A DNA stretch of 15,755 bases. Origin: a virus (taxonomy: Duplodnaviria > Heunggongvirae > Uroviricota > Caudoviricetes). Positions 1-15,755 of the stretch are shown here, piece after piece. A program made the position numbers and the translations under genes. A model generated the notes under the pieces. That model did no database searches. It was not told where the DNA came from and saw nothing but the letters and a program-made list of their open reading frames with translations. The stretch lies in the IMG/VR virus record IMGVR_UViG_2545824742_000009; one strand, given 5' to 3'. The first letter of the stretch is position 1, and each line of letters starts with the position of its first letter.

Positions 1-204
1 TTACTGGCAGCGTCTGAATTTATTCCCGTACCCGCCGTTATCCTTCGCCAGACCCGCCAGAACTAACTGAGTCAGTATTAACTGGCACTGGGCTTCGCTT
101 ACTCCGGTAGTTCTCGTCATCATGCGTGGCGTTACCCACTTGTCAGCAGGTAAGAAATGAAGGACTGCGGCGGCGGTTTCTGTCATATCTTGCTGTTTTA
201 TCAT
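1..204 (-). CDS. Small hypothetical protein (67 aa from the internal Met), possibly a winged-helix regulator
   Basis: ORF 1..228 ends with TAA at 1-3. The internal start MIKQQ at 204 is preceded by AGAAGGGA; the first ATG at 228 has no Shine-Dalgarno. Pattern FLPADKWVT...TGVSEAQCQLILTQLVLAGL looks like a small wHTH. No family recognised. Confidence 0.4.
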   Translation of the reverse strand: MIKQQDMTETAAAVLHFLPADKWVTPRMMTRTTGVSEAQCQLILTQLVLAGLAKDNGGYGNKFRRCQ

Positions 205-324
205 GTCTTTTTCCCTTCTGGTTAACATGACATACCAATAACTCTTGTCTAAAAAGCCAGCAAGATAAAAAGTCAGTATTCACGACCACCAGCGTGTTTA
301 CTGTACTGCACCAAGTTTACAGGT

Positions 325-350
325 ACAAAAAACCCGCTCAGTGGCGGGTT
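325..350 (-). terminator. Rho-independent terminator downstream of the lipoprotein gene (copy 1)
   Basis: Plus strand reads AAAAAA-AACCCGC-TCAGTG-GCGGGTT: 7-bp GC-rich stem with 6-nt loop. On the minus strand the hairpin is followed by a T-run. Lies about 80 nt after the lipoprotein stop. Confidence 0.65.
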
Positions 351-427
351 GCTATCACAGCTATATATTTACTTATTATGCCGTTACTAACATTTATCTT
401 CGACATATAATCGAAAACAAGGTTTAC

Positions 428-853
428 TTAAAACTCTGCTTTCATTTTATCCGGGAATTTTTTATTTGCAGCATAATAACTACCAAGTACATAAGCGTTC
501 ATTTGCTGCTCTACATCAACCCGACATGCCGCACTAGAACAAGCTCCACTGATAAGCCCAAAAGAACTCCCTTTAGCAGAGAGATCAGCTTTGATTTCCT
601 CTACAGTGTTTTTCCCCATAGCAACTACACACCCTGTCACAATATATCTAGCCTTCACATCATCCATGCTAAGGATAGTAGTTTTCGCAATTTTGCTGTA
701 TCCATCATTTTTATAAACATCCATGGCAAACGCACGGCAATCTGTATAATACGGACTTGCTTTAACTTGCGAATACTCAGGTAATTTCATACCTGCACAA
801 CCAACTAAACAAAAACCTATCGCTGCTATTAATACCTTTTTCATTACAGTCAT
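428..853 (-). CDS. Putative secreted lipoprotein (moron)
   Basis: N-terminus M(TVM)KKVLIAAIGFCLVGCAG has basic residues, a hydrophobic core and lipobox L-V-G-C. Visibly AT-rich compared with neighbours and flanked by terminators. Start could be ATG 853 or ATG 844. Confidence 0.7.
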   Translation of the reverse strand: MTVMKKVLIAAIGFCLVGCAGMKLPEYSQVKASPYYTDCRAFAMDVYKNDGYSKIAKTTILSMDDVKARYIVTGCVVAMGKNTVEEIKADLSAKGSSFGLISGACSSAACRVDVEQQMNAYVLGSYYAANKKFPDKMKAEF

Positions 854-1001
854 AACCTAGAAGCATCATTGAAACTAATTTATTAAATAATCATCGAGTT
901 TCTGGAATACAGACGTTAACCATCTCTCCAAAATCTAAAAGATAATAAGAAAAAATGTTTAACGCACCAATCCATTTCATAGTTTCATGAGACATCTGGC
1001 A

Positions 1002-1027
1002 CAAAAAAACCCGCTCAGTGGCGGGTT
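1002..1027 (-). terminator. Rho-independent terminator downstream of the Q-like gene (copy 2, near-identical to 325..350)
   Basis: Same AACCCGC-TCAGTG-GCGGGTT hairpin, preceded on the plus strand by an A7 run (T-run on the minus strand). About 26 bp are identical to the copy at 325..350. Confidence 0.65.
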
Positions 1028-1073
1028 CTTAAATCTTATCAACGGTAGACATACAAAGCCCATCGTTGGGAAA

Positions 1074-1102
1074 ATCTTATCCATATTTTTTGAAAAATGC
1101 AA
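1074..1102 (-). promoter_or_regulatory. Candidate sigma-70 late promoter between the Q-like gene and the terminator
   Basis: Minus strand reads TTGCAT (-35, plus 1097-1102), 17-nt spacer, TAAGAT (-10, plus 1074-1079). Sits about 45-70 nt upstream of the 1002..1027 hairpin, as in lambda pR-prime/tR-prime. Confidence 0.45.
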
Positions 1103-1133
1103 GCATCATGTCGTCATCTTCGGCGAAAACCAT

Positions 1134-1886
1134 TTATCTTGTCACATTTCTCAATTGTATCTCTGCATATGCTTCTTCCTGCCAGCACTTTGTAACCAGT
1201 TTATCAATGACATCTGCATATCCTTTGTACCACTGATAATCCGTCAGGTCTGGTACCAGCTTCTGGACATGATGCCGCGCCAGTGTGGTTGGTAAACGGC
1301 TAAACCGGTTTCCATTGCAACGCCCACAAATCTTATAAACAGGCGTGCCATGAAGCCGGGTCCTTTTTTCATCCAGGACAATACCTTTACCCTTACACCC
1401 TCTGCACGCTGTGCTGACTTCTCCCTTACCATGACAATGCTGACATAGTTCCTTCACCCACTCTTCCTTGATAACAGATTCCCCGCTTCTGGAGTGTTTC
1501 ACCACTTCGCGCAATACATTATGAAATCCAGTACCAGCACAATGCTCACAGCGAGCCTTACTTGCCGCAGACCTGGAATAATCAGCAAAGGCAAAATTCA
1601 CAAGGTAAGGGATGATCTGTAACCGGGTTTCTTCACTCAATTTGTTCAATGTCGGGTTATCCAGTGCCATCGCGTAATTGAGCAGACCTTCAATCGCAAA
1701 TTGAGGATCCTGAACACCAACTTTTGCCAGGAATAAGGCAAACCCAAGCGGTGCTTTCGACTGCACCATCCCCTGCGCAGCCATCACATCTGTAATTGTT
1801 AAACCACCCGAGCCTGTCGCCGGTGCGTCATCACTCAATTTTGGAGATTTTGGGGAGTAATATTTTGGTAAGGCTTCAAGGTTCAT
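1134..1886 (-). CDS. Q-like late-gene antitermination protein with DnaJ-type zinc-finger repeats
   Basis: 250 aa with four CxxCxGxG repeats (CEHCAGTG, CQHCHGKG, CRGCKGKG, CGRCNGN). Sits downstream of a DUF968 gene and upstream of a promoter/terminator unit, as for QuuQ-type Q proteins. Family assignment is from memory. Confidence 0.6.
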   Translation of the reverse strand: MNLEALPKYYSPKSPKLSDDAPATGSGGLTITDVMAAQGMVQSKAPLGFALFLAKVGVQDPQFAIEGLLNYAMALDNPTLNKLSEETRLQIIPYLVNFAFADYSRSAASKARCEHCAGTGFHNVLREVVKHSRSGESVIKEEWVKELCQHCHGKGEVSTACRGCKGKGIVLDEKRTRLHGTPVYKICGRCNGNRFSRLPTTLARHHVQKLVPDLTDYQWYKGYADVIDKLVTKCWQEEAYAEIQLRNVTR

Positions 1887-1899
1887 GCTCGTTCTCCAC

Positions 1900-2895
1900 T
1901 TACGCCAGTACGCCTATTGCCAGCGCACGATCGATAAAACGAAATATCAGCTCCAGCTGGGAGCCATACTTCTCTTCAAATGCCACGGTATCCGCATGCA
2001 GCTCGTCGTGATGCTTTCTGCACAAAGGCAACACAAAGAGGTCATGCGCTTTTGTTCCCATTCCACCCTGACCGTGACCTATCAGGTGGTGGGGATCATC
2101 AGCGGGCTTTCCACAACATGCACACGGCTGTGTCTTAACCCAGCGCGTGTACTTTTCATTAACCCAGCGGCGACGTTTTGGGCGTAACATAAAAGACTCC
2201 GGCGACTCCGGATCCACTTTCAGCGCCAGCACCTTTTTCGCTTTATCCTGGATGATGCTGGTGGCAGGAACCGAAGGCACAAGGTCACTTTCCCGGGTGA
2301 CAGACGGCACAACAGGCTTTGGTAATCTCAGTGCCTTACGGGCTGCACTTTCCGGTAAGGCATCCGCCAGGTCATTACGAATCAGCCACCAGCACAGTTC
2401 CGGCATTGTCACAACGTGACTGTCATCAAAACCGAGATCCCGACGCACAACAGACAACACCCAGCGGGCACAGTTATCCGTTGCCATTGATTCCAGCCGT
2501 TCCGTGAACTGATCGCGCAGCTGGTTATCACAGTGCCAGCACAGACGGATTGCGCCCGGCGCGTGTCGCATTGTGGTCATGTTCTCGCTGTGCCAGTCGG
2601 AATGAGGCCACTGGCAGCCTTTTTCACGAAGTAACCAGCTTTCAAGACATTCCACGCCACCAGCACGACGGATCACTGCCTCATTGCGGAACACAGCCCG
2701 AACGGCAGGATCATCCGCCAGCGGTTGTGATGCCGCCGGAACGGCACCACTGGCGAAAGATGAATAACGTTCCGGCTCAGGCTCCAGCAGGACACGCCCC
2801 TGCATAAACAGGGGCATCAGCTCTGAACCTGGCCTGAACAATACGATCCCCATACGCGGGGCAATTTCAGGGGTCAGTAGTGCTCTCACGGTCAC
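1900..2895 (-). CDS. DUF968-family phage protein with C-terminal Cys/His (HNH-like) motif
   Basis: 331 aa. C-terminus has CACCGK...HHLIGHG...CRKHHDELH. Position immediately upstream of Q matches Qin-prophage YdfU-like proteins. Confidence 0.55.
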   Translation of the reverse strand: MTVRALLTPEIAPRMGIVLFRPGSELMPLFMQGRVLLEPEPERYSSFASGAVPAASQPLADDPAVRAVFRNEAVIRRAGGVECLESWLLREKGCQWPHSDWHSENMTTMRHAPGAIRLCWHCDNQLRDQFTERLESMATDNCARWVLSVVRRDLGFDDSHVVTMPELCWWLIRNDLADALPESAARKALRLPKPVVPSVTRESDLVPSVPATSIIQDKAKKVLALKVDPESPESFMLRPKRRRWVNEKYTRWVKTQPCACCGKPADDPHHLIGHGQGGMGTKAHDLFVLPLCRKHHDELHADTVAFEEKYGSQLELIFRFIDRALAIGVLA

Positions 2896-2896
2896 C

Positions 2897-3706
2897 TCAA
2901 TGAACGGTATCGAGCAGCTTTAACAGCTCAGGGAATCGGGATTCGAAGAAATGCGGCTGCGTCTCGCGCGGATTTGCGGGACTGGTGATGTTCTTGCCGA
3001 ACATGCAGCCTTTCGCTGTCAGCGACCAGAATTTTTTGATGTTGTTAATCGAGGTACGGCTGTATCGTTCGCGTTGTTCAACGATCCCCAGCTTCGCCAT
3101 CTGGTGATATGCCTGATTAGCCGTAAGGCGGATACCATACTGTTTCAGCAGTGCACTCAGCGACAGCGTAGGGCGACTTGAGCCATCAGGCGCGTCAGCA
3201 GGAGCATCAATGGCATAGCGCGGTGCCAGATTCGGTAAGCCAACAGCCTCCTGGAGTTTCTGACAGGCCCCAAGCACAGATGAGTTAGACAGGTTTAACT
3301 CCCTGCGCATAAAGTCCAGCAGAATCACTCCAGCCTGCATCTTGTCAGCAGCCTGCCCGGATAATTTTTCCGGTGCGCTGGTTACCATATCGAAAGTACG
3401 GATCACCTTCAGATGGAATGACGGGCTGATCCACATTGCATAGGCATACACCAGTTCCTTACAGACATACGTCCCCTGGTTATTTCCGCCATTAATGACG
3501 CTAACTGGTTGATTTTGTTCCAGAGGCGGAATTCCACCCTCGGTGAAAAGTTGTTCAATCAATTCACAGGTTTGCTTATTGGAGAGCCAGTATTTCGGGC
3601 GGTTTTTTTGTTCTCCCCCGGCTGCCCTGTGCAGATCGTTCAGGCTGTAACGCCCATAAGCATCACGACGAACTTCAATACCATCAATAACCATCAGATT
3701 ATTCAT
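2897..3706 (-). CDS. KilA-N domain protein (putative antirepressor-like)
   Basis: 269 aa. N-terminus VIDGIEVRRDAYGRYSLNDLHRAAGG...RPKYWLSNKQTCELIEQL is characteristic of KilA-N/Bro-N-type domains. Start is 1 nt after the DUF968 start region. Confidence 0.6.
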   Translation of the reverse strand: MNNLMVIDGIEVRRDAYGRYSLNDLHRAAGGEQKNRPKYWLSNKQTCELIEQLFTEGGIPPLEQNQPVSVINGGNNQGTYVCKELVYAYAMWISPSFHLKVIRTFDMVTSAPEKLSGQAADKMQAGVILLDFMRRELNLSNSSVLGACQKLQEAVGLPNLAPRYAIDAPADAPDGSSRPTLSLSALLKQYGIRLTANQAYHQMAKLGIVEQRERYSRTSINNIKKFWSLTAKGCMFGKNITSPANPRETQPHFFESRFPELLKLLDTVH

Positions 3707-3725
3707 ACTTCGTTTCTCCTCTTAA

Positions 3726-4115
3726 TCAGGCGGCTGCACCCGCCGGTTTCTCATACTTACTGATAGTGATCTCGACCTTCCCTTTCGGGATAACCGGTCC
3801 CCACTCCACCAGCATTCTTTTCACCTGTCTGTCGTCTTCCCACACACCCGCGTGGGTCAGGGCGTCAAACAGCGCCTTGTTATAGTTGTCCAGATCGCGG
3901 ATCCGGTTATCCGGAGGAAACAACACGATCTCCACTGAAGCAGGTGCCGACGTTGGTTTTGGCAGACGACGTAACTGCTCAACTATTGCTGCGCACGCCG
4001 CGCTCTGAAATTTTCGCCCCGCCGCGCTTATCAGGCTCTTACCAGCAAATGCCCCTTTGTTGGGGTGTCGCCAGTAGGTGTTCACGCTGGGCGGGAAAGG
4101 CAGGATCAGCTTCAT
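3726..4115 (-). CDS. rusA: Holliday-junction resolvase RusA
   Basis: 129 aa. Motifs LPFPPSVNTYWRH, RDLDNYNKALFDALTHAGVWEDDRQV and GKVEITI match the RusA family as recalled from E. coli RusA. Confidence 0.88.
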   Translation of the reverse strand: MKLILPFPPSVNTYWRHPNKGAFAGKSLISAAGRKFQSAACAAIVEQLRRLPKPTSAPASVEIVLFPPDNRIRDLDNYNKALFDALTHAGVWEDDRQVKRMLVEWGPVIPKGKVEITISKYEKPAGAAA

Positions 4116-4438
4116 ACTTTCAGGCCTCTCTCATGTAACCAGTGAGTTGCACGCAGCCTTGCGTTTTCCTCACCGGCAAGCAGTGAGCGGATAATCCCGA
4201 CCGCCTCGCTGTCGTCGTCCTTCACCGCGGTATGAAGCGTGATCCCCCGGGCCACACCACGCTTTATCGTGATGACGCCTTTTTTCTCCAGTGCGCGAAG
4301 ATGCTCCACCGCTGCATTCACCGAACGGTATCCCAGCATGGTTGCCACCTCCTGATTGGTTGGCGGGAAGCCACGCTCTTTCTGATAAGAAATCAGCATA
4401 TCCAGCACCTGCTGCTGGCATTGAGTTAACGTCGTCAT
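4112..4438 (-). CDS. Small LexA-type DNA-binding-domain protein
   Basis: 108 aa. FPPTNQEVATMLGYRSVNAAVEHLRALEKKGVI resembles the LexA N-terminal winged helix. Start overlaps the upstream stop (ATGA) and its own stop overlaps the rusA start. Confidence 0.5.
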   Translation of the reverse strand: MTTLTQCQQQVLDMLISYQKERGFPPTNQEVATMLGYRSVNAAVEHLRALEKKGVITIKRGVARGITLHTAVKDDDSEAVGIIRSLLAGEENARLRATHWLHERGLKV

Positions 4439-5088
4439 GCCGCCATCTCCCTGACCAGCTTTTCCGCCTGCAGGCGAACCTGCGCCAGAAACGCCTCACC
4501 ACATGCCTCAAGTTCATCGCGCCCGATATAGCTGATTGCCGGTCCCTTCCAGGTCTTGTCGAAAACAGCAATAGCACCAGCGAAGAAAGCGCCTGTCGGC
4601 ACCTGCTTCTCATCCTTCGGGATAAACCAGGCAGGCAGTTCAAAACCAATACGCCCGCGAATAAAAGCAATATGATCTGCATCTTCCGGCCACCACACTT
4701 CGCTGGTGGCAGCTTTGATCAGGAAAACATAGCGCCCGCCCTTATCACGCATGGCACTGGCATGCTTCATGATGTAACGCATGCCGGTGATGTATTGCCC
4801 CTCATGCTGACTGGCGCGGCTGTATGGGGGATTTCCAAAGGCAGCACCTTTAAGCTCCGCAAGGCGTTCTGACCAGTCATGCGCCAGCGCGTTGTCTTCC
4901 GCCGTGTAATACGCAGCGCATTTGGCGTTATCACCGTCAGTGAACAGATCCAGAACAAACGGACCAAACAGGGTGTTAATTCCCCAGAAAATGTTGTCCG
5001 GCGTGCGCCACTGATCGCCCACTTCCTTCAGTTCATGGGCTGGTTTGTTCCGCAGTTCCACCAGCTCCTGGCAATATTTATTACTCAT
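4435..5088 (-). CDS. Phage DNA N6-adenine methyltransferase (Dam-like)
   Basis: Contains FGNPPYS (the (D/N)PP(Y/F) catalytic motif). Chosen start is ATG at 5086-5088 (MSNKY...), which overlaps the upstream TAA as TAATG; the ORF track extends to 5121. Confidence 0.8.
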   Translation of the reverse strand: MSNKYCQELVELRNKPAHELKEVGDQWRTPDNIFWGINTLFGPFVLDLFTDGDNAKCAAYYTAEDNALAHDWSERLAELKGAAFGNPPYSRASQHEGQYITGMRYIMKHASAMRDKGGRYVFLIKAATSEVWWPEDADHIAFIRGRIGFELPAWFIPKDEKQVPTGAFFAGAIAVFDKTWKGPAISYIGRDELEACGEAFLAQVRLQAEKLVREMAA

Positions 5089-5576
5089 TAAGCCCCCACG
5101 TAATTCCCTGACAGATACCACTCATCACCCGATACAGCGCGCTTGCTGCTTTTCCGTAAACACTGCTCACGACGCGCCAGAAAATTGTTTCGTTCTGGCT
5201 GGGAGTGGCTTTCACGGAATGCCGCCATCCACACCGTTGCAGCACGACGGTATAAGCCCCTGGACTCCAGTTCTTCAGCCTGGCGGGTCAGGCATAAAAT
5301 CTCCCGCGGGTCGTTAGTGCCGACATAGAAATTGCGCACAGGTCTGGTTTCACGAACTGGTTGCCGTTCCGCCTCCGGCGATATCTTTATCTGGCGCGGA
5401 AAATGTCTGCGTGTATCCCCTTCACAACGGTGAGCCACACGCCCACTCTGACGTAACTTGCTTGCTGACTGCAGAACGCGCTGCCGTGAGTAACCTGCAA
5501 AAGCATCCGCAATGTCTCCGGAAGTACACCCCGGATGGGCTTCAATGAATTTCTGAACTTCATTCAAAAGACTCAT
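5088..5576 (-). CDS. Hypothetical phage protein (162 aa); C-terminal part may resemble small ANR/PerC-like regulators
   Basis: ATG at 5574-5576 lies 2 nt after the upstream TGA; the ORF track uses GTG at 5582. Basic, Arg-rich protein with no enzymatic motif seen. The ANR/PerC resemblance is a weak recollection. Confidence 0.5.
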   Translation of the reverse strand: MSLLNEVQKFIEAHPGCTSGDIADAFAGYSRQRVLQSASKLRQSGRVAHRCEGDTRRHFPRQIKISPEAERQPVRETRPVRNFYVGTNDPREILCLTRQAEELESRGLYRRAATVWMAAFRESHSQPERNNFLARREQCLRKSSKRAVSGDEWYLSGNYVGA

Positions 5577-5578
5577 GA

Positions 5579-6397
5579 TCACCCCCTGAATCCTGCCGGG
5601 ATCTGGCTGTAGTCCACGTTGTCGTAACTGGCTTTGAAGTACGGGTCCTCACGTCTGGCTGCAGATACCGCAGGAACTTCCCAGGATTCTTCGAAATGAC
5701 GATCCGGACCAAAGAACGTGACAGCCTGTTTCACAAATTGTGTGCCGCTGTTACCCATCGCAGATACCCAGCCCGCATAGCGTTTCACACCTTCCAGCAT
5801 GGTTTCGGGGTTTACCCCCTCATTCAAACGGGCTTTCCAGGCTTTGAAGGCTGCAGATTTTGAATTGCCACCAGCACGTTTGGGATATGCCAGCCATGCC
5901 TGCTCAAACTCCGGAGAGTATTCCGGTCGGTTTGAACGAACTCGCACAGACTCATCAGCAGATGCACCAACAGCTATTGGTTCATTGACTGGTTCTTTGA
6001 CTGGTTCAAAAGAGTGACTGGTTCTGGGTGAATCTCCTGCACTACCCCCTAGTGCAACTCCTGCACTACCTGGTGAATTTGCTGCACCAGATAGTGAATT
6101 ATTTGCACTACCCCCTAGTGAATCTCCTGCACCATCCAGATGAAGGAGATAGATATTACTTGAGTTACCTTTTTCACCTTTCCGGGTGACTTTTTTTACC
6201 AGCCCGGACTCACAAAGGGCCGCAATATGATTCATCACAGAACGTTTGCTAATCTCGCACTGGTCAGCAATATGCTGGTAGCTGGGCCAGCACTCACCCT
6301 GATCGCTGGCATTATCAGCCAGCTTGATCAGAACCAGTTTTCGCAATGGATTACCCACTCGAATTTTCATCGCTTTAACCATCAGCTCCATACTCAT
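5579..6397 (-). CDS. Replication initiator-like protein (N-terminal HTH, Gly/Ser/Ala-rich linker encoded by iterons)
   Basis: 272 aa. N-terminal KLADNASDQGECWPSYQHIADQCEISKRSVMNHIAALCESGLV looks like a wHTH/replisome-organizer N-domain. The central low-complexity segment GDSLGGSANNSLSGAANSPGSAGVALGGSAGDSP is encoded by tandem DNA repeats. Confidence 0.6.
   Translation of the reverse strand: MSMELMVKAMKIRVGNPLRKLVLIKLADNASDQGECWPSYQHIADQCEISKRSVMNHIAALCESGLVKKVTRKGEKGNSSNIYLLHLDGAGDSLGGSANNSLSGAANSPGSAGVALGGSAGDSPRTSHSFEPVKEPVNEPIAVGASADESVRVRSNRPEYSPEFEQAWLAYPKRAGGNSKSAAFKAWKARLNEGVNPETMLEGVKRYAGWVSAMGNSGTQFVKQAVTFFGPDRHFEESWEVPAVSAARREDPYFKASYDNVDYSQIPAGFRG
6027..6200. repeat. Iteron-like tandem repeats plus adjacent AT-rich tract: candidate phage replication origin inside the initiator gene
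   Basis: Five or six direct repeats of about 21-24 bp containing TGCAC...(T)AGTGAA. GTGAAT/GTGCAA/GATGAA recur at about 6028, 6052, 6073, 6094, 6118 and 6139. Followed by an AT-rich stretch 6145-6200. Same layout as lambda ori within O. Confidence 0.55.
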
Positions 6398-6630
6398 GCT
6401 GCACCTCCGAGATGCTTCATGTTTTTTCCGGAGCGAAAGGCTATAAGCGGCATACTGACGCGGTAATTACGGCCCAGCGGTTCACAAATCACCTTCTGAC
6501 ATTCACGGTCAACCAGGCTGACACGTAGAACATGCCCTGCTGGCGTGGTGTACCACTGCCCAACTGTGGGTGTTGATATTTTTTTACGCTGAAATAAACG
6601 GTAAATGTTGAGGAGCAACGGATTAAGCAT
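6394..6630 (-). CDS. Small hypothetical protein (78 aa)
   Basis: ORF fills the gap between two genes in the same operon and overlaps both ends by a few nt. No motif recognised. Confidence 0.35.
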   Translation of the reverse strand: MLNPLLLNIYRLFQRKKISTPTVGQWYTTPAGHVLRVSLVDRECQKVICEPLGRNYRVSMPLIAFRSGKNMKHLGGAA

Positions 6631-7459
6631 GACGATGCCCTCCGCTGATATTCAGGAGACGGTGAATATGAAAATTAGCCTTATCCGCCAGACGAATACG
6701 TTCAGCTTGCAAGTTAAGAAGGGTTTCTACCAGAACCTGATGTGCCTGCGGATCCGAAAGAGTTACCTTGCGCAGAGCACGTAGTGCAGTTGTTACATAA
6801 CTGAGTTTATGTAAGTCTTCATCATTCAGACGAGTGAGGGCTGGGACAGTAGCCATGATGGCAGCCTCCTTGATCGGTGAAATACTTCCACCACCGGAAA
6901 CGCCAATTTCGCTGGTGGTGAACTGAACGGGGTTGGCGTAACCGGTGATCAAGGAAACCGGCGCATCTTTCGATGCCCCCGCCCAGCCCACCATAACTTT
7001 GATGTGAGCAAATGCGGACGATAAAAAAGACGCTGGCGCGTCATATATCGCCTTGATCAATTCCAGGACGCCAATCCCGGCACCCGCTTTATAAGGTGCC
7101 TGAACAGTGTAACGTCCCGGAATGGCAGAATCAATGTGCTGGTGGTCCTTCACACTCAACAAAATCACGCTTGAATTTCCACAAAGGACTAAAGCACTCA
7201 TGCGGGTAGTCTTTGCGAAGATAGATAACGCGCTGTGTTTCTGGCTCCCAACGAATAACATGAACATAAAGTCCTCTTCCGTCACGAAACCAGCGGTTAA
7301 GTTCCTGCACAACTCGCCCCCCACAGTCAGGTAAAGTTCTCTGTGGTTACTTACAGCCAGGAGATTTGGTAATCTGCATTCATGCCGTAACAACAGGTGT
7401 TCAGCGACGCTGACCACCAGCTGTTGCGACAAACGGTTATTTGCCGTTAAACTGTTCAT
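6623..7459 (-). CDS. Hypothetical phage early protein (278 aa), possibly YdaU-like
   Basis: Long ORF in the early-right operon whose start overlaps the upstream stop. No Walker A or other motif recognised. The YdaU analogy rests on size and position only. Confidence 0.5.
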   Translation of the reverse strand: MNSLTANNRLSQQLVVSVAEHLLLRHECRLPNLLAVSNHRELYLTVGGELCRNLTAGFVTEEDFMFMLFVGSQKHSALSIFAKTTRMSALVLCGNSSVILLSVKDHQHIDSAIPGRYTVQAPYKAGAGIGVLELIKAIYDAPASFLSSAFAHIKVMVGWAGASKDAPVSLITGYANPVQFTTSEIGVSGGGSISPIKEAAIMATVPALTRLNDEDLHKLSYVTTALRALRKVTLSDPQAHQVLVETLLNLQAERIRLADKANFHIHRLLNISGGHRHA

Positions 7460-8019
7460 GCGTTAGTTTCTCCACAGACACAAAACGCCACGACGCCCGG
7501 AGCTGCACACTCGCGGGCGTCACTCTTTTCTGGAGCGCAAAAGATTTTGTAGACCAGTGCTGCATGCTCCTGGAGCTTCGAAATTGACAGATACAACTCA
7601 TCATTAATTGCTGTCTGCTCGTGTGGCTCCACTACCCCATCTTCGATTGCCGAACGAATCTGCTTTGAGTAACTCCCGATCTGTTCGATGACTTCCAGCA
7701 GGCGCTGGTTTATATCGGCGTTCTCTACTTCCTCAATTTCAGGAAGCGATACAAACACCCCACCAGCAGACTGTGCGACAGCATCCGCAATGTAGTGAGT
7801 GCCAGCCGCGCGCTGTAAAATCATTGCCCATCCCAGCGGGAAAATCTGATCGCCATCTGCACGAAGGCGGTTGAATAAAGCGTTCTCTGTTACATCTAGC
7901 CACTCAGCAGCTTCAGCGTACCCCCCCGGCAACGCCGCGATAGTTTTTCTGACAGCTTTCACGTACCACTCAGGCTGTTTTTCTACTTTCCAGTGATGCT
8001 TACCCACGGTTAGCCTCAT
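7456..8019 (-). CDS. YdaT-like / CII-position regulatory protein
   Basis: 187 aa, immediately downstream of the Cro-like gene, the usual place for CII or YdaT-family proteins. Family call is by context and weak sequence recollection. Confidence 0.45.
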   Translation of the reverse strand: MRLTVGKHHWKVEKQPEWYVKAVRKTIAALPGGYAEAAEWLDVTENALFNRLRADGDQIFPLGWAMILQRAAGTHYIADAVAQSAGGVFVSLPEIEEVENADINQRLLEVIEQIGSYSKQIRSAIEDGVVEPHEQTAINDELYLSISKLQEHAALVYKIFCAPEKSDARECAAPGVVAFCVCGETNA

Positions 8020-8050
8020 CGTTCTGTGGTTAAAAATTGAAGGTGTTCTG

Positions 8051-8251
8051 TTAATCTTTCGGATAGATATCCGGTCTTAAGTCAGATTTCGTAATTGCAC
8101 CTGACGTGCATTGCTCAAGTTTTTTAGCCAGCACAAAACTGGCTTTTTTATAACCATTGAAAACCAGCCGTAAATAGCCTGGTGTTGAGCCAACTTTTCC
8201 GGCCAACTCGCCCTGCTGTTCTTTGGTTAAAGAGTCCCAATACGCTTTCAT
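8051..8251 (-). CDS. cro: Cro-like repressor (YdaS/Cro family HTH)
   Basis: 66 aa from ATG at 8249-8251: MKAYWDSLTKEQQGELAGKVGSTPGYLRLVFNGYKKASFVLAKKLEQCTSGAI... GGAGG lies 10 nt upstream. The longer track ORF (to 8554) overlaps cI and is rejected. Confidence 0.7.
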   Translation of the reverse strand: MKAYWDSLTKEQQGELAGKVGSTPGYLRLVFNGYKKASFVLAKKLEQCTSGAITKSDLRPDIYPKD

Positions 8252-8341
8252 ACAATATGTACCTCCGATATACATATTACATGATTGAGATGAACCTTCA
8301 AGATACTTGTACCCTATCGGTACAAAGGTTTTAATTTCGTT
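8252..8341. promoter_or_regulatory. Divergent immunity-region control region with operator palindromes and PR-like / PRM-like promoters
   Basis: 19-bp palindromes ATGTACCTCCGATATACAT (8257-8275) and TTGTACCCTATCGGTACAA (8307-8325). Minus-strand PR candidate TTGAAG-16-TAATAT with the operator overlapping the -10 and the cro SD. Plus-strand PRM candidate TTGTAC-16-TTTAAT ends 6 nt before the cI ATG, with no SD (leaderless-like). Confidence 0.55.
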
Positions 8342-9016
8342 ATGAAAACAGTCCATGACATCCGGCGGTCTAACGCCAGAAAACTGAGAGATGGTGTTGG
8401 CGGGAATTCTTCCTTTGCCACCATGATTGATCGCGAGCCAACCCAGACCAGCAGGTTTATGGGAGATGGTGCTACTAAAAATATCGGTGACAGCATGGCA
8501 AGGCACATCGAAAAATGTTTCGACCTGCCTGTCGGATGGCTTGATCAAGAACACCAGACCACGAACATCACAAAAAAACCTGATGTTTCAATCACTAACA
8601 AACAAATAACGTTAGTCCCTGTCATATCATGGGTACAGGCCGGAGCATGGAAAGAAGTTGGCTATTCTGAGGTTGATTTGAGCACAGCAGAAACTTATCC
8701 CTGCCCTGTACCCTGTGGCGAAATGACTTATATCTTGCGGGTGATTGGTGATTCAATGATTGATGAGTACCGCCCGGGAGACATGATTTTTGTTGATCCT
8801 GAAGTCCCTGCCTGCCACGGTGACGACGTTATTGCATTGATGCACGATTCAGGCGAAACCACCTTCAAGCGGTTGATAGAAGATGGAACACAGCGTTATC
8901 TCAAAGCATTAAACCCAAACTGGCCTGAGCCTTACATTAAGATTAACGGTAATTGCTCTATAATTGGTACAGTGATTTTCTCGGGAAAACCAAGAAGATA
9001 CACAATAAAGGCCTAA
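8342..9016 (+). CDS. cI: CI-type prophage repressor (HTH plus S24 LexA-like peptidase domain)
   Basis: 224 aa. C-terminal domain has GDSM (Ser nucleophile) and FKRL (Lys general base), typical of S24 autocleaving repressors. Divergent from the Cro-like gene. Confidence 0.85.
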   Translation: MKTVHDIRRSNARKLRDGVGGNSSFATMIDREPTQTSRFMGDGATKNIGDSMARHIEKCFDLPVGWLDQEHQTTNITKKPDVSITNKQITLVPVISWVQAGAWKEVGYSEVDLSTAETYPCPVPCGEMTYILRVIGDSMIDEYRPGDMIFVDPEVPACHGDDVIALMHDSGETTFKRLIEDGTQRYLKALNPNWPEPYIKINGNCSIIGTVIFSGKPRRYTIKA

Positions 9017-9028
9017 TCAATATTTATG

Positions 9029-9052
9029 AACCTGCTTCGGCAGGTTTTTTTA
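9029..9052 (+). terminator. Rho-independent terminator after cI
   Basis: AACCTGC-TTCG-GCAGGTT hairpin followed by TTTTTTTAT, beginning 13 nt after the cI stop. Confidence 0.7.
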
Positions 9053-9055
9053 TAC

Positions 9056-9088
9056 TTGACAATGTACCTATGAGATACATAATGTATC
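9056..9088 (+). promoter_or_regulatory. pL-like early promoter with overlapping operator
   Basis: TTGACA (9056-9061), 16-nt spacer, CATAAT (9078-9083). Operator ATGTACCTATGAGATACAT (9062-9080) shares arms with the 8257-8275 site. Perfect palindrome GATACATAATGTATC (9074-9088) overlaps the -10. Confidence 0.55.
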
Positions 9089-9521
9089 CAAAAGAAACAT
9101 GAGGCAGGCAAGATTCAAACAAAATTTGGTTGTAACACGGCGTATGGCACATGCGTCGTTAGCGGTCTGGGGACGTTAAAGGGGATAATCCACTCCTTGC
9201 TCGGGCAAACAAACCAGGTAGCCGGAATGTGCAAGTCAATGATGATGCTGATAAGACGCCTAACCAGCGTGGCGATTCGGTTTGACGCCTGGGAAGAGAC
9301 CAGGGTGCAACGATGAGGGCATTTATGGAACCGCGACAAAGTGTGGTGCCGTAACTGGCTAAGTGCTCTCAGCGTTGTGGTGAATGCGCAGGCTGATGCG
9401 CGAAAGACATTGCAGATATTGCGGAAAAGAGCTGTTCGGCGGGGCAATTAAATGCCCGTGAGAGTCTGAAATAACCGCAAGCCGGAGATCAGCACCGGTC
9501 ACCACAACAGCCACTGCTTTG

Positions 9522-9568
9522 GCGGTACCAGTTTGTACACTTGCTTCCGGCTGGTACCGCTCTTTTTA
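9522..9568 (+). terminator. Terminator-like stem-loop in the early-left leader
   Basis: 10-bp stem GCGGTACCAG / CTGGTACCGC with 19-nt loop, followed by TCTTTTTA. About 140 nt upstream of the yfdP-like start. Confidence 0.35.
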
Positions 9569-9704
9569 CAAAACAGAGAAGAGCATCACCGGACGACGGG
9601 CTCATAACCCAATCCATCCGGGCAGCAGCCACTGCAGGTGTTCTTCTCTGTTTTGTGGAGAAACTAACCGACCTTGCAGGGTCGATATGATGAGGAGCAG
9701 CAAA

Positions 9705-10067
9705 ATGGCTAGCGAACGCAGTACTGATGTGCAGGCATTTATCGGGGAGTTGGACGGCGGCGTATTTGAAACCAAAATCGGCGCAGTTCTCAGTGAAGTC
9801 GCTTCCGGTGTGATGAACACGAAAACCAAAGGTAAGGTCTCGCTCAACCTGGAAATCGAACCGTTTGATGAGAACCGTGTGAAAATCAAACACAAACTCT
9901 CATATGTTCGCCCGACTAACCGCGGGAAAATTTCCGAAGAAGACACCACCGAAACGCCGATGTATGTCAATCGCGGTGGTCGCCTGACTATTCTGCAGGA
10001 AGACCAGGGACAATTACTGACTCTTGCCGGTGAACCTGACGGAAAACTCCGCGCAGCAGGTCGTTAA
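9705..10067 (+). CDS. YfdP-like prophage protein
   Basis: 120 aa from ATG 9705 (MASERSTDVQ...), with GAGGAG 8 nt upstream. The track ORF starts at a TTG at 9519 with no support. Recalled as matching CPS-53 YfdP in size and position. Confidence 0.55.
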   Translation: MASERSTDVQAFIGELDGGVFETKIGAVLSEVASGVMNTKTKGKVSLNLEIEPFDENRVKIKHKLSYVRPTNRGKISEEDTTETPMYVNRGGRLTILQEDQGQLLTLAGEPDGKLRAAGR

Positions 10068-10132
10068 TATCGTTTTTAATAAACTGATTATTTATCTCAT
10101 CACTGAATATCTTTATATAGTGAGGACTTATT

Positions 10133-10957
10133 ATGTCTCAGAACTTAGACGCAACCGCAATTAATCAAATTCATGCCCTTATTTCTGCTCAGGGTGTTAA
10201 TGAAATTATCAGTAAGATTGGTGCCGATGCTGTGGCATTGCCTGAGAATTTCCGCATTCATGATCTGGAAAAATTTAATTTAAATCGCTTCCGTTTCCGT
10301 GGTGCGCTTTCCACTGCCAGCATCGATGACTTTACCCGTTATTCTAAAGATCTTGCAGATGAAGGCACCCGCTGCTTTATCGATGCCGATAATATGCGTG
10401 CCGTCAGTGTGCTTAACCTGGGTACTATTGATGAACCAGGTCACGCAGATAACACCGCCACTCTCAAACTGAAAAAGACAGCACCGTTCTCTGCTCTGTT
10501 GTCTGTTAACGGCGAGCGTAACTCCCAGAAGTCACTGGCAGAATGGATTGAAGACTGGGCCGACTACCTTGTGGGCTTTGATGCTAATGGTGACGCTATT
10601 CAGGCAACAAAAGCGGCTGCGGCTGTCCGTAAAATCACGATTGAAGCAAACCAGACCGCTGATTTTGAAGATAATGACTTCAGCGGCAAACGCTCCCTGA
10701 TGGAGTCTGTCGAAGCGAAGACCAAAGATATTATGCCAGTGGCATTTGAATTTAAATGCGTTCCGTTTGAAGATCTGAAAGAACGTCCATTTAAATTACG
10801 CCTCAGCATTATCACTGGCGATCGTCCTGTACTGGTTCTGCGCATTATTCAGCTGGAAGCAGTGCAGGAAGAAATGGCTAACGAATTTCGTGATCTGCTT
10901 GTTGAGAAATTCAAAGACAGCAAAGTAGAAACCTTTATTGGTACTTTCACCGCCTGA
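10133..10957 (+). CDS. YfdQ-like protein (DUF2303-type)
   Basis: 274 aa with GAGGA SD. Size and position (between yfdP-like and HD-domain yfdR-like) match CPS-53 YfdQ. Family number is from memory. Confidence 0.55.
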
Positions 10958-10969
10958 TTTCATTACTGC

Positions 10970-10992
10970 AAATGCCCCCTGCGGGGGCATTT
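10970..10992 (+). terminator. Perfect hairpin (possible attenuator/terminator) between the yfdQ-like and yfdR-like genes
   Basis: AAATGCCCCC-TGC-GGGGGCATTT, a 10-bp stem, 13 nt after the yfdQ-like stop. Only a short T tract (TTTAT) follows. Confidence 0.4.
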
Positions 10993-11086
10993 ATGGAAAC
11001 GTAATTAACTCAATAATCGCCGGATGGTGAGGGCTTCCTTTTACCCGAATTCAGCGCGGTGCAGCGCATATAACGTGGAGAACAAA

Positions 11087-11623
11087 ATGTCATTTATTAA
11101 AACTTTTTCCGGGAAGCATTTTTATTATGACAGGATAAATAAAGACAACATCGATATTAACGATATCGCGGTTTCCCTTTCAAATATCTGTCGCTTTGCC
11201 GGTCATCTTTCACACTTCTACAGCGTCGCCCAACATGCGGTGCTTTGCAGCCAGCTGGTGCCGCAGGAATTTGCTTTTGAAGCGTTAATGCATGATGCAA
11301 CAGAAGCGTATTGCCAGGACATCCCCGCGCCACTGAAACGCCTTCTTCCTGACTATAAACGGATGGAAGAAAAAATAGACGCCGTAATCCGTGAGAAATA
11401 CGGGTTACCCCCGGTTATGAGTACGCCCGTGAAATATGCCGATCTCATCATGCTGGCAACCGAACGCCGCGATCTCGGGCTTGATGATGGCTCTTTCTGG
11501 CCTGTACTGGAAGGTATCCCGGCAACAGAGATGTTCAACGTGATTCCACTGGCACCGGGCTATGCCTACGGGATGTTTATGGAACGCTTCAACGAGTTAT
11601 CGGAATTACGCAAATGTGCATAA
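11087..11623 (+). CDS. HD-domain phosphohydrolase (YfdR/YfbR-like 5'-deoxynucleotidase family)
   Basis: 178 aa from ATG 11087 (MSFIKTF...), with GGAG 9 nt upstream. Metal-binding H...HD pattern (SVAQHAV...LMHDATEAY). Size equals CPS-53 YfdR. Confidence 0.7.
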   Translation: MSFIKTFSGKHFYYDRINKDNIDINDIAVSLSNICRFAGHLSHFYSVAQHAVLCSQLVPQEFAFEALMHDATEAYCQDIPAPLKRLLPDYKRMEEKIDAVIREKYGLPPVMSTPVKYADLIMLATERRDLGLDDGSFWPVLEGIPATEMFNVIPLAPGYAYGMFMERFNELSELRKCA

Positions 11624-12492
11624 CTCATGTAGTTAGTTTTTCTGGCGGGAGAACATCTGCATATCTTGTTCACCTGATGGAAGAACAAAGAAAGGCTGGC
11701 AATAACGTCTGCTACATCTTTATGGATACCGGTTGCGAACATCCGCTGACATACCGCTTTATTCGGGAGGTTGTGAAGTTCTGGGGCATACCGCTAACTG
11801 TGTTGCAGGTCGATATAAATCCAGAGCTTGGGCAGCCAAATGGTTATACGGAATGGGAACCAAAGGATATTCAGACACGAATGCCGGTGCTTAAACCGTT
11901 TATGGACATGGTAAAAAAATATGGCACGCCATACATCGGCGGCGCGTTCTGCACTGACAGATTAAAACTCACCCCCTTCACAAAATACTGCGATGACCAT
12001 TTCGGACGAGGGAATTACATCACATGGCTGGGTATTCGTGCAGACGAACCTCGTAGGCTGAAACCGAAATCGGGCGTCCGGTATCTTGCCGAGCTATCTG
12101 ATTTTGATAAGTCGGATGTTATCCGGTGGTGGCATAAACAACCTTTTGATTTGCAAATCCCGGAGCACCTCGGGAACTGTGTTTTCTGCATCAAAAAGTC
12201 CACGCAAAAGCTGGGGCTTGCATGTAAAGACGAACCTGGTCTGATGCGAGTTTTTAATGAGCTGGTTACAGGTAAACACGTCCGGGATGGTCACCGAAAG
12301 ACAGACAAAGACGTTATGTACCGTGGTCATCTGAGCCTTGACGGGATTGCCAGAATGTATGCCGACAGCGACTACAGAAATTTGTATCAGGCGATGGTGC
12401 AAGCCAGGCGATTCGATACCGGCTCGTGTTCAGAGTCATGTGAAATCTGGGGTGATCAATTGGAATTGAAATTCGAAGAGGTGGTGGCATGA
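11614..12492 (+). CDS. PAPS-reductase-family PP-loop protein (CysH/DndC-like fold)
   Basis: 292 aa. PP-loop VSFSGGRTSAYL at the N-terminus; FMDTGCEHPLTYRFIREV matches the CysH DTG..PET..F motif. C-terminal Cys cluster CVFC...C...CSESCE. Overlaps the HD gene by 10 nt. Confidence 0.75.
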   Translation: MCITHVVSFSGGRTSAYLVHLMEEQRKAGNNVCYIFMDTGCEHPLTYRFIREVVKFWGIPLTVLQVDINPELGQPNGYTEWEPKDIQTRMPVLKPFMDMVKKYGTPYIGGAFCTDRLKLTPFTKYCDDHFGRGNYITWLGIRADEPRRLKPKSGVRYLAELSDFDKSDVIRWWHKQPFDLQIPEHLGNCVFCIKKSTQKLGLACKDEPGLMRVFNELVTGKHVRDGHRKTDKDVMYRGHLSLDGIARMYADSDYRNLYQAMVQARRFDTGSCSESCEIWGDQLELKFEEVVA

Positions 12493-12692
12493 CAATCGTA
12501 AAAACCCATACCGGCATTGTGATCACCAAAGACGGCCCGCAGGTAAAAAAACTTCACCAGACAGAGCGGATGTGGGTCGTCGGCAAAAACGAGTTTTACC
12601 ACAAAGAAACCGGACGCCGCCACTTTGCAGAAAATACGCGCCGCCGACTACTGATCGACACCATCAAGCCTATCGAGGTGAAGCATGTTTAA
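12489..12692 (+). CDS. Small hypothetical protein (67 aa)
   Basis: ATGA overlap with the upstream stop and GAGGTGG SD. Basic protein, no motif recognised. Confidence 0.5.
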   Translation: MTIVKTHTGIVITKDGPQVKKLHQTERMWVVGKNEFYHKETGRRHFAENTRRRLLIDTIKPIEVKHV

Positions 12693-12924
12693 ACAGAACG
12701 AAAAATCTATCGCTCAAATTGCTGAGTATATCCCGCGTGCGTGCCGGGGTATGCAGTTGCAGGAAGCCAAAGCGCGCCTGGAGAAAAAAATTGCGCTCTA
12801 TATCGATGACGGCTGTGATGCTGCCGTTCTTAACGCGGCGTTCGCGCCAGCTCTTAACAGTCATACGCGGGAGTCTTTTTTTTCGCGCATCGCAGCGCAG
12901 ATCCGTAAAGGAGGCAACCAGTGA
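12685..12924 (+). CDS. Small hypothetical protein (79 aa)
   Basis: GAGGTG SD 5 nt upstream. Start overlaps the previous gene by 8 nt. Confidence 0.5.
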   Translation: MFKQNEKSIAQIAEYIPRACRGMQLQEAKARLEKKIALYIDDGCDAAVLNAAFAPALNSHTRESFFSRIAAQIRKGGNQ

Positions 12925-13232
12925 GCAATTATCTGTACTGGTCTGGCTTAGTGGCTAACATCGCTCTCATGTTGTTCGTGGCTCTTTGCATCTGGGTTTG
13001 GTTTATCTGGCCTTTTGTAGAGGCCATGAGCATAACTCGGTGCTTTATTTGCGCATCAAAGACTTCTGGATGCAAACCAACTGTAAAAGCAATTATCAGA
13101 ACTTTAAAATACTGGTATCTGGATTTGCTTTTCGGCAGGGGCTGGACGCGAATTAGTAACCGCCAGTTTGAATGGGAAGGCGTCGGTAACTGGCGAATTC
13201 ACAGCAGCAAAGAAACGCAGGAGGTGAATTAA
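12921..13232 (+). CDS. Small membrane protein (103 aa) with one predicted TM helix and a Cys-rich segment
   Basis: GTG start with a strong AAAGGAGG SD. Hydrophobic segment LVANIALMLFVALCIWVWFIWPF, then CFICASKTSGCKPT. Stop overlaps the xis start (TAATG). Confidence 0.55.
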   Translation: MSNYLYWSGLVANIALMLFVALCIWVWFIWPFVEAMSITRCFICASKTSGCKPTVKAIIRTLKYWYLDLLFGRGWTRISNRQFEWEGVGNWRIHSSKETQEVN

Positions 13233-13426
13233 TGAACAACTTAATGACAACAAAACAAGTCGCCGAATTCTGTGGCGTTTCAATATCGACGGTGCTTCGC
13301 TGGAACAGCGTAAACCGGAGAACTGGCAAGAAATACAGACCAGACTTTCCAGATCCTGATATTAAATCCTGCCCAAATAAATGGGCATCACAAAAGATTT
13401 ACAGGTTTGCAGGAGTCATTGAGTAA
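13232..13426 (+). CDS. xis: Excisionase / AlpA-family HTH DNA-binding protein
   Basis: 64 aa. MTTKQVAEFCGVSISTVLRW...FPDPDIKSCPNKWASQKIYRF fits small MerR-like Xis/AlpA proteins. AGGAGGTGA SD. Convergent with the integrase. Confidence 0.7.
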   Translation: MNNLMTTKQVAEFCGVSISTVLRWNSVNRRTGKKYRPDFPDPDIKSCPNKWASQKIYRFAGVIE

Positions 13427-13463
13427 TATGCCTTAGATCAGATGTAAGCTGACACACCACTAT

Positions 13464-13503
13464 GGCACAGAGTCAAACCTAATCTAACTACCTGCTCTGT
13501 GCC
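13464..13503. other. Stem-loop between convergent xis and the orphan gene
   Basis: 9-bp arms GGCACAGAG (13464-13472) and CTCTGTGCC (13495-13503) with a 22-nt loop. No flanking U-run on either strand. Confidence 0.3.
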
Positions 13504-13561
13504 AAAAGAAGATACTACTAACATAATTATAAAATAATCAACGGGAAATAGCTCATCTGTA

Positions 13562-14377
13562 CTACTCCACAAGCGGGATAAGTTTTTTACCTGTGTCTTC
13601 AAAGAATGAAAACGAAGACCAGCGGTAAGTATATAAAAAAGCCACCTTGCCTGCATGTTCTTCGATAGCTTTTTTTAAATATGACTTGCGTTTACTGACT
13701 TTTGGAAATTTATCCGAAAAGATAACTATTGCTCTTGATGATAGTCCACCACCATTTCGCATAAAGAGAGTAAACTCACTCAATCTAAGCATATTGAAAT
13801 TTGCACAATTCGCTACATCATTATCAAACTTAGCAACTATACTTTTTATTTTGTCATACAGACTGACCATATCCCTAAAAATATTTTCATCTGCCAACTG
13901 AATATTTCTTTCATTCAACTCTGTTATATACTTATTATCATCCACTATTCCAATAGGGTATCGAGCATTTAAAACTATATCTCGAGACGCAACCTTCAAT
14001 AACTTCAGCTCGTCAACGGTTAATGGCAAACCTAAATCAACAGCCATACAATCAAGTTTATGCCCATAATTACAAAACTCATTTTCAATAGCTTTTTTTC
14101 TCGCACCGAGATTCATTAGAAGAATCGCTGACTTTAACAACATTTCAAAAGCATACCCCAACATAAGTCTGCTAGTTTTATCAGTTGCCGATGCGATATC
14201 GATGTATTCATGAACAATAGGAGATTTCTTACTTGCTGTCCGAAGCAATTTTTTGTTTCGCTCACCTTCACTTCTCAACAGCTTCGCAGATAAATACAGT
14301 TGTTTAGACTCTGTTAACCAAGCCTTTCGATCAAATATACCTTTCCCATTTTTCTGCGTGATTATCTCGCTCTGCAT
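13562..14377 (-). CDS. AT-rich orphan protein (271 aa) in the integrase-excisionase cargo slot; function unknown
   Basis: Start ATG at 14375-14377 with AGGAG 7 nt upstream; the track begins 3 nt earlier at TTG. Visibly much more AT-rich than flanking phage genes. Soluble, largely helical-looking, no TM segment and no catalytic motif I can assign. Confidence 0.7.
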   Translation of the reverse strand: MQSEIITQKNGKGIFDRKAWLTESKQLYLSAKLLRSEGERNKKLLRTASKKSPIVHEYIDIASATDKTSRLMLGYAFEMLLKSAILLMNLGARKKAIENEFCNYGHKLDCMAVDLGLPLTVDELKLLKVASRDIVLNARYPIGIVDDNKYITELNERNIQLADENIFRDMVSLYDKIKSIVAKFDNDVANCANFNMLRLSEFTLFMRNGGGLSSRAIVIFSDKFPKVSKRKSYLKKAIEEHAGKVAFLYTYRWSSFSFFEDTGKKLIPLVE

Positions 14378-14531
14378 CAATAACTCCTATGTTATTAGAA
14401 TCAAACCTGCCACTAATCAATTGCAAATCTCGTCGCTGTTATTTTGACCAGACATTACATTGCTCCATTTGTAAAATACCACTTAACTAACTTGAATGAG
14501 AAATTGTAAGTATTCCGACAAAAAAAGACTA

Positions 14532-15755
14532 TCAGTTGAGGTCTAAGCTAGCACAAGTAACGATCGATTCAACCCTATCCCACCACGCCTGGTAGGCTTT
14601 ACGCTGTTCTTCTAGATAATCGCTCTTGTCATAAACCTGCCAAACCCCTGGCAGTTTATGGCCGAGCATTATTTCTGCAATATGAGGAGCAGTAAGATCA
14701 GAAAAATTTGTTCGTGCTGTTCGCCTCAAATCATGAAGAGACCAATGAGGGAATTGATACCCCAAACGCCGCCATGCGTACTGCATTAAATTGTAAGGCA
14801 GCGACTGCAATGATGTTCGACCAACGGGTTCCCTGCTTCCTTCCTTAGTAAAAAGCATATCGGAACCATTGTTCATAGAGATAGCGTTCTTTATAAGCTC
14901 TTCCACCGGTTCAATAATGGGCCGCTTTAGCGGTTCGCCCGTTATCTCCCCAGTCTTATGTCGTTCAGGTGGTACAGTCCATACCTTATTAATGAAATCA
15001 AAATCGTCCACCCTAGCAGTAATTAGCTCTGAACTACGACAGCCAAAATGCAGCAATAGCTTAATGAAGGCCCGGTATTTAGGAACCATTCGAGAACCAT
15101 CGATCGCAGCATAAAGGATTTTAATTTCATCATGTGTCAGAAACCGTTTCTTCTGACCTTTACGGATATCCATATCTTTACCCGTGATATCCGACAGCGG
15201 GCGAGTTTCAATGAGCTTTCTCTTATACGCCCAGACATGGGCCTGCTTTGCGTTAATTAGCAATCGGTCTGCTATTGCTGGAGTCTTAGTGCTAAGAGGC
15301 TCCAGGACTTCTAACCAATCATGCAATGTAGCTGCATCGTGAGGGATATTCCCGATTTTAGAAAACAGGTGCAGCTCAAACGAGCGGAGTATCTGTTCAG
15401 AACCTTTTTTATTTTTTACACAATATGCTTCATACCAGGCACGGATCACAGACTCTACCGTCATGGCCTCAGTAGCTTTTCGTTTTTCAGCCTGCTTGAC
15501 CAATCGTGGATTACGGTTTGACTCAAGTTCACCACGGAGACGGATAACTTCTTCTCTGGCCTCTTTTAATCCAGTTGCCGGGTAAGTTCCGATATCAAGA
15601 CGCTCACCTTTCCCTGCCCATTGATAACGATATTGGAACACTACGCGACCTTTCGGTGATACTCTGACAGACAGACCATCACGATCGGATTTAACCAAAA
15701 CCTTATCACGTTCCTTTCCAACGACTGAACGCAACCACGCATCAGACAGCGCCAT
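14532..15755 (-). CDS. int: Phage tyrosine integrase (N-terminal DUF4102-type arm-binding domain plus catalytic domain)
   Basis: 407 aa. HxxR box (WSLHDLRRTART) and a C-terminal Tyr region (VWQVYDKSDY). N-terminus DGLSVRVSPKGRVVFQYRYQWAGKGERLDIGTYP is typical of P4-family integrases. Start codon is the last three bases of the window. Confidence 0.9.
   Translation of the reverse strand: MALSDAWLRSVVGKERDKVLVKSDRDGLSVRVSPKGRVVFQYRYQWAGKGERLDIGTYPATGLKEAREEVIRLRGELESNRNPRLVKQAEKRKATEAMTVESVIRAWYEAYCVKNKKGSEQILRSFELHLFSKIGNIPHDAATLHDWLEVLEPLSTKTPAIADRLLINAKQAHVWAYKRKLIETRPLSDITGKDMDIRKGQKKRFLTHDEIKILYAAIDGSRMVPKYRAFIKLLLHFGCRSSELITARVDDFDFINKVWTVPPERHKTGEITGEPLKRPIIEPVEELIKNAISMNNGSDMLFTKEGSREPVGRTSLQSLPYNLMQYAWRRLGYQFPHWSLHDLRRTARTNFSDLTAPHIAEIMLGHKLPGVWQVYDKSDYLEEQRKAYQAWWDRVESIVTCASLDLN

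Follow-up and report, generated by a model that had tools for sequence, protein, structure and literature searches.

The question raised by this locus is how a lipoprotein gene comes to lie between two copies of the same transcription terminator behind the antiterminator gene Q, and whether the bracketed segment is a moron. A first-pass annotation of the stretch of viral DNA analysed here (15,755 nucleotides, referred to as the window) had interpreted the arrangement as the footprint of a moron cassette inserted at, or copied with, the terminator following the late promoter. Throughout the first 8 kb of the window, all genes are on the minus strand. We confirm the lipoprotein gene being located downstream of Q, i.e. 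of an antiterminator gene of the lambda/82-type (ydfT/quuQ-like; 250 aa) at 1886..1134 on the minus strand (Pfam PF03589, E=9.6e-54; phrog_127), the product of which matches lambda Q structures (chain 7ubm_Q at E=1e-37 and also 4mo1). The first gene past the cassette encodes an SfV orf47-like protein of 75 aa (1..228, minus strand; phrog_331, a PHROG without assigned function), and past orf47 the gene order in SfV, 720R4 and Ayreon is DNA methylase, terminator and lysis genes. Over positions 1-1900 Ayreon is 99.7% identical to the window. The remaining window represents a lambdoid early region with an integrase, CI-type and CII-type regulators, an O-type replication protein, RusA, KilA-N and DUF968. 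Separate ORFs at 4435-5121 (minus strand) and 11614-12492 (plus strand) match PAPS reductase/DNA methyltransferase PHROGs (phrog_33262, phrog_111, phrog_424) and may constitute a DNA-modification module divided by the immunity region.

Between Q and the cassette we identified a PR'-like late promoter (1062..1102, minus strand) composed of a -35 element TTGCAT (1102..1097), a 17-nt spacer and a -10 element TAAGAT (1079..1074). The lambda interval from Q to tR' can be aligned with the 107 nt between the Q stop codon and the Q-proximal terminator copy (copy A), and in this alignment TTGCAT and TAAGAT occupy the same columns as the lambda -35 and -10 hexamers. The sequence CAACGATGGG is identical in the window and in lambda and includes AACGAT at 1067..1062, which in lambda is the sigma70-dependent pause element. 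The alignment with lambda suggests that these promoter elements function as their lambda counterparts do. PR'-driven transcription should start near 1067 and, without Q, should stop at approximately 1003 in copy A, resulting in a leader of approximately 65 nt.

The first-pass annotation had described the repeat as a 26-bp core at 325-350 and 1002-1027. The repeat as such stands, as none of 200 shuffles yielded two matches, and its length and coordinates have to be revised: the 26-mer is exact at 325-350 and shows two mismatches at 1002-1027, because the A-runs differ in length by one nucleotide (A6 at 327-332 compared to A7 at 1003-1009). The ungapped identical core comprises 24 bp (327-350 and 1004-1027), and the best description of the repeat is 26/27 nt at 325-350 and 1001-1027 with a gap in the A-run. 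Read on the minus strand, both copies consist of AACCCGCCACTGAGCGGG, followed by T6 in copy B (350..325) or T7 in copy A (1027..1001), and by this sequence have the form of intrinsic terminators. Copy A (1001..1030, minus strand; stem CCCGC/GCGGG, loop CACTGA, T7) folds with -14.1 kcal/mol into a 10-bp stem (z -3.2); the Q-distal copy B (325..350, minus strand) has the identical hairpin with T6, folds with -12 kcal/mol and closes the cassette before the orf47-like gene. Both copies are annotated as terminators in the Ayreon GenBank record. A consensus terminator scan found copy B at 350..331 and missed copy A, probably because the stem of copy A is extended by base pairing between its upstream A-tract and some of the T-run. 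Searching positions 1-2000 against Rfam (E<=1) revealed no known RNA family and only sub-threshold weak matches (Trp and Leu leaders, STnc130), which are explained by the terminator shape. Copy A is the first intrinsic terminator after PR' and the pause element, right behind Q and 38 nt beyond the pause element. As it would end a leader of some 65 nt from a promoter resembling lambda PR', we predict copy A to be the tR' equivalent of this phage.

Copy A is followed downstream by an AT-rich spacer, the lipoprotein ORF (853..428, minus strand; 141 aa from the first ATG, 138 aa from the ATG at 844; phrog_4748, again a PHROG without assigned function), a 77-nt spacer, copy B and the 75-aa gene (228..1). 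That the gene between the copies is AT-rich, as had been noted, is supported by a GC content of 35.8% for the cassette (351-1003) and 38.5% for the lipoprotein gene compared to 47.6% for the window and 46.7% for Q. Reading the sequence upstream of the gene, we found a candidate cassette promoter (942..970, minus strand) with the elements TTGGTG (970..965) and TATTAT (947..942) spaced by 17 nt; its -35 element is weak (3/6) and it was missed by a consensus scan. At the aligned position, the cassettes of two Salmonella prophages (L004 and L148) contain TTGGTA and TATCAT spaced by 18 nt within intergenic DNA that has otherwise strongly diverged, and this counterpart of the candidate elements is suggestive. 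We rejected a 37-aa ORF at 1004..891 (minus strand; phrog_37626), to which the records of Ayreon and PhiR47_1 assign a hypothetical protein: it overlaps copy A, the Salmonella cassette lacks both a conserved equivalent and its start codon, and the ORF seems to be an artefact of annotation. The plus-strand ORFs at 341-784 and 987-1295 showed no PHROG match and were set aside as well.

The gene product has the features of a lipoprotein, in agreement with the lipobox LVGC reported by the first-pass annotation. Its N-terminus MKKVLIAAIGFCLVGC has lysines ahead of a hydrophobic stretch, and the lipobox L-V-G-C comes next, with Ala at position +2, so that a charged N-terminus, a hydrophobic stretch and the pattern [LVI][ASTVI][GAS]C are all present. 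The lipobox Cys and the preceding Gly are invariant in 8/8 aligned members (55-99% identity), as are four further Cys residues, and the distant relatives P0015 (LSGC) and P0014 (LAGC) also contain a lipobox. Pairwise dN/dS values range from 0.08 to 0.22 for those pairs for which dS was computable; the low dN/dS together with the invariant lipobox and cysteines supports a real and functional gene. Lipoproteins lacking Asp at position +2 are sorted to the outer membrane (Lol rule), and Ala at this position predicts Lol-dependent outer-membrane sorting here. The mature part of approximately 122 aa is helical with four Cys beyond the lipobox Cys, and in the AlphaFold (AF2) model, which is of moderate confidence (pLDDT 70), it forms four long helices and one short helix, suggesting that the product is probably a periplasm-facing, disulfide-bonded helical lipoprotein. 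A structure search with this model returned generic helical-bundle matches and no informative fold match. We found no family match in Pfam, NCBIfam and PADLOC, no match among PDB sequences and no sequence or fold homology to Bor/Iss, Cor, Llp or TraT. Surface exclusion and serum resistance, which the first-pass annotation had named as possible roles, are conjectures that these sequence and structure searches neither backed nor contradicted. A word-indexed search of 5.8 billion clusters yielded 9 matches of the lipoprotein family, and a HMMER profile run against 1.84 billion representative proteins yielded 8, mostly fragments, with no tie to a larger family. The gene is mentioned neither in the Ayreon genome announcement nor in the moron papers PMC3594210 and PMC6969025. 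As a conserved orphan with no known relative, the lipoprotein is a reasonable candidate for a new prophage envelope function, and its most likely role is, as we infer, modification of the lysogen envelope, i.e. lysogenic conversion.

Comparison with relatives lacking the lipoprotein gene supported the proposal as far as an insertion or deletion at the terminator is concerned. vB_EcoM-720R4 (720R4) and SfV have the same flanks, with Q, a single hairpin, orf47, methylase, terminator and holin, and no lipoprotein gene; the alignment of the window with both shows a clean gap of 677 bp ending inside the repeat. The single hairpin and the clean gap show the lipoprotein segment to be an indel bounded exactly by the hairpin, which can equally be written as 351-1027 or 327-1003 because the boundary falls within the repeat. 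Of 5,426 complete E. coli genomes, 214 (approximately 4%) contain the cassette interior, chromosomally in all cases, and 257 contain the 221-bp empty junction intact. As 213 E. coli genomes match at least 80% of window positions 1-1900, almost all E. coli cassettes (213/214) reside in one context, and the cassette shows no visible hopping in this species. In the E. coli matches H81 and H50 (both NZ_OZ501612.1) and H42 (NZ_CP015138.1) we observed IS1/IS903B insertions in the region, with IS1 located inside the cassette-interior match in H81.

We therefore regard it as probable that the 677-bp segment is a moron, a self-contained accessory cassette in the late-operon leader of a lambda-like E. 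coli prophage. The term moron was defined on HK97 and HK022, with lambda bor as an example (PMC3594210). Of its features we found presence or absence at a precise site, deviant GC content, an own downstream terminator and a candidate promoter with a weak -35 element. In the lysogen, with PR'-like transcription stopping at copy A, expression of the lipoprotein would depend on its own promoter or on polymerase reading through copy A, and copy B would stop the lipoprotein transcript before orf47, the methylase and the lysis genes. After induction, Q-modified polymerase would pass both hairpins and the gene would join the late transcript. This architecture suggests how a late leader can accommodate a gene that has its own promoter: a second terminator would restore the silence of the lysis genes in the lysogen, being useful because a cassette with an own promoter behind tR' would otherwise drive the late genes.

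Homologues of the lipoprotein gene are found in other settings. The Salmonella prophages L004 and L148 carry a gene of 76% identity behind a different Q family (DUF1133/PF06530), with the same hairpin before the lipoprotein gene and another terminator (AAAACCCGCATTGCGCGGGTTTTT) after it. The homology between E. coli and Salmonella starts exactly at the hairpin and continues via tail and spacer into the gene, showing that copy A travels with the lipoprotein gene. In L004, the cassette is directly followed at 4560-4812 by the 3' third (C-terminal ~100 codons) of an orf48-type DNA methylase; as only this 3' part is left, orf47 and the greater part of the methylase gene have been replaced by the cassette in L004. 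Further homologues are located in the early-left region of Rac-like prophages beside a VapBC pair and on a Buttiauxella plasmid, and both the Rac-like and the plasmid homologues have their own terminator-like sequence after the stop codon. On the Buttiauxella plasmid (L005, 4446-4745) and on a metagenome contig (L149, 751-1050), a 99-aa gene immediately follows the lipoprotein gene, its product containing a lipobox LSAC in L149; the cassette in the window has no such partner.

The hairpin itself is shared far beyond the lipoprotein gene. An exact-match scan of IMG/VR with CCCGCCACTGAGCGGGTTTTTT returned at least 120 contigs, and loop controls with the same stem returned 5 contigs for a complementary and 12 contigs for a permuted loop. 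The motif CCCGCCACTGAGCGGG-T6 (22-nt hairpin plus T-run) occurs at no fewer than 124 sites, belonging to at least 52 upstream and at least 61 downstream flank clusters, and at least 48 of these sites are mutually different on both flanks. Among the matches listed, the hairpin is found behind at least three kinds of Q genes and also between tail, baseplate and lysis genes, and a tail ..TGCCTG after the T-run, often followed by an SD-like GGAG, is over-represented. The orf47 leader is, among the matches listed, joined at the hairpin to three upstream sequences: in 16 loci to the leader of the lambda/82 type, in 12 loci to the 3' end of the lipoprotein cassette and in another 12 loci to the sequence past a Q-like gene of ~127 aa, which was judged by eye to be of the phage-21 type. 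Several other upstream clusters among these matches are combined with between two and four downstream clusters. BLAST matches to only one side of the junction query were obtained in approximately 1,400 additional E. coli genomes, and these one-sided matches break off at the edges of the hairpin or a few bases from them (query positions 121 and 89-99). PhiR47_1 is homologous to the window up to ~40 nt past copy B, from where tRNA genes and a holin take the place of orf47. The varied flanks and the breakpoints at the hairpin identify the hairpin as a mosaic joint. In a myovirus-like prophage (L114, reverse strand, 2010-3460), two hairpin copies bracket a 338-aa gene, by its position probably a baseplate-region gene, and a 118-aa ORF encoding both a signal peptide and the lipobox-like motif LTSC, which may be a second small lipoprotein cargo beside the hairpin.

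The distribution of the cassette could also be read in the opposite direction, with the filled state being ancestral and 720R4, SfV and the 257 empty E. coli prophages having lost the cassette by recombination between the direct repeats. A crossover within the repeat yields exactly the junction of 720R4, and empty sites are found with T6 as well as with T7 runs; we dropped the interpretation of the T7-type sites as recombinants of copies A and B, since homopolymer slippage explains them equally well. We judge an ancestral filled state to be unlikely, as it is countered by the deviant GC content of the cassette, by the homologues at unrelated positions elsewhere and by the hairpin linking the orf47 leader to other, cassette-free Q modules. 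Gain and loss are not provable from the junctions, because recombination between the copies would regenerate the exact 720R4 sequence, and secondary losses of the cassette are likely. This reading concerns the direction of the event and not the nature of the element.

The duplication part of the first-pass proposal fared differently from the insertion part. The indel at the terminator of the late promoter is borne out by the empty sites in 720R4 and SfV; the identity of the copies does not serve as the footprint of a duplication, the hairpin being shared by at least 120 contigs. A local event, in which tR' doubled in situ by a target-site-like duplication or by unequal crossing-over and its two copies came to enclose captured lipoprotein DNA, is compatible with the identical 24-bp core, the exact boundaries and the single copy at the empty site. 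We nevertheless consider it quite unlikely. Alignment of both copies with their flanks confirms the identity of the core and shows that the tails after the T-run differ (GTGCCAGATG in copy A, GTACCTGTAA in copy B), and the tail of copy A is continuous with the Salmonella cassette behind another Q family, therefore copy A is not a copy of copy B. Moreover, members of the hairpin family are identical in approximately 50 contexts, so that identical copies A and B need no local duplication, and no transposase or integrase signature was found. That the lipoprotein is a normal late or lysis protein of the phage, e.g. a spanin-like or lysis-control protein, would fit its position between Q and the lysis genes and its predicted co-transcription with them after induction and is nonetheless highly improbable, since the gene is absent from the deposited complete genomes of SfV and 720R4, which retain their own Rz/Rz1, is closed off by its own terminator, has homologues on a plasmid and in the early-left region of other prophages and shows no similarity to any lysis family.

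Returning to the moron, the boundaries of which coincide with the hairpin to the nucleotide, and considering that this hairpin is widely shared at module junctions, gain by homologous recombination is most likely. The cassette, already having the hairpin on at least one side, would have recombined into the leader through the shared hairpin, and it could be lost by the same route. Recombination through a shared terminator is, as we infer, most likely the better model compared to random insertion or duplication in place. More tentatively, and as a possibility we hold at somewhat less than even, AAACCCGCCACTGAGCGGG-T6 with its short tail might represent a promiscuous regulatory cassette of temperate enterobacterial phages, similar to the PeSL elements discussed below, which spread by descent and recombination and not by convergence and which would serve as a preferred crossover for Q modules, for morons in late leaders and even for tail and baseplate modules, the lipoprotein cassette being one of its cargos.

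The moron as a kind of element is already known, and the region has been deposited and partly annotated in phage records; new are the orphan lipoprotein family and the promiscuous terminator. The occurrence of one terminator at homology breakpoints in approximately 50 phage contexts bears on the question of how lambdoid mosaics are formed. We furthermore observed that in 15 Stx2c-converting phages (e.g. L145, LC727876, 1-7900) Q, terminator, lipoprotein gene, terminator, orf47 and methylase are located directly upstream of tRNA-Met, tRNA-Arg, stx2A, stx2B and an ORF of 663 aa, which looks like nanS-p. According to the order of this block, two hairpin copies lie between PR' and the toxin genes, and the position of the cassette between Q/PR' and stx2 suggests that the lipoprotein gene is co-transcribed with the toxin genes on the late transcript.

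Compared to known systems, the locus resembles the PR'/6S RNA/tR' leader of lambda in having a promoter behind Q with aligned -35 and -10 elements, the identical CAACGATGGG and an intrinsic terminator for Q to override. It differs in the sequence of the hairpin, in the second terminator copy 677 bp further on and in the length of the leader, which is predicted to be approximately 65 nt here, in contrast to the lambda late leader of 194 nt. For the mosaic joints, relaxed recombination by Rad52-like phage recombinases offers a mechanism acting at short or diverged homology in lambdoid phages and defective prophages (De Paepe et al. 2014, PMC3945230); that study quotes a minimum of ~30 bp for Red-beta and worked with homologous stretches hundreds of bp long, in contrast to the 24-27 identical bp of the hairpin, which are at or below this minimum. 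The PeSL elements of T4-type phages, consisting of a strong early promoter and a stem-loop and for which mini-circles have been shown experimentally (Arbiol et al. 2010, PMC2839356), are likewise short repeated regulatory stem-loops bordering variable ORFs, with recombination between copies explaining insertions, deletions and replacements. Unlike in PeSL, the part shared here is a terminator with a short tail (TGCCTG), it belongs to temperate enterobacterial phages and it is known from sequence alone. The lambda gene lom is another example of a moron. The cassette shares with the morons of HK97 and HK022 and with lambda bor and lom the presence of extra DNA compared to relatives, the deviant GC content, the terminator behind the gene, a candidate promoter and an envelope cargo. 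Bor, too, is a lipoprotein, one that has no sequence or fold relation to the lipoprotein of the window. In contrast to morons of the bor/lom type, which follow lysis or tail genes, the cassette described here resides inside the PR' leader right behind tR'.

What the first reader, a model, noticed from the sequence alone, without database searches (positions are those of the whole stretch)
6027..6200. Iteron array and AT-rich tract inside the initiator gene: probable phage origin
Five to six direct repeats with a 21-24 bp period (about two helical turns) lie within the coding sequence of the HTH initiator-like protein and are followed by an AT-rich stretch. This is the classic lambda-type arrangement of ori within the O gene. 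The repeats also encode a Gly/Ser/Ala-rich interdomain linker.
Basis: seen in the sequence. Interest (0 to 1): 0.45.

Follow-up and report, generated by a model that had tools for sequence, protein, structure and literature searches.

The report
Phage replication origin inside initiator gene
Five palindromic repeats inside a prophage replication-initiator gene, plus an adjacent DNA motif that stays nearly identical across very different phages, look like that phage's replication origin; the layout resembles phage lambda's but uses an unrelated initiator protein.

Summary
Five 19-bp repeats (6026-6134, spacing 24/21/21/24) lie in the linker-coding part of a 272-aa HTH_36 initiator gene (5579-6397, minus strand). 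The gene belongs to an E. coli lambdoid prophage of the Stx-phage "Eru6" replication type.

Each repeat is an internal palindrome, T(A/G)GTG(C/A)A-N5-T(T/G)CAC. Codon choice keeps this symmetry far beyond what the peptide requires (28/35 pairs against 12.9±2.4 in synonymous recodings).

All relatives examined keep the same plan: a winged-helix N-domain, then 1-10 palindromic iterons in a fixed register. The iteron half-site changes together with the recognition helix, and the same iteron is read in different frames.

Its synonymous sites are almost invariant: codon identity is 0.97, against 0.43 in the N-domain. It recurs from Enterobacterales to an Arthrobacter phage, where it is read in three frames.

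It is modest, encodes the Lys/Asn-rich wing, and shows no DNA-level conservation.

Best reading: a bipartite, lambda-like in-gene origin. The protein is not a lambda O homologue, and the region from cI to Q encodes no helicase or loader. Function is inferred, not shown.

The parts
5579..6397 (-). Initiator gene (272 aa): N-terminal winged helix, disordered linker, helical C-terminal domain
   Evidence: ORF and translation. Pfam HTH_36 E=1.8e-11 and weak DnaD_N. PHROG 270 and 8540, 'replication initiation (O-like)'. 99% identical to phage cdtI, Stx2c phages and Stx2a_WGPS2, the Eru6 representative (PMC8951638).
6134..6397 (-). Coding region of the N-terminal winged-helix DNA-binding domain (aa 1-88); predicted recognition helix at aa 51-64 (SKRSVMNH...)
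   Evidence: AlphaFold2 pLDDT 80-91 with an H-H-H-H-strand-strand topology. Foldseek hits are generic winged helices, including DnaD-N and RepA_N initiators.
6116..6134 (.). Iteron 1 (promoter-proximal), coding strand TGGTGCAGGAGATTCACTA
   Evidence: dyad 5/7.
6092..6110 (.). Iteron 2, TAGTGCAAATAATTCACTA
   Evidence: dyad 6/7.
6071..6089 (.). Iteron 3, TGGTGCAGCAAATTCACCA
   Evidence: dyad 6/7.
6050..6068 (.). Iteron 4, TAGTGCAGGAGTTGCACTA (perfect 7-bp arms)
   Evidence: dyad 7/7.
6026..6044 (.). Iteron 5, TAGTGCAGGAGATTCACCC, directly abutting the constant element
   Evidence: dyad 4/7. The position 19 nt upstream of AGAACC is conserved in relatives.
5978..6025 (.). Constant element, coding strand AGAACCAGTCA-CTCTTTT-GAACCAGTCA-AA-GAACCAGTCA-AT-GAACCA. 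It holds three GAACCAGTCA direct repeats (6015-6024, 5998-6007, 5986-5995) read in two frames (RTSH and EPVK/EPVN). Proposed core of the origin.
   Evidence: repeats. (one codon per residue across 10 phages). (present in 70/80 protein-defined relatives, variants in 9 more; codon identity 0.97 against 0.43). (P=1e-5 given the peptide). (distant relatives).
6135..6200 (.). It encodes the end of the recognition-helix region and the wing (VKKVTRKGEKGNSSNIYLLHLD). It remains a possible but unsupported unwinding region.
   Evidence: GC 0.32-0.38 and the least stable 40-mers of the gene. Relatives are also about 0.09 below gene GC here, but the value tracks host GC and synonymous sites vary freely.
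5582..5950 (-). Coding region of the C-terminal domain (aa 150-272). This exchangeable module presumably recruits the replication machinery.
   Evidence: PHROG 26426, 3729 and 1701, 'DnaD-like helicase loader' C-terminus. Shared with phiP27 L17 and Stx1a phages that have a different N-domain. Natural chimera P0072.

Best explanation
This is the replication origin of the prophage, embedded in the gene of its own initiator.

Proposed mechanism:
- Dimers of the N-terminal winged-helix domain bind the five 19-bp palindromic iterons (6026-6134). The iterons are spaced about two helical turns apart, so the dimers would sit on one face of the DNA and build a lambda O-some-like nucleoprotein complex.
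- The adjoining constant element (5978-6025, GAACCAGTCA direct repeats) is the invariant core of the origin. It is most likely where the duplex is opened and the helicase is loaded, or a second initiator contact, possibly on single-stranded DNA.
- The exchangeable C-terminal domain recruits the helicase. No phage helicase or loader gene lies between cI and Q, so this phage would have to use the host DnaB/DnaC system.
- The gene sits in the rightward early operon downstream of cro and cII, so transcription passes through the origin as in lambda.

Shown: the anatomy, DNA-level selection on both elements, family-wide conservation and co-variation.

Inferred: protein binding, origin activity, the site of melting, and the route of helicase recruitment.
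For: (1) Each repeat is an internal palindrome, and the pattern occurs only here in the window.

(2) Synonymous recoding of the same peptide gives a dyad score of 12.9±2.4, with a maximum of 23 in 20,000 trials per codon model. The observed score is 28/35. The symmetry is therefore encoded in codon choice and not forced by the linker peptide.

(3) The same plan appears in every relative examined: 10 phages, 85 distinct viral contigs, and 80 bacterial genomes chosen by N-domain peptide patterns only. In that last, unbiased set the mean dyad score peaks at exactly -19, -43, -64, -88 and -109 from the constant element (4.5, 5.5, 3.8, 3.3, 3.7). The background is about 1.75.

(4) Both arms of the palindrome change together between lineages (GTGCA/TGCAC, GGGCA/TGCCC, TGCCA/TGGCA, GTGAC/GTCAC, GTGTAA/TTACAC, GTAGGCC). 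Each half-site class goes with one recognition-helix class across 131 distinct origins. An Arg at helix position 7 goes with GTGAC in several separate N-domain lineages.

(5) The same iteron is translated in different frames: GSAGDSP here, VVQQIHQ in PseuP_222. Periods of 22+23 bp restore the frame.

(6) Iterons travel with the N-domain when C-domains are swapped (mosaic; chimera P0072).

(7) Iteron number varies from 1 to about 9-10 among near-identical proteins, as lambda-type origins vary between 4 and 6 (PMC7466680).

(8) Constant element: invariant residues use a single codon in 10 phages, while N-domain residues use 2-6. Codon identity is 0.97 against 0.43 in 65 protein-defined loci. GAACCAGTCA is read in two frames here and in three frames in Arthrobacter phage Abidatro, where GAA is otherwise rare.

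(9) This is the only recognisable replication gene between cI and Q.
Against: - No experiment exists, and no paper in the searchable library describes an origin for this family.
- Co-variation of helix and iteron is confounded by physical linkage, since they lie 100-200 bp apart.
- There is no strongly AT-rich unwinding region. The flanks have GC 0.32-0.42, against roughly 0.2 in lambda by my recollection.
- No DnaA box lies near it, and no promoter-like site lies in 5500-6700.
- Palindromic initiator sites could serve autoregulation, copy control or exclusion instead of, or as well as, initiation.
- The conserved peptide RTSHSFEPVxEP lies in a disordered region and could also be a short linear interaction motif.
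- No helicase or loader gene is present, so the loading route is unknown.
Confidence: 0.75

Rival explanations
1. The repeats are initiator-binding sites that do not form the origin. They would act as operators or roadblocks for autoregulation, as handcuffing or copy-control sites, or as exclusion determinants, and initiation would happen elsewhere in the phage.
For: Palindromic sites bound by dimers are typical of operators. Iteron arrays in plasmids also act in incompatibility and copy control (PMC6854812, read). There is no strong AT-rich region and no DnaA box next to the array.
Against: No other repeat array or initiator-type site exists in the 15.7-kb early region. The array always abuts a second, deeply conserved cis element. 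That is hard to explain for a simple operator located inside a coding region about 260 nt from the start codon. The analogy with lambda and RepA_N in-gene origins also favours an origin.
Confidence: 0.12
2. The constant element is conserved as the crossover joint for exchanging N- and C-terminal modules, or as a short peptide motif in the linker that binds a partner protein. It would not be part of the origin.
For: Mosaic boundaries fall exactly there (query 413-819 against 100-395; chimera P0072). The peptide lies in a predicted disordered segment, where linear motifs occur.
Against: A peptide motif does not explain near-total synonymous invariance. It also does not explain the same DNA repeat being read in two or three frames, or amino-acid changes such as RTSHS to RISNS being tolerated while the DNA stays close. 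A neutral recombination joint would not survive where N-domain synonymous sites are saturated. In L193 both repeats changed in concert to GAATCTATCA, which suggests one reader of both copies.
Confidence: 0.1
3. The repeats are only a by-product of a low-complexity Gly/Ser/Ala linker that expands by slippage, with no function at the DNA level.
For: The segment is a disordered linker, and copy number varies among close relatives.
Against: The dyad symmetry lies more than 6 SD above synonymous recodings. The register is conserved while the peptides differ completely (GSAGDS, GGAGAA, PMPPDG, PSDKMSP, VKITPP). Both arms change in concert, and frames are switched.
Confidence: 0.03

Closest known systems
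Phage lambda ori inside gene O, and the Stx-phage variants with six iterons
   Same: An array of about 19-bp iterons with internal dyad symmetry at a period of about two helical turns. The array sits in the middle of the initiator gene, between an N-terminal DNA-binding domain and a C-terminal recruitment domain. Iteron number varies between relatives and adds residues to the protein (PMC7466680, read). The gene lies in the rightward early operon.
   Different: The protein is not in the Phage_rep_O family (no hit). There is no P-like loader gene downstream. There is no 40-bp strongly AT-rich tract. In its place is a constant element of GAACCAGTCA direct repeats, shared by all iteron specificities.
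RepA_N initiators of Gram-positive plasmids (pSK41, pTZ2162) and the Vibrio PLE RepA
   Same: A DnaD-N-like winged-helix N-domain binds semi-palindromic iterons, and the C-terminal domain is variable and host- or partner-specific (PMC7145576, read). Weak fold matches to 4pql, 4pt7, 5kbj and 2v79. From my own knowledge (Weaver et al. 2009), many RepA_N plasmids carry the origin inside repA.
   Different: No RepA_N Pfam hit. Fold matches are only at E of about 0.02-0.08. The iterons do not converge on a poly-A tract. A constant GAACCAGTCA element is not described for RepA_N.
pHW126/pIGRK plasmid origins (conserved region CR plus four iteron-like repeats)
   Same: A bipartite origin: a short region conserved across the whole family next to four roughly 20-bp repeats at a 22-bp period. 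Both parts are required, and both are bound by a winged-helix Rep dimer (PMC6854812, read).
   Different: That origin lies outside the rep gene. No sequence relationship was tested or seen. Those plasmids are thought to replicate by rolling circle.
Eru6 replication unit of Stx phages (Stx2a_WGPS2)
   Same: The window gene is 99% identical to it (H17-H19). The gene order is the same: a Rha/Ash gene, then the HTH_36 gene (PMC8951638, read).
   Different: That paper classifies the proteins only. It mentions no iterons and no replication origin (0 occurrences of 'iteron'; the 4 hits for 'origin' are not replication origins).

Membership tests
Lambda-type in-gene origin (works like) | At least four direct repeats of about 19 bp with internal dyad symmetry, at a period of about two helical turns | tested here: met
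   Five 19-mers with spacing 24/21/21/24 and dyad scores 4-7 of 7.
Lambda-type in-gene origin (works like) | Array located inside the initiator ORF, between the DNA-binding and recruitment domains | tested here: met
   The array encodes aa 88-124, in a segment with pLDDT below 50 between two folded domains.
Lambda-type in-gene origin (works like) | Adjacent strongly AT-rich unwinding region | tested here: inconclusive
   The 5' flank has GC 0.32-0.38 and the 3' constant element 0.42, against 0.50 for the gene. Both flanks are about 0.10 below gene GC in 146 origins. Neither approaches lambda's level. Some low-GC relatives have A-tracts 3' of the constant element.
Lambda-type in-gene origin (works like) | The initiator binds the iterons, and the fragment supports initiator-dependent replication | not testable with these tools
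   Indirect evidence only: helix and half-site co-variation, and co-inheritance with the N-domain.
Lambda O protein family (Pfam Phage_rep_O) | Sequence membership in Phage_rep_O | tested here: not met
   A Pfam scan at E<=0.01 lists HTH_36, DnaD_N, B-block_TFIIIC and HTH_20 only.
Lambda O/P replication module | A helicase-loader (P-like or DnaC-like) or helicase gene next to the initiator | tested here: not met
   The downstream genes are PerC-like, Dam, LexA-like, RusA, KilA-N, DUF968 and Q. Relatives do carry DnaB-like, primase-helicase or P-like genes.
HTH_36 (PF13730) / PHROG 270 and 8540 phage replication initiators | Profile match above the curated cut-off | tested here: met
   HTH_36 scores 44.1 bits against a cut-off of 25. 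phrog_270 E=2e-88 and phrog_8540 E=2e-61.
RepA_N plasmid initiators | RepA_N profile match, or close structural match of the N-domain | tested here: not met
   No Pfam hit. Foldseek to 4pql, 4pt7 and 5kbj only at E 0.03-0.07, among many generic winged helices.
Eru6 replication unit of Stx phages | Near-identity to the representative Stx2a_WGPS2 HTH_36 gene, with a Rha/Ash gene upstream | tested here: met
   99.0% identity over 819 nt. An Ash-domain ORF lies upstream at 6623-7459. The type is defined in PMC8951638.

The most novel reading that the evidence does not exclude
HTH_36-type initiators may share a previously undescribed bipartite origin. One part is a lineage-specific array of palindromic iterons read by the recognition helix. 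The other is a universal core of AGAACC(A/G)TC(A) direct repeats, kept almost to the nucleotide from Enterobacterales, Pseudomonas, Vibrio and Shewanella phages to an Arthrobacter phage.

The core does not depend on iteron specificity, on the helicase type, or on the reading frame. It would be the site where the invariant part of the initiator (or a universal host factor) opens the DNA or loads the helicase. It would also act as the fixed joint at which N- and C-terminal modules are exchanged.
Probability: 0.4. Interest if true: 0.65.

Novelty: new variant of a known kind. Interest (0 to 1): 0.5.

Why it matters
Replication of Stx and other lambdoid prophages drives toxin gene dosage and phage spread. 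For the "non-lambdoid" Eru replication types, the two papers that define and classify those types (PMC8044961, PMC8951638) describe no origin.

This gene type is common. At least 80% of it is present in 896 of 5,426 complete E. coli genomes, and it has 5,427 protein clusters of relatives.

A sequence rule now predicts the origin and its specificity class in all of them: the iteron array ends 19 nt upstream of AGAACCAGTCA. The rule suggests which prophages should compete for or share initiators. It also gives concrete fragments for replication, binding and unwinding assays.

The constant element is also a clear case of a coding sequence shaped by a DNA signal: one codon per residue, and multiple reading frames.

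Tried and rejected
- DnaA boxes: two matches in the window, none near the gene, no more than chance.
- Sigma-70 promoter inside the origin, as an internal primer or activation promoter: none in 5500-6700.
- Rfam: no RNA family over the repeats. The only hits are C4 and isrK, about 800 nt upstream.
- Small plasmids carrying only this gene, as a natural test of replicon function: the plasmid hits are 25-54-kb phage-like circles or large replicons, so they are not informative.
- Literature: no paper in the searchable library contains the constant-element sequence or links HTH_36 to a phage origin. Weigel and Seitz 2006, which may discuss such modules, is not held.
- The "P27" studied in PMC7466680 has lambda-type iterons and a lambda-type O protein, so it is not this initiator family.
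- Solved structures: no relative by sequence. Fold search gives only generic winged helices.
- Host-factor reading of the constant element: considered less likely because the motif persists in an actinobacteriophage and because both copies changed in concert in L193. It is not excluded.
- A sixth repeat: none at the next register position (sequence).

Full report
CONTEXT. The window is the early region of an E. coli lambdoid prophage.
- It runs from an integrase (14532-15755, minus strand) through a cI-like S24 repressor (8342-9016, plus strand) into a minus-strand rightward operon.
- The operon carries a cro/YdaS-like gene, a CII (CP76) gene, a Rha/Ash gene, a 78-aa ORF and the HTH_36 gene 5579-6397. 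These are followed by PerC-like, Dam, LexA-like, RusA, KilA-N, DUF968 and antiterminator Q genes (1134-1886).
- The HTH_36 gene is 99% identical to genes of phage cdtI, many Stx2c phages and Stx2a_WGPS2. Stx2a_WGPS2 is the representative of the "Eru6" replication type (PMC8951638). That paper and its predecessor (PMC8044961) mention no iterons.
- No helicase, primase or loader gene lies between cI and Q, so this is the only recognisable replication gene.

OBSERVATION.
- Tandem Repeats Finder and the repeat finder both report the array: 6028-6132 with score 84, and five copies with spacing 24/21/21/24.
- On the coding strand the units are TGGTGCAGGAGATTCACTA, TAGTGCAAATAATTCACTA, TGGTGCAGCAAATTCACCA, TAGTGCAGGAGTTGCACTA and TAGTGCAGGAGATTCACCC.
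- Each is a 19-mer with 5-7-bp inverted arms around a 5-bp spacer. The core pattern occurs five times, only here, against 0.07 expected.
- There are five copies, not six.
- They encode a Gly/Ser/Ala-rich stretch that AlphaFold2 leaves disordered: aa 91-157 have pLDDT below 50. This stretch lies between a confident winged helix (aa 1-88) and a helical C-domain.

DNA SIGNAL OR PROTEIN REPEAT? Three tests point to DNA.
- Recoding test. I recoded the same peptide with synonymous codons 20,000 times per codon model. The summed dyad score was 12.9±2.4 with a maximum of 23, against 28/35 observed.
- Different peptides, same design. Relatives encode completely different linker peptides (GGAGAA, PMPPDG, PSDKMSP, VKITPP and others) from arrays of the same design.
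- Different frames. The same iteron is read in another frame in Pseudomonas phage PseuP_222: VVQQIHQ instead of GSAGDSP. There, 22- and 23-bp periods add up to 45 and restore the frame.

FAMILY-WIDE ARCHITECTURE.
- I collected relatives in three ways: by blastn/tblastn in phages, by a DNA pattern in viral contigs, and by N-domain peptide patterns only in one genome per species. The last route does not depend on the repeats. It gave 365 relatives, of which the best 80 were kept.
- In that unbiased set, the mean palindrome score of 19-mers peaks at exactly -19, -43, -64, -88 and -109 nt from a fixed downstream landmark. The scores are 4.5, 5.5, 3.8, 3.3 and 3.7, against a background of about 1.75.
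- Half-sites fall into classes: RGTG(C/A)A, GGGGCA, RTGCC(A/G), GTGAC, GTGTAA and GTAGGCC. In every class both arms changed together.
- Each class goes with one class of the predicted recognition helix across 131 distinct origins.
- Arg instead of Asn at helix position 7 goes with GTGAC in several separate N-domain lineages.
- This co-variation is what binding by the gene's own N-domain predicts. It is confounded by close linkage, so it is supportive and not proof.
- Modularity agrees with binding by the N-domain. N-domain plus iterons are shared with phages that have other C-domains, and the C-domain is shared with phages that have other N-domains. Protein P0072 is a natural chimera joined exactly after the array.
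- Near-identical proteins carry 1, 2, 5, 7, 8 or about 9-10 iterons.

THE CONSTANT ELEMENT. The fixed landmark is 5978-6025: AGAACCAGTCA-CTCTTTT-GAACCAGTCA-AA-GAACCAGTCA-AT-GAACCA.
- Frames. It has three exact direct repeats. The first is read as RTSH and the others as EPVK/EPVN, so they are in two frames.
- Codon use in ten phages. In ten phages from five host genera, invariant residues of the N-domain use 2-6 codons each. R, T, H, S, E, V and E of this element each use a single codon.
- Protein-defined set. 70 of 80 loci carry the 27-nt core with at most 5 mismatches, while the best match in control flanks has 10. Nine of the other ten carry variants, and L188 is cut off by its contig end. 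The variants are a shorter spacer, three tandem copies followed by an A-tract, or both copies changed in concert.
- Codon identity. Given the same amino acid, codon identity is 0.97 in the element against 0.43 in the N-domain core. The element was located by DNA match, which adds some circularity.
- Chance. Given the peptide, three GAACCAGTCA copies arise in 1 of 100,000 recodings.
- Distant relatives. More distant relatives keep it in modified form: mEp554, Psychrobacter Y8A, Pseudomonas phi2, a Massilia replicon, and 15-bp GAYCCGTCA arrays in the phiP27 type.
- Arthrobacter case. In Arthrobacter phage Abidatro (69% GC), AGAACCGTCCTT-GAACCGTCCTT-GAACCGTCCAGTA-GAACCATCC is read in three frames and uses the locally rare GAA codon.
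- The element is therefore under selection at the nucleic-acid level. It is tied to this initiator family and not to a particular iteron class, helicase type or host.

THE AT-RICH TRACT.
- 6135-6200 is the least stable part of the gene: GC 0.32-0.38, about the 4th-10th percentile of the window.
- It encodes the Lys/Asn-rich wing, which can explain its composition.
- In relatives this flank is about 0.09 below gene GC, but it follows host GC and its synonymous sites vary freely.
- The constant element on the other flank is equally depressed (-0.10), and most so in high-GC hosts.
- Read along the gene, lambda's AT-rich region follows the iterons. The corresponding position here is the constant element. 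Which flank melts cannot be decided by computation.

MECHANISM (inferred).
- N-domain dimers bind the iterons.
- The constant element is the site of opening or loading, or a second and possibly single-strand contact.
- The C-domain resembles the C-termini of PHROG "DnaD-like helicase loader" and "primosomal" families. It would recruit the host helicase system, because the phage encodes none.
- Relatives with other C-domains sit next to DnaB-like, primase-helicase or P-like genes.

COMPARISON.
- It works like lambda ori in gene O and like RepA_N in-gene origins. Its "conserved region plus iterons" logic resembles pHW126/pIGRK plasmids.
- It is not a member of the lambda O or RepA_N protein families.
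- No relative has a solved structure.
- I found no description of this origin in the searchable literature. Subscription papers could not be checked.

VERDICT. The origin interpretation is well supported in its core and corrected in its details. I rate it a new variant of a known kind, of moderate interest. The main new point is the constant element, and all functional statements await experiment.

Noticed in passing
window 6911-6998 (-) and 7023-7099 (-): Rfam matches above gathering score to C4 antisense RNA (82 bits) and isrK Hfq-binding RNA (64 bits). Both lie inside the long ORF 6623-7459, whose product carries an Ash domain. This looks like a P1/P7-type immI (c4-icd-ant) antirepressor module just upstream of the replication gene. 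The 5' part of that ORF may not be coding.
   Followed up: no
window 1134-9016: The whole interval from cI to antiterminator Q contains no helicase, primase or helicase-loader gene. Relatives of the initiator sit next to DnaB-like, primase-helicase or P-like genes. How this 'initiator-only' module loads a helicase is unexplained.
   Followed up: partly
window 6394-6630 (-): A 78-aa ORF (PHROG 1153, unknown function) overlaps the initiator start codon by 4 nt (ATGA), which suggests translational coupling. Similar small ORFs precede the gene in cdtI and Salmonella phage 118970_sal3 but not in all relatives.
   Followed up: no
The count in the region is no more than chance (2 found, 1.1 expected).
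   Followed up: no
proteins P0040, P0029, P0019, P0003, P0001, P0018; L001 3001-3885: Near-identical initiators differ only in repeat number: 1, 2, 5, 7, 8 or about 9-10 iterons. The steps are often 66 bp (three iterons). One variant has a fourth EPV/GAACCAGTCA repeat.
   Followed up: partly
protein P0072: A natural chimera. The N-domain and iterons are of the TGCC(A/G) class (PMPPKS-type linker). They are fused to the window's C-terminal domain exactly at the constant element.
   Followed up: partly
L217 1501-2295 (Arthrobacter phage Abidatro): In a 69% GC actinobacteriophage, an HTH protein only 39% identical in the N-domain carries GGGGTGAAC-type repeats. These are followed by four AGAACCGTCC direct repeats at an 11-13 nt period, read in three reading frames.
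   Followed up: partly
L011 2393-3319 (phiP27 L17) and L216 1429-2370 (vB_EcoM-689R6): A subfamily with a different N-domain but the same or a similar C-domain lacks the palindromic iterons. It carries arrays of 15-bp GAYCCGTCA-type repeats instead, as if the constant-element repeat had been expanded.
   Followed up: no
L193, L194, L206, L208: Variant constant elements. A Shewanella prophage has both copies changed in concert to GAATCTATCA. Aliivibrio prophages have three tandem AGAACCAGTCA copies followed by AAAAAATATAAAAAAATC.
   Followed up: no
window 5088-5582 (-): The gene downstream of the initiator is a PerC/ANR-like regulator, annotated yfdN in RefSeq E. coli genomes. The last 76 nt of the initiator gene plus this gene are shared at 96-97% identity by many prophages whose replication genes are otherwise different.
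   Followed up: no

What the first reader, a model, noticed from the sequence alone, without database searches (positions are those of the whole stretch)
11087..12492. HD-domain phosphohydrolase plus PAPS-reductase-like PP-loop enzyme in the early-left operon
Two enzyme-like genes overlap by 10 nt directly upstream of three small ORFs and xis. The PAPS-reductase fold is shared by sulfur-transfer and DNA-modification enzymes such as DndC-type proteins, and HD enzymes act on nucleotides. The pair could be a nucleotide or DNA modification module, or a host-takeover or anti-defence module. For the K-12 CPS-53 homologues I recall a report that over-expressing yfdQ-yfdR-yfdS-yfdT inhibits chromosomal replication initiation and that YfdR interacts with DnaA; this is from memory and needs checking.
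Basis: partly seen in the sequence, partly recalled or inferred. Interest (0 to 1): 0.6.

Follow-up and report, generated by a model that had tools for sequence, protein, structure and literature searches.

The report
Known prophage genes yfdR and ninC
The two overlapping genes are real and look catalytically intact, but they are two separately travelling, already catalogued phage genes: the DnaA-binding nucleotidase YfdR, and a relative of phage lambda's long-unexplained NinC, whose closest studied relative helps a phage escape a sulfur-based DNA restriction system.

Summary
There are two same-strand ORFs, 11087-11623 (178 aa) and 11614-12492 (292 aa), overlapping by 10 nt. They lie upstream of three small ORFs and xis.

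Gene 1 is the orthologue of E. coli K-12 YfdR (173/178 identical), with the H..HD..D metal ligands kept. YfdR is a weak 5'-deoxynucleotidase that binds DnaA.

Gene 2 is not a K-12 yfdS or yfdT homologue. It belongs to the phage lambda NinC (Orf290) family, at 78.7% identity. It is a PP-loop enzyme with an invariant SFSGGR(T/S)SA motif, three invariant cysteines and a conserved C-terminal CSESCE tail. Its best defence-library match is the phosphorothioation protein SspD.

The two genes are not an obligate module. ninC is a single-gene cassette with breakpoints at its own borders. It fills the slot that yfdS holds in K-12 and mEp460. Outside one E. coli lineage it is essentially never adjacent to yfdR.

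NinC domains are repeatedly fused to DNA methyltransferases, including C5-MTase-NinC-Dam triple fusions. A 55%-identical NinC-Dam fusion in Vibrio phage 44E38.1 is part of an experimentally shown anti-Dnd determinant.

The most likely reading is two independent accessory genes: one interferes with host replication or the dNMP pool, and the other is a DNA-modification or anti-restriction enzyme. Both are already known, so interest is modest.

The parts
11087..11623 (+). yfdR: HD-domain 5'-deoxynucleotidase and DnaA-binding protein, 178 aa
   Evidence: 173/178 identical to K-12 YfdR. phrog_318 E=5e-109. HD ligands align to PDB 2gz4. RefSeq annotates identical loci as 'yfdR: 5'-deoxynucleotidase'.
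11614..12492 (+). ninC-family gene: PP-loop ATP-pyrophosphatase-fold protein ('PAPS reductase family'), 292 aa
11614..11623 (+). 10-nt gene overlap, which is also the left cassette junction
   Evidence: Homology to K-12 CPS-53 and to mEp460 ends at 11621. Homology to Stx2a-type phages (L069) begins at 11612, and to lambda at 11627. K-12 yfdS starts at the same relative position.
12493..12499 (+). right cassette junction
   Evidence: Homology to mEp460 resumes at 12499. The 877 bp of ninC therefore replace the 361-bp yfdS-like gene exactly.
10133..10957 (+). yfdQ (DUF2303), genetic partner of yfdR in the K-12 replication-inhibition phenotype
   Evidence: PF10065 E=6.5e-92. Part of the 97%-identical block 9686-11621 shared with K-12. 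Required with yfdR in PMC4776307.
9711..10067 (+). yfdP
   Evidence: phrog_204 E=8e-49. RefSeq annotates it as 'protein YfdP'.
12489..13232 (+). three small ORFs (67, 79 and 103 aa) of unknown function
   Evidence: phrog_1226, phrog_1344 and phrog_2531. The first two also follow the yfdS-like gene in mEp460, so they are not specific to ninC.
13232..13426 (+). excisionase (xis)
   Evidence: phrog_1553 E=6e-35.
9056..9083 (+). promoter-like site (TTGACA-16-CATAAT, 11/12) after the repressor gene and its terminator-like hairpin; candidate early-left promoter
   Evidence: Consensus scan only. The number of sites in the region does not exceed the shuffled expectation.
4435..5121 (-). phage Dam-type N6-adenine DNA methyltransferase, a possible functional partner of NinC
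   Evidence: PF05869 E=1e-45. 72% identical to the C-terminal half of the NinC-Dam fusion P0114. The partnership itself is inferred.

Best explanation
Two independent accessory genes sit side by side in the early-left (xis-proximal) gene array of a lambdoid, SfV/CPS-53-like E. coli prophage.

Gene 1 is YfdR. It is an HD-domain dNMP phosphatase of low affinity. Its K-12 orthologue binds DnaA domain I. When over-supplied with YfdQ plus YfdS or YfdT, it blocks initiation at oriC. A plausible phage role is damping host replication or trimming dNMP pools early in development.

Gene 2 is a NinC-family enzyme with a PP-loop ATP-pyrophosphatase core. It has three invariant cysteines suited to bind a [4Fe-4S] cluster with one open iron, and a flexible C-terminal Cys-x3-Cys tail suited to carry persulfide sulfur. 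The inferred mechanism is as follows. NinC uses ATP and mobilised sulfur to modify phage DNA, or it plugs into the host phosphorothioation machinery. Either way, phosphorothioate-dependent restriction (Dnd or Ssp type) no longer treats the phage as foreign. In this it acts alongside orphan DNA methyltransferases as an anti-restriction function.

What is shown here: gene identities, motif conservation, cassette boundaries, methyltransferase fusions, and the published anti-Dnd phenotype of a homologue. What is inferred: Fe-S binding, sulfur transfer, the substrate, and any activity of this particular copy.

My confidence is about 0.9 for the gene identities and the independence of the two genes. 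It is about 0.45 for the anti-phosphorothioate-restriction mechanism.
For: YfdR
- 97% identity to K-12 YfdR, with the HD ligands kept.
- DnaA binding and initiation inhibition are reported in PMC4776307.

NinC identity
- 78.7% identical to lambda NinC, 54% to Salmonella phage SF3 'NinC protein', 30% to phage chi 'ninC-like'.

NinC conservation, over 28 sequences down to 31% identity
- S8, S10, G11, G12, R13, S15, C113, K118, R142, D144, E145, R148, G187, N188, C189, C192 and K195 are all 28/28.
- The C-terminal C-x-E-S-C is kept in 26-27 of 28.

NinC fold
- The tail 266-292 is disordered in the model, as are the Cys-bearing tails of APS/PAPS reductases (background knowledge).
- The best defence-library match is SspD (E=1.5e-15), then BrxP and DndC.

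Fusions
- NinC-Dam (PF05869) in P0084, P0097, P0114 and L120.
- C5-MTase(PF00145)-NinC-Dam(PF05869) in Sodalis (L122).
- C5-MTase-NinC-D12 Dam(PF02086) in Mixta (L117).
- A Dam-like gene lies 0.1-2.4 kb downstream on the same strand in 11 of 50 diverse loci.
- The window's own Dam is 72% identical to the MTase half of one fusion.

Experiment
- P0097 is the 479-aa PAPS-Dam protein p0018 of Vibrio phage 44E38.1. It is 55% identical to the window protein over 283 aa.
- Moving p0018 and p0019 into a sensitive phage gave infectivity on a Dnd-carrying host (bioRxiv 10.1101/2021.05.05.442762; cited as anti-Dnd in PMC13551039).

Independence of the two genes
- Breakpoints at 11621 and 12499.
- The yfdR-ninC junction is in 282 genomes, against 2970 with yfdR and 548 with ninC.
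- No adjacent YfdR in about 50 loci of other species or in Stx2a-type phages.
Against: - All established phosphorothioation systems need a PAPS-reductase-domain protein plus an NTPase (DndD, SspC or BrxC) (PMC12914056). No such NTPase is in the window or among the conserved NinC neighbours.
- The SspD and DndC profile matches cover only the N-terminal half of NinC.
- The PP-loop has T where the canonical SGGxDS has D.
- In the Vibrio experiment two genes were moved together and a Dam domain is fused, so the effect has not been pinned to the PAPS domain alone.
- Lambda ninC is dispensable on laboratory K-12 (PMC10695390), and no phenotype is known for any E. coli copy.
- For YfdR, the authors themselves caution that the over-expression effect may be an artefact. 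Deleting yfdQRST had no effect. The yfdS/yfdT component is missing here.
Confidence: 0.7

Rival explanations
1. The HD phosphohydrolase and the PP-loop enzyme form one two-enzyme nucleotide or DNA modification pathway (the first reader's module). For example, the HD enzyme would prepare or recycle a nucleotide that the PP-loop enzyme adenylates or thiolates.
For: The 10-nt overlap implies co-transcription and possibly coupled translation. In E. coli about half of the ninC-carrying genomes (282 of 548) have ninC directly after yfdR. In one Erwiniaceae locus (L120) a YfdR homologue lies 1.5 kb upstream of a NinC-Dam fusion.
Against: - The same 10-nt overlap joins yfdR to the unrelated yfdS in K-12, and homology breaks exactly at the gene border.
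- All yfdR-adjacent ninC copies seen belong to one E. coli lineage with high NinC identity. Those in IMG/VR are 96% identical or more, so this may be a single recombination event.
- In lambda, P22-like, chi-like and Vibrio phages, and in about 50 loci of other species, NinC occurs without an adjacent YfdR.
- Stx2a-type phages have an unrelated 147-aa ORF upstream instead.
- More than 90% of yfdR-bearing genomes lack the junction.
Confidence: 0.08
2. NinC does not act on DNA. It is a tRNA, RNA or small-molecule modifying PP-loop enzyme (thiolation or amidation type). The anti-Dnd effect in the Vibrio phage would then come from the fused Dam domain or the co-transferred gene p0019.
Against: The fusion partners are DNA methyltransferases of three different families, in at least two clearly different architectures. 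The Dam domain of the resistant phage is 96% identical to the stand-alone Dam of the sensitive phage, so the new element is the PAPS domain. The best defence-HMM match is SspD.
Confidence: 0.15
3. NinC is an auxiliary metabolic gene: a true PAPS/APS reductase that boosts sulfate assimilation during infection, as the database name suggests.
For: PF01507 passes its gathering score (37.1 against 22.5). CysH and APS reductase are the closest solved structures.
Against: Only residues 5-72 match PF01507. The CysH equivalog model scores 20.3 against a cut-off of 154. The C-terminal motif is CSESCE, not the reductase ECGLH. The foldseek TM-score is only 0.35-0.47. Fusion to DNA methyltransferases makes no sense for sulfate assimilation.
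Confidence: 0.03
4. The region's main job is host take-over by blocking DnaA-dependent initiation, as in the K-12 yfdQRST over-expression phenotype. NinC, or one of the small ORFs, would take over the helper role of YfdS or YfdT.
For: yfdQ and yfdR are present and 97% identical at the DNA level to K-12. YfdR binds DnaA through Phe46. ninC occupies the yfdS slot exactly.
Against: NinC shares no similarity with YfdS or YfdT. The K-12 phenotype needs yfdS or yfdT. Nothing suggests that a 292-aa PP-loop enzyme with strongly conserved catalytic residues is a mere helper. The K-12 deletion had no phenotype.
Confidence: 0.1

Closest known systems
E. coli K-12 YfdR (b2361, cryptic prophage CPS-53)
   Same: 173/178 residues identical, same length, same upstream genes yfdP-yfdQ, same 10-nt overlap with the next gene. 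RefSeq gives the same name to identical loci.
   Different: The downstream partners differ. K-12 has yfdS (DUF551) and yfdT, while the window has ninC and three other small ORFs. The published yfdQR(S/T) phenotype therefore cannot be transferred unchanged.
Bacteriophage lambda NinC (Orf290, 'phosphoadenosine phosphosulfate reductase family protein')
   Same: 78.7% identity over the whole protein, and 75% identity over 820 nt of DNA confined to the ORF. Both are single-gene accessory cassettes. Lambda NinC is non-essential and has no assigned function.
   Different: In lambda the gene lies in the nin region, next to ninB and between P and Q on the rightward early operon. Here it lies in the leftward operon between yfdR and xis.
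Vibrio phage 44E38.1 p0018 (PAPS-Dam fusion, anti-Dnd determinant; Piel et al. 2022)
   Same: 55% identity over 283 aa, with all conserved motifs including SFSGGRTSA, GNCVFCIKK and GSCSESCE. The window also carries a PF05869 Dam, as a separate gene.
   Different: In the Vibrio phage NinC is fused to Dam, and the host is a Vibrio with a dnd system. Here the two are separate genes 6.5 kb apart on opposite strands. No Dnd or Ssp context is known for this host.
DndC / SspD / BrxP (PAPS-reductase-domain proteins of DNA phosphorothioation systems)
   Same: PP-loop fold. Profile matches to SspD (E=1.5e-15), BrxP (1e-4) and DndC (9e-4). Three conserved cysteines, as described for the DndC [4Fe-4S] site, plus a cysteine dyad (for DndC; for NinC).
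   Different: Only the N-terminal half aligns. There is no DndD/SspC/BrxC NTPase, no DndE/SspB and no cysteine desulfurase nearby. The gene is phage-borne rather than in a host defence island. The PP-loop reads SGGRTS rather than SGGxDS.
Assimilatory APS/PAPS reductase (CysH)
   Different: 13-22% identity. The C-terminal ECGLH catalytic motif is absent. NinC has about 100 family-specific residues.

Membership tests
YfdR / YfbR-like HD-domain 5'-deoxynucleotidase | H...HD...D metal-binding residues of the HD superfamily | tested here: met
   H50, H69-D70 and D119 align with the corresponding residues of the solved homologue Atu1052 (2gz4, E=1.9e-13). They are identical in K-12 YfdR.
YfdR / YfbR-like HD-domain 5'-deoxynucleotidase | Orthology to the characterised K-12 protein | tested here: met
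   97% identity over all 178 residues, with conserved synteny to yfdP and yfdQ.
YfdR / YfbR-like HD-domain 5'-deoxynucleotidase | Curated model cut-offs (Pfam PF12917, NCBIfam NF003009) | tested here: not met
   PF12917 scores 24.4 bits against a cut-off of 25.9. NF003009 (YfbR equivalog) scores 19.9 against 122. YfdR is therefore a distant relative of YfbR, not an equivalog. This agrees with the much lower nucleotide affinity reported for YfdR.
YfdR / YfbR-like HD-domain 5'-deoxynucleotidase | dNMP phosphatase activity; binding to DnaA domain I | not testable with these tools
   Known only for the K-12 protein (PMC4776307).
Lambda NinC (Orf290) family | Full-length homology to lambda NinC | tested here: met
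   tblastn gives 78.7% identity over query residues 2-292, E=2e-162. blastn matches 11627-12446 at 75%.
Lambda NinC (Orf290) family | Family-wide motifs: SFSGGR(T/S)SA, FC(T/S)xxxK, WxGxRxDE, GNCxxCxKK and a C-terminal CxESCE | tested here: met
   All are present in the window protein. They are invariant or nearly so in 28 sequences down to 31% identity.
PAPS/APS reductase (CysH, PF01507 sensu stricto) | Domain model matched over its length | tested here: not met
   The score is above the gathering score, but only profile positions 2-66 of 175 are matched.
PAPS/APS reductase (CysH, PF01507 sensu stricto) | C-terminal ECGLH catalytic cysteine motif; CysH equivalog score | tested here: not met
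   The tail reads GSCSESCEIW. NF002537 scores 20.3 against a cut-off of 154.
DndC/SspD/BrxP phosphorothioation PP-loop proteins | Profile match to the family | tested here: inconclusive
   SspD E=1.5e-15, but only residues 5-152 against profile positions 2-125 of 277. BrxP 1e-4 and DndC 9e-4.
DndC/SspD/BrxP phosphorothioation PP-loop proteins | PP-loop ATP-binding motif and a three-cysteine [4Fe-4S] site | tested here: inconclusive
   A variant PP-loop (SGGRTS) and three invariant cysteines (C113, C189, C192) are present. Cluster binding and the geometry of the cysteines could not be examined.
DndC/SspD/BrxP phosphorothioation PP-loop proteins | Adjacent NTPase partner (DndD, SspC or BrxC) and a DNA-recognition partner | tested here: not met
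   None in the window. None among the 25 commonest neighbour clusters in 50 diverse loci. The requirement is stated in PMC12914056.
DndC/SspD/BrxP phosphorothioation PP-loop proteins | Produces phosphorothioate in DNA | not testable with these tools
   Needs LC-MS of dinucleotides from phage DNA.

The most novel reading that the evidence does not exclude
NinC-family proteins, including lambda NinC, are stand-alone phage DNA-modifying enzymes. They would install phosphorothioate, or another ATP- and sulfur-dependent mark, without a DndD/SspC-type NTPase. Targeting would come from a fused or co-encoded DNA methyltransferase, or from hijacked host Dnd/Ssp subunits. That would be a minimal viral phosphorothioation system and would give lambda's Orf290 a function after four decades.
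Probability: 0.15. Interest if true: 0.75.

Novelty: already known. Interest (0 to 1): 0.3.

Why it matters
Nothing in this window is new as a sequence. Identical or near-identical copies are annotated in hundreds of E. coli genomes and Stx phages.

The useful outcome is a correction and a link. The 'PAPS reductase' next to yfdR is lambda NinC's family, not a yfdS/yfdT equivalent. That family is tied by repeated methyltransferase fusions and by one genetic experiment to evasion of phosphorothioate-based restriction.

This makes the old question of what lambda NinC does directly testable in E. coli, using existing Dnd and Ssp strains.

It also warns against transferring the K-12 yfdQRST replication-inhibition phenotype to prophages where the S/T slot holds a different cassette.

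Tried and rejected
1. K-12 yfdS or yfdT as homologues of gene 2: rejected (BLASTP E=3.0 and 4.9). o103 against YfdT also gave nothing.
4. The IMG/VR scan with the alignment returned only relatives of 93% identity or more, so it was useless for diversity.
5. Looked for a conserved partner gene of NinC by clustering all ORFs within 4 kb in 50 diverse loci. No universal partner emerged. The commonest clusters were an integrase (13 loci), a Dam-like MTase (11) and a DUF3268 zinc-finger protein (10, mostly Xenorhabdus/Photorhabdus). NinB and NinG each appeared in 7.
6. Literature searches on 'NinC' alone were swamped by unrelated acronyms.
7. The paper with the YfdR enzymology (Zimmerman 2008) is not held, so YfdR activity is cited second-hand from PMC4776307.
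8. The geometry of the cysteines in the AF2 model could not be inspected because coordinates are not exposed.
9. The promoter/terminator scan gave no more sites than shuffled sequence. It supports the operon reading only weakly.
Full report
**Observation**

The window carries a same-strand array:
- yfdP-like, 9711-10067
- yfdQ/DUF2303, 10133-10957
- an HD-domain gene, 11087-11623
- a 292-aa 'PAPS reductase' gene, 11614-12492
- three small ORFs, 12489-13232
- an excisionase, 13232-13426

The two genes of the finding overlap by 10 nt. The sequence ATGTGCATAA contains the start of the second gene and the stop of the first.

Family searches confirm both assignments:
- The first gene matches phrog_318 'deoxyribonucleoside 5' monophosphate phosphatase' at E=5e-109. 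Its Pfam YfbR-like/HD_3 matches are weak.
- The second gene matches PF01507 at E=4e-9 and phrog_424 at E=2e-93.

A repressor with an S24 peptidase domain lies just upstream at 8342-9016. It is followed by a terminator-like hairpin and a near-consensus promoter-like site at 9056-9083.

**Gene 1 is YfdR**

It is 173/178 identical to E. coli K-12 YfdR. The DNA from 9686 to 11621 is 97% identical to the K-12 CPS-53 yfdP-yfdQ-yfdR block. The HD metal ligands (H50, H69-D70, D119) align with the solved homologue Atu1052.

Noguchi and Katayama 2016 (PMC4776307) showed three things:
- Multicopy yfdQ + yfdR + (yfdS or yfdT) inhibits initiation at oriC.
- Purified YfdR binds DnaA in a Phe46-dependent manner.
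[quoted passage not shown] It also reports that deleting the cluster has no phenotype, and that the over-expression effect might be an artefact.

**Gene 2 is not a K-12 homologue; it is NinC**

The 292-aa protein has no similarity to YfdS or YfdT (E=3.0 and 4.9). Neither of those is encoded anywhere in the window.

A translated search of phage genomes shows instead that it belongs to the phage lambda NinC (Orf290) family:
- 78.7% identity over residues 2-292 to lambda ninC, which sits next to ninB
- 54% to Salmonella phage SF3 'NinC protein'
- 30% to phage chi 'ninC-like protein'

In all, 561 phage records hold a homologue, 340 of them Vibrio phages. Lambda NinC is non-essential and is listed among the poorly understood lambda proteins.

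**Anatomy of NinC**

An alignment of 20 homologues, and a second of 28 sequences reaching down to 31% identity, show these conserved features:
- an invariant SFSGGR(T/S)SA PP-loop-like motif
- a D/N-T-G-x-E motif
- invariant C113, K118, R142, D144, E145 and R148
- an invariant G-N-C189-x-x-C192-x-K motif
- R237
- a C-terminal C272-x-E-S-C276-E motif in 26-27 of 28 sequences

C126 is not conserved in distant members.

Three invariant cysteines plus a mobile cysteine pair is the arrangement described for DndC and for the [4Fe-4S]-dependent thiolases (for DndC). That NinC binds such a cluster is my inference.

NinC is not a true CysH. Only the first 70 residues match PF01507. The CysH equivalog model scores 20 against a cut-off of 154. 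The ECGLH motif is absent.

Among defence-system models the best match is SspD (E=1.5e-15, N-terminal half only), followed by BrxP and DndC.

**The two genes are not a module**

DNA comparison gives sharp breakpoints:
- Homology to K-12 and to phage mEp460 stops at 11621.
- Homology to mEp460 resumes at 12499.
- Homology to Stx2a-type phages starts at 11612.
- Homology to lambda is confined to 11627-12446.

ninC is therefore a single-gene cassette. It replaces the 120-aa yfdS-like (DUF551) gene exactly, and it re-uses the same 10-nt overlap with yfdR that yfdS uses in K-12.

In complete E. coli genomes:
- yfdR is in 2970 of 5426.
- ninC is in 548.
- The junction-spanning query is covered at 80% or more in 282.

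All yfdR-adjacent copies seen in IMG/VR have NinC of 96% identity or more, which is consistent with one event spread by descent. The 93-94% lineage found in Stx2a-type phages has an unrelated 147-aa ORF upstream.

About 50 loci from other species came from a scan of one genome per species. None has YfdR directly upstream. The nearest is 1.5 kb away in one Erwiniaceae locus.

NinC turns up in two kinds of setting:
- nin regions, with NinB, NinG and DnaB-type helicase genes
- integrase-proximal leftward operons, with exonuclease and SSB genes

**What NinC travels with**

No universal partner emerged from clustering neighbours. DNA methyltransferases recur, however. A PF05869 Dam-like gene lies 0.1-2.4 kb downstream on the same strand in 11 of 50 loci.

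NinC is also fused to methyltransferases in several architectures:
- NinC-Dam(PF05869) in Vibrio phages (P0084, P0097), in P0114 and in an Erwiniaceae prophage (L120)
- C5-cytosine MTase(PF00145)-NinC-Dam(PF05869) in Sodalis (L122, 1031 aa)
- C5-MTase-NinC-D12-class Dam(PF02086) in Mixta (L117, 1099 aa)

The window itself encodes a PF05869 Dam at 4435-5121 on the minus strand. It is 72% identical to the methyltransferase half of P0114.

Orphan methyltransferases are common in nin regions, so mere proximity is weak evidence. Fusion to three methyltransferase families is stronger.

**Published experiment on a homologue**

P0097 is named by its source 'Dam methyltransferase with PAPS reductase domain [Vibrio phage 44E38.1]'. 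Its length is 479 aa and its domain limits match protein p0018 of Piel et al.. It is 55% identical to the window protein over 283 residues, with every motif kept.

In that study, two genes specific to the phages that infect a Dnd-carrying Vibrio crassostreae were recombined into a sensitive phage. These were p0018 and the unknown p0019. The recombinants then reached 10^11 PFU/ml on a host that carried Dnd and lacked a retron. [quoted passage not shown] The Dam domain was 96% identical to the stand-alone Dam of the sensitive phage (bioRxiv 10.1101/2021.05.05.442762).

A 2026 paper cites this as a phage PAPS reductase promoting evasion of Dnd. It also notes that PAPS reductases cluster in anti-defence hotspots (PMC13551039).

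**Mechanism and its weak points**

The best-supported reading is that NinC is a sulfur- and ATP-dependent nucleic-acid-modifying enzyme. It would serve, like orphan methyltransferases, to make phage DNA look 'self' to phosphorothioate-sensing restriction.

The weak points:
- Every characterised phosphorothioation system also needs a DndD/SspC/BrxC NTPase (PMC12914056), and none accompanies NinC. NinC would have to borrow host subunits or be targeted by a methyltransferase.
- The homology to SspD and DndC covers only half the protein.
- The PP-loop carries T in place of the canonical D.
- The Vibrio experiment did not isolate the PAPS domain.

A role on tRNA or on a small molecule is therefore not excluded.

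**Verdict**

Both genes are already known and annotated; RefSeq calls them 'yfdR: 5'-deoxynucleotidase' and 'phosphoadenosine phosphosulfate reductase family protein' at identical loci.

The added value is threefold:
- identifying gene 2 as NinC
- showing that the pairing with yfdR is one lineage's cassette swap
- linking the NinC family to methyltransferase fusions and to anti-Dnd genetics

Together these turn the function of lambda NinC into a directly testable question.

Noticed in passing
[not shown]
   Followed up: partly
window 4435-5121 (- strand): A phage Dam-type N6-adenine methyltransferase (PF05869, NPPY motif) lies in the nin-like region. It is 72% identical to the methyltransferase half of NinC-Dam fusion proteins. 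The K-12 yfdM-yfdN region is a 95%-identical remnant of this stretch (window 4822-5654).
   Followed up: partly
L117 8402-11701 (Mixta tenebrionis); L122 8438-11533 (Sodalis sp.): Single ORFs of 1099 and 1031 aa combine a C5-cytosine methyltransferase, a NinC domain and an N6-adenine methyltransferase. The last is D12 class in one and PF05869 in the other. They look like polyvalent DNA-modification proteins.
   Followed up: partly
window 4112-4438 (- strand): A 108-aa protein consists of a LexA DNA-binding domain only (PF01726, E=3e-19), with no S24 peptidase domain. It lies between the Dam gene and rusA. It could be a non-cleavable LexA mimic that affects the SOS response.
   Followed up: no
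window 5088-5582 (- strand): A 164-aa protein has a PerC transcriptional activator domain (PF06069, E=9e-10). My understanding is that PerC/Pch-type regulators encoded by prophages control virulence loci in pathogenic E. coli.
   Followed up: no
L084-L094 (genome-contig hits): NinC matches of 79% identity occur on contigs of about 48.4-48.5 kb, or on fragments, in assemblies labelled Pseudomonas, Oceanobacillus, Bradyrhizobium, Kitasatospora, Shewanella and others. These are almost certainly phage lambda control-DNA contamination of those assemblies.
   Followed up: no
window 9084-9710: About 600 bp lie between the promoter-like site at 9056-9083 and yfdP, with no ORF that matches any family. 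Homology to K-12 begins only at 9686, whereas mEp460 shares the region from 9109. The stretch could hold a small antiterminator gene or a regulatory RNA.
   Followed up: no
P0023 (294 aa homologue): This is a chimeric protein. The N-terminal 79% is NinC (94% identical) and it is joined to a DUF551 (yfdS-type) C-terminus. It shows recombination between the two alternative cassettes of this slot.
   Followed up: no
window 14532-15755 (- strand): The integrase is convergent with xis and its start codon lies at the last base of the window. The att site and any tRNA target lie outside the window. The integrase belongs to the same cluster as those next to NinC in Xenorhabdus and Photorhabdus prophages.
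   Followed up: no

Follow-up and report, generated by a model that had tools for sequence, protein, structure and literature searches.

An exchangeable one-gene cassette between int and xis of a yjjG-site lambdoid prophage encodes a candidate abortive-infection protein with a predicted HEPN fold

HepS, a solo HEPN abortive-infection protein encoded in an accessory slot of the lambdoid Salmonella prophage Gifsy-1, stays latent until it is triggered by a phage protein, and then acts as a tRNA anticodon nuclease (PMC13043305). Besides the Rx4-6H motif, which is canonical in HepS (R100-x4-H105), Ex3[KR] was recognized as a common second HEPN motif by Anantharaman et al. 2013 (PMC3710099). These authors also reported that AbiV and the HEPN-T proteins of the AF0298/2hsb type lose the motif His while keeping a basic residue (Arg), that a strongly conserved His upstream is a possible alternative active site in these proteins, and that inactive HEPNs are expected to be devoid of conserved polar residues. 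AbiV, a lactococcal abortive-infection HEPN RNase of ~200 aa (PDB 9bj5), is reported to require an RNA antitoxin and to degrade rRNA as an active RNase (PMC13064643). Finally, AF0298 (2hsb), TT1696 (1ufb), ST0689 (1wol), and TM0613 (1o3u) represent the small 'classical' HEPN proteins (PF05168), which have a single domain of ~120-135 aa and are usually paired with a minimal nucleotidyltransferase.

In terms of genomic setting, the hotspots of P2/P4 elements described by Rousset et al. 2022 (PMC9122126) combine conserved flanks with interchangeable AT-rich cargo, in which known systems are found together with unknown genes. The locus described here is alike in these respects, and a link between the two is provided by a Klebsiella homologue of its gene, found in the interval from int to the AlpA/primase genes of a P4-like satellite; it differs by its carrier, a lambdoid prophage at yjjG, and by the position of the slot, which is bordered by the int stop codon and xis. 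This yjjG-site slot is not mentioned in a survey of E. coli defence islands (PMC10121019). While solo HEPN defence genes of prophage hotspots are already a known kind of system, the family of the 271-aa protein encoded here, its motif set combined with a new C-terminal domain, and the slot itself are in no library or paper searched. Judging from its context and predicted fold, the best overall reading of this protein, to which we give a probability of about 0.5, is that of a candidate single-protein abortive-infection RNase.

The window, i.e., the whole stretch of 15,755 nt that was analysed, is 100% identical to a region of the chromosome of E. coli ETEC-2265 (NZ_CP023346.1), and represents the left arm of a lambdoid prophage whose insertion site adjoins yjjG. 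The features follow each other in the order yjjG, att remnant, int, 271-aa gene, xis, early-left operon (a PAPS-reductase-like gene, yfdR, yfdQ, and yfdP), repressor, and replication, Q, and lysis genes. The slot and its surroundings comprise the following features:

13232-13426, plus strand: excisionase forming the conserved left flank, in convergent orientation to the cargo gene (phrog_1553, E 6e-35)
13463..13504, no strand: perfect 10-bp inverted repeat with a 22-nt loop, at the conserved left edge of the slot
13513..14527, no strand: exchangeable cargo cassette that fills the int-xis slot (1015 bp; GC 0.348; borders from blastn)
13562..14377, minus strand: cargo CDS, 271 aa plus stop (RefSeq WP_016570101.1, 'hypothetical protein')
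14388-14384, minus strand: Shine-Dalgarno sequence AGGAG, 6 nt 5' of the ATG at 14377
14532-15755, minus strand: tyrosine integrase forming the conserved right flank (phrog_1, E 9e-76)

An earlier note on this DNA had described a well-supported CDS of 271 aa with an AGGAG Shine-Dalgarno sequence, and this description is borne out by the 100% identity between the product of 13562-14377 and WP_016570101.1, by the existence of ~185 family clusters, and by dN/dS values of 0.17-0.28. Its flanks had likewise been correctly read as an integrase and a convergent excisionase, as seen from the phrog_1 and phrog_1553 matches. The position of the gene on the minus strand between int and xis also stands, but it is not 'alone' on that strand, since it lies downstream of int and is oriented in the same direction. 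The start codon of the integrase coincides with the end of the window (15755).

Few regulatory signals are recognizable around the gene. No match to the sigma-70 consensus was found on its strand in the cassette and the 154-bp upstream spacer, the sole minus-strand match of a scan from 13200 to 14800 being inside int (14643-14616), and no terminator was detected over the same interval; a promoter and terminator scan of the homologous Klebsiella region returned nothing either. The inverted repeat at 13463..13504 is kept in part among sister prophages and has no U-tail on either strand, and the 3' UTR of the cargo gene does not fold better than shuffled sequence (z = -0.64). In addition, the cassette gives no Rfam match and contains no tandem repeat array, only short two-copy repeats attributable to chance. 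Neither a repeat-encoded nor an adjacent RNA antitoxin (type III, in the style of ToxIN, AbiF, or AbiV) was found at the cargo gene by these searches, although an RNA of non-repetitive kind may be present, nor is there an adjacent gene for a minimal nucleotidyltransferase (MNT) or any other antitoxin, its neighbours being int and xis.

The borders of the cassette were set by blastn comparison with eight sister prophages inserted at the same chromosomal site, in which the conserved flank on the xis side stops at window positions 13476-13513 and the conserved flank on the int side starts at 14528-14550. The GC content of 0.348 between 13513 and 14527 is to be compared with a mean of 0.490 (sd 0.041) for non-overlapping windows of the same length elsewhere, which corresponds to z = -3.5. 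In a sliding window, the GC content is 0.33-0.37 across the gene vs ~0.45-0.55 elsewhere, and the 1015-bp window with the lowest GC content of the whole 15.7 kb begins at 13512, thereby coinciding with the border found independently from the sister prophages. The lower G+C content relative to the backbone on both sides, first noticed by eye, is thus real, and the view of the gene as separately acquired cargo agrees with the sharp borders and with the presence of the cassette in only some of the E. coli genomes that share its flanks.

Indeed, these flanks are common to ~726 of 5426 complete E. coli genomes, 19 of which carry the 271-aa gene, always as a single copy; the 19 isolates come from human, dog, cattle, chicken, pig, and dolphin hosts. 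Sister prophages at yjjG hold other cargos in the same slot, as listed below, where occupancy is the number of genomes with at least 80% of the respective cassette:

271-aa gene (window): 19 genomes
Pair of genes for 160 and 150 aa (L003): 28 genomes
Gene for 239 aa (L004): 70 genomes
Gene for 331 aa, membrane-like (L005): 54 genomes
Gene for 377 aa (L006, L019): 61 genomes
Gene for 413 aa (L018): 75 genomes
Gene for a dGTPase-family protein (L020): 42 genomes
Gene for Dsr1 (L021): 72 genomes

All eight cassettes share their borders and are mutually unrelated, and with the exception of the Dsr1 cassette they have a GC content of 0.32-0.37. Two cargos are known systems, namely Dsr1 (PADLOC E = 0) and an anti-phage dGTPase (PADLOC E 3.5e-105), while the five others besides the 271-aa gene are of no known kind, with no PADLOC or Pfam match. 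Since Dsr1, the dGTPase, or unrelated cargos occupy this position in sister prophages, the int-xis slot is a real defence hotspot, as the earlier note had proposed for integrase-proximal slots in general. It is near certain that we are dealing with a one-gene cassette of a yjjG-site lambdoid prophage, subject to horizontal exchange, both as regards the nature of the gene as cargo and the status of the slot as a hotspot. A role of the 271-aa protein in integration or excision was also considered and rejected, the slot content being interchangeable with Dsr1 and dGTPase. Over 700 complete E. coli genomes have sharp borders at this slot, between which two known systems alternate with at least six unknown cargos, and each of the latter is therefore a ready candidate for cloning.

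The protein itself could not be assigned to any described family. As had been anticipated from inspection by eye, HMM searches with the 271-aa query gave no significant match in Pfam, NCBIfam, or PHROGs, and its best matches in PADLOC-DB v2 (E 0.0015 and 0.0072) cover short stretches and are not significant. In a set of 55 diverse members (21-41% identity, with one closer member at 74%), no PADLOC family was matched by more than one member, the AbiV model is not among the PADLOC matches, and no consistent Pfam family emerged. PDB sequences searched with two family profiles (A1 and A2) gave zero matches at E <= 10, tblastn found no match in sequenced phages or in plasmids, the IMG/VR search returned the same prophage lineage only, and a scan of genome contigs retrieved three loci only. 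In contrast to these annotated collections, protein clusters reveal a family that is rare and made of about 185 clusters. While a word-indexed search retrieved 31 clusters from Enterobacterales with a conserved length of 269-272 aa, an exhaustive profile search yielded 185 representatives, with E <= 0.001 for all and E <= 1e-10 for 114, most being 260-295 aa long. Named members come from Alpha-, Beta-, and Gammaproteobacteria, Nitrospirales, and Phycisphaeraceae, and are all annotated as 'hypothetical'. The dN/dS range given above was obtained among E. coli, Klebsiella, and Pantoea orthologues and indicates purifying selection, and the gene has a GC content of 0.30-0.38 in every host examined. 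No paper citing accessions of the family was found, and these accessions are absent from those supplementary files of DefensePredictor that could be covered.

An AlphaFold2 model computed with the family alignment (pLDDT 86, pTM 0.84) shows a long helical domain (residues ~17-185) followed by an alpha/beta domain (residues ~190-271):

13823..14329, minus strand: predicted N-terminal HEPN-fold domain, residues ~17-185, with E78x3K82, invariant H106, and R139-Y140-P141
13565..13810, minus strand: predicted C-terminal alpha/beta domain, residues ~190-271, with conserved R207-x-G209-G210, R215, and W253

In the model, the first of these domains has the four-helix, up-and-down core of the HEPN superfamily, which is all-alpha and in which helices 2 and 3 are separated by an insert, and its structure matches, with their scores, point in the same direction:

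1wol, ST0689: 10.5
4nqf, HEPN domain protein: 10.4
1ufb, TT1696: 10.3
7ae2, 8xdj, and 5yep, HEPN toxins of MNT-HEPN modules: 9.5-9.9
2hsb, AF0298: 9.9
3o10, sacsin HEPN: 9.8
8jbc, Csm6: 8.3

Overall, 11 of 14 structure matches are HEPN by description or by what is known of them, 1ufb (TT1696) has motifs in common with the HEPN matches, and two others (2jpu and 3mfn) carry no fold name. On the basis of the model, we consider it quite probable that the N-terminal domain has a HEPN fold. This assignment rests on fold and motif order, since sequence comparisons are not significant: hhalign of the family against an alignment of TT1696, ST0689, and TM0613 aligned only the last helix, with a probability of 0.6%, and pairwise Smith-Waterman comparisons with these HEPN proteins gave z < 1 after shuffling. 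Pfam HEPN (PF05168) does not match the query at E <= 10, and matches one of the 55 members (E 0.0028). In the pairwise Smith-Waterman alignment with TT1696, the stretch GH...RYP is in register. Foldseek found no counterpart at E <= 0.001 among the viral structures of BFVD, and the C-terminal domain has no recognizable relative, its weak fold matches being to RNA-associated modules.

The conserved residues of the family are consistent with such a fold. W20, K82, H106, Y140, and P141 are invariant in the 55 members, and E78, R139, S69, Y75, R207, G209, G210, and W253 are at least 90% conserved. The second HEPN motif, Ex3[KR], is present in helix 2 as E78-M-L-L-K82, whereas Rx4-6H is absent from the start of the last core helix, no His being found 5-7 residues past R139 in 22 close and 55 diverse members; its absence had already been noticed earlier from the sequence. 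The structure prediction and fold search nevertheless led to a HEPN fold despite the missing motif, with the residue pattern of an alternative site. H106 is located in the helix 2/3 insert, 33 residues before R139, which itself belongs to the R-Y-P found just before the last helices, and the family pattern of E78x3K82, H106, and R139-Y-P appears, in sequence terms, to match exactly the putative 'alternative site' pattern of AbiV and AF0298. RNase activity is not assured, as the canonical catalytic His is missing, but the loss of this residue does not preclude catalysis, since AbiV, which also lacks it, is reported to be an active RNase.

Compared with the described HEPN systems, the 271-aa protein shows no significant sequence or profile similarity to AF0298, TT1696, ST0689, and TM0613, from which it also differs by longer helices, the extra C-terminal domain, and the lack of a nucleotidyltransferase partner. 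It is unlike AbiV in having this extra domain and in coming from a cassette without a repeat array or RNA candidate. HepS is taken here as the working model, as it is likewise a single prophage-borne HEPN protein without a partner gene, encoded in a lambdoid accessory slot; it differs by its Rx4-6H. Judged by the criteria of the authors' homologue set rather than by sequence alignment, the present protein falls outside the HepS family, as proteins longer than 250 aa or with extra domains are left out of that set (PMC13043305) and this one has 271 aa and two domains.

As a rule, homologues reside in islands that carry an integrase, with defence genes next to them:

Klebsiella (80% identity): ssrA-located P4-like satellite, with int/Abi_alpha (PADLOC PDC-S47) on one side and AlpA/primase on the other
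K. pneumoniae: after a large integrase and a 232-aa gene with a canonical NRHAFAH motif
Distant homologue (L015): adjoins Dsr2 (E 2.5e-156)
Distant homologue (L017): directly after an integrase, adjoins a KAP NTPase (PDC-S20)
Distant homologue (L023): adjoins another KAP NTPase
Distant homologue (L022): integrase island with DUF4365, HsdR, and reverse transcriptase
Distant homologue (L024): plasmid-like contig with many IS elements
Roseovarius, distant homologue (L016): housekeeping gene surroundings

Several homologues are thus direct neighbours of an integrase or part of islands with type I restriction-modification (R-M), reverse transcriptase, or toxin-antitoxin genes. At the homologue loci examined, no partner gene is kept throughout the family and none is adjoined by a nucleotidyltransferase gene. 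The closest relatives depart from this picture in one respect: those with 78-80% identity, from Klebsiella, E. coli, and Enterobacter, are preceded on the same strand, 35-40 bp upstream, by a gene for a 302/303-aa Mrr_cat protein. This pair occurs in at least two kinds of element, the Klebsiella P4-like satellite and a resolvase/helicase element of E. coli and Enterobacter. All the more distant members examined are devoid of an Mrr_cat neighbour. In the window, a complete Mrr_cat gene is absent immediately upstream of the cargo gene, and traces of one are present:

14439..14522, minus strand: remains of an Mrr_cat gene, comprising its upstream region and first codons (75% identity to positions 6973-7068 of relative locus L011, E 1e-14)
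14417..14455, minus strand: vestigial 12-codon ORF MSGQNNSDEICN followed by a stop, which is what is left of the Mrr_cat start MAGQDKNK; GGAG at 14466-14463

The 84-bp vestige (14522-14439) covers the DNA 5' of the Mrr gene and its first 17 nt, with 6 recognizable codons. As the 5' region of the Mrr gene is retained, the window cassette corresponds to the two-gene cassette minus the nuclease gene. The upstream DNA, pictured in the earlier note as AT-rich non-coding DNA that could hold a promoter, is not an anonymous spacer but the vestigial 5' region of a deleted Mrr-type gene, and contains no sigma-70 consensus on the strand of the cargo gene; the retained Mrr 5' region nonetheless hints at where transcription may start. 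More generally, this vestige indicates that multi-gene cassettes get trimmed while moving between satellites and prophages.

According to the reading that we favour, the 271-aa protein would act on its own as an abortive-infection or defence effector, latent in the lysogen. It would respond to a component of an infecting phage, recognized plausibly by the C-terminal domain or by way of an altered oligomeric state, upon which the HEPN site would cut RNA (tRNA, rRNA, or mRNA) by means of H106, R139, and E78/K82. This site most likely spans the interface of a presumed dimer. Translation would then halt and the infection abort. For defence through RNA cleavage as such, suggested by the same context and fold, we put the chances at even at best. 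Among the observations that go against this explanation is the distant Roseovarius homologue, which lies among housekeeping genes.

The association with Mrr_cat raises another view, in which the gene would be one half of a two-gene system made of an Mrr-type nuclease and a HEPN protein, the window copy being a decaying or altered remnant. The occurrence of the pair in more than one kind of element, the retention of the upstream region and first codons of Mrr_cat in the window, and the frequent clustering of HEPN genes with R-M operons (PMC3710099) are in line with it, and the solo copy may be incomplete since the nuclease that accompanies its close relatives was lost here. Nevertheless, 19 genomes from a range of hosts carry the solo ORF in intact form, with all the family-invariant residues, most of the differences between its two alleles are synonymous (dN/dS 0.17, on few sites), and neither the distant members examined nor the family as a whole keep such a partner, so that we regard this view as unlikely. 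Decay in a broader sense, i.e., a spurious or decaying ORF in AT-rich junk DNA, might be evoked by the 'hypothetical' annotation, the lack of a database family, and the lack of a detectable promoter; with ~185 clusters of conserved length in several phyla, the low dN/dS, a confident two-domain model, and a strong Shine-Dalgarno sequence, this is effectively refuted by the conservation data.

A somewhat smaller chance than that of the Mrr pairing is left to a non-catalytic HEPN that would bind RNA or nucleotides and benefit the prophage otherwise, be it by regulation, superinfection exclusion by sequestration, or anti-defence. The missing Rx4-6H and the RNA-associated character of the weak C-terminal matches would fit, as would the existence of nucleotide- or substrate-binding versions among Pfam HEPN-type domains and the non-catalytic versions discussed for sacsin (PMC3710099). 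What speaks against it is that E, K, H, and R are strongly conserved where the alternative site would have them, as well as the expectation that inactive HEPNs should lack conserved polar residues (Anantharaman et al., PMC3710099); besides, the neighbours of the homologues are defence effectors and not anti-defence loci. Finally, the gene could be a selfish toxin, or addiction module, that stabilizes a mobile element, its antitoxin being the C-terminal domain or an unseen RNA, with no specific anti-phage role. HEPN proteins are common as toxins of toxin-antitoxin systems, AbiV and AbiF have RNA antitoxins (PMC13064643), and some homologues lie near toxin-antitoxin genes or on the plasmid-like contig. 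The absence of an adjacent MNT or other antitoxin gene, of a tandem repeat array, and of an Rfam match in the cassette makes this improbable, and the fact that the slot otherwise holds Dsr1 or dGTPase favours defence.

Returning to the abortive-infection RNase reading, a bolder version of it would have the protein found a so far undescribed family of single-protein immune effectors in which a new C-terminal sensor domain gates an alternative-site HEPN RNase, the slot being an unexploited hotspot and its five other cargos of no known kind being anti-phage as well; we hold this to be tentative, and less probable than the reading itself. If the protein does defend against phage, a defence architecture combining an alternative-site HEPN with an alpha/beta domain would have been missed entirely by current annotation tools, and this single gene of 271 aa would offer a small test case for the build and switching of a HEPN nuclease without Rx4-6H. 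As to the C-terminal motif, a 769-aa repeat protein (P0136) contains 12 matches to it, and looks like a compositional or assembly oddity.

The spacer 5' of the 271-aa gene is what remains of the 5' region of a Mrr_cat restriction-nuclease gene; six codons of that gene are still recognisable in the window, and the remnant forms a 12-codon ORF:

14417-14522, minus strand: vestigial 5' region of the Mrr_cat gene (related loci: L011, 6973-7068; L025-L028)

Since this nuclease gene is found whole and adjoining a homologue of the 271-aa gene in Klebsiella, in Enterobacter and in another E. coli element, the cassette of the window is a two-gene cassette that was trimmed to one gene. Other neighbours were detected beside further homologues:

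L007 (K. pneumoniae), 7301-7999: 232-aa gene, unassigned to any family, ending 2 nt before the homologue
L017, 7847-8884: KAP-family NTPase (PADLOC PDC-S20) directly adjoining a distant homologue
L023, 243-1586: KAP-family NTPase directly adjoining a distant homologue

The 232-aa gene contains NRHAFAH, a canonical Rx4H motif, and it and the homologue may therefore be two distinct genes of HEPN type arranged in tandem. Regarding the KAP-family NTPase, the two contigs are unrelated and its orientation differs between them; its presence beside the homologues may reflect either a defence-island coincidence or a loose association. The family profile also matches, through its C-terminal R-x-GG...R segment (E 3e-12), the metagenomic protein P0136 (769 aa), which is built from a tandemly repeated unit of about 57 aa present in 12 copies; this protein probably arose as an artefact of composition or assembly.

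An inverted repeat lies exactly where the variable slot has its conserved left border, and the cassette breakpoints of the sister prophages fall within this repeat or just past it:

13463-13472 / 13495-13504: perfect inverted repeat (arms of 10 bp, loop of 22 nt)

As no U-tail accompanies this repeat on either strand, it is not a canonical terminator, and it may instead be a recombination-boundary mark or an RNA processing site. At the other junction, several of the sister prophages share, irrespective of their cargo, a conserved element of about 40 nt (AAAGCGGACTGTCATATTTTATTGCGTTC...) just 3' of the stop codon of int (L005 ~7895-7935, L006 ~7655-7700, L018 ~6845-6890, and also L020 and L021); this element is absent from three cassette types, namely those of the window, L003 and L004.

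Within the same slot, five sister prophages carry mutually unrelated cargos, each occurring in 28-75 complete E. coli genomes:

L003, 6313-7289: 160 + 150 aa
L004, 2994-3713: 239 aa
L005, 6585-7580: 331 aa
L006, 6427-7560: 377 aa
L018, 5495-6736: 413 aa

None of them gave a match in Pfam or PADLOC. The 239-aa cargo contains RHNFAAH, a canonical HEPN-like Rx5H motif, and the 331-aa cargo looks membrane-anchored.

Elsewhere in the window, the following features were recorded:

~194-1208: another AT-rich island, with a GC of 0.371, on the downstream side of Q
428-853, minus strand: 141-aa ORF inside this island (GC3 0.29)
1134-1886, minus strand: Q antiterminator
8342-9016: repressor gene
9017-9704: ~690 bp between the repressor gene and yfdP
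13232-13426, plus strand: excisionase ORF

Downstream of Q is where late-operon morons classically sit, and the 141-aa ORF, for which Pfam returned no match, may be another cargo gene. The excisionase ORF is unannotated in the ETEC-2265 RefSeq record and is labelled "helix-turn-helix domain-containing protein" in some sister genomes. Finally, the stretch preceding yfdP, in which RefSeq annotates no gene, has a relatively high GC content (~0.52) with positive GC and AT skews, and presumably holds the early-left promoter/operator region.
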